DNA of 64,000 nucleotides, from NCBI GenBank assembly GCA_038496445.1, contig JALMLS010000179.1, positions 434,001 to 498,000 of the forward strand. Direction: 5' to 3'. This stretch comes from Trichosphaerium sp. ATCC 40318. Lineage: Eukaryota > Protista > Tubulinea. The notes beneath the pieces are model-generated. The model did not search any database. It saw only the letters and a program-made list of their open reading frames with translations, and was not told the origin of the DNA. The translations under genes were made by a program, and so were the position numbers. Below are positions 1-64,000 of the stretch, piece by piece. The first letter of the stretch is position 1. Every line of letters starts with the position of its first letter.

Positions 1-551
1 GCTGGTGTTACTGATAGTAGTCTTGCTCAGTTGGCTAAAGGTTGTCCTCTTTTGGATGAACTTGTTTTGGCTCATTGTAGTAATATCAGTTGGCCTGTAT
101 TGTCTTCTTCCTTGAAGAAATGGAAGCTTCTTAAGAAGTTCAATGTTCGTGGTTATCTTGGTATTGATGAAAATTCTGTTATCGAACATGAAGAGATCAC
201 ACATTTGAATATTTCATGGTAAGGAAGAAAACCTTTTTTGGTTTCTCTTTTTTTTTTCCCTCTTTTCGAGCTTTTTTTTTGATCTCTTGCCACTTTGTGG
301 TTTTATTGGTTGTTTACTTATTTTCGTTTAGGTGTAAGAAAGCCAATGATACTACAGTTTGTAATGCTATTAATTTATGTCCCAAGTTAGAGTGCCTTAA
401 CTTAAGTTGGCTACCTAATATCACCGGAAATTCTATCGTTTCTATTGCTACAAAGTCTTCTATTATTTCATTAAATATACGCGGATGTACTATGATAGGA
501 AAAGATGCTCTACGATTCCTTTCTACAACACCAATTTTAGTTCAAAGGTAA
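1..551 (+). CDS. Leucine-rich repeat (FBXL/AMN1-type) protein, 3' part
   Basis: Cys-containing LRRs (CPLLDELVLAHC, CPKLECLNLSWLPNIT, LNIRGC). Intron 219-331 (GTAAGG..TTTAG) joins W/CKK in frame. Runs off the window start. Confidence 0.8.
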
Positions 552-868
552 ACGACAAAAGAAAGAAAGAAAAGGAAAAAAGCTTCGAAAAAACGAAAGT
601 CTGGTATGGAGATTGAAAAAAAAAACAATTGAAAATACTTGAAAAAAAAAAATAAGCAACGATTTTTTATTTTGTTGCGTAACTTGTACTTGTAATACTA
701 TAACCAAATAATAATATATTACTCATTTATCAATGTTGACTTGTTTCAAAAAAGCACCTTCAAAAAGTTGGCAACAAGGTTACGTTGTTACATTATGAAA
801 GTTGTTTTTGGCTATTTTTACATTTAGTTTGGTTGGGTTTTTTTACAAGGTGGTAAGTAGTTAGGGGT

Positions 869-1138
869 TTACAACTTCATCGCCAGAGGTATGTGAGCTG
901 GTGAGCAGAGTTTTAAAGGCGAGCAGTCGAGTTCCAAGTCACCAAAGTCGAGTCTGAACTGAGAGTTTATTTCTTCTTCGCGTTTTGTCTCGTCGATTGT
1001 CGGTATGATCTCTACTCGCTCTGAGAATGTAACTTGGCCATGTATTATCGAGGGTTCGATCACAGATGTTGTTTTGCGTGAGAGGAGGTTGAATGCGCGG
1101 CGTGTAAAGGATTTGAGAGACTTGGTAAATGTAAACAT
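869..1138 (-). CDS. 89-aa cassette microprotein (basic N-terminal leader; QVTFSERVEII RVxF-like motif), copy 1
   Basis: ATG-to-TAA ORF intact in all three cassette copies. Confidence 0.65.
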   Translation of the reverse strand: MFTFTKSLKSFTRRAFNLLSRKTTSVIEPSIIHGQVTFSERVEIIPTIDETKREEEINSQFRLDFGDLELDCSPLKLCSPAHIPLAMKL

Positions 1139-1869
1139 CTGATTGCAAGCAAGATTTGTGGTTAGTTCGGTTCAAGAAGTAAGATTATGATGTTTTAAGA
1201 CACTTTGGAGTCTTTAGTTTTGCAAACTGCACAAACTACATTTTTTGCGCACCCTAAAAAACATGTTGTATCGCTTGCGTTTATCGGCGAGTGTGCGTCA
1301 AGAGTGCAAACAAGTCATTTTGTGTTTGTTCTCGGATTCTCAATTTCTCAATAATTTCAGGGTATTTCCGTTATTCTCACAATAATTCTCCGTATCAGAC
1401 CGAGAGTCTGTTTATGGTACAACGTTATTAAAAATGATTCTTTGGTGTGGGAGGTTATTGGGTTTCGTTTCAGAGTAAATTTCAAGGAGATATCAGCTAA
1501 AAAAAGCAATTAAAAGTATATCATTTACTTTATTTGTTTGTATTCGTATTTTTCTTTTTTACGTGACTGTAAAACGAGACTGCAGGTGATGGTAGCGTCG
1601 CCAAAAGCATTTTCATCCATAAAAGTCTGTTGTTGGAACAGACAAAATGTGTACATTTGTATTTTTTCGGGCACTTTTTATTAAACTGCTACAATCCGAT
1701 TTCTCCATCTAGACTAATGGTCAGTAAGCGATACAGGTCTATTCATAAATCAACATGGTTTGTTCAATGCGATTTATACTATTAATGGATGGTTTCGGTG
1801 TAAAGTTAGACTTCAGTGTTTCGTTAAGTCAAAATACTAAAAACAACACAAACGAAACAACTCTTCCAA

Positions 1870-2475
1870 ATGCTTTCTTTCATCAGAACATCTATCATCA
1901 GCGTATTCAAAAGACGTACACGCAATACAAAGGGTAAATCAAAGACTCTTGAGAAGCTTGCTCGTAAACCTCTTAATCTTGGCGCCATTGCGACAGTGCT
2001 GAAGGAGACGGCGACACAAGTGACGAACATTCACTCGGCTGGCTACGCACACTTGGGAGTCTATTCAAACGCCATCACAATCATGCCAAAGGGTCAGATA
2101 CAGCTCGGTGGTACAAACAGAGCAACAAAGATGACCAACGGTGATACCTACAAATTCCCAGACCAAGGCGATTCCATGACCACAGATGTCTCCCACATTG
2201 GTTACTTGGCTGTCAGACTGTACCTCGGCGACTACGGCGATGAATGGGTAAACATGGCAAACGAAACAGGATTCTCATACCTCACAGCTCATTACACAAA
2301 CTCTGGACGTCAGATAAATAGATTGATAGATGCCAAAGCTCCACAGACTCTCATTCATTTCGTCAAGAAGTGTTTTGAACAAAACACAACGGCCTCAGAT
2401 CTACTGGATACACAATTGATTCACTTTGCGTCAAGTGCGCGCATCACGAGTTTATCTCGTGCTTGCAGGAAATAA
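1870..2475 (+). CDS. STE20-like pseudokinase, C-lobe only (201 aa), copy 1
   Basis: IATVLKE..IHSAGYAHLGVYSNAITI..GQIQLGG aligns to IAxILxE..LHSxGxIHRDIKxxNILL..GxVKLAD. DVSHIGYLAVRLYLG matches DIWSLGITAIELAxG. FVKKCF..TASDLL matches FVxKCL..TAxELL. HRD and DFG are absent. Confidence 0.8.
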   Translation: MLSFIRTSIISVFKRRTRNTKGKSKTLEKLARKPLNLGAIATVLKETATQVTNIHSAGYAHLGVYSNAITIMPKGQIQLGGTNRATKMTNGDTYKFPDQGDSMTTDVSHIGYLAVRLYLGDYGDEWVNMANETGFSYLTAHYTNSGRQINRLIDAKAPQTLIHFVKKCFEQNTTASDLLDTQLIHFASSARITSLSRACRK

Positions 2476-2565
2476 CTTCTCTTCCCACCTAAAAAACTTG
2501 TATTATAAAAAACAACTTCGTCAAAATAAATGTACTATACCTCGCCACTTTCGTTTGTTTCACAT

Positions 2566-3089
2566 ATGTTAGCGCATGTGGAGCACATTTGTGCTAATAT
2601 TGTATCGTACTACTTCACGTTTTGGATTTTTGTCTTTCTTCTCGTAAGCAACTCTAAACTAATAACAACTTCGTGTTGTTCTAGCTTCTTTCTATCAGTT
2701 TATTTTTGCGTACCTTCGGTTGCAACCAGGTGAAGACAATGTGGCTGTTACAACCTCATACCGCGCCGGTTAGCAGGTCGATGAGTAAGTTTTCGTCAGA
2801 CAATTATTTCGAAGGAGAGCTACGTTGTAGTTATGACAATGCCATGTGTAGGAGTTCGCGTGTGAGGGATCCACCGTTGCGTAAGGAAAAAAATTCCTTT
2901 CTTTGGTAATTACTGCTATTCGTTAGCTGCGTTTGCTAAGCTATATTTCACGCGATCTCGCAGAGCAAACAATCCCTTTTTAGAATACGATCAAGTACGC
3001 GATCATTCTCATGCTTCACAAGTTATAGATGCATAGAACACTATAAACGTAGTATTTTAGTGTTTGTATATTTTTCATTGATAAAATAG
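2566..3089 (+). CDS. Possible small spliced hypothetical protein
   Basis: ATG at 2566. GTAAGC..TAG and GTAAGG..TAG introns join ORFs 2530 and 2706 in frame. No recognisable domain. Confidence 0.3.
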
Positions 3090-3621
3090 TGCCACGAAGC
3101 TCTCTTCGCGTGTGGTACGCACTATTGCAACACAATAGCTATTTATGTGTTGCTTTTCGCTCACAAAAAAAAAAAAGAGAGTACAAGGATGTACGAACGG
3201 CGCAGAGGACAACAAATAGTTTGCACAAATGCTTGGTGGATATTCTTGTTAGATAGGTTTATCTTATGAAATTTAGTGTAATTTTTCGTAACAACAAACA
3301 AATTTATGATTGATGAGTGATGAAATTATCGAGTTTTCAAATATCAATCATTGATAAAACAGCATTTAAATACACCCAACACACAAGCAACAACACCTCC
3401 GTACATCTAAACAATGCTTGCAGCGTATACAACAACTATTCCACGCAAACATACGAAACACTACTCGCAGGCACAGATGAGACCCGCAAAGCGACGCAAA
3501 ACGTACGCCAATGCGTCTGTAATTGATATAAAGTAGTTTTAGCTCTCTAGCGCGTTTTTGTTTTTGCCGTTTCAATTTTCACTCAAGAAATTCTGTTTAT
3601 TTTATCTTACTTTACTCGTAG

Positions 3622-4903
3622 CGCTCCTGTAGTACTACGCATATGGCTCAATATCCTTCCAAACGAGTTGTGGGGACATATAATCAAAAAAGTGCCAAGT
3701 AGAAAGGCAACATCTTTAACTTGTCTCTTTTTTCGCGACGTCGTCCGATACGTTGCTGGACATCATACAGTTCGTACCAAAACTAAAAAAGACGCTATCA
3801 AACTTGGAAAATACAAAGGCATTCTGAGGAACGCAATCATCAGATGTCACGTCCAAATACGCGATAACGCAATGAGATACCTACGCGGAGTACAGAGGAT
3901 AGAGCTTAGAGATTGTGGACAACTTACAAACGCCGCAATGAAGTCAATCGCTGGAGTCAAAGAAATAATGATACAAGGAAAGAATAACATCTCAGAGGAA
4001 GGATTTTGTGCTCTTGCCGGTGCAATTAACGTCATTTTCATCGATCAATTCGGTTTAACCGATGGCGGGCTTCGAGGATTCAAAGGAGCACATACAGTAA
4101 CCCTCATCCGCTGTGAACGCATCACTGACACTGGAATCGAAGAACTAAGCGCCGTGATAAACCTCACAATAAGGGGTTGTTACGGAATTTCTGGTCAAGG
4201 TTTCAAAGGAATCTCAGGAGCTTGCAGAGTTGATGTCGCTCACTCACTAGTAGACAGCGATGGAATAAAGCATCTAGCGGGTGTTCATACGATCAACTTG
4301 AACTCTTGTCGCCGAATCTGCGATGAAGGAGTTAGGAGGCTTGCAGGCGTACACTCTATCGATATTTCTAATATCGGTATCGGAAATGAAGGTATAAAAG
4401 CTCTTGCGGGAGTACATACAATCCTCATGTCACACAATCTCGAGGTTTCGAATGAAGGTATATCTCATCTTGCCGGGGTTCATACAATCGATCTAAGCTA
4501 TACAAACGTGGGAGTTGAAGGCCTCAAATTTCTAGCCGGCGTTCATACTATTTCGCTTGAGAGGTGTAAACATGTCAACGATAAAGGTATTAAACATCTC
4601 GCTGGTGTACATACCATTAATCTGGCAAGATGCACTGGAATAAGAGATAAAGGTGTCTCAGCATTGGCAGGTGTCCATTCTATAAATCTTGCAAGATGCA
4701 CAAAGGTTTCAAACGAAAGTATCATACATCTTGGCGGCGTTCATACGATTAATATCGCTCACACGAAAGTGGATATCGAGGCGGGTATTGCCTCTATAAT
4801 ACGTAGTATAAAGAAACTTACCGTGACACATTCTCAGTATGGTCAATTAGCACCAGAAAATCAAGGAGGACTCTGCCGAATGGCACGTGTAACCTTGGTA
4901 TAA
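3622..4903 (+). CDS. F-box + LRR protein with LAGVHTINL repeats
   Basis: LNILPNELWGHII F-box start, then about a dozen ~22-aa repeats LAGVHTIxLxxCxxIxDxG. Single long exon; start codon unresolved. Confidence 0.85.
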
Positions 4904-5284
4904 ATACAACTTACACTAAATAAATTATTTACTACATTCGTGTTTGCACATGTTCATTTAGTATTCACATAGACCGAGTTAGTACTCACCCGTTCATCGA
5001 GTATGTAAATGGTTTAAATTGCTTATTCATCCTCATTAAACTCCTTTTGCTCACCACCGTTTCCAATCAACGAACATTGCACTTTTTTTGTTATTTCAGC
5101 ACTTAGTTACCTTAGTTGTAGCGTCTTGTATCAAGCCCTGACTGATGTTGCTTTAATCACGTGTAGCACTTTCATCAGATAAACGGAAGAGAATTCCATC
5201 AAATAAAACTTAGGCACTAGCGCCATGGAAAGGCTTGCGTATTGTAGCAGCTCCAATAAAGTCTTTGTTTTTCAGAAATAGTTT

Positions 5285-7579
5285 TTATTTTTTCGAAGGC
5301 ATCCTTGGTTCTTGTTTGTTAGACAACGTCCAACGTTCATCATTAGTCATAGTGGATTTCCATGAATTTATTATATCACGAATCCATGGAATTGTAGTGA
5401 AAGGATACGACACAACAAGAGCTTGATTAAAATGACCAATTGCAGTATAGCAAAGTTTAACTTTCATGGCATTGAAACATCGCTCGCTTTTTGGGGTATC
5501 CCATTGCAAGAAGTTACCATTCCCATCAGTTATAAACACAATGTCTGACAGAGTCATACCCAAATAAGGTACTTGCGGAAGACCACCTCGCGTTCTGTCA
5601 CTAAAAATCAAGAAAAGTCAAATCCAGAAAGCATTGAAGAAAAAACCCAATACAACAGTAGGAAAAAAGTTCAAAACATTATTGTGTGCAAAAGTAACGT
5701 ACGATGTGAATTCTCTTATCTTATGGAATGATCTTACATTTGACATTAGATCTCTTAGTTCCTCAACTTGTCTTTTATACTTCTTCTTCTTAAAAACCTT
5801 AAAAGCAAAAAAAGGTTATTCAAAAGGGTACTGTTTCAAGCGTCTTAGAGAACTTTTTTTTAAGATTAAGATTAAATACAAGTGCACTTACTTCACTCCA
5901 TGTCTTCTTAAGTCTGTGTACAGCACTTATACTTAAGCCACCGAGTATTGCCGTTGCATCATTTGCATTTCCAAGTGATATCAGCTTTGTTGCAAGATTT
6001 ATAAAATAAATAGCACGAGATGCTCTTATTTTAACTGTATCTCCACATAGTATAGAATCACTTACAAAATAAACAAGCTATCCATACAAAAATAAGTAAA
6101 CCGATGGTAGGCGCACTGCGAGAATTAAGGCAAGTCTTCTTTACTTTTTTTTGAATAAAAAAATCGCACTTGGTTAAACTGGTTGATTATTATACTTAGA
6201 TTACCAGTTGAAGGAGGTCTAGTGTAATAGAATAGCTTACTAGGATTTATCTTACGCATACTATGAAACTGTGAATAATTAGAGGTGGTTATATGCGTAC
6301 ATTTCTTGATTCTTTATAGTTAACTCTATGGCAACTTCAGCGAAAGGTACATCCCAAAGTTCAGACACTTCTGTTTTGAATTTTTTACGTTTCGCCATCT
6401 GTGTACATGGCTCGTATACAATACCACCACGATTGCAGAACATACCGAGTGACTCCTTTATCACAGAAGATTAGGGAAGATAAAATAGATTGTAAAGACG
6501 AACATGGTGATCTTTGTTATTTTCTATATGCTTAAGTCTAGCTTTCAATGTATTGTTTATCTGTACTTGATGTTCATCAAGCATATGTTCTAGAAACTCT
6601 AGAAATTCTGCTGTCCATTCCCCATCTGCTGTCACAATAGCATAGATGATTGGTACGTTAGAAACGATATAACAGAGGAATTCAACAATACTAACAGTAT
6701 AAGCAATAAGATATTTTTCTTATAAAACTCGAGGCTAACTTACCGGTATGCAGATATATTATGAGGATCCAAAAAATACACTTTGGATAGTGCTGTCACG
6801 AATTCGGTTGGAAAGTCTTTTATCTTGAACAAAGATGCCGTCAGGAGAGGTAAAAAATCGCCTTAAGAGATTTATCAGTAAACGATTAAACAACCTTGAG
6901 CGTACTTGAAATATCATACTCTTCCATATTCAAGTGCATTGATTTTACGCACTCTATAGGAGAGAATTTTATTGGAGACGCTATCAAGTAGACTAAACCA
7001 TCAACACTCAACCCTTTTACACTTTCTATGATACTATAAAATTCGCCTTCATCGTCGAACTTAATATCTTTGTTTTCTCGAATACCATCGTAAAGTATCT
7101 ACAAAATTCTATTAATAACATACCCACGTGACAGTGACCAAGGTATCTTACCTTAGAAAATTCCTTATATTTGCCTAAAATCTCACGGGTAGGTTTTTGT
7201 AATATGCGGAGAAGAACAAGCCAAGTAGCATCGTAAGATTTTAGAAGTTGTGTAACTGAGATAGAAAACGAGGTCAGCAGTTTTTTGGAAATAAAATGGT
7301 TGAGAGTGAACCTTCTTCAAAGGAAAGACCGAACCACGTCAAAAGAGGTTTTTTCCAGGTCGTTGGAGCTGAAATTATAGCGTTCCACTCTTTACAAACC
7401 TAAATCGGTTATTAATGCCGTTATTCTGTATATCGCGTAACAAAAGTATTGGTAACGTACTGAGCAGCTTGAAACAAGTATATGAGGCAAAATTGATTTA
7501 AAGACCTTGACAAGTTAGAAAACCAATCTACTATGGTAGGGCGCACCTTTTGGAGTACTTCAGGAGGTAGAGTTTCCAT
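5285..7579 (-). CDS. F-box-like + RasGEF (CDC25 domain) protein, multi-exon
   Basis: N-terminal METLPPEVLQK. CDC25 hallmarks EVAIELTIKNQEMY, AILGGLSISAVHRLKKTW and PQVPYLGMTLSDIVFITDGN. Confidence 0.8.
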
Positions 7580-7749
7580 ATACCTTTTCTTTTGCCAATA
7601 AGCGTTGACGTTAGTACACTTAGTACTTAACCTAGCGTTAAGCACTAACAAAACTGTCAGTGTTTGTTGCGCTGACTTGAGCTATTCTGGCTAAGTTGTG
7701 CACAGGACACGTATTTCTTTGTTTTACTTGCCACAAAAATCCTGTTTAT

Positions 7750-9398
7750 TCACGCGACCGTACATTTTTTCTGATCTTGAAAGCTGGTACTGTTTTTTCT
7801 TTGTTTTTTCTTCTTTTTTCCACCGTTATTGGTATTATCAAAAGATAGTGATACAGCCCTAGTACCATGCCAACCACTTTGGGGATTAGAGAAAGCGATA
7901 GCAACGGCATCTGCTTTTTCATCGAAATGAACAAAGTTACCACCAGAACCAATATAACGTCTTTCAGATGGCTTTATAACTTTTGGATAAGCAGGGTCTT
8001 TGCCATTAAGAACATAAAAATTACCATAACAATCACAAGCAATACCTTTATATCCTTCAAAATGTAAGCCATATAGCTCCGGGACACGTGTCTCAGTCCA
8101 TCCGACCACAGGCGCAAAATCATTCTCTGAATCGTACACTACAAGTTTAGACGGTCGTGTACCATAAACCAACAGTTTAGTTTCTCCTGGCATCCAAAAC
8201 AGCATTTTGAGAGGATACATATGCGCCGCTGGTTCATAAAAGTTCCAGGTCTTTATCATTTGTTTAGATTCAACATTCCAAACGTAACATTTATAGTATG
8301 AGCTACTGACAAACATCTTACCATCCTCTGTAGGACAGACACAATATATTTCATTATCATCTCTGTAACCATACATACCTACAAATGATCATCACGTGAT
8401 ATCCTGAAACATTATAAGGATCAATTAAGCTTACCTGGTTTGTGGCGATCTTCGGGGCTATAGTGATTAAACGTGGCGATGCATTTGGGCTCTTTTGTTT
8501 CCCATAGTGTTACTCCTTTTTTGGAATCTGCACAAGATATAAAAAGTAAACTACCCTTGTTTTAATGTGAGCAGAGTTCTTTACAAACAGTGTAACTTAC
8601 TTTTTGAGCCAAAGCCATATGAGATATAGGGTAGTGTTGCCACGTACAACTTGCCTCCGGTGAGGTGTACTCAAATTTGTACTCCTGAAATACTTCCGCT
8701 GGAAACGAACTTTTCTTATTCGTGATATCATACGCACATACGCCTCTTTGGAAACCCAAGTAGAGAATGTCACCATAACTCGTCATACTAAAGAACGTCA
8801 AAGACATATTATTATGATAGTTTTTTACCATCCTAAAGAGCCACGATTAAAAGAAAGCAAGGTGACATCCTTTGGTTCAGAAAGGTCATTAAAACGTGAT
8901 ATTTTTCCCGATATTGCCCCGAAGAAGTATATCGGTTTTCCTGAACCGTCACGCATTAAACGAGCACTAGCGATGTCAATAAAGAGCTTTTCGATCGCAC
9001 AATGCAGACAAATATGTTACCATCGGTTTTCCGGTCCAGTTGCTACATCACTCACCATGAGGTTATTATTGGGCCCTTTTATGTGTAAGTAGTGTTGCAT
9101 GTCAAACGTGATGTTCACATTTTTTGCATTAGGCGAACTAAAAAACGCGTCTGTACCTGTAAATTTGTCCACAAATTGTTGTAGGCATTTATCGTGAATG
9201 TTTTGTATGTAGAATTGCTTCAGCGAGGTTTCTATTGATGAACGCGATCTAACCCTACAAAAATGCGCCCATACCACGTCTTTGGCATAAAAAATACTCC
9301 AAGGCTTACAAATTACGCAACAAGTCAGTACATCATCTGCAGATAGTGTCTTGGTGATGAGAACAATAATTTCGGTTGGTAACACTTCCAACGTCCAT
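7750..9398 (-). CDS. F-box + WD40/beta-propeller protein, multi-exon
   Basis: LEVLPTEIIVLITKTLSADDVLTCCVICKPW F-box; WD-like IYCVCPTEDGKMFVSSSYYKCYVWNV. The in-frame stops fall inside GT-AG introns. Confidence 0.75.
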
Positions 9399-9621
9399 TT
9401 GTGTCACATACAACGGTTTGTAAGGTAGCTACTTAATGATCTACAATTAAGTCAACTACTGAAGCACGAGGTTGTATTTATTTAAACGCCCTCCCTTTCG
9501 CCCTCAACAATTGAATTACTACTGCGTGTTCCAACTTGCTTTGCAGAACATGACAACATAGTTTAACTTGTTATGTTATTTATTTACAATGATTTACATA
9601 TTGTACACGGCCCGAACTGCA

Positions 9622-10473
9622 TTACATGATACGATAGATTTGTCTTCTCTGCTGTGATAATCTATTGTCGGCTTTTGAAACCGTTTCATCGAGCCTCTTT
9701 AATCTTGTTGTCTGAGATGTTATAGTGTCATTCATATCTTTAGCCATATCAGTCATTGAATCTAACATTTTATCAAGTTGGTCCAAATCATCATTCTGTT
9801 CCTTTATATACAATTCTTGGCTTGTCAATTCGCGATTCATCACCTAAAAACAAGTCAATAAGTACAATAGAAGCATTAACCACTCAAAAAAAAATTTGTA
9901 AATGAAATCCGTACGTGTTGATTTGAACCAATATCAAACCAATCACGTGATGAATCATTATCGTCAAAGGGACTTGTATCTCTATTAGAGTTTGCTGTCT
10001 CTCGATTTCTTTGACGACTTTCGTTTTTACGCTCAAACTTTGCTTCCCACTTCTCTTCCGCTATTTTGTGTTGGCTGGAATTATCACGCTTGAATCTATT
10101 GGCAAATGAGCTCCAAATTGATCCAATTCCATTCAAAAGCCTCTTTGATGTATTTAATTGATCATTAATACCAGCTACACGATGTTGCATGCGTTGAATA
10201 CGTTCTACAATTGAGTTAGATTTTAAAAAGGTTGTGTTAGCGTTACCTCCTTGAGATTCGAGCTCTCTCAAAGTTTCTTCACCTACATCCAACGATTCTT
10301 GGGCGTATTGCTACAAAAAATGTTACAAGCAAATTACCGCATGTAGCGTTACGTACGAGCGCAATTTTAGTGTTTGATGCTCGTTTAGGAGTTTTAACAG
10401 TTTCTTGCTGTTGTTCTCCAAACAGCTCTAACCTTTCTTCTTCATCAGTATCATACATTGTAGTTGTTTTCAT
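9622..10473 (-). CDS. Qbc-SNARE, SNAP-25/SNAP-29 family
   Basis: Two SNARE helices (VGEETLRELESQGERIQRM; EQNDDLDQLDKMLDSMTDMAKDMNDTITSQ), no transmembrane segment, three introns. Confidence 0.88.
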
Positions 10474-10631
10474 ATGGAATTTGTACTTCTATAATTTATT
10501 TTTGTTTTATTTGAAAACTGAAATTTTGAGACTTACGTTCACTAAACCACATTAAGCACAGACCGAAATTCCGCTACTCAAAACGATACAGTAACCAGCA
10601 AAAAGAATTCAACAACTAACACAATGATTGT

Positions 10632-13316
10632 CTATTCAGTTTTATTTGCATTATCTGTCTCTTCTGGTGGTTGTTTTGGTAGAAACCTTAGCTTCGTTTT
10701 CCAATTATGAGAGTGGTAGAACAGCTGCCAACTTTCAGTATCAAACAAGCTTCTTATTTTTTCAATTTTTGAGTTGTTTGTCATCCTATTTACTATCCAT
10801 TGCATTGACTGGCGTTCAGGATGTTGTGGGATATCACATTTGTACCAATTAAATAATTTGGGGATGGTAATCTGAAAAAACACGATGTGAGTAAGGACCA
10901 TCTACGCGATTACAACATAATATTTAAAACGCATTTAAAATACATACCTTTGGTGTAGTTCTAGACATCTTGACTTGAACAAAGTTATTAAGGAATTTAG
11001 ACGTTGCATTATTCATTTGCTCATCTAAAGTCTTCGCTTTAAAAAATGATAGCTTAGGACTTGATGAACCAAACGCTGTTAGGCAAAAGTGTATCCTCGG
11101 GTCTAGTGCTAAAGAATCTACGACTCTAGGATCATCTCTAGTAAAATGAGACTCCCTGTACACTCCTTCTATAGGGTGCGGGACGTTTCCTCGTAGAATA
11201 CCGTGCTTAATATCATCAAGCGTAAATAGTTTTCCTCCAATCTGGTATTTTAGAGATTGGAAGTACCCACGACGTATAAATTCGTTATCAGGAGATCCTA
11301 GGATAACATAGGACTGAAGCATCAATAGATTATACGTATTAATGAAAAATGCTTTCTTTGTCTGTTTCTCCATTGTCTTTAGATTAACCTTCAACAGATA
11401 AGCATATAAATAATACTACAAAACAATCATACGTTATGAAGCATCCCTGTGGAGACCTCAAATCGAGCATACTCTGCAGCACCAGCAATTTTTATGCGCT
11501 CACCGTTGTGTGATTGTACAAGCTGTACAAGGCGTTGAAGTAATTGTGCAGCTAAATTATCTGGTCCAATATGAAATATCATTAAATTCTTAGGTGTTGT
11601 GAACCTGTTCAGTATCACTAAAGACTGAGCTTTCGCGAAATTTGTATTGAGAGGTTTTGGAGGTGGTGAAAGTGGTACTGGTAGAGTAGGCTTTGCAGGT
11701 GGACCCAAATTAACGTTAGGGTTCATACTCTGAGCTTGAGAGACAAAGTCATTTTTATCTAGATACCCATTAAGTAAAGTCATCTGACCCCAGTGGTTTA
11801 AGGTATGCTGCATGTAAGTTAGTAAAGAGACTGTGGGAAAATTATGGTAACAACGCGTACAGCCATATTTGCATTATTATCGTGTGCTTGTTTAAGCATA
11901 TCGCTTGTTCTATTACCGATATATATTTGTAATTTCGCTAAAATGACAATAATGTCACGCCGTGACACTGCCTTCATATCTGGGACCACTACATTCGCAA
12001 TATCGCGTGGTTCCACCTTAATTAAATTGAGTAAAATGTCACTACGCGAAAAGAAGTTCTACGCACAGAAATTTTGGCATAAAAAGTCTTCATGGCACCA
12101 GCATTGTCTTCCAAAAACTCGTGCATATCCTCTAGGAACCCTTCTTTATTCTTAAAAGTGGCACCACTCGCGAGGTTTTGAATTAACTTGGCAATCAATA
12201 TAAATTTTCTTCTTGTTTGCTTAGATATTGACGTTTCTGAAACCAATTGCTCCGCAGTTACAGAAATCATTGGACAAAACAATCTAAGGAATATAAATCC
12301 TGCCACTGCTTTTTCCCAGTGATCAGGCTGTGGAAATGCGCGTGAAACTTCTTCACGCAGAATACAGCATACAATACGGATGGGTAGAGGACAAATATCT
12401 ACCTATTGAAACTATCTGTCAAAAAAATTGCCAAAGAAAGGTAAAACACTTACCGATCCAATAATCGCGTCAAGTACTTGCTGCGCTCTCGCGCGCAATG
12501 CTGGCATATTTTTTTGAGCTTCGACTTGTCCCACATACGTAGGATCAACCTTGTAACAGAAATTAAAAAATATGTCATTTGACGCTGTAAGCGTCTTGGT
12601 AGCGACAAAAGTTTACCTCCAGGTTCTCCTTTGATGATACAATATCCTTCGCAACTTTTGACAATACATCAAGCACCCACTGTGAACCAGCAGCGGTTTT
12701 TTTTATATGTGTAATAATTATCTTACTGGGTATGCTGTTGCGTCGAAAAATGACACTAGCGTGTTTCTTTGCATTTCGCAACTCTAGTTGAATAGCTGAA
12801 CGCATAAGAGAGCATACACGACCGTAATTGTGATACAGTTGTACTACACAATTAGCCAACGTCTCCATCTCGGCTACGAGACAAGTGAGCAACGCATAGA
12901 TGCAATTTTTTTTGTAAAAACGTCAAACGTGAAACACTGACCGTACCTCTGTCAGTAATACTCAAAAGTGCTAGCAATGCTGTATTACTATAAAGTAGAA
13001 CCTAGAAAATCAATTATGGTAAGTAAACAACGGGATAGAAAAAAAGAGTTTGCGTATTTACCTTAAAAAGTTGTGGGTAGCGCGTAGTTAACTGTGTTGC
13101 GTTCTTTTTTATTGGTGGACGTAAGTCCGGTAGGTCCTGCATTGTATCATAAGGATCTTCTGCGCTCTGTCTCCCAACCGACCAATCTGAGCCTATTAGA
13201 GCGTAAACGACAAGAAACAAAGGAAATGACACTAGTAATTGTAGCATATAGAGTGCGTTTCCGCGTATAGTACCCAAACTGACCATCTCCATGACGGCCT
13301 TATCCGCAGCAGCCAT
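10632..13316 (-). CDS. RasGAP domain + C-terminal DUF547 protein, multi-exon
   Basis: IFRRNSIPSK, GFIFLRLFCPMI and LIAKLIQNLA (RasGAP). AFFINTYN, TLDDIKHGILRGN and DPRIHFCL..SSP (DUF547). Confidence 0.85.
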
Positions 13317-13577
13317 TTTCTGTATTGTTTGAAAATTTCTTCTTTATTGGTTTATAATACTCTGTATGTGCATTGGCTTGTAGCCACTACAATCGCGTTC
13401 GTATTGTGACGCTAGTTACGTCGCCTTGGCCTATTTTAGTCAAGTTAAGTCTGTAAATTATAGGTCCTAGCACTACATTCTACTTTTTCAACACCACAAA
13501 GCTCTAAATCGGCTGTTGGCAACTTTTTGTAAATTCAATACTCAAGTTTAAAACGTCACAAACAAAGTTGAAGCAAA

Positions 13578-15778
13578 ATGGAGGGTCTGTCTTCGCGTTT
13601 TAAAAAGATAGTTATGAAGGGGTACGCGAATCTGTAGAAAAAGAAACATTTTTTTTGTCGGTTGTCGATCTGTTCTACAACCTTCTCTAACGCCCTGCAG
13701 AGCGGATGCTGTATTAAATAAAAACCCTGTGGAGGTCCTAGTGAGGGAGGCCACTGGAAATGAGCATTGGGGCCCAACAGGAACACAAATGCAGAAGATC
13801 TCTCAAGCGTCCTACAATTATGAAGATTATGGTTTCATTATGCAAACACTATGGAGGAGATTAGAATTGAGGGGTAAAAGCTGGAAAAATGTCTACAAGG
13901 TATTTAAAAAAAAATGGTTTTACATCAAAGAATCTTCGCTACGAGATTTACGCATTTGCACAAAAGGAAAAGTGCACTCCAAATGAATTTTTTTTGTTTT
14001 GGATTTAACCAAACAATTAGGCGTTGTTAGTCATCGATTATTTGATCAAAAACGGCTCTGACCGCGTCATTGATGAATTTAAATCACGCTTGCGTGTCTT
14101 TCAAGGCTTGTCTCATTTTCAATACGTGGACGAACACTCTAAAGATCACGGCTTGTCAGGTATTCAAAAACCGCGTGAAAAGGTTTTAATTCTGACACTT
14201 ACGGCATCATTTAGTTCGCGAACGATCAAAAATATTAATAGACCTACTACAAGACGACAGAGCCATTAGAGAAGCGAGAAAAATCGCCAGTAAAAATAGA
14301 GAAAAATACGGGCAAGGTATTGGCTCACATCACAGCAGAGCTGGCGGCAGTTTTGGGTAAGCTATCTCACAATTTTTTTTAAAAACTATTTCTGGACGTT
14401 TTTTTCCCTCGCTAAAGGCGTTCGCGTTTTTTGGAGGTGGACAAATTCAATTCCACTTTTCAGCCTGTTTTCAAATAATTTTTTTTTCGGAGTTTTTTGG
14501 CGCTTAGGTTTCGATTTTAACAATTCTTAGTGGTAGTGGCGCTTACGGCAATGGAAGAAATGGTGGCAGTGGCGGTGGCAATTATGGAAGAAATGGTGGC
14601 GGTGGCGGCTACGGTCGTCGTAGAAAGTCAGCTTATGATGACTCTGACACTGGTATGTTACCTTTAAAACAAATTTTGTGTTTTTTGTTATTTTTTTCCG
14701 TCACGTTGGTAGTGCTTCGGTGCTCAATTTTTTTACGCTCTTTGCGTAGCAGTTTATATTTACTCGCTCTTAATTATTTCATTACCCTGACTGTACTCTA
14801 GAAAGCGAATCCGAGGAGAGTGATGACGAAGAACAAGAAGAACCTCTACGCGAAGAAAAACCTGCACCTGCGGCCGCGCCTGCAGTTACAACTGTCGCTG
14901 CGCCAGTGAATCCAGTTACCCATCAGGGTTGGAACGCGTTCCAAGATTCCTCGACAACAATGGCTGATCCATTCGGTATAATACCAACTCCAGCTACTAC
15001 CACACCAACTCCCACAAATACACACCCAGCAGGCGGTTTCGGTAACTTTGGACCTGCACCAGTTGCAGGTACTCCTCCTGCCTCTGGTTTTGGAGCATTT
15101 AATGCACCTCCTCAAGTTAGCAATACCCCTACTACTCCAGCTTATGTGGATTTTATGACACCTACACATACGCCTACTCAACAAAATGGCAATGTTGGCT
15201 TGAATTCACAATTTGGTGCCTTTGGCGCCGCTCCTCCAGCTGCTCACAACGGTGCTCAAATGAACCACCCTGCTGTTCATGGTCAGCAACCACTGCAAGC
15301 GTCTAACATTATGCAACCAACTCAACCACCACAAACTGGTAACCTCCTCACGCCTGTGGCAGCTCCAACAACTCAAGGCACTGGTGGTGGCGACTTATTG
15401 CAACCTATTGTCCCTGATGCACCTAAAAAACCTGCTGATGATCCTTGGTCTTCCTTGGTTGATCTTAATAATATCACTGATAGCAACAAGCCAGGAACAA
15501 AGAAAATTAATTTTAAAACAGAGAAGAGTACCAGAACCATTGCACCTGTTGTGGTACGTTATTGAACTTTTGTTTTTTTTGGTTTTTTGAGCTTGATTCT
15601 TTTATTTCCCTCTGTGCAACCAAATGTTGGTTTCTTTCATTTCTACGCCATCACATGTCGTATGTGGTTGTTTTTGATGGATTATCGTGGTTTGAGGCGT
15701 TTAATTCTTTGTGTTCGGTATTTTTTTTGACTTTTTTTTAAGCACTCGTATGGCCAATATCCCGTGTATCATCAATAA
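13578..15778 (+). CDS. Epsin / ENTH-domain clathrin adaptor
   Basis: VREATGNEHWGPTG, LWRRL..WKNVYK, LIKNGS and FQYVDE..DHG (ENTH), followed by a disordered tail with DPF/DPW and LVDL. Last exon 15743-15778 is inferred. Confidence 0.9.
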
Positions 15779-16116
15779 ATTGCCTTTTTAAAAGGCTTTA
15801 AACGCGTGTAGTGAAAAAAAAACAACCACTACATGTTTCGAAAGTGAAAAGGAAAGAATGTTGGGGATTTTTGTTGGCTCTTTGGTTATGAAAAAAAAAC
15901 GGCTTATGTACACCATCATGTAAAAAAAATCTACAAAGTAAATTATGTTACGTCAAACAGCCTCTGTTTTTTTTGTAGTTGAGCAGATAGCCAACAAAAC
16001 CGAAAGTTGGTAAGGAGTTACATTGTTTTTTACTGTTGTTACAATATGAAAGTTGTTATTGGCTATTTTTACATTTAGTTTGGTTGGGTTTTACAAGGTG
16101 GTAAGTAGTTAGAGGT

Positions 16117-16386
16117 TTACAACTTCATCGCCAGAGGTATGTGAGCTGGTGAGCAGAGTTTTAAAGGCGAACAGTCGAGTTCCAAGTCACCAAAGTCGAG
16201 TCTGAACTGAGAGTTTATTTCTTCTTCGCGTTTTGTCTCGTCGATTGTCGGTATGATCTCTACTCGCTCTGAGAATGTAACTCGGCCATGTATTATCGAG
16301 GGTTCGACCACAGATGTTGTTTTGCGTGAGAGGAGGTTGAATGCGCGGCGTGTAAAGGATTTGAGAGACTTGGTAAATGTAGACAT
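16117..16386 (-). CDS. 89-aa cassette microprotein, copy 2 (RVTFSERVEII)
   Basis: Three amino-acid differences from copy 1; canonical RVxF in this copy. Confidence 0.65.
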   Translation of the reverse strand: MSTFTKSLKSFTRRAFNLLSRKTTSVVEPSIIHGRVTFSERVEIIPTIDETKREEEINSQFRLDFGDLELDCSPLKLCSPAHIPLAMKL

Positions 16387-17114
16387 CTGATTGCAAGCAA
16401 GATTCGTGGTTAGTTCGGTTCAAGAAGTAAGATTATGATGTTTTAAGACACTTTGGAGTCTTTAGTTTTGCAAACTGCACAAACTACATTTCTTACGCAC
16501 TCTAAAAAACATGTTGTATCGCTTGCATTTATCGGTGAGTGTGCGTCAAGAGTGCAAACAAGTCATTTTGTGTTTGTTCTCGGATTCTCAATTTCTCAAT
16601 AATTTCAGGGTATTTCCGTTATTCTCACAATAATTCTCCGTATCATACCGAGAGTCTGTTTATGGTACAACGTTATTAAAAAATGATTCTCTTCTTGTGG
16701 AGGTTCTTGGGTTTCGTTTCAGAGTAAATTTCAAGGAGATATCAGCTAAAAAAAGCAATTAAAAGTACATCATTTACTTATTTTGTTAATCCGTACTTTT
16801 CATTTTTACGTGACTGTAAAACGGGACTACAGGATGGTAGCGTCGCCAAAAGCATTTTCATCCATAAAAGTGTATTGTTGGAACAGACAAAATGTGTACA
16901 TTTGTATTTTTTCGGGCACTTTTTATTAAACTGCTACAATCCGATTTCTCCATCTAGACTAATGGTCAGTAAACGATACAGGTCTACTCATAAATCAACA
17001 TGATTTGTTCAATGCGATTTATACTATTAATGGATGGTTTCGGTGTAAAGTTAGACTTCAGTGTTTCGTTAAGTCAAAATACTAAAAACAACACAAACGA
17101 AACAACTCTTCCAA

Positions 17115-17720
17115 ATGCTTTCTTTCATCAGAACATCTATCATCAGCGTATTCAAAAGACGTACACGCAATACAAAGGGTAAATCAAAAACTCTTGAGAA
17201 GCTTGCTCGTAAACCTCTCAACCTTGGCGCCATTGCGATAGTGCTGAAGGAGACGGTGATACAGGTGACGAACATTCACTCGGCTGGCTACGCACACTTG
17301 GGAGTCTCTTCAAACGCCATCACAATCATGCCAAAGGGTCAGATACAGCTCGGTGGTACAAACAGAGCAACAAAGATGACCAATGGTGATACCTACAAAT
17401 TCCCAGACCAAGGCGATTCCATGACCACAGATGTCTCCCACATTGGTTACTTGGCTGTCAGACTGTACCTCGGCGACTATGGCGATGAATGGGTAAACAT
17501 GGCAAACGAAACAGGATTCTCATACCTCACAGCTCATTATACAAACTCTGGACGTCAGATTAATAGATTGATAGATGCCAAAGCTCCACAGACTCTCATT
17601 CATTTCGTCAAGAAGTGTTTTGAACAAAACACAACGGCATCAGATCTACTGGATACACAATTGATTCACTTTGCGTCAAGTGCAGGCATCACGAGTTTAT
17701 CTCGTGCTTACAAGAAATAA
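17115..17720 (+). CDS. STE20-like pseudokinase C-lobe, copy 2
   Basis: 201 aa, seven amino-acid differences from copy 1, frame intact. Confidence 0.8.
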   Translation: MLSFIRTSIISVFKRRTRNTKGKSKTLEKLARKPLNLGAIAIVLKETVIQVTNIHSAGYAHLGVSSNAITIMPKGQIQLGGTNRATKMTNGDTYKFPDQGDSMTTDVSHIGYLAVRLYLGDYGDEWVNMANETGFSYLTAHYTNSGRQINRLIDAKAPQTLIHFVKKCFEQNTTASDLLDTQLIHFASSAGITSLSRAYKK

Positions 17721-18135
17721 CTTCTCTTCCAACCAAAAACAAAAACTTGTATTCTAAAAAACAACTTCGTCAAAATAAATGTATTTTAGCAACACTTTCA
17801 CGTTATTTTTACCGTGTACGAGCGCTCAGTGATATTTGAAACAGCTAAAATGAATGTATTATCTCAATAGAATCAAATTCATACATAAAGTAGTTTATTT
17901 ACAAAGGCTCCAATTATGATTGGACTTGTGCATAGAAAAAAGCTACCTCAAACAAATCGATTGTTACAAGGTGCCAAAAGCCAATCCCATCCCTTTTTCT
18001 CACTAGTATACAATAATATGACAGCCCGCATTCCCCTAGTTTTTAATACCAGTATAGAACGCAGGGAAAAACCTAAATCTACCAAGGTGATCTAGATAAA
18101 GAGAGTCCTCCCTCATCGAAAAAAAAACAGAGGCT

Positions 18136-19775
18136 CTACATGTAGACTTTGATAATACTCGTTATCTGTTTTCGACAAATAGGACATGTGTCGTTCCCAG
18201 GGCGGTTTCGAAAAGCATCAGCACACATGCTGCAAAATGTGACGTGTCCACAAGGAACACATATACGATCAGCCAATGCATCAAGACAAACCTAAACGAA
18301 CCATTAATTTTTCAATTCAAAAAACATGACTGTGAATGCGAGCTGTTTTCAGTAAAAATAAGTATGAACCAATGCACCACTGAGCGTTGGGTCTTGAGAG
18401 AAAAGGATAAAAAAAGTTTTAAAGATGTATGTTTAACGTAAATGACAAGTTAAAAAACCTTTTAATTCTGTGAACGCCTAAGCTTTGCTTTGGCTTTTGT
18501 TTTGATCTACAACAACCGATTCGATTTCAAAAAAAAGTTCACGTACTCTACATGATTGTGGTCCTCCTTTTGCGTCTTCCATTTCTCTCAGTTTCTTTGA
18601 CTTTGCTAAAGACAGATTCTCAACAACACATTTGGCCTTTAAAATCTCTGCATCAAGCTGCTCTAATGTCATTTTACTATAATCTGGTACAATTGGTATT
18701 GCTACTGCGTTTGCTACTGCGTTTGCTGCTGCTGCCGTTGCTGCCGCGTTTATACGCTTAGCGTTTGCCAGTTGTTCCATACATGCGCCTATTTGTTGCT
18801 TTTGAGCGCCCAGTTGGTGTTCTTGAATCTGTATTGTGTTTTGTAGATTTTTGATCTGTTGATTAACTTGATCTCCAATTTGGTGTAAACGTGCTTTTAG
18901 AGTATTATTTTCAGCTACAGTATAATAAGCTCACCGATAGGCACGATTTAAAACTAATCTAACAAGAATAACCAAAGTTTTTTGTTTCGCGCCAAGAAGT
19001 CCCAAACTCGTACCTTTTTGCTTGTTGTACTGGGCTTCACCTATTGTAAACCTGTTTCTCTCGTTTTGAAGCCTTGAATTCGCTTCTTTTGCCTGTTGTT
19101 TGACATCATTTAACATTTTATCTTTTTGAGCTAGTTGGTCTTTCTTTTCGCGTATTTCTCTGCTAAGAGTAATGTTGTCGTCTTTTACTCTAGCCAAAAC
19201 GTTCTCAACTTCAACACGTTGGTTTCGCAAGCGTTGTGCTTCTTGAAGTAACGCTTCGTTTTTGGTTTGAAGCACTTGCTGTAGAATAAATTAGGTCGAT
19301 TCAAAACAATTTGATTTAACCGCACAATGAATTCTACTACTTCGTTGTCGGGCCTTTGCGATGTTTCCACTGTTCTAGCAGGGCTATTGAATCTTGACAA
19401 AGTTGGCGCTAATAGCAAAGCATTAGTTTTGCTAAAAACTGTCCTTGTACATGGAGCCATATCGTGTGGTGTGGGACTAGGGAATCCACGACCAAAATGG
19501 CTTTGTTGTGGAGGAAAGGGCGCAGCATTTCGTAATGGTGTTTTAGGCTTAGCGCGTAGTATACGCCTACTCTATAAGATGTTAAACAATTCAGGTATTT
19601 AGATGAGGATTGTTTTTCAAATCGCAAATACATACACGAGACGTGTCAGGGCTCATGGACGCTAAGTACGTAAGTTTTAGGTCAATTATTGATGCTTACA
19701 GTGAAGAGGTGGAGCAAATCGTTGATGAGCGCGTGCTGGTGACCCTCCGTATTCTAGTTGTCCCAGGTAGTCCAT
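18136..19775 (-). CDS. Coiled-coil + C-terminal C3HC4 RING E3 ligase, multi-exon
   Basis: Last exon reads CVCVPCGHVTFCSMCADAFRNRPGNDTCPICRKQITSIIKVYM*; long coiled-coil exons upstream. Confidence 0.8.
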
Positions 19776-20007
19776 GCTGTGAGGCCAATGCTAACAAATA
19801 TGAGCTTTTGGGTTTTTCCACCCAAAAACCGCAAGTTTTACTCGTAGTGATTGAAAAGTCCTAATTAGAACCAAACAACCCCAATATAGAAGTTGTTTTG
19901 TTGCCCCTGTATATCGCAATGAACAATAGAAAGCAAAGTTGTGGAAACAATATCATTTTTGAGAATCTGCTATGCGATTGCAACTGTTTTTTGTTTTTAC
20001 AATAATT

Positions 20008-21742
20008 TTAGTTTACATTATTCTTGAGATAGGTGCTATAAGCTAACGATACAGTGAATTTTATAGCGTTCTTAATCAGCGCCTCAACAATACTACGGTT
20101 TACAAGACCAACATTAGATTCATAAAGGAAACTGAATGTCAATTCCTCCTCTAGACTAACAATATATTGTATCTTTTTTGACTTGTCTGAGTTTGTTTCT
20201 ATAACGTAAACATTGTACACTTTATCACTGGTGCCTTTTGCTTTTTTACCCCAGCTACCTCTCTTAACAATTTTTATATCAGGATTACCTTCTAGCTTCT
20301 TAACATAATCAGCTGCAGTCTTATTCTTGATGCCTTTTGTAAAATCAAGACGATCTATGATTAAAAAAATCCAGATTAATTTTTGAAAGGGAAAAAAAAA
20401 TCCAAGTCTTTGTTATGTGTACCTATTACTTTATCACAATACTGTTCTAGAGGCGATATCATTATACCTTCAACTTTCCCTTGGGTCCATTCCCAAGGAT
20501 ACTTGCACTTGCAATCAAATTCTACTCGAAGAGTAAAGACAATGGATTTTTTTATGTTGATAACAGTTGTGAACGTACTTCCGGCGAGTGTGAATCTACC
20601 ATAATCCGATATAAGTTTACCAATAGGCTTAACAACTAGAGACTTCGAAATTGCTTCAAAAATATCATTTTGCTTATTCTTTGTTGTAGACCAAGTTTGA
20701 TACTGTAATATGAACCTAGAAAAAAGTTACACAACCCACATACTAATCACATACACTAGTTTCGCTTCAGCTTCAATATACATTATACTCTCTTCTATAA
20801 CTTGTTCACCATCATTATATATAATGTTTGCTGCATACGCATCACAACCTACTAACGTGTAAGCAGTAAAAAATTATCCTGACATTTACCACTAATTGCA
20901 ATATCACATTTACTAAACTCCTTGACTGTCTTTGCGCTCGATAGTTTACTAACATACGATTCGTGCCATTTTTCAACGCCATGAGCCATAGCCTCAAGCT
21001 TGAGAACGACTCTACATACATAATAAGCGAGTAAAGGATAGAAAACTTCGTTTACCTGTCAACTACTTGTTTTTTAAGTTTTGTAGCATAAGGAGATGTA
21101 AACACTGTGGAGTCTTTAAAAGGTTCTGGATCTTCGCTTGACGTATGTTTGAGTGAACGTGATAAGGTTTGCATCCAAGAAACAGGATAAGAAACGGAGA
21201 AATGTGGCATCTCATAAACCGACCAAGCTTGCTCTATATTAAACAATCTTTAGACAACAAGCAATTATATTTTTTTGTGTCACCTTGAAAGAATGCTTCA
21301 AATTCGTCAAAAGTTATTTTCTCGTCGTTGTTGGCGTCAATCCTCTTAATAAGCATTGTGATGTAGTCTAATATGTCGAAAATAGTTAAGATCAAAAAGA
21401 TCTATGCATTTTTACCTGCTCTAGAGTGTTCCCTTCGCTGCCACGGCGCGTCTACACCTTGACATTGACCTTTGTCCACTAAACGCATGAAGTCTTTTAA
21501 GAACACGCGAGCTTCTTGTCTGTCTAGATTACCGTTCTACACATTGAATAAATAGGTTTCGAAAGAATAAAGCTATTAAGGGAAAAACACCACAAAGGAT
21601 GTAATACAACGTATGTGGGGTGTTATATGCAGTGTAATACCTTATCAGCGTCGTATTTGGAAAAGAGTTTTTTGAGAGACTCTAGCGCCGTTGGATCTAT
21701 TAGAACTTTGTTCATAGCATCTTTTCCGTTTGTTTGACCCAT
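20008..21742 (-). CDS. Possibly N-myristoylated EF-hand protein with uncharacterised C-terminal region
   Basis: MGQTNGK start; EF loops DADKNGNLDRQE and DANNDEKITFDE. 3' end uncertain. Confidence 0.7.
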
Positions 21743-22101
21743 TTTATTGTGTAGTATCTTTTTTGTAGTTTCCGATTCTGTACCGAACGTTACTCTGTAA
21801 TTTTACGTAGATGCGCCACTCGTTCGCGTATGAAATACTTCTGGCTTAATTCAAGCAAACAGGCGTTAGTCATAATACGTAAATGCTTCACTCAGAACAA
21901 ACAGTACAAATCTACTCAGCCACGCGTGCTTATAGCGATTACGCCAGCGAGAGCAATACTTCCCTTTGGGGCAGTTATTGAAAGGCGTTTTTAAAATCAG
22001 TTAGTTTTGCCCGCCTAAATTTTTGCCGGTTAAACATCAAAGTTAGCTATTCATCTACCGCAACAACTCTATCCATACAACCTTTTATATCTTTATATAC
22101 A

Positions 22102-24118
22102 ATGCTCTCAACCTCTATATCAGAGATTGCATTCAAAACACCTACAAAGAGCCCACCACACAACCATACACACTCACACGGGTTTAAATCACCAAGAACA
22201 CCACGAGACCGCTCACGTAATACTCCTGGAAGTCAGAGAAAACGGCGACGTACACCCAAGTCTTCACCCGCTATAGATCGTTTTATACCCAACAGACGGT
22301 CTATGGATGTAGATTTGTGCCATTACAACCTGTTAAACAAAAACGAGGAATCTGGCGTTGCTGACACCTCCCTATCACAAGAATACTTCAAAGAGCGCCT
22401 CGCTGAGTCTATTCTACACGAATCGTCAACTAAAATTTTACGTTACAAGCCACGAGCCCCTCGGCAAAGTAAAGACTCTAGAAACATGCGTGTACTATAT
22501 TCTCAGAAAAACGACGCATCGACAGCACGTTACATAAACCCTAAACCAGAAAGAATACTCGATGCCCCTCAAATTCTCGGTGACTACTACCTGAACCTTT
22601 TGGACTGGGGAAGTAATAACTGTGTGGCAATTGCCCTCGGGCAAGCGGTTTTCATTTGGAACGCTGAGCGAGAAAACGTTGTAAAGGTACGCCACAACTC
22701 TGCTTCACACTTGTTTAACTTTCTTGCTGTTGTAAAACGCGTAAACCACTAACTTTTCTTACAGCTATGCGAGTTACCTGATGATACATTCATATCTTCG
22801 GTATCTTGGGCTGGCGCAGACCCAAATTACCTAGCAGTGCGTATTCGACTTGTTTTATCTAGAACTCGATCTCAGTTATTTGCTTTAGGTCGGCGATACC
22901 GACGGAAACGTTAGGATTTGGGATGTAGTGCAAGAGAGATCGCTTAGGTATACATTAAAGACTCTCTACCAGGGTTTCTTTTGCTAATACTCTTTTTAGA
23001 ACCCTTCGAGGTCATGTTCAACGCGTATCATCTCTATCATGGAATGCACACGTCCTAACTACAGGCTCACGTAAGTATTCTGAAGGTGGTGATTTTTTGA
23101 CATTTTTAATTGTTTTGATAGGCGATTCTAATATATTCAATCATGATGTAAGAATGCGTGATGGCTGTATCTCTAGATTTGACGGGCATTCACGCGAAGG
23201 TACGTTTAAAGAAAATTTTGAGAAGGCGCTTTTATTTTTCTGATTTTCTGTTTGTTTAGTATGCGGTTTGAAATGGTCAAAAGGAGGTCGTTTAGCTTCT
23301 GGCGGAAACGATAATCTTTTGAACATTTGGGACGCTAGGTCTACCATACCTATGCATACTTTTACTCATCATCAGAGCGCAGTGAAAGCCCTCGATTGGT
23401 GCCCTTGGCAAACAGTACGTTCTCTTAGTATTCCTGTTTTTTTCCTTTTTTTCTTTATTGCAAAACCGAACTTTACTATGATGATACAACGACGGTCTTC
23501 TTAAGTACCTTGAAGAGGAAACTCTAACCCATAAAACGCTGATATTTTTCTACATACGCGACAACAACAAAAATAAAATAAAACCTCTCCTAATGGTTTT
23601 TTGTAGAATTTGCTGGCATCTGGGGGAGGTACGGCGGATCAAACGATTCGCTTCTGGAATACCGATTCTGGCACTTGCCTTAACATGGTTGATACACAGT
23701 ACGATTACAATAACTTTCTTTTTTTTTTGAAACACTTTGCAACGAGTACTGAAAAACAAATAGGTCCCAAGTTTGCTCGATCAAATGGTCGAGGACGAAC
23801 AAGGAGTTAGTGTCGAGTCATGGCTTTTCCCATTGCCAGCTCGTTCTATGGAAGTATCCAACCATGAGCAAGATTACAGAGTTGAAGGCCCATACTTCTC
23901 GTGTCTTGTATACAGCGTTAAGTCCAGATGGAACACAAAGTAAGTCTTATAAAATTTCTTTCTTTTTTCTTGTTCTAATTGGTTTTTTTCTAGTATGCTC
24001 TGCTGGCCCTGACGAGCTATTGTGTTTCTGGAAGGTGTTTGATTACCCTTCACACCTGTCCACTCCCAAAAAAGACAAAAATCGAAGTCGCAAAGGCTTG
24101 AATCTCAATATCCGATAG
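22102..24118 (+). CDS. CDC20: APC/C coactivator Cdc20/fizzy
   Basis: C-box DRFIPNR, KILR motif, [16 protein letters not shown]40 repeats and C-terminal IR tail; multi-exon. Confidence 0.95.
23475..23546 (+). ncRNA. Intronic box C/D snoRNA (snR73/SNORD35-like target)
   Basis: Box C ATGATGA 23478-84, D' CTTA 23500-03, C' TTGAAGA 23510-16, box D CTGA 23539-42. Guide ACGACGGTCT is complementary to conserved LSU rRNA AGACCGUCGU. Lies in an unusually long CDC20 intron. Confidence 0.85.
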
Positions 24119-24770
24119 TAAGCGCTACAAACGATTTACAGTGTCTTGGTCTAACAACAAACTCAGATTGTATTTTGACCCTGAAATACTGGATTGAACT
24201 TCTTTGTCCCCACATGTCGTGTAGCGCACCTTCACACGATCACGTAATATGCTTTAAAGACCCTTCTTTGTTTAGCACTCCCGAGTCATAAACGACTACA
24301 CCACAAAATAAGGTACGACCCTTGGAATGTTTTTTTTTTGATGGTCAAATACTAATTTTTTTTTCCCTTTACTCGTCTCGTACTTGGTGGAATTAAAGAC
24401 CATCTGTCGCTGCCAAAATTGTTTGGCCTGCACTGTTTGTATCATGGTATTTGGTACTTTAATGCTATATTTATTGGTCTTGTTTAACTGTATTCTAGGT
24501 GAAGGACACTCAGACAAGCACTGAAGTAGAAATGTTTCTTGAAACAGATGTCAACCCAAAAAAAGCTTGTGAGCAAATAAAACAAAAGAAAAGCCAATGG
24601 CTTCCTATGTAACCACTAAAAAGAGTCAGTTTTTGTTGGCAAAAAACCCGAGTTCTGATTGTTTTGCAAGCCCAACTGGTTGAGACGAAACAAAAACAAT
24701 CATGTTCATGGCAAAGTTTTTTTTATTTTTTCGTTTAGCTGTGATTGTACTCTCATTGCATCAAACAAGC

Positions 24771-25649
24771 TTATGAAATTGTACAACTAGTACTTTTGGA
24801 CTTTTCTACTAATCTACCATCGTCATGCCAACGTTTGGATTCTCCTTCACGTTTATTGTCAACATAATTGCACTGAAACTTGAGTCTACCATCATAATTC
24901 CAACACTTCATCTCTCCTTCTTGCTTACCATTTACAAAATAAGATTTCTTCCTCATTTGGCCGTTTTCATGCCATGCTATACATTCACCATCCAATTTAC
25001 CGTCAACAAAGTGACACTGCTCACTCAACTGACCTGTGCTAAGCCAATGTTTGTACTTTCCATTTTTTTTATCATTTTTAAACATTGCATGTTCCCACAG
25101 CAGACCATTCCTATACCACTTCTTATACTCTCCTTCTATTTTACTATTAACATAAATACCTCGGCATAGTACTGCTCCATCATTCCAATAAAACGTAAAC
25201 TCTCCTTCTCGTTCACCATTAACATAAAAACACTTCAAATACAATTGTCCATTTCCGTACTGCTCTAAGTACTCTCCTTCTTGCTTATCGTTTACATAAT
25301 AGCTACGCATACTTAATTGTCCATTGATGTACCAATCCTTATGCTCACCATTACGTTTACCATGTACCCAATTCTCCTCTTTTTGAAGAGTTTTCGATTT
25401 TGAGATTCTTACTTTTTGGGCGTTGTTGTGTTGTAGCCATTTTCCATGTTTTTTTAACTCACCATCAAACCTTGAAGTAGTTGCCGTGTATTTCGAAAGA
25501 AGAGGCCACGTTTTATACACTTCAAAGCTTAAATCGATAATATACAAGTGTAACTCTACTGGAAGGTCTAATATGGAACAATATTTCGATTTTGAGGTAT
25601 TAGGAGTTCTGGTAGTACCGGTGTTCTTATTTTTTTTGGTTTTCCTCAT
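24771..25649 (-). CDS. F-box-like + MORN-variant (YwqK-like) repeat protein
   Basis: ILDLPVELHLYII, then about eight repeats YxNGxxxxxxxYxNGKxxGExxxW; intronless. Confidence 0.85.
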   Translation of the reverse strand: MRKTKKNKNTGTTRTPNTSKSKYCSILDLPVELHLYIIDLSFEVYKTWPLLSKYTATTSRFDGELKKHGKWLQHNNAQKVRISKSKTLQKEENWVHGKRNGEHKDWYINGQLSMRSYYVNDKQEGEYLEQYGNGQLYLKCFYVNGEREGEFTFYWNDGAVLCRGIYVNSKIEGEYKKWYRNGLLWEHAMFKNDKKNGKYKHWLSTGQLSEQCHFVDGKLDGECIAWHENGQMRKKSYFVNGKQEGEMKCWNYDGRLKFQCNYVDNKREGESKRWHDDGRLVEKSKSTSCTIS

Positions 25650-25930
25650 GCGGTTAGGATCTGAAAACTTGATTTAAAATGAACTTTGGCGTGACTTAAC
25701 GTACAAATTCTGTCTTACTTCTTCTTGCAGTGTATCGTATTATCACACCAGAACAAGGCAAGACTTTTTAGGGGTAGACATGCTTTACAGCTCTCACAAG
25801 CCTGGTACAAACATCTTTTTTTTTTTGAAGACTTGGTACTTCACAAGATTGCTTTGGTGTTTTGCCTACATCCAAAATTCGAGATAGGCACCATCATAAA
25901 AATTTAGATGAAGACAGAGTGTTTTGTTTA

Positions 25931-27915
25931 TTAGTCATAGCAAGCTTGTGCTTTCTCATCAGGCAATTCAATAAACATTATATCAAGAGGCTTCAAAACC
26001 AAAGGCGAGGCATTATCTACTTGTATCCCTTCTATTACTGGTAGGCTCATTGGTTTGTATACCAACGTTTTACCGTTCAAAGATAAAGTAGTACCACTAA
26101 GACCTTGATTTGGTGATAGCCGATATTCTGTTCTTGACTTTCCAGAAGAAGAAGAAACATCAACATCTATTGAAGTTTTGTTATCCAAGTTTAGAAGTAC
26201 TACTGAGACGCCGCCCTTGATGTTCTTACTACAATGAGCATATGCTCTCAAGTATGTCGAACCAGCAACGGATGTATCTAAAACACCTTTACCCATGAGT
26301 CTTGACCAAAGGTATGCTCCATAGTAATCTGGTAGAGGTGTATGAGTCATACAATCAACCATTCCGTAATCAGCTCCAATAAAGTCTTGCCTACAAAAAG
26401 CACTGTAACCAGCAGCAGCTTTAGATCCCTGTAATAACATTATAAGACGATTAGAACTATATTGAAGAACGGCCTGTTTGCGCTTTTTCACTTGTACACG
26501 TTCTTTTAATGGTTTCACGGAACCAAAGAAGTGTAAAATTTCAATGATTGATGGGTTGCGTACCATTGCATCCAGATACCAAAAAGTGTCCGCGTAGTTT
26601 GCCCAACGCATCGAATCATGCGAACAAGGAGGTGAACCACCATTATGAGGGCCAATTTCACCTGCCCATGTCTCAGCTTCTGGGTAATGTTGTTGAACTG
26701 TTTGATAAACTTTATCACCGATGTTTCTTGTAATATCAAGTACACTTGGATCGGTCGTTGTATTTACCTCCACTTCAATATACTCGTGGTGCGTGATAGC
26801 ATGTATATCCAATTTACTTGTCTTTGCAGCGTCCATAAATCCGGCTAACCACGTAGTATCCGGATCTTTTACAAAAATTTAGTCATGTAAGAAAAATATA
26901 AGATTGACGCTTTCTGCTTTAAATGCAGAACAACTCAATTCTAAAATTCACAACATACTATCTTTATGGTAACCATGAAGATCAGGTCCAATAATTTTAG
27001 GGCGTGTGGTAGCATCTGGATAGAGTTCTTCCAATAATTTGACCAAGATTAAAAAGTCTTCAACTTCCTAGCGATTCTTAATTTAATCGCCTTTTTACAA
27101 CAACAATGTACCTTTGCTCCTGTGTACCGATAATTTTCTTCGTTACCAAGCTCGAATCCAAAGAATTTGTAACCCTTCTGGATAGAATACTCAATGAGTG
27201 ATCGAGCGTTTGTTGGGTCCCATTTATCATTTGCTGTACGTTTTTGAAGGTTTATACCGAACACCATATCTAAACCGGCATCCTAAAAAATCAGTTATTA
27301 ATCACTGTGGAAAATTGCATGCAAGTTGTTTCACGTGCTTTAGAAAACCCGTTTAGATTGTCCCACCAAGTGCTATTCAAGCAATAACCCTTACAAGTGG
27401 TATTGCCGTCTACGTTATAAGTCAATTCATCGTTTCCTGTTCCTCCTACCTACAACAAATGTAATGCTTGTTTGCTACACTTTAATATGAATACAAGTTG
27501 TAGAGGTACTCACGCGCAGGTATGCAGGTGCTAGTTGCTTTGCTAAGTATCTAAGGTTGTTGTCAGCTAAATTTCTATCGAAAAAGCCTCTATTGGCTGA
27601 AGTGTCGATGTTGAAGCCTAGAGAAGAAATTAGCACAATAAGTAAAAAAAGAAGAGTATTTGGAATATTCAACTAGCACAACTAACACGTGCGTACTCGC
27701 AAAATTGGCTGAAGTTTTATGCTTTGCGCTATCAGTTGAGAACTTTACAGTAACTGTAGAGGCGGTAAACGCGCCTAAACAAAATTATTAGAGTTAGAGT
27801 AAGTACACTCGTACTAGTGGTATTTTTTGTTAACAACTATGTTATGACAACCGTTTACGGGTTACTACGTACAGTAAAGCGAAATGGATAAAATGAGGAT
27901 ACACAAGCGCATCAT
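25931..27915 (-). CDS. Secreted heparanase-like glycoside hydrolase family 79
   Basis: Signal peptide; LAPAYLRVGGT, FELGNE, WAGE, CRQDFIGADYG and PLPDYY..LWSRLMG..VL motifs. Confidence 0.93.
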
Positions 27916-28256
27916 GAAGTTAGAATACTTAGGATCGCTTGCGAAGTGTAAGGTACCACGTTTTCTTTAATATTAGGCTGGTAATCAACATTAGTCAAGA
28001 ATGACAATGGTAAAAATCTTACTCTGACTTCTATCAGTTTTTCTCAATCGCATAATCGCCGTTTCCCTTACCATCTTCGCATGTCTACGTTAACACGTGA
28101 CGTGCAGTAGTAATCATAATTGGACCTATGAACTGGACAGACTCCATTTCGTGTGCTGCAGTGTAAGGTTAAGAATCATGTTTGTTATGTGCCGAAAAGG
28201 ATATTTTGAACATCTTTGTGTACTAAATTACTTGGTTTATTCACCTGGGACACCCA

Positions 28257-29270
28257 CTAAAAAGTTGTACTGTTCTCCCACACTTGTCTCACGTTAATAT
28301 TGAAACGTACAGCATCACCTTCCATCCATTTGGCACAGTCTTTCCACTCTTTTGGACTTTCTTGTTCATTCAAGTATGATGGTACTGAGTTCTCCATGAT
28401 ACGTGCAACACCATGAAAACAACGTCTCGAAGAACCTGCCATTATCACTGTATCACCACTTGAAATAAAAAACGCTGTAGGCTTTGTTTTCTTTGATTCT
28501 GATCCAAGAAGAAAAATAACAGTTCCACCAAAACTACAACTTACAATAGGTTGAGAAAGGTCTTCTTCTGAATTATCTTGGTGTCCACCCATGACATGCT
28601 TAAGGCTGGTATAGTAATTGACAGTAATTGCTTGTGGGATGTAAGGAGAAGTGGATTCCAATGATTCTTTCGGTACAAAAGTCGCAAATTGTTTGGCAAG
28701 ATCTGAAAGGTCTTGAGGCATTTCTCCTCGCTTTTCTCTACTATATTCTCTTTCTGTCCATTGAAAGTGGTACCCCATATTCACCCAACGTATGTGATCC
28801 TTTAGATCATGTGTAATCTCTTTAAAACGGTAGTGCGATTCAGGAAAGTCAGCTTCTTCTTTAGGTTGTTTCAGTTTTCTAAGAGACGAAACATTCGTTG
28901 GGTTATTGATTGGAAAGTCTCTTACGCATCTCGATATCCAATATCGTTGTTGTGCAGGCGTGAAGGGATTTGGAATGAAATAAAATCCAGGATGGTCACG
29001 CAAGCCGTACATTTCTATTTTGGTTACATCGAAGTACGTTGAAGCTGTGATGCTTGATTGTGGTATAGGGACTTTAAATATACCTCTCGAGTTACCTGGA
29101 GCATAATCCTCTGGTTTTAGCTTACTAAAGTTTATAACATCTTCAAAAGAGTTTTTTGTGCGTTGAATGTTTGCTCTACGTTCTCTGCGAGATTTTGGCT
29201 CACTGTAGAACTTGTAAAACTTCTCCGATTCTCTAAAGGCGTCTGACGCCTTTGTTTTACCACTACTCAT
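28257..29270 (-). CDS. ALKBH1: AlkB homolog 1-like 2OG-Fe(II) dioxygenase
   Basis: RWVNMGYHFQW, VNYY, GGHQDxSE, SGD..MAGSSRRCFHGVARI and RFNINVRQV motifs. Confidence 0.92.
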   Translation of the reverse strand: MSSGKTKASDAFRESEKFYKFYSEPKSRRERRANIQRTKNSFEDVINFSKLKPEDYAPGNSRGIFKVPIPQSSITASTYFDVTKIEMYGLRDHPGFYFIPNPFTPAQQRYWISRCVRDFPINNPTNVSSLRKLKQPKEEADFPESHYRFKEITHDLKDHIRWVNMGYHFQWTEREYSREKRGEMPQDLSDLAKQFATFVPKESLESTSPYIPQAITVNYYTSLKHVMGGHQDNSEEDLSQPIVSCSFGGTVIFLLGSESKKTKPTAFFISSGDTVIMAGSSRRCFHGVARIMENSVPSYLNEQESPKEWKDCAKWMEGDAVRFNINVRQVWENSTTF

Positions 29271-29490
29271 TAACAGCGTTGTGTAGGAGTGAATTAGTTG
29301 TATTAAATAGTCTATTTATCCCTAATAAAGCAGATAAGAATATGTACTCGATTGGTTAGCAAAATAATGAAGTCACAAGCGTTTAGAGGAAGTTTAACAG
29401 AAAAATAAACAACTTTATTAACACGCCTTAACAACACCAAAAAATTAAGTGTAGCTATTCCAAAAAGAATTTTACATCGTCGCAGTGATG

Positions 29491-30449
29491 CTACTTTTTA
29501 AAGTCATGGTTATCTGTGGACAAAACTTCATTTTCTATCTTTTCCAAGTCATCATAAACACCTTTTTTAACAGCTTTTACCAAATCAGTGAACAAAGCAC
29601 CAACTTCAAAAAGTGACGCTTGATGCTTAATAGCACCCAATAGCCAACCCTAAAAAATGTCAAGACGCATTACCATGTAGAATAACAAGCGCGGCTAGGT
29701 ACCTTGATGTCCAAACACAAGATGAGCGTCACATGACATTTATTTTCGCCCAAGAATTTAACAACAACTCCTGACAAGTAGTCTAATCCTCTAACTGTGC
29801 TTTTTAGCGATGGGTACTTTGCTGATTTTGCAATTGATGATGACCACGTGTGCCACTCATCATTTACTTTCTTCGAAGATCTTAATTGAATGAAATCACG
29901 GGAACTAACTGCACCGCCAAGAACAGGAAAAGATTTTGTTGTGACTACATCACAATCAACTGTTGTGTCATCCATTGGCACAGTAAATTCATCTAAGTAC
30001 CTGTAAGTTATAACAAAAAAACGTACCAAAAACATACCTTCAAGAACATAGAACTTTTCTAAATTGACATCCCTAAAAAAACATTTTGTTAGGAGTGAAA
30101 AAAGAAGCGGAAAAATAGTATTAGCGGCAAAGGTTACGAACCACTTCAAACGATATTTTGGTACTAGATGGAAGTAAGCAAGCTTATTTTATTCATGTGA
30201 AATTCCTGTACCTCCATAGCATTTACATACTAGTTCTGGGCTGGCTTCCATCTCGCCTTCACATTTGTACCAAGTGTAAGGATGTTTACCAAATTTCGCT
30301 GTAGATATCGTAATATCACTCTAATCTTCATTAACATGCGATCAAACGCTTAAAAACCGAACCTTGGAGTTGACAGTCCACTTTTGAGCAAGCATGTCGT
30401 GCCATAGTGCCCACTTATCTTTTACAGTTTGCGAGTATGTTTCTGCCAT
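29491..30449 (-). CDS. START (lipid-binding) domain protein
   Basis: GAVSSRDFIQLR, VRG..YLSG and CHVTLILCLDIKGWL; multi-exon. Confidence 0.85.
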
Positions 30450-30542
30450 GTTGTGGTAATGTTGTAACCAAATCAAGCAATTGAAAAAGTGTACTTGACT
30501 TTGTTTGAATTTGATTGCTTAGATTGAGTTGACGTACACGAA

Positions 30543-32585
30543 ATGGCAGCTATGGGAACGACAATACAATTATCTGTTGATTTTGACGCAATTGGGCCTC
30601 TCACAGATCTTACAAGCAAAATGAATACATTAGCAGAAAAAATGGCTTCAAACAAACTCGCTCCAGGCTCTTCAACGCTAACCACACAAGAAACAGGATT
30701 TTTATCGAATTTTACAGAGTACGCAGCTGCGGAAACATAATTAACCTTTACAACGCGCTTCTACGCGTTAAATATCACGAAATTATTATGTAGCGCTATT
30801 TTGGAATAATATGTTACGAAATATTCTAAACTAGTTTAGAATGCTTAACGCTTCAAAACTACTTACAAAAAACATGCCCATAGCTCCTCCAAAGCAATTC
30901 GATCCACCACCAAGCAATATTTTACCTATTGGCCAACTGAAACTACAACATGACTTGACACACCTCGCAACATCATTGGATGATGACATTGAAATGGATA
31001 AACTTTCAAAGGATCTCAAAGATCGTGTTGAGACATTTTTATCTACATTGGACGAATCAGACTCTACAATTTTTAACGACAAAGATCCTATTGTCAACCC
31101 AAAGTCTCCTAATGAGAAACCAAACACTGCACCTGGTAGAGAACGAACAAGTTATATAGGACCACCTAGAATTAGTGCCAATCCTGCAGCACAAATCACA
31201 GGGGCTGGCGTCCAACCATTTTATTCTGGACAAAACCATTTACCTAGAATTGTACATAGACAACCACAACGTGTAGTTACACAAGTTGCTCCAACACGAA
31301 CAGCAGCTCCCCCACCGCCACAAAAGGTAGTAAAGACTCTCAAATTCGATAAAGCTTTTAGCACAGCACCAAGTGATCATGGTAGTAAGCCAGTAACTGA
31401 TGTACGATATAGTTTTAAACGATTCATATCTTTTGTTTGACACGTGGTTGTTAGGTTCTGTGGGCATCTGAGTTTCAAGGTATACCTAAAAAAGAAGATC
31501 AACTTGGTTGGATCATTTCAGCTTCTGGTACATGCCTCACACTGTGGGCATGTTTTAGAACATTAGGTAGACTAGTGATCTTCTTAACAAACTAACTTTG
31601 TGAATCGCTAGATCCCCGAATGCAAGTCTCTCATATGTGCGACTTTGAGCATTACATCAAATGTGTAGATTTTCTAACACCAAGGTCACTCGTTGTTGGT
31701 CTGGAATCAAAAAAAGGAAAATACTCTATATGTTTTGTGAATTTGACTAGCAAAGCATTTTTTCACAAACGTGGCGCAGTACGACAAAAAACGTGTCCAA
31801 CAAAGGTAATTAACGTTAAGTCATTACACTTCTCATGTTCGTTTAGCTATTAAGTTTCAACACAATTGCAGAGACGCCGGGACAGTTTGTTTGTTCTTCT
31901 GGAGATACACTTACTTTATACAACAAAACTAAGACTGTAAAAGAGTGGAAAGTGCCAAAACAATCTGTTACATGTATGGGCTTAGGAAAAGACACAACTG
32001 CTGCATTCACAGGTTGTAAATCAGGAGAGATATTACAATGGGACATGCGAACTTACAAACAATCATTTCAATTATTAACGCATACAGACGCTGTCACATC
32101 TATACGGCCAGTTTCAGGCACTTTTCTTGTACGTCAAAAACCTTCGATAAAAAAAAAAGCACGTGACTAATTTCTATTTAGATGAGTAGTAGCAAGGACA
32201 CATATGTAGCTGTTTGGGATACAAGAAATGTATCAAAGCCCTTGAGGTCATACTCACCTGATAAGACGCCTGTAATGACTTTAAACGTCAGTCCGAAAGG
32301 CGACAAACTCGTTTATTCCACAACACAGGTACCACCCAGAAAAATGCAACAACTCATTGACACGTGACCTAGTCTTTACATCTTCTTGGACTACAAACAT
32401 CTCAAGGAGTGCAGCTGGATAACACAGCAGGCGAAGAACAAAAATTATACCTAAGCACTACATGGAGCGCAGATAGTACGTCACAGTTGCATAGCAAAAC
32501 AGTCATTTGACACAATGTAGGTAACAGCGTCTACGCTTCGACAAACACGGGAGTAGTTAATTTGTTCGAACCCGTTCACTCGTAA
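30543..32585 (+). CDS. WD40-repeat protein with low-complexity N-terminal half
   Basis: FTGCKSGEILQWD, THTDAVTSI and SSSKDTYVAVWD; multi-exon. Confidence 0.8.
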
Positions 32586-32728
32586 CCTAGTAATGAACAA
32601 ATAAAATGAAAACACACATTCGAGACTTGACTGGAAATTTTTTTTTCCTCTGCTATATTTTTTCGTAAAAGGGTCAAGTTTAATAGTTTTGTATTTTTTC
32701 TTAGGTAGCTCCAACGTATTAAGACAAC

Positions 32729-33407
32729 ATGTCCAAGCAAGGTAAAAGACAAGGACGCGGTCGCCGAAAGACCCCATACAACCAACCTCTCACAAAAGAT
32801 TACACCTATCCACTATGGAAAATGATTAAAGGGTGGTACGTGTTAATTGCGATACATTATCGCTCCGGCGCGATATTTGCTTAAAAATGCGCCTGAAAGT
32901 GACAGAAAACACTGTTATCGTGTACAACGCCACCTAAGGACTCAAAAACACTTCGCAAGTTTTTCGCAACAACATCAGTTGTGATCCTTTGAAACAGGCC
33001 AAAATGCCGTATATTGTAACGAGAGTATTCTAAATGTATGTAGCAAACTCGAGAAGCGTGCTCCAAAGGCGATTAAAAACATTAAGGATTTCGCATACAA
33101 ACAAATGGGAACAAGCGATGTACGTGTCGCCAACGGACTAAACAGAGCTATTTGGGCCCGTGGTATTCGTAAGGTACGCTGCAGGGAGAGAATTACATCA
33201 AACAACTCAAAAAACCCTCAAAATCGCTGAATTACGCGTAAATACAACTAACGCGCCGTTTAGCCTCCTCGCAAAATCCGTCTTCGATTGCAAAGACTCC
33301 CAAATGACGATGAAGATGCAAAGCGCGAAATGTATGTTATGTGCAGTCTTGTCCATGTAGATACTTTCAGCGGTCTTAAGTCCCCAGAAGTTGTAGATGA
33401 CGAATAA
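32729..33407 (+). CDS. RPL31: 60S ribosomal protein eL31
   Basis: Spliced product contains [49 protein letters not shown]; two introns. Confidence 0.95.
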
Positions 33408-33804
33408 ATTTGTTACCTTACACTTTTTTTTGATCAAAAGAACCGTCACTTGTACAATCGCCAAAATAAAAAGAAATTTATAAAACTTGCTCATACGACA
33501 TTTCTTGAGGTTATTTTTTTGAGTGTAAAAGGCATTTTGTAGTACATACCAATAAATCTGCGTAAAAAAGTTTCATTTTACAGAATTTGTGAGTTTCTTA
33601 GTTTACACTTGTTGTAGCGAAATTTGTAAAAATGGAGCCGGAATTATGTTTTATGTTATTATAGTAGGTACGGAAGCATATGCGCTGTATATTTCGCCCG
33701 AAGGTAGAAGGAATACAGGAGAAATTTTACTATTTTTTGGTTTTTGGGTGCCTAAGTCACCATGCTTTTTGTGAGTTCAATAGCAACATAAACAACAACT
33801 CAGC

Positions 33805-36660
33805 ATGCTCAGACAAGCCACAAACCGTCTCGCCCAAGTTGTACGTATGTTTTAAAAAGTATTTTGTCTCACAGTGTTTTCAGGGCGTCAAGTCACAATA
33901 TGTAACCTCTACAAAGGCCAGAAAGGCTACTGTTGTACCAGCTCGCGCCTACTCGTACGTGGCCGCCGGTTCTCCCGATTTTCTTCTTTCTTCTCAAAGT
34001 GGGCGGTGCAGTCTTAAAAAACAAGAACCCTTCGCACATAGCTACTATTGTATTTTCACGTAAGCTTACAGCATTATTTAGTGGTGCTGGTGGTGATATT
34101 ATTGGTATTGATCTTGGTACCACCAACTCATGCGTAGCCGTAATGGAGGGTAAAAATCCTCGTATTATTCAAAACGCTGAGGGTGACCGTACAACACCGT
34201 CATACATTGCCATTAACCAACAAACTGGCGAAAAACTAGTAGGACAACCTGCAAAGCGCCAAGTACGCAATTTCTACGCGTTTTCACCGTGAACTCACGT
34301 GTTGAGAAAAAAAGTATTTTTATAGCGCAAACGCGCTCCCTACGCTTGTTTAACTAGTTCGGAGTGTTAATAATTTATTTAGGCTGTCACCAACCCAGAA
34401 AACACATTCTACGCTTCCAAGCGTCTCATTGGTCGCCGTTTCGATGACCCAATGACCGCCAAGGATCAAAAGAATGTCCCATACAAAATTGTCCGGTACG
34501 TTACGAAAAAACAAAAATAACCGTAAAAACCTGCAACAAAATGATTTTTTCTCCTTCTTACGCTTCATTATAGTGCTAAAAACGGAGACGCTTGGGTTGA
34601 GGATGCTAAAGGAAAGCAATACTCTCCTGCTGAGCTCGGTGCTCTCGTCTTGAACAAGATGAAAGAGACCGCAGAAGCTCACTTGAACAAAACCGTACAA
34701 GCTGCTGTAGTTACCGTACCAGCTTACTTCGATGACGCACAACGTCAAGCTACAAAGGATGCTGGTCGTATTTCCGGTTTGGACGTAAAGAGAATCATCA
34801 ACGAACCTACCGCAGCTGGTATGTCCATCAGAACTTTAATTACGATTTTTTTTATTTAATTCGTATTTATTTTTCTAATTTTTTGCTTAAGCTCTCGCTT
34901 ACGGTATGTCCGAAAAGGATGGTAAGACCGTTGCCGTATACGATCTTGGTGGTGGTACTTTCGATGTATCCATCTTGGAAATCTCCAGCGGTGTCTTTGA
35001 AGTCAAATCCACTAACGGTGATACTTTCCTCGGTGGTGAAGATTTCGATACTGCCCTTCTCAAATACTTTTTGGGTGAATTCAAAAAAGAGGTAAGGAGA
35101 AAACACGGAAATTTTACTCGCCGAAAGTAATTTATTCCTAATTCATTTTATTAGTCTGGTATTGATATTCAAGGTGATAAAATGGCCATCCAAAGGTTGC
35201 GTGAAGCCGCCGAAAAGGTCAAACAAGAACTTTCATCAAAACTCTCCGTACGTAGTCTACGCGAACTATATTTGCTTTTTGCTAACAGGTGTTCCTTGTA
35301 GACTGAAGTTAACTTGCCTTTCTTGTCCCAACAAAACGGTAACCCAGTCCACTTTGTCCGTACCGTTACCCGCGCACAATTCGAGAACCTCGTACCAGAT
35401 CTCATTGCCAGAACCATCGATCCTTGCAAAACTTGCTTGAAGGACGCTTCATTGTCAGCATCTGACATTGATGAGGTCATCCTTGTCGGTGGTATGACTA
35501 GAATGCCAAAGGTCAAAACTGAAGTCAAAAACTTCTTCGGTAAAGACGCTTTCGAAGGTGTTAACCCTGGTACGCCCTCAGTTTGGTTATTCTTTTTTCT
35601 CTGCATTTTCAACGCTCTACAATTTTTATAAAACTTACTCTTCTCTCCAGATGAAGCTGTCGCTATGGGCGCTGCTATTCAAGGTGGTGTATTGGGCGGT
35701 GGTGTCACTGACTTGCTCCTCCTCGATGTTACCCCACTTTCCCTCGGAATTGAGACATACGGTGGTGTCATGACAAAATTGATTGAATCAAACACAACCA
35801 TTCCAACAAAGAGATCCCAAACTTTCTCTACTGCTATGGATAACCAAACTGAGGTCGAAATTAAGGTCTTGCAAGGTGAACGTTACATGGCCGCTGATAA
35901 CTCCCTATTGGGCCGCTTCAACTTGGTCGGTATCCCACCTGCACCAAAGGGTGTTCCACAAATTGAAGTTACCTTCGATATTGATGCTAATGGTATCGTA
36001 AACGTAAGCGCAAAGGATAAGGCTACTGGAAAGGAACAAATGAGTACGTCTACAATTTCTTGCTTGTTTCGAGTAGTGGCTTTTTTACTGATTTTTTTTC
36101 TTTCTCTTTAGTCAAGATTCAATCCGATGGTGGTTTGAGCGAAGCTGAAATTCAACAAAAGAAAGAAGAAGCTGAGAGCAACAAAGCTGCTGATGAAGAG
36201 AGGAAAAACACAACAGAGATCGTCAACAAAGCCGAATCTTCTGCTTTCGAAACCGAGAAATCTCTCGAAACATACAAAGATCATCTCTCTGAGGGTCAAA
36301 AGACTGAACTTAAAGAACTTGTCGCTGATCTCAGGTACGACTACTTGCTCTTTATCTTTTTTCGCCCAATTTTCCTCTCTTCTAAACTTCTTCTTTAGAA
36401 AAGCTGTCGCTGGTGGTAACGGTGAAGAAATCAAAGCTGCTCAAGATAAATTGCAACAAACATCCAACACTGCATTTACACAAGCCTACAACGCTATGCA
36501 AAGCGGTGGTGGCGCTTCCCAAGCTCAACCAGAGCAACCTGCTGGTGACGCTGCTGGTGACGCCGCTGGTGCCGGACAAGAAAATCCGTTCAACCAACAA
36601 CAACAAGGTGGTGAGACCGTTGACGGTCAAGGCGCTGACTTCAAGCAACAAAAAGATTAG
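33805..36660 (+). CDS. HSPA9: Mitochondrial Hsp70 (mortalin/Ssc1)
   Basis: Presequence [12 protein letters not shown].., [38 protein letters not shown] and a DnaK-type C-terminus; multi-exon. Confidence 0.95.
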
Positions 36661-36852
36661 AGTATACATGCAGAGTAGAGCGTGAAAGAAAGTTTTTATT
36701 TTTCTTTCGCTCATTTTTTTTAAAATCGTTGCTTAACCGCGTTGCTTACGCGTAACACTTGTACCAAATAAATTATGCCTGTTGCTTTATTAATAATGGT
36801 TATCATTTCATTCACTACGTATGAAATGCAATGATTTTCTCGTGCGTTTTTG

Positions 36853-37387
36853 TTAGAAGTTGTCAAAGTCCACTTGTATTTCAGGTATGTTTTCGTCTTC
36901 TAATTCCATCTCTCGTAGTTGTAATCGAGCGATATCTCCCTTCATTACTGTTTCAAACAGTTTTAGCTTTGTGAGTACTGTCTGGGCGTACAAATAAGGA
37001 ATTTACATTGAGTTAACTGATTTTGTCATCGTACGTTTGCATTTTGCTTGTATTGTGATGCCTCCTTCTGAATGGTGGTAACATCTGCATTTGGGTCCTG
37101 ATTATCAATCCATGCTTTGCCTTAAACCTAATTACTTACGTCTATGCCTTTGCGATGTTACCCGTCGTTGACGCTATCCATGATTGTTGCTTTGCAAGAG
37201 CCTCAACTTTGTTAATTTGTACTTGTAGTTCTTCTAGCTCTTTCTCTTTCTTTTGACGTTGTAGGCCAACGTTAATTAGTTCTGTGAGCGAATCATCCTG
37301 ATTTTTATCCTAACGTCCATGTAAACGGCAATAGAACAATAGGGACCTTCATACTTTAACTGTAGTATCCGGATATGACCACTGCAT
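36853..37387 (-). CDS. Small spliced hypothetical coiled-coil protein
   Basis: Exons join to give ..QRQKKEKELEELQVQINKVE..ELEDENIPEIQVDFDNF*. Confidence 0.55.
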
Positions 37388-37651
37388 TATTGATTGTACC
37401 GAAATTTCAGTAGATTTGAAACGACTTGACAAAAGACTAACTGTATACACGCCCTCCAGCACCAATATTTTTGTACAAACAAAGCTTGGCCTCCAAAGAG
37501 TCATTATTTAACAATTTACGTATAGAACGGCGCTACGATCGTTTGGGCGCTTCGACGTTACGTACAAGTTATTTTAAGGCGCTAAAGTAAATGTACAAAC
37601 GTACGAAAAAAAACGCGCCAAAAAAAATTTGACTTTCAAAGTAATCAACAA

Positions 37652-38273
37652 ATGAGTGGACAGCCGCAAGCTAGTAAACTAACAGCTACGAAGAGGGTCA
37701 CTGAAATTGTGCGGTCGTACAACCTACAACCCTTACAGGCACGTTACCAAAGCAGCGTTTTTCTTTTAAAACCCGCTGTTTGCTCTGCGACTGGGTCCTA
37801 AGTTGCGTAAAGAATCTAACTGGGTTTAAAAAGCAAAACGTTAGTAGTTGCACCGCGAGTGGGAGCTATGCTCTGCGACTGGATTCTAAGTTGCGTTAAG
37901 ACCACTCTCCACGCGGTGAAGCTGCGCAATCTTTTGGTTTTTTTGGTTTTATACGTCTCCTGACGTACATAACTCACTTGTGCTCTAGGCTAGTTATGAT
38001 GCAGCTATTAAAAACCTTGCAGAGAGGCTAGTACAAGCTGAAAAAAAATGTAATTCTTTGGCAGGAGTTAAGAGAAAACATGATCAGCTCGTACGAGATT
38101 TGAACGTTTCACAACAGCGTGTAGTTGGATTGGAAGCACAAAACAAAAAACTTAAGAAAGCCATTCTTCTCGTTTCTGCTATCATAAAACCGATCGCAGA
38201 CGCAACTGCCGATGATAGTGATGATGTAATATTGATAGAACAACTACAGCCCGGTGGACAGCAAGATGAATAA
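37652..38273 (+). CDS. Small coiled-coil protein with a 250-nt structured, probably GC-AG, intron (37739-37988)
   Basis: ATG at 37652. CAG|GCACGT donor and TCTAG acceptor join in phase 0 to ORF 38058-38273. Confidence 0.55.
37756..37925 (+). other. Twin RNA hairpins sharing a 33-nt apical motif
   Basis: TGCTCTGCGACTGG(G/A)T(C/T)CTAAGTTGCGT(A/T)AAGA at 37781-37813 and 37869-37901, each on an unrelated basal stem. Confidence 0.7.
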
Positions 38274-38422
38274 TAATAATGAAACAAACAAACAAGTGTA
38301 ACATAAGAATAAAATTGTATATCAAAAGGGCAAGTGTATTTTGTAGCAAGATAAAAAGCAACATAACGTGAAGCGCTACCGAGGTAAAATATCAACTCAC
38401 TAAGTGTTCAGATGGCACCAAA

Positions 38423-38662
38423 TATTTTGACGAATGTAGTTTTAGAATTACAAACGTAAGAAAAGAAGGGAAAGAGGCATTACACAAGTTTTAAACTGTT
38501 TTTACTTTTTACATTCTTGGCTTTACCCCTTCGAATGCCAGGTTACAATGGCTCCAAGATTGAGAGGTTTACAAGCAAGTTTCTCAAGAGTTTTTGATTT
38601 ACCCTTTGTACTGCGTGTACGTCGTGTTAATGTTGACGATGATGTTCTGATGAAAGAAGCAT
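38423..38662 (-). pseudogene. Pseudogenised pseudokinase of cassette copy 3
   Basis: ATG at 38662; net -4 nt of indels gives TAA at codon 12. Homology stops after LNLGAI and resumes only in the 3' UTR. Confidence 0.85.
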
Positions 38663-39385
38663 TTGGAAGAGTTTTGTTTCGTTTGTGTTGTTTTTAGTAT
38701 TTTGACTTAACGAAACACTGAGGTCTAACTTTACGCCAAAACCATCCATTAATAGTATAAATCGCATCGAACAAACCACTTTGATTTATGAATAGACCTG
38801 TACCGTTTACTGACCATTAGTCTAGATGGAGAAATCGGATTATAATAAAAAGTGCCCGAAAAAAATGTCTGTATACACATTTTGTCTGTTCCAACAACAG
38901 ACTTTTATGATGGAACTGCTTTTGGCGGCGCTACCATCACCTGCAGTCTCGGTTTAGTCACGTAAAAAAGAAAAATACGAATACTAACAAATAAAGTAAA
39001 TGATGTATTTTTAATTGCTTTTTTTAGCTGATATCACCTTGAAATTTACTCTGAAACGAAACCCAATAACCTCCCACACCAAAGAATCATTTTTAATAAC
39101 GTTGTACCATAAACAGACTCTCGGTATGATACGGAGAATTATTGTGAGAATAACAGAAATACCCTGAAATTATTGAGAAATTGAGAATCCGAGAACAAAC
39201 TCAAAATGACTTGTTTGCACTCTTGACGCACACTCACTGATAAACGCAAGCGATACAACATGTTTTTTAGAGTGCGTAAGAAATGTAGTTTGTGCAGTTT
39301 GCAAAACTAAAGACTCCAAAGTGCCTTAAAACATCATAATCTTACTACTTGAACCGAACTAACCACGAATCTTGCTTGCAATCAG

Positions 39386-39655
39386 ATGTCTACATTTACC
39401 AAGTCTCTCAAATCCTTTACACGCCGCGCATTCAACCTCCTCTCACGCAAAACAACATCTGTGGTCGAACCCTCGATAATACATGGCCAAGTTACATTCT
39501 CAGAGCGAGTAGAGATCATACCGACAATCGACGAGACAAAACGCGAAGAAGAAATAAACTCTCAGTTCAGACTCGACTTTGGTGACTTGGAACTTGACTG
39601 TTCGCCTTTAAAACTCTGCTCACCAGCTCACATACCTCTGGCGATGAAGTTGTAA
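39386..39655 (+). CDS. 89-aa cassette microprotein, copy 3 (intact)
   Basis: One amino-acid difference from copy 2. Confidence 0.65.
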   Translation: MSTFTKSLKSFTRRAFNLLSRKTTSVVEPSIIHGQVTFSERVEIIPTIDETKREEEINSQFRLDFGDLELDCSPLKLCSPAHIPLAMKL

Positions 39656-40080
39656 ACCTCTAATTACTTACCCCACCTTGTAAAAAAAACCCAACCAAAC
39701 TAAATGTAAAAATAGCCAAAAACAACTTTCATAATGTAACAACAGTAAAAAACAATGTATACTACCAACTTTTCGTTTTTGTCTGCTACCTGCTACTACA
39801 ATAATGTAACAGCAGTAAAACACAATGTAATATAAGTAAGTCTAGCTTACAGCTACGCCAAAAGGCGGTCAAGACCACTTCCTTACAGAAATCCTCGACA
39901 AAGCAAAACGAAATGTGCTGTAATTCCAAATGGAGTAAAATACTTTGGCATTTATTGTTCCTTTTTACGCACTACAAACACTGTTCGCAGTGGATATTTT
40001 ACTCCTAACAATTCTCATTGGTGGGTATTTCTCAGAAAGTAGTAGTGGTCATCTCGTTAAAGGTTTGAACCAGTTTGTTA

Positions 40081-40722
40081 TCAATTGTCTTGGATTTTTG
40101 CCTCCTTGTCCGGCAGCATACACTTGTCACAACACATTTCTAACTCTTTACCGCGTTCAATCTCACACTGACACGTACCGCACATAAAACCTTGCACCTC
40201 TGTATTGCAATAATCGCAGCGCAACGTTTGGTAGTTTACCTCCATCTCATGCTCGTGATAATATGTGCAGCCTTGGCAAACGTACTTCCCGCAACTTGGT
40301 ACTACACAACGACTGAACACACCTCCCTCACGAACGCAGCAATAAAATGTTTCATCACAAGAATTACACGTAAATACGTCATTGATGCAGTTAAAGCAAA
40401 TGTCATTCCCACAAGCACACGCAACGGTGTATATCTTATGTACAGGCATTACACATCTATCGCATAGTATTCTTTGTTTTAGTTTGTAAAGACTCTGCCA
40501 TGTTTGATCTTCACCGAGACACGCCTTTGGATATAATTCAAGCAATTTAAACCGCCACACGCATTCAGTTGAAAACACTTGTCTTAAATGATTGTTTACG
40601 CGACCCATCGCACCTATCGATGGTCTTGGAAGTATTTGTAGAATGTGACATATAATTTCGTTTGGTAACGTTACTAGGGTCGCTTTATGGGTATGAACTT
40701 GATCTCTCACGCGCTTTTCCAT
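40081..40722 (-). CDS. F-box + Cys-rich (zinc-binding) protein, paralog A
   Basis: LVTLPNEIICHILQIL F-box and many CxxC pairs; intronless. Probable 1-nt loss in an A-run near the end; the corrected frame would stop at 40049. Confidence 0.8.
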   Translation of the reverse strand: MEKRVRDQVHTHKATLVTLPNEIICHILQILPRPSIGAMGRVNNHLRQVFSTECVWRFKLLELYPKACLGEDQTWQSLYKLKQRILCDRCVMPVHKIYTVACACGNDICFNCINDVFTCNSCDETFYCCVREGGVFSRCVVPSCGKYVCQGCTYYHEHEMEVNYQTLRCDYCNTEVQGFMCGTCQCEIERGKELEMCCDKCMLPDKEAKIQDN

Positions 40723-40847
40723 TGAAACACTGTTCGTGTGATAACTGACCAGTCAAAAGCAGTAAAGAATGTCCAAAGGCAAATCGCATTTATTCTGAGT
40801 TGGTTTACAATAAAAAAAATCTCATCAAGCACTGGATCCTGAGTAGC

Positions 40848-43837
40848 CTACTCTTCAGTAGTTTCCACCATCCAGCTTAGTAGTCCAGTCGTATTTATTC
40901 CAGAGTGGTACTAACTCCTTCATTTGATATATCTCTTGTTCATACGTAAGACGCTCAGGATGCTTCCAACGTTCCTCTTGCATGCCTAGAATACCTCCAA
41001 TAATGGACTATATAAAAATAAGCACTAATCAATCTAAAGAAACAATGGTTGAGACTTACCTTGCCGAAATGTTTAGGCCATTTAATGGGATCCTCTATTT
41101 GATGTGCATATCCACGTGCAAGCCCAAACTGAACATAAAAGTATGCAAAGTTTGGTGGAATACAACGCCTTATACCCTTTTTTGTAGTATCAATTACTTT
41201 AATATGTGTTGCCCATTTCGATTCTGAATCATTCAAGGCTTTCTATGAACAAGTAAGACAAAGAACATGAATAATAACACAGAAAATCAGAGTTATTCCA
41301 ATTGAAAACAAGTAAAAAGTACAACTTGATGCTTACCTTAAAGTACAAAGGTGCATCCCTAGCAGCTGATCTATCCATAGGTATACATTCTACTACCAAG
41401 TGGCGTTGCCTAGTAATTATATAAGTACATTGAAAGAAAATGAAGATACATTACCATTTGTAATTTGTTACTGTTTCAAAAAATATAACTTCCTTCCCCG
41501 ATGCGGCATACATTCGTGTTACACTTGCCATGAATAACTAGGAAACAATATAAATAAGTGATAAATTAAGAAAAATCCGAAATTGGTAGGAAAGCGGCAA
41601 GGTGAACCAAAATTGAAGCTGGATAACAGCAACATAGTATTTTAACATCAGGTTTACAACTTGGCACTTTTGGCACCGCTATCAACAATAGTGAATCGAC
41701 ATACCTTGATCTCGTCCCATATTTCTTGATCAACTGTTGTAATAGAAAGATGATGTTCAAGCGTAGCAATTTGTAAATGTCCAGGTACGAAAAGTCCCTA
41801 AAAAACTTGTTATTACACCGATCAAAACAATCAAATAAATCAATTCAAAATATAAAAATCATACCTTTCCTGTGAGCTTAAGATAAACATGATTTCCTAA
41901 ACCAAGGACCATATGTTTTTCCTTGGCCTGTATTTTGCTCCAACAAAATTGACATTTTTCAAGAACTTGGTCATATTTTTTGGTATCACTAATTGCTTTA
42001 CGTCTCTGTCTCTCCTTTGTTTTTTTCTTTTTATTATCCCACTCCTTATGTCCTTGCTCCCACATATCATCTTCTGACATTGTAGTGTATTTATTATTTC
42101 TCATAATCTGCTCTGCATAAGCAGTATCATAATCTTCTGCTCCACCTCGTTTCTTTATCAAAAAAAGTAAGTTGCTGGATTCGTTTTTGGGTTATATCAG
42201 TACCTCTCTTGCTACAAGGTCATTCAAATCAACATCATCGTTATGATAATATCTTTCTCTTCCTGCACGTGAATGGGTTTCAACCTAGGTAGCTGAGTTA
42301 GAAATTATAGACGAGGTTAATCAAATGAAGCCAAGACGTACTCTACGCTTTTTCTTCCTTCTATCACCACTATCACTCTCTAGAGACTTCTCTAAAGCAG
42401 ATCTAGAGCGCCCTTGTGCGTCTATATCAGGTATAATAACAATTTTTTCGCCAGTTCTTAAACAAAAAGTAAGTCAAAAATAACTATCCAAAAAAAAAAA
42501 CCACATACGAGGTATTTGTCGTTACTACTGCCTTATCTTGTGCTTCCCTCGCTCGAGCTAATTTCTCTTCAAGCTCTTTCTTGAGTTCAGTTTTACCCAT
42601 AATGTCAGCCTTCGCTATTTGAGCCACAAGCTTGTTTAAATTTATCTATTTGTTGTCAGTACATAATAAAATACCCCAAAGTTTTGCTTGAGAGCTACGT
42701 ACAGACAACAACTCAGGATCTACTTGCTTAACTGGAGGGGCTTTAATTTCTTTCTCTTCTTTCTTTACATTCCTATCTTCCGTCTCGTAATCACTTCGTG
42801 ATCTTTTACGTCCACCTACAAGCAAACCGTCAGAAAAACAAAAAACAATTTCATTAAAATAAATAAATACCTCTATCAGGAGAACGAGATCTACTACGTC
42901 TATCACTATCCCGTGGAGGATATCTTCTATCACGCCTATCAGGAGAAGGCGATCGTTGGCGGTTATTTGAAGTCATTTCTCCAGGTCTCATAAAACGACG
43001 TGGTGGCGCTGAACCATGTCCTTCCCTTGATTTATAACCTCTATCATCACTTCTACGATTACTTCTCCTATCTCTTTCATTTCCTTTACGCCAACCACCA
43101 CGTCTCTCTGATCTATCAACACGACGCATTGCGTCTTTACCCCATCTATCTTTAGCTGTTCTTTAAAGTCAACGTTATCTTCCTCAGCTTGTTCTCGTGC
43201 TCGCCTATAATCAAGTTAAAAAACCTTGTACATAAGGGTAATAAAAGGTTGTAAGTAGGTCTACAAAAATACCCACAACGGTTGTATCAATCAATGACAC
43301 CTTTGGTGTTTTGAAACATTATTATATTAACAGTTGACACTTACCTTATCGCTGCTCTGCGCCAGTTAGCACCGCCGCTACCGACCATAAATTCATCGTT
43401 GGAAATATCGTCATTGTCAGTTCCTTGCTCGGCTAATTGAGGAGCATGATAACCAGTAGGTTCAGGCGTAGTATCGTCTAAAAATGAGTTAGTTTTCTGC
43501 CGTAAAGAAAGAAAATGGCAATGCCGTTTTACTATGTGTATGTACGTGCCTTCTTTCTTTGGCAAGGGTTTTTCTCGCTTTGGCACGGATATCATCCAAG
43601 CATCACGTTCCGTTACTTGGTTTTCAGGTCTTTTAGCTTCCTAGTGCAAGAATTAGCGGTTTTAACGTTTTATTGAAATTATCCTCATAGAAATTAATTA
43701 GGTACCTTTGTTTCACTCCCTTTTGTCGGAGAGGACTTGCCACTGCGTCGTTTATGCTTTTTAGATTTATCTTTGCTCTTTTTATGCTTATCCTTGTGTT
43801 TATCCTTGTGACGCTTTTTAGATTCAGATCTAGGCAT
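40848..43837 (-). CDS. CWF19L2: CWF19-like protein 2 (CwfJ C-terminal domains)
   Basis: Lys/His-rich start MPRSESKKRHKDK, RS-rich middle, CQFC, HLQI, FFETV, HLVVECIP and PPNFAYFYVQFGL..GYAHQIED..WPKHFG. Confidence 0.88.
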
Positions 43838-44463
43838 TTTGTTGCGTTAAACACTCTGATTAGCCAACCAACAATATGAAAATAGAAATACTTGGACTTT
43901 TGATGCTTTTTTGCGCTTGCGACGTAGAAATGTTCTGTGAAATCAACAAGTGGCCAACCTGTCGTTTTTGTACAGCGACATACAAAGGGCACGTGGAACA
44001 TGTATTGTCTCAGAATACCTATTGTGTCAACTGGTTGTGACGCGTCACTAATAGAAATTTGCACACGTGTTCGAAATTTCGCCTGGTGAATCCAGTGTTA
44101 TCTAGCGCGCATGTGTTGTACACTGAACTCCGAGAAAATTTTGAAACAAACTTACGAATATTATCCTTTTCAGCTATACAGCCCATTCTGTATTAATGTA
44201 CATATTTTGTAAATATCACGCAATATTATGCAATGCGCGATAATTTGGAGACGTAACAACACTCCGTAGCAAGTGTTTTGTTTTGGACTTTTCGTTTCCA
44301 CAACTGCTCGTTTGTTAAACGTACTATGTAACTCTCCGAAAGGATTTTCAGGCAACGCCGGAGCGCACATTAAAGAGGACACATACCTGCTTAACTGGCA
44401 ACACAAAAACGGTAGAAAAGCTATTGAAGTAACTCGAACAACATCACCTTATAATCAGCTTAA

Positions 44464-45100
44464 ATGACCCTAGTCCTACGTGTTAAATACCCACCAACCT
44501 GGCCAGGAAGCTTTAAAACTATATGCCTCTTAGAAAGCATTACAGTTCGCAATGCTATTAAGAAAACAGCTGAAATTGCAGGTTGCGTGGATCGCGTTGA
44601 ATCTAACTTTAGCTTCTATGTTGAAGAAGAAGACGTACGCACCGGCTTTATCATTACGCAATTATCCTCAAATACACGTTGTATTACGCATTAGCAGTAA
44701 TAGGCGTCCGCGTTAATCGGCCTACTTTTTTCAACAAACCTTCTCCTTGTTTATAAATAATCACGTGATAAAGCTGAAAACAATTCCTGACAATTTGTTT
44801 AGATTACCCTTGATGCAGATGAGGTTCTATCAGAATATAGTGATCTGTTAGAGTACTGTGACACCGTCGAGGTATGCCAACAAGTGTTTTGTGTGCGTTG
44901 TGCCAAATCTAACATCAAAAAAGATCAGAGAAATAAAATCAGAAGAAGATGAAGACATCACGCCATTTAAAAGACGCCGAAAAGAACTAAGCGCCAGTGA
45001 CCCTTGCAAAAAGCCTAATAGAAAAAAGAAGTGGCGTAAGAGTATAAGAAAAATGCTACGAGCCCGAGACGCGACAAAACTGCGAATGACAACTGTTTAA
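44464..45100 (+). CDS. Small ubiquitin-like (talin/FERM F0-like) domain protein
   Basis: MTLVLRVKYPPTWPGSFKTI..TVRNAI..FSFYV|ITLDADEVLSEY..DTVE; two introns; basic tail. Confidence 0.5.
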
Positions 45101-45315
45101 AAAAAGCGAAAAACCTTCTGTACATAAATAAACTCTGTATATAAATATAAATGTTCCTGTACGTTACCACGAGTCACTCATTGGCACAAAATTATCTGGT
45201 TGAGTATCAATTTGTGAAGACTTTTTTCAATGCAAGTCAGTTTTTTGTGACGATCTCATGAACCGTTAAAACTTCGCTGTTACAAGACAAGAGACGGTAG
45301 TGACATTACCTGATT

Positions 45316-46873
45316 ATGGGACAGTCCCAAGGGAACACTGGTGGCACCAGAGATGGTTCTAGTGGCGTTAATAGAAACAAAAAGAAAAAACCTACAAAAT
45401 CTAACTATAGTGGCATGCTTATTGGTCAAGCACTCGGTGATAGCCTTGGATTTCTTGTAGAAGGCGATTCAGCTTCAAATTGTCAAAAATTCTTAAAAAC
45501 TACCTTGGCGTCATGCCTTATGCGCGGTTAGTAATGTAAGCACCTTTTATTGCTAAATTCCGTCAGAAGATTATACAAAACTTGAATCGCTTGCGTCAAT
45601 TAAAACGTTCACTGTGGGACAATACAGTGATGACACACAAATGACCAGAGAATTATTAGCGTCTATAAACACACTAAGGCGTTAAATCTGCTTTTGTGTA
45701 ACTGCATTCTGTGAAGTTCTAACAATGTCACATAGACATTTGATCCTGTAGACTATGCCAACAGACTAGCTTTATTAAGCAAGAATAGTCTTATTGTTGG
45801 ATGTGGTTTGGCTACAGCAAAGGCTATGGCACGTATTAATAGAGGTGTATCTTGGGACGAAGGTACCTTCAGTACAAATATCACGTGCCTAAGAAATTAA
45901 TTTATAGCTGGTTGCCCTGATGGCCAATGTGGTAATGGTACAGCAATTCGTGCTGGCCCTATTGGACTCTTTTTTGAAAATAATCTTGAACGGCTTGTAG
46001 AGACTGCAAAAAAGCAAGTGAGTGAAGACAATCTCAATTCCTACTACTTTTTTTTTCTAACAATTGGCTATTAGGCAATCATAACCCATAAAGGTACCTT
46101 CCATTTGAAGTTTACATACAGCTAAAATTACATAAGATATAAGATGTCAAGCTGGTTCAGTAGCTATGGCTATGGGCGTAGCAGTGTGTATCACTTACGA
46201 GAGCTTAACACCGTCTTTTTTTTGTAAAACCGTTGGTACACTTTTGTTGAAAATAGTGTTGAACGTCACCTGACTGAAACACTTATAGGAGACGTTGTTT
46301 ATAACGTTCATAAAGAATTTGGAACAGAAATCAGAAACCTTGCAAATATTTACACAACACGTGCTAGTGTAGCAGTGAAGGAATTAGGCAAAAAGGGTAA
46401 TACTTATTTTACTCTTTGGTGTTAAATTGTTGCTTTTGAAAGGAATGGATTTTGATGATGGATCTACTGGTGTTTCAGGGTTTGTTATGTCATCCGTGCT
46501 GTGGTCTTTTTATTCTTTCATGACGCATATGGATGACTACTATGATTGCTTACGCACGGCCATCGCCGCCGGAGGAGACACAGATTCAACAGGTACAGTG
46601 ACTAGTCTATTACTTTACTCACCTTGTTTAAAGCTGCAATGGCTGGCGCACTTTCAGGAGCTTACCTTGGTATAGAAGGGGTTCTTAAAGAAAGTAGACT
46701 ACCAGAGAGGGTGAACGATAAGGGTACCTTGCCATTTTATTTCAACATTTGGTTGTTTAATTATTCTTTTAGGATTATGGGATTTCAAAGCTCTAACGAC
46801 GCTTGCGCATGGCGTATTTGATCTAAAAGTAGAAGAAACGGAGCCAATAGAGGAAGATACTAAAAAGCAATGA
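45316..46873 (+). CDS. ADP-ribosylglycohydrolase (ARH/DraG family)
   Basis: GQALGDSLG, GQYSDDTQMT, GNGTAIR..PIG and GGDTDST..MAGALSGAYLG; MG start; multi-exon. Confidence 0.92.
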
Positions 46874-47053
46874 CTTGGGAGGCTTGTAAGTTAATGTAAA
46901 TAAAAGCAATGTCAGTATACGTCTCGACTATTTCGGGTAGTACATTGATTGTACTTGTTAGAATTTTTTCAAAAAGAACGTTAAGTTAGTTGCACACTTA
47001 CCAAAATAATTATAGCCGTTACAACACTACAGCGTCTCAAAATACTTGTTTTT

Positions 47054-47803
47054 ATGGAGAAACGTACCAGAGATCATATAAACGCCAATGACGCCACAAT
47101 TACGTCACTTCCAAACGAAATTGTTATTGAAATACTGCAAATGCTCCCATTAGAGTCAATAGGCTCACTGTGTAACGCAAACAAACAATTACAAAAGCTA
47201 TTTTCATCAGAGACACTGTGGATGTATTTGGCGCACTTTGAGTGTCCGTGTATAGAGTCTCTTGACGAAGTAGACGCAGATACATGGAAAAGCTTTTTTA
47301 TCTCCCTACTTGACTTCACCTGCCGTATCTGCAGCGAAGTGAATCCCTTTAAGGACAGTGTAATATGTGGATGTGGTCACTACGTTTGCTACCCACTATG
47401 CAGCGCTTGGGACGACCTTACATGTAATTCTTGTGACAAAACATTTTATTGCAGCTGTACTCACAAAGATCCTGAAAGATTCGGAGACAGAAAATATCAA
47501 CAATGTGCTACTTGTCAAAACTATGTTTGTAGAAAATGCTATTTGAAATGGTATATCTATCACGATAAGGGTAAGGATATCTTTCGTTGTGCTCATTGCA
47601 ATGTGCAGTTGAACAGAGTGCATAGTTGTATGTGTACTAAGTGCCAGTACGAAGTTGAAGTAAGAGGCAAGGTGCTTGATGTTTGTTGCGACAAGTGCGT
47701 TGTACCAGACAAGGAATCTATCCACCCAAAGCAATTCATAACCAATTGGTTCAAGCCATGTAAAGAGACAAACACCAGCGATAACGCAATTGAAATAAAA
47801 TAA
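47054..47803 (+). CDS. F-box + Cys-rich protein, paralog B
   Basis: ITSLPNEIVIEILQML. Shares MEKRxRD, TCNSCDxTFYC and CCDKCxxPDKE with paralog A. Confidence 0.82.
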   Translation: MEKRTRDHINANDATITSLPNEIVIEILQMLPLESIGSLCNANKQLQKLFSSETLWMYLAHFECPCIESLDEVDADTWKSFFISLLDFTCRICSEVNPFKDSVICGCGHYVCYPLCSAWDDLTCNSCDKTFYCSCTHKDPERFGDRKYQQCATCQNYVCRKCYLKWYIYHDKGKDIFRCAHCNVQLNRVHSCMCTKCQYEVEVRGKVLDVCCDKCVVPDKESIHPKQFITNWFKPCKETNTSDNAIEIK

Positions 47804-48371
47804 AGCTTGTTCAGACAGAAACATGGTTCTTGTATTTTTTTTATCGCGTTTTTTTCCGTTTTGTTGATTCCAGTCACTAGTGAACAAAAATCTATCACGA
47901 CGACACCCAGCCTTTATACAACTGGTCCCTTTTCTGACTAATAGTCAATACCAGAAGGTCACACTGTACATGCTGCTGTACGGACAACTTACTAAAAAAC
48001 ATGAAGGGAAAAAAAAAAAAAGAATAAAGACAAGAATGCGTTTAAACTGTCAGGTTGCGATTTAGTATTACAATACCCACATGCCAGGTTTACAAAGCAA
48101 TCAATCAAATCATCATTTTGCCCATATTATTATAGAAATAATATATATGTGTTGTGTAAAGGAGAAGAACATACAGGGTAAAAAACACAAACACAAAAAC
48201 AAAATGATCGAAAAGAAAAATTAAAAAAAACACGTGAGGTAAAATTGAGATGCTCTCGACTGCCGTCACACACAGTCTTTATGGCCATTTAAGCGTTGAT
48301 TCATGTACATAACCAACCAACGCAAAAATAACTATTGCAAGCATAACATAATACAAAATCTGTCCTGCTAG

Positions 48372-51300
48372 TCATGCGAACATTTTACCAAATGCTGACC
48401 TTTTCTTCTTTCTTTCTACTGCTGCATAGTGTTCTACACGTGCAAGGAGCTTTGGTACCTCTTTATTAGAAGGCTGAAGCTTTTTAGCTTTGACCAAATC
48501 CTTCTTTGCCAGTTTGTAATCTTTTGTCTGAAAGTAAGCTTGTGCGCGTCTGTAAAGTGCTTTGATATTCTTTCCATCAATCTCAAGTGCGCTAGTACCA
48601 TTTTCAATAACTTTTTGTGGTGCTTTAAGCTTCAAATAGCATGCTGATAGGTTAAGATGACAAGATAATTTTAAGGCCTTGACTGTTTCTTTCTCTTCAT
48701 CTGAAAGATTATCAAAATCTTTAAGAAGCGCCAAAGCTTGTGTGTATCTTCTCGATGCTCCAGGGAAATCAAGGTCAACCCATAGTTTATTACCTACAAA
48801 CAAAGGATTAAGCTCAAAGAAGACAAAATAACGAGAGGTTCAAGTAAAAAAGAATCTGTAAAACTTACCGTGTTGTTTTCTAGATTTTGCTAGTTTTAGT
48901 TTTTCTTGCTTCGATTTTGGTCTGTCCTACATTTTACGCCATTAGTGTATCTCGATAGCCGAGTATTAAATAATGAAAGATTGTATAGATACCTTTGATA
49001 ATGAAGCGACAGGTACATGTTCAGCTGCAGCGGCTGCAGCAATTTCTTTTTCAATTACAATCTCTTCTCGTCTTTTAAAAAGTTTTGGGACGAGCTCACG
49101 ACATTTTGTGTCAAATTCTGAGTATTTTGTCTTGTATGTATCTAAATCTACATCTTCATAATCTTCAAGCCAATAAGTAAGTGTTTTAATCTCCTCAAGG
49201 AACTCGTTCTTCTTTTCCTAAAAAATTCTCGTTTTAGTGGTTGGGTGTTTTACAGAGCAACTCGGGAGGACCGCATCAAACTGCGATCACTTTTCGCTCT
49301 TATAGATACGTACTGCATCATCAAAATACTGAGAGAACTTTGGGTCACTTGCATTATCCTTCAATTCAAAGGCGTATGTCTCGAGTTTGTTTTTCAACTG
49401 GTTTGTCTCTTCCAAGATTTTATCCAAAGCATCCATTTCTGCCTCCTCGGCAATACATGCCTACAAAAACATATAAATTAGCCTCAATAGCAACAAACAG
49501 AAAAAATTATGCAAGTAAAACTAAACGGACATAGTACCTCGCATTGCTCAACTGTAATGCCAGTTTTGTTTATCTCTTCCATTGTGTCTTCACGAACAAA
49601 TGTAACATTGTAGTCGAATCCAAAATTAGGAGTGCGAATAGCACCCAAAGATGCAGTACCCTGCGCAATAGCTAGAGAAGAATCTAAGGTATGTGACATA
49701 CGGGCCTGGTTAAACGATCTTGCAAGAACCTAGAGAAATTTTAAATTCAACCATGGCACAAAAAAAATTAAACAAAAATAAAAAGTGAGTTATCTCATAC
49801 GTTATCAACACATGGCATTCTTGTTCCTCCACCAATCGTTTCAACAAGGGTAATGTCCTCCTTTGGTACCGCACAAGCATCCAATAATTCCTTTACGCAC
49901 TTTTCAAGAGTTTCCAAGTGTCCCTTGCACATGGACTCTAAAGCAACTCTAAAAGAAAAATGTGAGTGGTTACTTAGTTTTTTTTTCAATGAATGCAATT
50001 TTAGACATATTTCAGTCTACTTCAACGTACTTCGTAATAGGGATAGTAATATCGCGCTCTGGTGTTGAAAAGACAAAATTGGTGCTGTTGATGGTACTAA
50101 GAACCTTTTTTGTTTTCTCACAAGCGACTTTGAGTCGTGACTGATATTTAACATTTGAGGAAACATCTACTTTATGTTTCTCTTTCAAAAGCGCTTCAAA
50201 ATGAGTATAAAGACATTTATCAAAATCACGACCACCAATAGCTGCAGAAGACTCTGCAATGACTTTAGCAGATCCTTGAGTAAGCTCTGCAACAGCCATG
50301 TTCGTAGAGGCATCACCCTATGACTAAAGTAAGCCTTATCCAACTAAAACCCAAAAAAAAAAGTGTAGATTCCGCGACATCTCTTACCACGTCAACAAAT
50401 CCGAAGACGCCCTTAAAGTCCTTGTTATCAGTAGGATGTTTTAATCCATATAATGCAACAACACTAGCAATTTCTGGTACAACATCAACCTAATAAACAT
50501 TAAGAAACCATAAAACAAGCAAAAAAAAACTTCGTACAACTTCCATTCCTGCGATCTTTGCACTGTCCAATAATGCCTTTGTTTGAGATTTAGAGAACCC
50601 CAATGGAACAGACAATACAACGTGGTTAACTGCAACGCCCATTTTGTCCGTTACAAATACTTGTAACCGCTTAAAGAGAATAGCCAATAATTGTTCTGGG
50701 CGCATTTTTTTTTCGTTACCACAGTACTTTACTGTTACAAGAGGGCGTCCATCGTCTATGTGGTTACTGTAAGCATGACGTATAGAATAAAATGTATTTT
50801 TATCTAAAAATACAATGCGTACCGCCTTTAGTTACTACAGCACCGAAAGTATCGTCTTTTACCTCATCATACGTCTTACCAATGAGTCTTTTTAGTGATG
50901 TGACGGAATTTAAGGGATCATAAGAGGCCTATTTGGTTGTTAATTAATTACGGCCTTACAAAAATACTCCTTCATACGCGAGATAGTGCATCGGCTCCAG
51001 CTAAGCGATATTAGAAAGGCGGGACAATAGTAAGTTGTTACGTGCTTAAAATGACGTACCCAAGCGTTGTTTGTTGTTGAAGCTTACAACAGATGGCGTG
51101 GTGTGTTTAGAAATGTTATTTGGAATAACCACAGGGATTGAGCCTGATTCAGATGCGACGGCCAAACTAACACTCTGGTTGCCAAAGTCAATACCCAACA
51201 AGTGTGGGAATGCAGGCTTTGGTTTTTCTTGAGTTGGCTTTTTCTTTGCGCCCTCAATATCGTCCATAGTATTATCTACTTCCTCTACGTTGCTTTCCGC

Positions 51301-51393
51301 GGTTGTAGGCACAGAACCGTCCTTAACCTGTAGGACGTCAGCTACGGAGCATTGCTAACGAGTGTAATGCACCTCCTTGTTCTCAGAGCTCAT
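48372..51393 (-). CDS. Hsp110/Hsp70-type ATPase domain + helical lid fused to a C-terminal TPR domain
   Basis: LGIDFGN, TPSVVSF, IGGRDFD and GGGTRMP (nucleotide-binding domain); KNKLETYAFELK (lid); CHLNLSACYLKL..KALYRRAQAY (Cyp40/FKBP-type TPR). Confidence 0.88.
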
Positions 51394-51818
51394 GCTTTGT
51401 GTTGTGGATGCTAGTTAACTAAACAGAAAAATTGGTAAGATGAGTTCAAACAAAATAGACCGACTTTGATCGGTAGTTGTTATTTATACGCGCTGAGGAC
51501 TGCTTTGGAGAGAAAGCTTCAAGTGTCAAAATCAAAGACCCACACATGTTGACGTCCAATATACGCTTGCACGCCATCATAGAACACATAGTAACGTAGT
51601 ACACTTCAAATGTATCAGAATTCGCTCAAAACCACAACTTTGTCTGTGGCTGCCAAACGACTCTAAGTGTAATACCTACGCTTATTGGAGCATTAAAAAT
51701 AGCTGTCCAGCAAGTAGTAAAGCGCAAAAAACGGTAATTTTCATTCAGTTTTCAAGCTAATATTTTTCCACAGGTTTTCTTTTTGTACAAACACTAGGGC
51801 ACTGAAACACACGTTACT

Positions 51819-54198
51819 ATGTCTCAATTTTTGGTACGAAAGCGCGTTTAGACGCTTATAAACCGCAACAGGTAACTTACACTCGCTTTTTAGAATCCAG
51901 GCATTATTCTATTGAAAGAAGGCACTGAGCAGCTTCAAGGCATACCTCACGTCGTCGGAAACATAAATGCATGTGAGGCACTTGTAGATACGATAAAAAC
52001 GACTCTCGGTCCATGTGGGATGGATAAATTGATATACGGACAAAATAACGACGTAACCATTTCAAACGATGGCGCTACAATCATGAAAAAGCTTGATATT
52101 GTTCACCCAGCCGCTAAGACCCTAGTTGAGATTGCAAAGTCCCAAGACGACGAGGTACGCCACCAAATAATTTATTTATGCTGTCAAAAGCGTCTTTGGC
52201 ACTGCTACAGAAAATTTTCGTTGTTGCGCCAAATTCTTTCGCAGGACCACAAATTTTTTGTACCTAAACATCTCTTTAGGTTGGCGATGGTACCACGTCC
52301 GTCGTTATCATTGCAGGTAAATATGACACGAGCTGAAACGCCGCTAAACTTTTTTTTAAAGGCTCTTTGTTGTCCAACATCAAAAAATTCTTGGAGGATA
52401 AAATGTCACCACAAGTTATCATTCGCGCATACAGAAAGGCTTGTGATCTCGCGAAAAAAAGAATTAAAGAGTTGGCTGTACCAATCGACAAAAAAGACCC
52501 AAAGTACGTTTCCTGGCGCTTATTAGAACCTCCTCGTAGCGTCATATCGCTGAGTAGTCGCTAAAACGAAAATAATTGTTCACGATTCACCTCTGATGCG
52601 CTTTCACCAGGAAATTCAGAGAGATGTTGATTAATTGCGCTGCAACTGCTCTAAACTCCAAACTTGTTTCTACTCAACGTGAATTTTTTGCCGAAATGAT
52701 TGTTGACGCCGTAATGAAGCTTGGTGTCGATTTGGACCTTGACATGGTCGGTGTCAAAAAAGAGACTGGTGGTTCCCTCACAGTACGCGAAAAAGGCTGC
52801 TACAACGTTCTGATAATTAATATTTTTTAAACAGGACTCTTTCCTTGTAGACGGTGTTGCGTTTAAAAAGACATTCGCATACGCTGGTTTTGAAGGTAAG
52901 GAAATGACTATTTATTAATTCAGGCGTTTACTTCTATCTAGAGCAACCAAAACAATTCAAAGACCCAAAAATCTTGTTGCTTAATGTTGAACTTGAGCTA
53001 AAGAACGAGAAGGATAACGCTCGTGTTGAAATCGAAAACCCAGAAGTACGTTTTTTGGATTTTTCTTTTTTTTTTATTTTATCAAGTGAATTGAGGTGTT
53101 TTTGCTTACTGGTGCTCTTATAGGACTACCAAGATATTGTTAACGCTGAATGGGAAATTATCTACGAGAAATTAGATAACTGCATCAAGAGCGGCGCTCA
53201 AATTGTTCTCTCCAGACTCGCTATTGGTGATTTGGCTACTCAATACTTTGCTGATCGTGGCGTTTTCTGTGCTGGACGTGTACCTGCTGAGGATCTCAAA
53301 CGTGTGTCTAAAGCTACTGGTGGTAAAATCCAGGCTACATGCAACAATATTCCTAAGGATGGTACGTTAAAATGATCTTGAAGCTAAAGTTTTGAAGAAT
53401 TTTTTTCTTTTTGAGTTTCACCGTCTTATATCTTTGTAGCTATGGGTACCTGTGGTTTATTTGAAGAGCGTCAAGTTGGTAAAGAGCGATACAACATCTT
53501 TACTGAGGCTCCTGAATCTAAAACAGCCACACTAGTCCTCAGAGGTACTTTTTTTTTTGAACAGAAATTAAATATTAAAAATGTTGCAAATCTAACATGG
53601 TAACAGGCGGTGGTGAAGAGTTTGTTGAAGAGGCTGCTAGGTCTCTACATGATTCCATCATGGTTGTCCGTCGTGCTGTAAAGCACAGTGACGTTGTAGC
53701 CGGTGGTGGTGCCATCGAGATGGAAATCTCTAAATACCTTTTGGAATACGCACTTACCCTCAAGGATAAACAACAATTGATTATTGCTGAGTTCGGTCAA
53801 GCTCTTGAAGCTATTCCTCGCCAACTTGCAATCAACTCAGGATACGACTCCACACTCATCATGAACCATTTGAGAAAGAAGCACCAAGAACCTGGTACGT
53901 CTAACCAACGCTTTCAAATGTACAAAAACAGGTGTACTAACGGTTATAAATGTTTAGAAGGTCAATGGTTCGGTGTTGATGTAAACAAAGGGTTTATCGC
54001 CGATATGTACAAAGATTTCGTGTGGGAACCTGCTCTCATTAGATTAAACGCTATAACTGCCGCTACAGAGGTTCGTCTACAAATTTTTTGTTCATCAAAT
54101 ATTCTTAGTTTTCGATTATTTATGTTTGTATTTAGGCCGCATGTGTCATTCTTTCAATTGACCAGACCGTAAAGTCCCAACCAAAACAACAACAGTAA
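51819..54198 (+). CDS. CCT7: T-complex protein 1 subunit eta
   Basis: [15 protein letters not shown], TTLGPxGMDKLI, [24 protein letters not shown] and VWEP motifs. Confidence 0.95.
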
Positions 54199-54386
54199 TT
54201 ATAAAAAAAAATAATGCTCGTAAACAGTCTAGTTTGTTCAGTCTAATTTGGTCTTGTGATTCTTATGTTGTAAGTGTACAAGTTTACTTAGCGAAAAAGA
54301 GTACCGAAAAATTTTTAGCTGTTGAAAAAACCATGAATTTTCTATTCTTGTTGTACCGTCAATTGTACTCAAAGCTACGCATCAAC

Positions 54387-57276
54387 ATGGGCGCTATCAT
54401 CAGCTATTTCTATAGCCTTGTATTTCCAGTATTCAAACCGCCAGTAGATGGTTAGCATAAAAATACCTTAACCATGTACTAATATTGCTATAGATGATAC
54501 ACCAGACAGCGATAACAAAACCAGTGATGTACGTATTTGACAGGCCTATTTCTAGAACCGTACGTTAACAAGCGCTGCAGGAGCCTACTACTACGCCTAA
54601 AACTACGCCAAAAAGCACCGACGACAAACCCTCCAAACCCAACGAAGGGAAAAACGACGAGCCAACGCGAGACCCTGTTACACCTGCTAGTATGTTCGAT
54701 TTAAAGCGCGATTTTGTTTGTTTAGTTAGTACTCACTCACACTTACAGAAACAGACAAGAATGAGACAGCGCCAGCACCAGAGAAAACGTACGCCATTTT
54801 TGCATCAAAAAACTAAAAATTAGATTCAAAATAGCCTTTCTGTTCCTAATTCGTCTTAGTAAACCAATACCATCTACAGCAGTAAACGCTGAAGAGAAGA
54901 AACCAAAAGTAGACGAGTACGCATTATTTTTTCGCCAATTGTATTAAAACTATCAAACTTCGCAAAGTCTTCAAATCACGTCTAGTTTAAACCGGTGCTC
55001 GCATTCCTATCAATTATAACTCACGATCATTGTTTTTGTTTTCGAACCGTCATCGACTAATTTCGGCCTCTAGATCCCAGTCTAAAGAAGATACTACACC
55101 TAAAGTAACACAAGAAACAACAACCAAGCCACAAGCTGAACCTAAACCTGAAATTATCCCAAAACACGTAGATGAGGAAGAAATTCTTCAAAAAGTCCTA
55201 GACACTGAAATTCCTAAAGATGAACCTACTACTATCGCAGCCGCTCAAATCAAACCTGATGTTCTATTAACTCAACCTGCAGTATTAATTGCTTCTCTAC
55301 CTGTCACAATAGCCGAAGAAGACATACTCACAACTGCTCCATGTGTTCTAGAGTCTGATTCTCTTGCTACAATACCTTCATTCGTATTTGAACAAGATAT
55401 TGAAGAAGAAGAGCCTGTTCTAGCATCAAAAGCACCTCCTCAAGTTGAAGAACCATCAAAAGTCGCGCCAGCACCTCTTAAAGAAGAAAAAGCGTCCGTA
55501 GAAGTACAGAAAGACGTTCAACCTATTGTCGTGTCTGAACCTAAAAAAGAAGAACCTGCAAAACCAAAAATCGTACATGGACCACCATCTACTGTACAAC
55601 ACGTACTCTACTACAACGCCCTCAAATCTCAGAAATTTCCTGTATTGAAGGAACCAAAAAAAGTAGAAGAACCAAAGAAAGCTCCTACACCAGAACCTGT
55701 TGAAAAGAAGGAAGATATCAAACCTGCCTCTGAACCAGTAAAAGAACCTGAAGTAGAAGCGAAGAAACCAGAAGATACAAAACCAGTAGTCAAGCCTTCA
55801 ACAGTACAACATGTTCTATACTACAGCGCGATCGCATCCACAAAATTCCCTAACGCTCCTGTGACCGAGAATAAGGTTCTAACAGACCTTGCTGATGCGC
55901 TTGCTGAGAAGTCAGCAACTCCTGAAAAGAATGAGGTATTGACAGATCTTGCTGATGCTCTTGCCGAGAAGTCTGCTGCTCCCGACACGACGGTTACAGA
56001 GAAGGCTGGAAAGCCTTCTACAGTCCAACATATAACATACTACAACGCACTTAAATCTCAAAAGTTCCCTCAAGCTGTTGCGAAGAAAGAAGTCGTCGAA
56101 GAACCTAAAGTGGAACCAGTCGCAGAAGTATCAGAGGTAGAACCTGTTGTATCAACTCCAGCACCTCAAGCTGCAGTCGAGGAACCAAAACAAGCTGTCG
56201 AAGAAGTAAAACAAACTCCTGCAGTAGCTCCACCATCAACAGTACAACATGTACTCTATTACAGCTCAACTGCTTCAGCGAAGTTCCCAGCTGAAAATAT
56301 GAAGACTGAAGAACCAAAGGACACACTCGCCCCTGCAGTAGTTGCCCCTGTAGAATCCCCTGTAGCAGTTGTCGCGCCTGTTGAAGCGCCTGTGGCCATT
56401 GCAGCTGTCGCAGCCGAATCAGAAGTCCTCGCTTCAATTCCAACACCAGAACCAGCAGTTGAAGAACAAAAGAAGCCAGAAGAAAAATCACCTGTCGATG
56501 TTCCACCATCAACAGTCCAACACGTACTCTACTACAGCTCCACGTCATCAGCGAAATTCCCTGCTGAAACGATGGAAACCCCAACCACTCCAGATGTTGT
56601 AGATACAATAGAACAGCCTAAAGAAGATGTTATTGTTCCAGTATCACAACCGGCAACGGTTGCTCCAGTAGAGGAGTTAAAGGCTGCAGTTGTATCTCAA
56701 GATGTTGACAAACTCGCTGCTAGCCCAAGCGCCGAACCTGAAGAACCTGTACAAGAAAAGCAGGCACCACCTAGTACAGTCCAACATGTTGCATACTACA
56801 ACGCTCTCAAATCCGTCAAGTATCCAACTGCTCCAGAACCAGAGACAAAATCCCAAGAGGCAAAGAAACCTGTGACTGAAACAGTTGCTTCTCAAGCACC
56901 TCCAGCAGTTGATGATCTAGTCAAACCCGTTGAAGAGAAAACAGTTCCAGTTATCACAGAAGAAACAAAAGAATCGAACAAGGATAATCAAGATACACGC
57001 GTGTCTACCGTTCAACATACAGTGTATTACGGTGTTACCTCAGCTGCAAAGTTCAAGAACGTTGAAGAGCAAAATACAAAGAAAGAACCAAGCCCAAAAG
57101 CGATTGAAACAAAAGCGCCTGAAACAAAAGTAGCAGCTCCTCCTCAAGAGCAAGCTTCTAACCCAGTTGTTATTTCGAAACCTTCGAAGGCACAACTATT
57201 GAATATATGGGGTAAAGGAGACTCTATAATTGCGCCAGTAACCGCACCAAAGTTGGTTCCTCTTGATATGTGGTGA
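54387..57276 (+). CDS. Acidic, Pro/Glu-rich disordered protein with seven PSTVQHxxYY..KFP repeats
   Basis: MGAIIS start, several short 5' exons and a long last exon (ORF 55030-57276). Confidence 0.85.
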
Positions 57277-58098
57277 TAGATTATCTGGAGAAAAAAAAAA
57301 ATAGAAACCCGAAACCAATTAACCCTGTAACTCTTACTTCAAAAAAAAATAATAAAATGTACTTGTTCTCACTATACTTTAGTCTTTATTAATGTTTACA
57401 TTTCTTTGAGCGTAAAAAGGATTTTCCTTGTAATTTTTCGAGTTTGTCAACATCTTGAGATACAGCTGCAGCTTTAGCTTGTAGGCGTGCTTGTTTGAAT
57501 CAAAAACATAGACTGGGTGTCTTTCTGTGGTTGGTTATGTTTTGGTGATGTTGAGCATTTACCTATTTGCTGACGTAATAACTACCTGGGTAACTGACCA
57601 CGTGAAGAACAAACAACCGTTCCCAAATATTTATTGTTTTTCAAAGTATTTTGTCCCATTCCACATGTACACTTTTTTCCGTTCTATATCAACTATGTTT
57701 ACCCATGGAATTTTCTCAACGAAAGGAACAAGAGAAACAGATGAAGTGAAGAACTTTTTGCCACGTTATCTGAATGTGATTCATGTTGGTTCGGGTAAAC
57801 GTTTTAACACACTTTCTTTAGTTTGACAGTAAAGGTGAATGTTGTAGCTTTGCAAGTTTAAGGATAACCAATCATTTTACTACAATTTTTTTACATAAAC
57901 CCGATCCAGCCTTCGGGTACCTGTATTTTCGAATTACTAATAGTAATTGTCCAAACATTCATCGTAAACGCGTAGTATGATACTAGTACGTAAGAACAGA
58001 CGCCAAATTAGACAAAGGGTGCTAGTGACATAAGTCAAACTCGGGTCTTTTTAGGAAAACGACGAAATTTCCATGTTGAAATTAGAAAGTAAAAACCC

Positions 58099-60143
58099 AT
58101 GTCAACAACATACGAACAACAAGAATTACCTAAATACGAGCTTCTTGAGCTTGGAGATGGCGATCAATCCACCGATTTGACACTATCTGGAATACGAGGC
58201 TGTGGGCTTGCTGCCAAAGACATTGGAGGTATGTAGGGAGGCTAACAGAGCGTTTACTACGCTTTTTTATAGAAATAGGACGTTTTGTTAATTCTATTTT
58301 CAGGCACTTCCGATCCTTACGTTAAGTTTTGGATTATTGACAAGGTACGTACTAGAATTTGAGGCGTTTAAAATTTATTTCCTGATCAACCACTCCCTTG
58401 AGGTGCTAATGTGGGTTCTCTTAATGTAGAATAAAGCTGATGAGCCGATAAACCTTAAAAAAATGTCAAGTGATATCGAGGTTTCTGGACAAACAAAGTA
58501 TATTAAGAAAACTCTCGATCCTGTGTGGAACAATCACTATACATTTACTATGAACAAGGCAATAACAAACAAAGTATTTAAACTAGAGTGCTGGTACGTA
58601 ACAATGTTGGAGAAAAAAAATCGTATTGAAGAAAAAAAAGCACCTCGTTTTTTATCACTAGTTGCACGTGTTTGTCTTTGTTTTACATAAAATATTTTTT
58701 ACTTTGTATTATAGTAATAATGTTTGAAAAGGGATAAGGATAAGTTCTCTTCAGATGATTATATGGGTGAAGCAATCCTTGACATTTCAGAGTTTATCAA
58801 AGAACGTTTTGAAAAATTTGATACCTACTCAAATTTGCATGGAGCTCTATCTGGTGGCCATCGACCACCTCCTGTAGTACTCGAGTTAGTTCCGCGTACG
58901 GGATACAAAGGAGAAGTATGTGGAACGATAAGCATTGACTTTCACATTGACATCACGGCGTACAACAAAGCGGCTGTCAAAGAAAGGACGACTATAGCGA
59001 AGAATCTTCAGCTGAAAAATGAAGCAAGAAAGAAGGAACAAGAGCGTCTCAAACAAATCGAAAAAGAAAAACTTGATAAAAAAAAGAAGAAACAAGAAAG
59101 AGTTTTTAATGAATCCTTTGAAGCTGAAAAGAAGAACTTAGATGAAGCATTAGAAAAAGTAAATGAACAAGAAGACTTGTCTTCATTCGACATTAAGTCT
59201 TTAATACCAAAGAAATGTTCATCTAAAGTACGTGCCAAGCTTGTTAAGGATAACTTCAAAAGGATCATTATCAGATTTAAAGACCCTGTCATTGAAGAAT
59301 GCAAAAAGAATAAAGAGGAAGAGAAAATTTGTAAACTTGTGAAGTCGTTCATCAAGTTTTTGACTTCCGATATTAAAGACAATGGTAAAGAGCTCAAAGA
59401 CGTCATCACATCTGAAGACATCGATATTATCATCCAAACTAAGGCCATAGAACTATATGAAAAGAAGATAATATCACGTGCCATGAAATCAAACGGTGTA
59501 GCTCTTGGCGCTCCAACAGAAGAGTTTTTGAAGTCTATATTATGGCCAGGACAGATTGGAGATACGGGTGCTGCTAAAATCAACAGCTGGACTAAAGCTT
59601 CGCCTCCAAGTAACTTCGACTTGGAAGTTACAATCAGCAACTTGACCCATCAGTTTAAACTGATAACAGAATTCCAACAAGAACATGCTGATGTTCTTAA
59701 AAAATGGGGATCTTTCATGATGGCTCTTGACCTCAAATTGCAGACAAAGACAGCTGATATGTTTGCTTCTTGTCCAGAAAGGGCGTGGTCTACGTTTGCT
59801 GAACTTGTTTATAATCTGATACATGGTCCAGCTAAGATACATCAACAAGAGGTTCTCAAAAAGTACGTGTTGTTTCTAACTTTTTGTTGAAATCCCATTT
59901 TTTCCTCTCTTTTTAGTCTTCCGTTGTTTCTAATTTTTTATTTTTGTTAGGTTCTTTACTGGTAGGGATGGATATCTTTTAGTGTCAGGCATAGGCCAAA
60001 ATATTCGTAACATGCGCGTGTTGGAACCTGAGAAGAATGTGCACACTTTTAAGTTACTTTATGCTACATATTTTGAATATCTTTCAATACTGTTAAACGG
60101 AAACTTGTATTGTATGATATGCTTTATTCTTTGGATAACTTGA
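58099..60143 (+). CDS. C2-domain protein with coiled-coil and helical C-terminal region
   Basis: GLAAKDIGGTSDPYV, TKYIKKTLDPVWN and WDKDKFSSDDYMG; 3' end uncertain. Confidence 0.82.
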
Positions 60144-60192
60144 CTTTCACAAGCACTTCATGGTGGTGTAAAAGGAGGATATTACATTATTC

Positions 60193-60748
60193 TCACCTTA
60201 AAACAAACTTGACAGTACAGTTGTCGCCTCCTCCTTGGATTACCAAAACGGTGGATGGCTCGGCTTGACTGTGATTGGATCCAGAATAAGGATTTGAAGT
60301 TGTTAGAACATACTCTTTTCCTGTTTTCACATCCTTGTACCACGCTTTGGCGAGAGTCACACCAGTCATGAATCCATTACTTTCGCATCCGTAAGCTTCT
60401 TCAGTGTTTGACTTGATATCAGAAGGAGGAAGAATCGAGCTACTCCACACACCTAGAAGTGTAAGAAATGTCGAAGATTGCGTTTTGTAGTTTGTACCTG
60501 AGCCACCTGAGTTATCTTTTGGTTGGGGCGCTTTCACAAGCGTGAGATCGTTTCCTGTCTTATTAACGACAATAACATCAATACTTCGGGTAGCTCTACC
60601 ATCTCCAAACAGGTTTTTCTTTAACCTATCCATGAGAGTAGTGCCAATATCGACGGCTATTTAACACGTGCTGTTAGTGTAATAATTTAATAGTTTTGGC
60701 GTTACCTTGCTCAGTCGCGAATGCTATTGCTGCTGCTTTAAATGCCAT
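60193..60748 (-). CDS. Aegerolysin/Cry34-like beta-sandwich pore-forming toxin family protein
   Basis: RSIDVIVVNKT, GVW...PPSDI, CESNGFMTG and SNPYSGSN; two introns. Confidence 0.72.
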
Positions 60749-60967
60749 TTATTTCAAATTGATGAGGTGCTTTGTTGGTTGTTGTGGTTATATTATGATA
60801 CCTTCAAAAAGTTCACAAGAAAAACGGAAGTGAAGTGTTTAACTGAAAAACAAGCGGTTTTTTGGTACAGTATGATGTAGCCTTGTAATAGTGTTTAAAA
60901 AACACAGGTTTGTCAAGTATTACATTGTTGAAAGGTGACGTGAGAGGCAACTAAAAAAGAACGCTAC

Positions 60968-61404
60968 TGACAAGTGACATGTGAACTTAAAAATAAAATG
61001 ATGACTTTTTATCAAAACGTAGTATTACCAATATCACGTGCATTCAAAATACATCTACTTGGAATGTACAAAAGTTTGTAGTTTATAAAACGAATTCTTT
61101 TTAAAACGAAACCTGGATTGCTCTAGAAATACCGCCAAAAGCTTCAATCCAATCTCGCAGTTTTTTTTGTTTGAAAGAAAACTACAAACAATTTGATACA
61201 AAGGACAATAGCTGTGTGTACCAGACAGTTCATGATTTAGAACGCCATTATTACAGGTTCTAGATAAGTGCTTGACGTATCTTGTAACTATCCAGAATAA
61301 TACTACATATCTTCTCTATTTGAATGCACGTGACATTGGTAAGGTAATACTACGTTTTGATAAAAAGTCATCATTTCATGGTCAAGTTCTCATGTCACTT
61401 GTCA
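60968..61404. repeat. ~85-bp inverted repeat pair with ~270-bp spacer
   Basis: 60968-61048 is the reverse complement of 61319-61404 (TGACAAGTGACATG..AAATGATGACTTTTTATCAAAACGTAGTATTACC..TCACGTGCATTCAAA). Confidence 0.9.
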
Positions 61405-61448
61405 ACAAGGTGTTGTTTACAATAATAGTTTATTATCACGATTAAACA

Positions 61449-62048
61449 GTTACATAAGTAGTACAGTAGTTTTTCAGTAAAATAGTTCATTGAGGTTTTG
61501 AGCGGTGTGTTTTGACAACTTCAAGCCCACAGGAGTAATCAGCTGAGCCGCCACTGTTTTGGTCATTCAAGGAGAATTGGATGTGATGTACTACTTTACC
61601 TCACATGAAGTGGGCTTGTGAAAAACCGAGCAGTCCAAGCCTTTGGATACTATGCTTTTGTTAGTAAGCGACTACACGAATGAAGTATACAGCTAGAAGT
61701 GCTTACTTAGCTGTTTAAACAACTCTTTGTTAGACTAGTGGAGTATATCTGGTATCATTTGACCCTTAGCTTTCTTTCAAGTCAGGACATTACTATTGTT
61801 GTCAGAAATTGTGATTCTGTGTCAAGATAGGTGCAAACAAAATAATCTGTCGCTTTGTTACCACATTCAATTGTAAATTACCACATCAAAAGAGCTGCGC
61901 TAGAGCCACTAGACATTGATATGTTGAGATACTGTTAAGAACAAGGGATCTTCTAGCAAGAGGGAGATAACACCGACAGCCTCAAAGCATGGTACAATAC
62001 CAAAAGGACTTGTAGTGTACTTTACTGTACTCCTCTTAACTATGTAAC
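61449..62048 (+). ncRNA. Candidate ~600-nt structured non-coding region
   Basis: Nested collinear complementary blocks and internal hairpins; no ORF of 60 aa or more. Could instead be a decayed element. Confidence 0.3.
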
Positions 62049-62606
62049 AATCCCTTAATATCAGTTGACACTGCTAAAACTAACTGCTGTTCATTTCCAT
62101 TATGTACTTTTACTTCAGTATAAGCCTAAGCGCAACTGTAGAAAGAAAACACCAGATTCAGAGTAGCTAGCCCGTTAGGAGAAAATTAACTATTTTTCAA
62201 GATGCTCACTGCCTTCGAATGTTGTGGGTTTGTGGGTTTGTGTTGCATGTAAGAGCAAAGTCAAGTTTCGAGAAGCATCGAACTCGTTTTAATATCTCTT
62301 CTAGTATCTCAACGGGACAATGTTCCATACAATAACAATTTTAACACAATTTTTAAACTGTGCCTAAGACGGCAAAGCCTGGATAAGTACCTAATTACTA
62401 AACGACACTGTTGAAGTGATATGAAAAACAAACTCAGCTGATAAGGAAACCATAACTAACGATGACAGCACAAAACTATACGCAACTCTGGGCGGTAACG
62501 AAACAAACTACTAAGATATTGTAATGTACAACTTTTTGTTTATTTTGTTTTCTTTCTTCCTCATGCGTTTATCTAAAAAATGAGGCTACGCTAGCTAGCA
62601 TACTTA

Positions 62607-64000
62607 TTAGTCAATCACAACCAACTTCTCGAACTCCTCAGTATCGATTGCTTTTTGAATCATAAGCCAAGGTGTTAGTTCAACACCATCCAAGAATAAG
62701 TTCAACATAGCAGGTGAAAAACCGGATACCATTGCTACGCCAGGCTCTTCCTTTGTTACAGGAATAGAGCTAGAATGACGCAAGTTCCAGTAAACGATTT
62801 GAGGCATATCGAATCCCATGGCTCTAAACTTAGACTTGATATCTTCGTGGCTTGTTCTGAAGGCACCAGTTTGAGCAGCGTCGAATTCCATGTCACTAAA
62901 GACAAAGATTGTTTCTGGCATGTCGTCAGCGTCGACTTTTCCGGTCTTGGCGAAATCAAGTAGTAGATCAAACACAGCAGCGAAGTTTGTGTTCATGCCC
63001 CAAGGCATATTTTTGATAGAGGTAACACGGTCTCTTAGGCTTTTTCCTTGTACTTTGAAGAAAGAAGGAGTACTGTGGAAAGTAATAACGTGATTTTTGA
63101 ATGGACCCTCTGTGACCTCGCTCAAGATAAGACCAAGAGCGATAGCTACTTGCATAGGTATACCGCTCATAGATCCAGATACGTCTACGACAGAAAGGCA
63201 CTTTGGTAAGTTCGAGGCAGCCTTGATTTTGTTGACTTTGTCGGTCCATTGGAGTTCTAGGGCTTGACCGTCTGCGACATTTCCGGCCAATAGTTTCTCG
63301 ATGATAACATGCGGCAAGATAGCTCCAGATGCGATTGTGGCTGTTCCAGCTTTGACTGCATCCAAGTACGCTTGATAACGCTCTTCGTCGTGTTTAGCGA
63401 AGATTTTTCTGTTATTCGCCATACACACAGAAGGGACACGTGTGTATACGATTTTCTTCCATTGATTCGCAGACATATGTACTTCAGGGACGCATGTGTA
63501 CTTTCTCATTGCCGTGAGCGCTTTACGGTATTTATAGAGGCACGCTGGTTCTACGTAAGGTGCACCTTCTTCTCTTTTCTTTGGCTCAGGACAGTCAGGG
63601 AACATGAGCATAGCGATTTTTTGGGCGAGTTTAAACTTCTTGTCGTGTTTCTTGCCTGGAGAAGGCGCCCATTTGGCGCAAAGTGAGATTTTCGCTTTTT
63701 GCTCCATTAGGTCGAAGTCCTCCTTGAGTTGTGTGGCGAATAGTTGTACTACAGCTTCGATTACGCGAGGAAAGTTTTTATCGTTTGAAATATCTTCGCC
63801 TTCTCCCTTTAGGGTTTTTCCAGAGCGTTCTGTAGGTTTAAGGAGTAGTTCGAGTAAATCCTTCCAGTAGCCAAACATAGGAACGCATTTGAGGTTGGCG
63901 ATGAAAGTGTCTGGGTGAGTAGCCAAGAGCCACGTTAGGCAGGTGTAAAAGCATTTTCGCTCGTTCTTTCCGTTTCTTACATCACGTAGCTGAAATATGA
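62607..64000 (-). CDS. DUF2828 / vWA-domain (TROVE-like) protein, 5' truncated
   Basis: GYWKDLL, SLCAKWAPS, YTRVPS, DVSGSM, FVFSDMEFD and IVYWNLR motifs; continues past the window end. Confidence 0.9.
   Translation of the reverse strand, partial: IFQLRDVRNGKNERKCFYTCLTWLLATHPDTFIANLKCVPMFGYWKDLLELLLKPTERSGKTLKGEGEDISNDKNFPRVIEAVVQLFATQLKEDFDLMEQKAKISLCAKWAPSPGKKHDKKFKLAQKIAMLMFPDCPEPKKREEGAPYVEPACLYKYRKALTAMRKYTCVPEVHMSANQWKKIVYTRVPSVCMANNRKIFAKHDEERYQAYLDAVKAGTATIASGAILPHVIIEKLLAGNVADGQALELQWTDKVNKIKAASNLPKCLSVVDVSGSMSGIPMQVAIALGLILSEVTEGPFKNHVITFHSTPSFFKVQGKSLRDRVTSIKNMPWGMNTNFAAVFDLLLDFAKTGKVDADDMPETIFVFSDMEFDAAQTGAFRTSHEDIKSKFRAMGFDMPQIVYWNLRHSSSIPVTKEEPGVAMVSGFSPAMLNLFLDGVELTPWLMIQKAIDTEEFEKLVVID

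Follow-up and report, generated by a model that had tools for sequence, protein, structure and literature searches.

The repeated unit and its genomic setting

The window, that is, the whole stretch of 64 kb that was analysed, is a compact, non-human eukaryotic region with ~38% G+C. It contains genes for HSP70, CCT, CDC20, and an ALKBH1-like protein, and genes of the DUF547, DUF2828, F-box, LRR, MORN, and RING types. Introns split some of these genes, including those for HSP70, CCT, and CDC20, and several neighbouring genes appear to be single-exon, with ORFs of 213–748 aa. AATAAA is the most enriched hexamer past the host stop codons, where it is found in 9 of 16 genes (4.3-fold enrichment). 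Searches for Rfam families and tRNAs gave none in the window, the repeated unit included. Apart from this unit and an internal repeat inside one gene, no dispersed repeats were found in the window. A 748-aa ORF at 55030–57276 (+) repeats a 'PSTVQHV.YY....KFP'-type motif about eight times and lacks a Pfam match, and its DNA holds the only other long direct repeat of the window, at 56205–56306 and 56478–56579. The ALKBH1-like ORF of 337 aa (28257–29270, −) is 40–43% identical to its closest database relatives. Exact-sequence look-ups of five ORFs of the window, the two of the repeated unit and three of the host, gave no record. From both results, the host lineage is apparently unsampled in the databases searched.

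The repeated unit is ~1.8 kb long and is present three times within 39 kb of the window, as two direct copies and one inverted copy; this copy count refers to the 64-kb window. It comprises an ORF of 201 aa on the plus strand and an ORF of 89 aa on the minus strand, arranged head to head and separated by a spacer of ~730 bp. Copy 1 (763–2534, +) and copy 2 (15972–17783, +) are intact, run in the same direction, and are 15.2 kb apart. Copy 3 (38423–39800, −) is inverted, lies 21 kb beyond, and is a deletion derivative. These boundaries were obtained by a repeat search, blastn, and edge alignment. By blastn, positions 780–2534 (+) of copy 1 match 16030–17783 (+) of copy 2 with 96.3% identity and 39748–38546 (−) of copy 3 with 94.0%. 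Pairwise alignment of the left edges extends the similarity of copies 2 and 3 to ~15972 and ~39800, respectively. At the left edge of copy 1, similarity is strong from 780, recognisable to 763, and weaker to ~733. Exact DNA words of the cassette have no match in viral and metagenome contigs.

All three copies are intergenic and interrupt no ORF. Copy 2 lies between the converging last exons at 14906–15565 (+) and 18136–18276 (−, a RING exon), and copy 3 between the converging last exon at 38058–38273 (+) and F-box ORF at 40081–40722 (−). A preliminary description of this DNA had placed the three copies at the coordinates given above, with copies 2 and 3 between converging 3' ends of host genes, and the present alignments and gene positions bear out both statements. 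It had also stressed that the cassette is free of introns in an intron-rich genome. This feature is not unusual here, because several neighbouring genes are apparently single-exon, although others are split.

An E3 ligase-type gene adjoins every copy of the cassette, which may be due to chance, as the window is rich in F-box and LRR genes. LRR/F-box-like ORFs are seen by eye to the left of copy 1 (Pfam negative), a RING exon stands to the right of copy 2, and an F-box ORF is beside copy 3. The genes concerned lie at 31–551 (+), 18136–18276 (−), 24771–25649 (−), 40081–40722 (−), and 47054–47803 (+).

The two reading frames and the spacer

The larger ORF occupies 1870–2475 (+) in copy 1 and 17115–17720 (+) in copy 2, and its two products share 96.5% amino-acid identity. 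The comparison of these copies gives 10 synonymous and 7 non-synonymous codon changes (dN 0.015, dS 0.076, dN/dS ~0.2), with a significant excess of the synonymous ones (Fisher p=0.0014). The 201-aa ORF is a coding sequence under purifying selection. When scored with the codon usage learned from host ORFs, it is best in its own frame and falls near the bottom of the host range.

The product of the larger ORF resembles the rear lobe (C-lobe) of protein kinases. In a PDB profile search, kinases account for 11 of the 13 sub-threshold matches (E=0.13–1.7), and the best of them is a weak match to the pseudokinase STRAD-alpha (E=0.13–0.36). All kinase alignments fall on the alphaE, catalytic loop, and DFG regions, and a second collinear segment aligns to kinase subdomain XI. 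The Ser/Thr kinase profile PHROG 2361 covers residues 24–171, again weakly (E=0.025). The kinase similarity lies below every curated threshold, with no Pfam match at E≤1 and nothing in NCBIfam or PADLOC. In the alignment to STRAD-alpha, HRD is replaced by HLG and DFG by LGG, and the catalytic and metal-binding aspartates are absent. The ORF begins at about helix alphaD/alphaE and is without the N-lobe, including the glycine-rich loop and the VAIK lysine. Neither a three-frame reading of the spacer nor a Pfam search of all stop-to-stop pieces found an N-lobe upstream, where the frames are full of stops. An NA-iREase2 match among the spacer pieces in the Pfam scan (E=0.003) was below the cut-off and was set aside. 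From its sequence, we read the 201-aa protein as a probable kinase C-lobe remnant that would be incapable of catalysis, at a level of similarity below formal significance. The label of pseudokinase that was given to it earlier is based on matches that are all sub-threshold.

Wider searches with the 201-aa ORF gave no credible relative, either in an exhaustive HMMER search against 1.84 billion cluster representatives or in the word-index search, viral contigs, and metagenome contigs. The sole match of the exhaustive search, P0001, is a bacterial repeat protein aligned to a low-complexity stretch and was dismissed. The single-sequence AlphaFold2 model of the protein has a pLDDT of 38 and is unusable.

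The smaller ORF is located at 869–1138 (−) in copy 1, 16117–16386 (−) in copy 2, and 39386–39655 (+) in copy 3, and is intact in all three. It is the best-conserved segment of the unit, with 98.5–99.3% identity in every pair and 98.5% between copy 1 and each of the other two. In all three copies this segment has diverged 2–4 times less than the adjoining non-coding DNA. It has 3 non-synonymous and 2 synonymous changes, which are too few for a selection test. Other short ORFs overlap it. With the host-trained codon usage, it has the best score of the six frames, again near the bottom of the host range. Searches of Pfam, NCBIfam, PADLOC, PHROGs, and PDB returned nothing credible for the 89-aa ORF, and no credible relative was found among 5.8 billion protein clusters (word-index search) or in viral or prokaryotic contigs. 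Its single-sequence AlphaFold2 model (pLDDT 48) is unusable; the protein is predicted to have one N-terminal helix followed mostly by disorder. Residues ~33–45 (GQVTFSERVEII) recall the RVxF plus hydrophobic-pair docking motif found in regulators of protein phosphatase 1. The usual basic residue of the RVxF-type motif is absent from this stretch, and Pfam is negative. The N-termini of the 201-aa and 89-aa ORFs look alike by eye; this likeness was not significant and was rejected.

The spacer between the divergent ORFs (1139–1869 in copy 1) is presumed to hold a bidirectional promoter. Its identity between copies is 93.9–96.1%, compared with the higher values of the 89-aa ORF, and it includes a variable patch at 1429–1630. 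The earlier statement that the spacer is as conserved as the genes has to be corrected accordingly.

Termini, the deletion derivative, and mosaic divergence

The right end of the unit is marked by the 12-mer TTCGTCAAAATA, which has exactly three matches in the window against 0.01 expected. They are at 2517–2528 (+), 17766–17777 (+), and 38423–38434 (−, by exact motif search), that is, at the right end of each copy and in the matching orientation. In copy 1 the right terminus (2517–2534, +) consists of this 12-mer and then AATAAA at 2524–2529, the hexamer spanning the point where copy 3 diverges. In copies 1 and 2, AATAAA stands 49 nt past the stop codon of the 201-aa ORF, at the right end of the unit. 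Taken together, the ends of the unit agree to ≤6 nt across three unrelated intergenic settings. Across the 400 bases outside either end, flanking similarity does not exceed that of shuffled controls, and an apparent continuation of similarity past the right end, seen by eye, was rejected as not significant against shuffles. The outermost ~30–50 nt are more diverged than the core on the left of copy 1 and on the right of copy 3.

The usual hallmarks of transposons were looked for at these ends. There are no terminal inverted repeats, the best inverted matches being internal and at chance level. No target-site duplications were found, and the flanks of copies 2 and 3 have none in common. No transposase-like ORF is present within the window. 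The unit ends with TTGTAG... / ...CAAAATA in one orientation and with TATTTTGAC... / ...CTACAA in the other. It does not have the set of features of a Helitron (5'-TC, 3'-CTRR, 3' hairpin, and A/T insertion), and a conserved subterminal hairpin was not found. There is also no poly(A) tail, and there are no TG..CA ends with duplications of 4–6 bp. The unit does not fit a retrocopy or an LTR element, as two divergent ORFs and the spacer were copied jointly. Two statements of the preliminary description hold on these data: all copies stop at TTCGTCAAAATA (three of three), and the window offers no transposase, inverted terminal repeats, or clear target-site duplications.

Two further short repeats were seen near the ends of copy 2. 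A 13-nt inverted match (12/13) at 16070–16082 and 17771–17783 lies ~35–63 nt past the stop of each cassette ORF. It may represent a shared 3'-end signal, an idea that was dropped with the count at chance level. Short GAAAGTTG-type repeats with a spacing of ~46 nt occur near the left end of this copy.

In copy 3 the large gene has been destroyed by frameshifts together with a deletion of ~490 nt. Similarity to the other copies stops at unit position 1990, and ~110 nt of unrelated filler (38435–38545, −) take the place of the deleted large-ORF sequence before the match resumes over the last ~31 nt. Since the filler lies before TTCGTCAAAATA and these last ~31 nt, copy 3 is an internally deleted copy that retains the terminus. 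The last ~20 nt of the filler resemble the 3' UTR of the cassette, and a search for its source gave no match within the window. The broken remnant of the 201-aa ORF (38541–38657, −) keeps about the first 40 codons and misses the rest. It has four indels, at unit positions 1874, 1893, and 1903–1904, one of them a 1-nt deletion just past the ATG. The left end of copy 3 is straddled by a 27-nt direct repeat (25/27 identical) at 39801–39827 and 39731–39757. This copy therefore carries a local duplication of ~70 nt, and its true left end may be 39827.

The changes private to one copy cluster by region: copy 1 is the most divergent at 780–1428, copy 2 at 1429–1630, and copy 3 at 1631–1990. This regional heterogeneity is significant (chi-square 40.7, p=3e-8). 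Such a mosaic distribution of changes suggests ectopic gene conversion, either among the known copies or from unsampled ones.

Origin of the cassette and its relation to known systems

At least two copying events have involved the unit in full, from the 3' end of one gene through to the polyadenylation signal of the other. The copies occupy separate intergenic gaps of a 39-kb neighbourhood, one of them in inverted orientation. The mosaics indicate that the copies later traded sequence with one another or took it up from unsampled ones. The earlier proposal that the pair moves as a unit gains support from the same two ends in three unrelated intergenic settings with no common flank. No relatives of the unit are known, and the data show no more than a small dispersed repeat or orphan gene family.

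The best explanation, to which we give a probability of somewhat less than one half (about 0.45), is a low-copy duplicative cassette with defined ends, which carries a functional, lineage-restricted gene pair and is moved by functions encoded elsewhere. It is favoured because the ends coincide to ≤6 nt in three settings, one of them inverted, an outcome that is hard to obtain by independent duplications of the repair type. Also in its favour are the terminus retained by the deleted copy 3, the 89-aa ORF that is intact there next to a remnant with four indels, the purifying selection on the 201-aa ORF, the own-frame codon usage of both ORFs, the consistent kinase matches, the regional clustering of copy-specific changes, and the AATAAA at the right end. 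The transposon hallmarks looked for in vain, the sub-threshold level of the kinase similarity, and the unusable structure models count against it. The cassette would act as a non-autonomous mobile element that belongs to no recognisable superfamily and has amplified locally, with the mobilising enzyme presumably encoded outside it. Copying would proceed via DNA rather than RNA, since both divergent genes travel together with their promoter region. The 201-aa product would be a C-lobe without the ATP-binding N-lobe; because HRD reads HLG and DFG reads LGG, it is predicted to transfer no phosphate, and its role would be limited to that of a scaffold for binding or a decoy. The 89-aa product would be largely disordered and co-regulated from the shared spacer, and is a plausible partner or regulator of the 201-aa protein.

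The main rival to a cassette with defined ends is local duplication with concerted evolution, which is possible but rather doubtful. According to it, repair or recombination made local duplicates of an ordinary host orphan gene pair that is itself immobile, ectopic gene conversion homogenised them, and the visible ends are the limit of selection and conversion at the 3' ends of the genes. The match of the unit ends to the gene ends, with the right end at an AATAAA signal, is in line with this account, as are the purifying selection on the 201-aa ORF, the mosaic of copy-specific changes, and the fact that transposon hallmarks were not found. The three known copies are clustered in 39 kb of an otherwise repeat-poor window, which counts against a mobile element, and local duplication would yield the same picture. 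The greater divergence of the edges than of the core also fits old paralogues held alike by gene conversion. However, two independent events should not produce both ends within a few bases and without donor flank, and the flanks had no time to erode beyond recognition, since the neutral parts of the core differ by only 2–11%. Of what is expected from segmental duplicates evolving in concert, clustered mosaic paralogues are seen (three copies in 39 kb), whereas arbitrary ends or common flanks are not, the ends coinciding to ≤6 nt and the flanks being unrelated. It is improbable that the ORFs are not genes at all. The unit would in that case be non-coding repeat DNA, or else transposon cargo in the form of a decaying kinase pseudogene fragment, and its frames would owe their survival solely to the young age of the copies. 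The low AlphaFold confidence, the failure of the databases searched to yield homologues of either ORF, the overlap of the 89-aa ORF with other short ORFs, and the small number of its changes, which prevents a test, would agree with such a unit. Against it stand the significant synonymous excess in the 201-aa ORF, the host-like codon usage of both ORFs in their own frame only, and the reduced divergence of the 89-aa segment relative to adjoining non-coding DNA in every copy.

A selfish toxin–antidote element, in which one product kills non-carriers and the other rescues, with copy 3 as an antidote-only form, is very unlikely. Tight linkage, co-duplication, and lineage restriction of the two genes would suit it, and one copy keeps the small ORF only. 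The combination of a pseudogene with a conversion-like mosaic has been described for wtf genes (PMC11497594). In contrast, the Pfam, PHROGs, PADLOC, NCBIfam, and 5.8- and 1.84-billion-cluster searches gave no similarity to known drivers or toxins. The nuclease and the catalytic aspartate that Spok requires are both absent here, and wtf is a single-gene family rather than a gene pair. The small-ORF-only pattern was seen once, and ordinary decay would produce it just as readily. The preliminary description, which put forward the toxin–antidote idea, had itself named confinement of the copies to this locus as evidence against it, and all copies seen in the window do lie within 39 kb. Less probable still is a new minimal two-gene selfish element that moves without inverted repeats or duplications, in which the dead C-lobe would be the toxin or decoy, the disordered 89-aa protein the antidote, and copy 3 an antidote-only relic.

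Should the duplicative cassette with defined ends be capable of moving on its own, this would represent a mode of transposition without the usual marks in an unsampled eukaryotic lineage, and a truncated, catalytically dead kinase lobe would be kept by selection alongside a tiny partner gene. If only local duplication took place, the locus would be a case of routine orphan gene birth and concerted evolution. Recombination between the direct copies 1 and 2, or with the inverted copy 3, could delete or invert the intervening 15–22 kb of housekeeping genes; within the window there is no sign of such a rearrangement.

Among known systems, the wtf family of killer meiotic drivers in Schizosaccharomyces pombe is multi-copy, contains a pseudogene, and shows a mosaic that suggests non-allelic gene conversion; the drivers belong to a single-gene family, and their loci are often near solo LTRs (PMC11497594). 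The cassette resembles them in being a lineage-restricted multi-copy family with a pseudogene and a conversion-like mosaic, and differs in having two divergent ORFs, no LTRs, and no sequence similarity. The spore killer Spok of Podospora needs a predicted nuclease domain for killing and the kinase catalytic aspartate for resistance (PMC6660238). Kinase-related sequence in a duplicating unit is common to both, but Spok is one protein with nuclease and kinase domains, while the cassette has no nuclease, no catalytic aspartate, and no similarity to it. In Caenorhabditis tropicalis, F-box/substrate modules gave rise to toxin–antidote pairs (bioRxiv 10.1101/2024.09.16.613340). As in those modules, a linked two-gene module is duplicated as a unit here, and E3-type genes adjoin the copies; unlike them, the cassette encodes no F-box protein, and the E3 genes nearby are not part of the duplicated unit. 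The likeness to STRAD-alpha consists of a weak match across helix alphaE and across the catalytic loop and DFG, both of them degenerate. STRAD itself folds into a full kinase with two lobes, whereas the 201-aa ORF lacks the N-lobe, and E values of 0.13–0.36 do not establish membership. The cassette differs from MULEs by the lack of terminal inverted repeats and target-site duplications, from Helitrons by the lack of 5'-TC / 3'-CTRR ends, and from both Helitrons and Pack-MULEs by a cargo ORF under purifying selection and only three clustered copies known. With Helitrons and Pack-MULEs it nevertheless shares dispersal with fixed ends, the lack of its own transposase, an apparent host-gene fragment (the kinase C-lobe), intergenic insertions, and an internally deleted copy that retains the terminus.

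Follow-up and report, generated by a model that had tools for sequence, protein, structure and literature searches.

Our analyses support, at a confidence just short of even, a best overall explanation in which a locally duplicated orphan open reading frame (ORF) of 89 amino acids, if translated, yields a protein that would dock onto PP1 through its tail. Three copies of this small ORF occur in the window, i.e. the whole stretch of 64,000 nucleotides that was analysed. Residues 35-45 read RVTFSERVEII in copy 2 and QVTFSERVEII in copies 1 and 3, codon 35 being CGA (Arg) in the former and CAA (Gln) in the latter two, exactly as the original prediction had stated. The same prediction likened the motif to the PP1-docking segments of GADD34 and ICP34.5, and the peptides it quoted are real: GADD34 552-568 contains an RVxF element (KVRF) at 555-558 and a PhiPhi[xF] element (VHFL) at 564-567 (PMC12723162), and binding to PPP1CA has been reported for an ICP34.5 peptide that includes RVRFSPHVRV (bioRxiv 10.1101/2025.06.04.657796). 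The pattern on which that comparison was built stands, copy 2 carrying the full RVxF-x5-PhiPhi arrangement with the spacing found in GADD34, whereas the implied family kinship does not, as no homology of the small ORF to PPP1R15 was detected by Pfam at E<=10, by phmmer against 1.84 billion representative proteins or in the PDB.

A tblastn search of the window returned exactly three matches to the small ORF, at 16120-16386 (-), 872-1138 (-) and 39386-39652 (+), with 96.6-100% identity among the copies. Besides codon 35, the copies differ at two residues changed in copy 1 (S2F and V27I) and at two synonymous sites. An in-frame stop lies 11 codons 5' of the ATG in all three copies, which excludes a longer ORF by upstream extension without splicing; both the small ORF and its neighbour, an ORF of 201 amino acids, were taken as single exons. 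These two ORFs together form the duplicated unit, lying head-to-head on opposite strands 728 bp apart (Table 1).

Self-comparison showed that the extents of segment copies 1 and 3 both fall within that of copy 2. The ends differ between the three segment copies and carry neither terminal inverted nor terminal direct repeats, which points to a recent local segmental duplication rather than to a mobile element, and rules out a transposon origin of the unit. The three copies thus stem from a recent local segmental duplication, through which the pair would have been amplified, giving two complete copies and a third that is inverted and truncated and retains the small ORF alone. The spacer between the divergent ORFs is heterogeneous: the ~300 nt adjoining the small ORF (16387-16689) show low divergence, with 13 of 303 columns variable, whereas 16690-16960 is strongly diverged with non-triplet indels and is consequently regarded as non-coding. 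Six copy-2-specific changes are clustered within 8 bp of the spacer (16691-16698), which points to one complex mutation, e.g. a micro-inversion or slippage, and not to independent substitutions. A 22-nt inverted match (82%) between the last codons of the small ORF (16115-16136) and the interior of the kinase-like ORF (17477-17498) is probably due to chance.

Table 1. Positions in the window of the duplicated segments, their ORFs and the features of the predicted small protein
Feature	Position	Strand or orientation	Remarks
Duplicated segment, copy 1	780-2534	direct	96% match to 16030-17783
Duplicated segment, copy 2, most complete	15970..17783		self-comparison
Duplicated segment, copy 3, truncated	38546-39804	inverted	92-94% match to 15970-17235
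Small ORF, copy 1	869..1138	(-)	Gln35, plus S2F and V27I; motif at 1004-1036
Small ORF, copy 2	16117..16386	(-)	89 aa plus stop; Arg35 form; ATG start, TAA at low end
Small ORF, copy 3	39386..39655	(+)	Gln35; orientation opposite to that of copies 1 and 2; motif at 39488-39520
Motif of copy 2, residues 35-45, RVTFSERVEII (RVxF-x5-PhiPhi)	16252..16284	(-)	variable base at 16283
Predicted basic amphipathic helix, residues 3-22	16321..16380	(-)	AlphaFold2
Spacer between the divergent ORFs, 728 bp	16387..17114		low divergence at 16387-16689
201-aa kinase-like ORF, copy 1	1870..2475	(+)	dN/dS 0.20 against copy 2
201-aa kinase-C-lobe-like ORF, copy 2	17115..17720	(+)	HxD = H-L-G, DFG = L-G-G; no N-lobe
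Remnant of kinase-like ORF, copy 3	38546..38666	(-)	three frameshifting deletions; homology stops after about codon 40

The window has a GC content of about 38% and a eukaryotic gene content, including an ENTH/epsin exon, mitochondrial Hsp70 and CCT exons, and F-box, LRR, MORN and AlkB-like genes. In the one gene examined for introns, that of mitochondrial Hsp70, two GT-AG introns of about 75 and 120 nt were found. Matches to the proteins of the window come from protists, metagenomes and insects and share 28-43% identity with them, while none of the window's proteins is itself on record in the searched databases. Among the single-exon genes, an AlkB/ALKBH1-like 2OG-Fe(II) oxygenase (28260-29270, minus strand) has its best relatives in metagenomes, transcriptomes or insects at just 38-43% identity, the top match being about 40% identical, suggesting that the source lineage is poorly sampled. 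Directly flanking segment copy 2 (18136-18276, 18478-18780 and 18931-19275, minus strand), coiled-coil exons are followed downstream by a RING-finger-like C-terminal exon (C-x2-C ... C-P-I-C-R), and together they probably form an E3 ligase gene. Two paralogous single-exon genes near segment copy 3 (40081-40722, minus strand, and 47054-47803, plus strand) each code for a protein with an F-box at its N-terminus and, after it, a Cys-rich region resembling a zinc finger, and this pair looks like a local gene-family expansion. Further along, a 748-aa ORF with abundant Pro, Glu, Lys and Val (55030-57276, plus strand) comprises about nine copies of P-S-T-V-Q-H-V-x-Y-Y followed by K-F-P, together with a 145-nt direct repeat (56152-56296 and 56434-56569), and a 439-aa ORF (62607-63926, minus strand) strongly matches DUF2828, DUF7788 and a VWA-like domain (E about 1e-59 to 1e-67).

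Relatives of the small ORF were sought in several collections. Pfam at E<=10 gave no match for any of the three copies, PP1c_bdg included, nor did NCBIfam at E<=10 for copy 2, the PDB, or scans of metagenome, viral and prokaryote contigs. A word-indexed search of 5.8 billion proteins, limited by length, was equally empty, and the claim of absence is backed by a full HMMER scan (phmmer) of 1.84 billion representative proteins with no length window. The single match from that scan (P0001, E=6e-4) is a 775-aa internally repetitive protein, many repeats of which each align weakly to residues 3-36, with the motif outside; it was rejected as spurious. A likeness of G-R-V-T-F-S-E to the EF-hand half-loop of calmodulin (E=2, Ca-ligand positions missing) was attributed to chance, and shared ancestry of the basic N-termini of the two divergent ORFs was not significant (P=0.07). 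Beyond the three paralogues, which are 1-2% diverged, no homologue was found in any searched collection, and on these searches the small ORF is a lineage-specific orphan of a single exon.

Evidence that the small ORF codes is moderate, and translation is slightly the favoured outcome. The principal alternative is that it constitutes a chance frame in non-coding DNA, which would belong to the kinase-like gene as promoter-proximal sequence, divergent transcript or regulatory block; the frame would then be open since the duplicates are young, gene conversion or non-coding constraint would preserve the similarity, and RVTF would be meaningless. We regard this as possible, although somewhat doubtful. 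Variable columns amount to 5 of 270 in the small ORF, where indels are absent, against 72 of 735 in the spacer, where they are many (Fisher P=6e-6). On the three-copy tree, these five columns correspond to three non-synonymous and two synonymous changes. At the spacer rate 15 non-synonymous changes would be expected (P=2e-4), and 8 at that of the conserved 300-nt stretch next to the ORF (P=0.04), while synonymous sites show no depletion, a difference that argues against a chance frame even beside its most conserved surroundings. In favour of such a frame, dN/dS within the small ORF is not significantly below 1 (3 versus 2 changes, P=0.6), and the low-divergence block reaches ~300 nt past the ORF, which is not significantly better conserved than these 300 nt upstream (P=0.15), so that a tract of gene conversion, or a non-coding block that is regulatory or transcribed, would fit too.

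Length and openness of the frame are also what chance would provide: about 12 ATG-initiated ORFs of at least 89 aa would arise in 64 kb of random sequence with the same composition, and with only five substitutions separating the three copies the frame would remain open by default. The absence of relatives from the searched databases, the chance frequency of the motif (see below) and the lack of a conserved canonical poly(A) signal for the small ORF point the same way, the start context being uninformative. Against these stand the codon-usage score, which at +0.12 to +0.14 is the highest of the six frames and falls inside the range of the window's confirmed genes, and the persistence of an intact small ORF in copy 3 although the adjacent kinase-like ORF decayed there. 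Neither strand is predicted to form a stable RNA structure over the small ORF (fold z = +1.3 and +0.4), and Rfam and tRNA searches were empty at this position, which leaves a structured non-coding RNA unsupported and adds to the case against non-coding DNA.

The putative docking motif was assessed against published patterns and against chance. Copy 2 (R-V-T-F) matches the loose pattern [RK]-x(0,1)-[VI]-{P}-[FW], whereas copies 1 and 3 (G-Q-V-T-F) do not, as they have no Arg or Lys within two residues of the Val; human PNUTS has TVTW at this site, so a basic first residue is not obligatory. The PhiPhi pair (I44/I45) lies five residues past F38 in all three copies, a spacing shared with V564-H565 of GADD34 and with the Ile pair of NIPP1. 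The stringent consensus [KR][KR][ACHKMNQRSTV]V[CHKNQRST][FW] matched none of them, the residues before Val being H-G-R or H-G-Q; NIPP1 (N-S-R-V-T-F) does not match it either, and binding of the small ORF product is therefore not excluded on this ground. Among composition-matched shuffles of the small protein, the loose pattern occurred in 17% (Wakula form) or 30% (ELM form) and RVxF-x5-8-PhiPhi in 5%, while the ORFs of the window contain 0.15 matches per 89 aa and about 25% of all proteins have been reported to contain the loose motif (PMC4794898). The loose RVxF in the small ORF does not exceed chance expectation. A tighter, NIPP1-like pattern was recovered in 0.03% of the shuffles, a figure to be read in the light of the pattern having been defined after the sequence was known.

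The nearest published match of the copy 2 motif is not found in GADD34 or ICP34.5 but in the PP1-binding segment of human NIPP1 (PPP1R8), residues ~196-210, which includes the peptide RVTFSEDDEII and has nine of these 11 residues in common with copy 2 (R, V, T, F, S and E, then E, I and I). In both sequences five residues separate the Phe from the Ile pair, and both motifs lie in a disordered context. NIPP1 differs in having an FHA domain, which the small ORF lacks, in a polybasic stretch ahead of the motif, where copy 2 has V-V-E-P-S-I-I-H-G, and in the Arg at the first motif position, which is Gln in copies 1 and 3. The two proteins show no likeness outside these 11 residues, and the resemblance is one of short linear motifs, convergent or fortuitous, and not homology. 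Members of PPP1R15 (GADD34, CReP and HSV ICP34.5; Pfam PP1c_bdg) also resemble the small ORF, in that S-E-basic-V comes after RVxF and a hydrophobic pair stands five residues past the Phe; their motif is less identical to copy 2 than that of NIPP1, and the small ORF is far shorter and misses their eIF2alpha-recruiting C-terminal region.

The NIPP1 peptide displaces PP1 partners (PMC2587467), and its Kd for PP1 is about 250 nM (bioRxiv 10.64898/2026.09.09.750541). Crystallography of a derivative of it placed the Arg in contact with PP1 Asp242 and both Val and Phe in buried positions, with the terminal Ile touching Leu296 (PMC3531619). Its two Ile are essential, and so is, for potency, the polybasic stretch ahead of RVTF (PMC3531619), of which copy 2 has no equivalent. 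A Glu two residues after the Phe, as present in the small ORF, favours PP1 binding (PMC10698503). The copy 2 peptide would probably bind PP1 in vitro, and the Gln copies should bind more weakly because the Asp242 contact is lost; a physiological PP1 role for the small ORF is, nevertheless, unlikely.

If the small ORF is translated, for which the chances seem a little better than even, its product would carry a basic amphipathic helix at its N-terminus (residues 3-22), followed by a tail that is acidic and disordered. Single-sequence AlphaFold2 placed a helix at residues 3-22 (pLDDT ~70) and no secondary structure beyond residue 22, with pLDDT <50 at residues 24-39 and 41-43. These intervals cover most of the motif, which is thus predicted to sit in a disordered, accessible stretch, although this evidence of disorder is weak because the model was built without an alignment. 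In the explanation that we prefer, the acidic tail would dock onto the PP1 catalytic subunit with V36 and F38 in the RVxF pockets and I44 and I45 in the PhiPhi site, Arg35 of copy 2 would pair with Asp242 of PP1 just as the Arg of the NIPP1-derived peptide does, and the product would be a minimal PP1 interactor, acting as a competitor, a tether or a substrate. Inhibitor-1/DARPP-32, inhibitor-2 and inhibitor-3 resemble this predicted protein in being small and mostly disordered, with an RVxF-type motif and a basic Ser/Thr-rich part nearby, although they have no detectable sequence relationship to it. As in such small disordered PP1 regulators, the basic Ser/Thr-rich sequence near the RVxF-type motif of the predicted protein could be phosphorylated. 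Inspection of the small-ORF translation revealed no SILK, MyPhoNE or Fxx[RK]x[RK] motif. In the C-terminal tail, S-P-L-K is followed by a second C-S-P (residues 73-78; 16153-16170, minus strand), and we take the S-P-L-K found there to be a full proline-directed (CDK-type) consensus.

The N-terminus of the predicted protein admits another reading, in which the small ORF encodes an organelle-targeted, probably mitochondrial, protein: the first ~25 residues would be a cleavable presequence, the mature product an acidic peptide of ~65 aa, and RVTF incidental. A basic, Ser/Thr-rich, acid-free amphipathic N-terminus bears the classical hallmarks of a presequence, and it would take the protein away from PP1. 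The first 27 residues of the small ORF include six Lys or Arg, ten Ser or Thr and no Asp or Glu (net charge +6), with a hydrophobic moment of up to 0.69 and the helix predicted at residues 3-22; the rest of the protein is acidic. Basic amphipathic N-termini, however, occur in membrane-binding and nuclear proteins too, and the mature part has no likeness to known mitochondrial proteins, so that we consider mitochondrial targeting improbable.

As for the Arg/Gln difference at residue 35, it is most simply understood as one of five ordinary substitutions between young paralogues and not as an adaptive tuning device. Parsimony favours Gln as ancestral and Arg as derived in copy 2, but the change between CGA and CAA is a CpG transition, which makes the direction given by parsimony insecure; 12 of the 48 transitions between copies are at CpG, and CpG is barely depleted overall (o/e 0.93). 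The Arg also creates an R-x-T site within the RVTF of copy 2, and phosphorylation within RVxF reduces PP1 binding (PMC10698503).

The ORF that faces the small one is probably a real gene, in view of the purifying selection detected between its copies 1 and 2 (dN/dS 0.20, P=0.0014), and a canonical AATAAA lies at about 17775, ~55 nt past its stop. All 12 of its 12 PDB matches were kinases or pseudokinases, at sub-threshold E values of 0.14-0.76. They comprised STRADalpha, Myt1, BPK1 and 'protein kinase 6', all aligning query residues 35-88 to subdomains VIa-VII, and STRADalpha gave a second, collinear match in subdomain XI. In these sub-threshold alignments the ORF begins near helix E, the Asp of HxD is replaced by Gly and DFG reads L-G-G. 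The likeness to the C-lobes of STRADalpha, Myt1 and BPK1 has no counterpart in Pfam, where no family including Pkinase matched; neither the word-indexed protein search nor the contig scans returned homologues, and the AlphaFold2 model (pLDDT 37) was too poor for a fold search. No N-lobe (Gly-rich loop, VAIK Lys) was found upstream, and none is considered to be encoded there because the 728-bp spacer holds short ORFs only and has non-triplet indels between the two intact copies. On sequence grounds, the ORF is best described as a divergent kinase-C-lobe-like protein, which would necessarily be inactive as a kinase. The original prediction had called this neighbour a dead kinase; the C-lobe likeness and the loss of both the catalytic Asp and the DFG Asp agree with that label, whereas the E values of 0.14-0.76, the empty Pfam search and the missing N-lobe leave the assignment to kinases less secure than was implied.

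It had further been proposed that PP1 is recruited by the microprotein, which would form a compact phospho-signalling module together with the dead kinase beside it, and that the Arg/Gln difference is selected to tune PP1 affinity; this model now appears very improbable. The head-to-head arrangement across a common spacer, the co-duplication in two copies, and the purifying selection on a kinase-like ORF that lacks the catalytic Asp and the DFG Asp are consistent with a module, as are the contact of an Arg at the same motif position with PP1 Asp242 (PMC3531619) and the reported precedent of a PP1-binding pseudokinase, Plasmodium pTKL (PMC6544628). In copy 3, however, the small ORF persists beside a kinase-like ORF that is frameshifted and truncated, which weakens the idea of an obligate module; the kinase assignment itself has the limits given above, and nothing indicates that the two products interact. 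The supposed tuning consists of a single change, the polarity of which is clouded by its being a CpG transition, and five substitutions are too few for a test of positive selection. More improbable still is the reading that the small ORF encodes a minimal PP1 subunit, newborn or evolving very fast, that was co-amplified with a pseudokinase consisting of a C-lobe only, the two sharing one bidirectional promoter. Arg35 would in that case act doubly, through the Asp242 contact and as a basophilic, Aurora-type R-x-T site, making copy 2 tight but phospho-switched off and the Gln copies weak and constitutive.

If the small ORF proves to be both translated and PP1-binding, it would constitute a very small PP1 interactor without detectable ancestry, and would show how a working phosphatase-docking protein can originate and diversify while its copies stay within a few percent of each other in sequence. 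For now, the case illustrates how easily a perfect-looking RVxF appears in an unverified small ORF.
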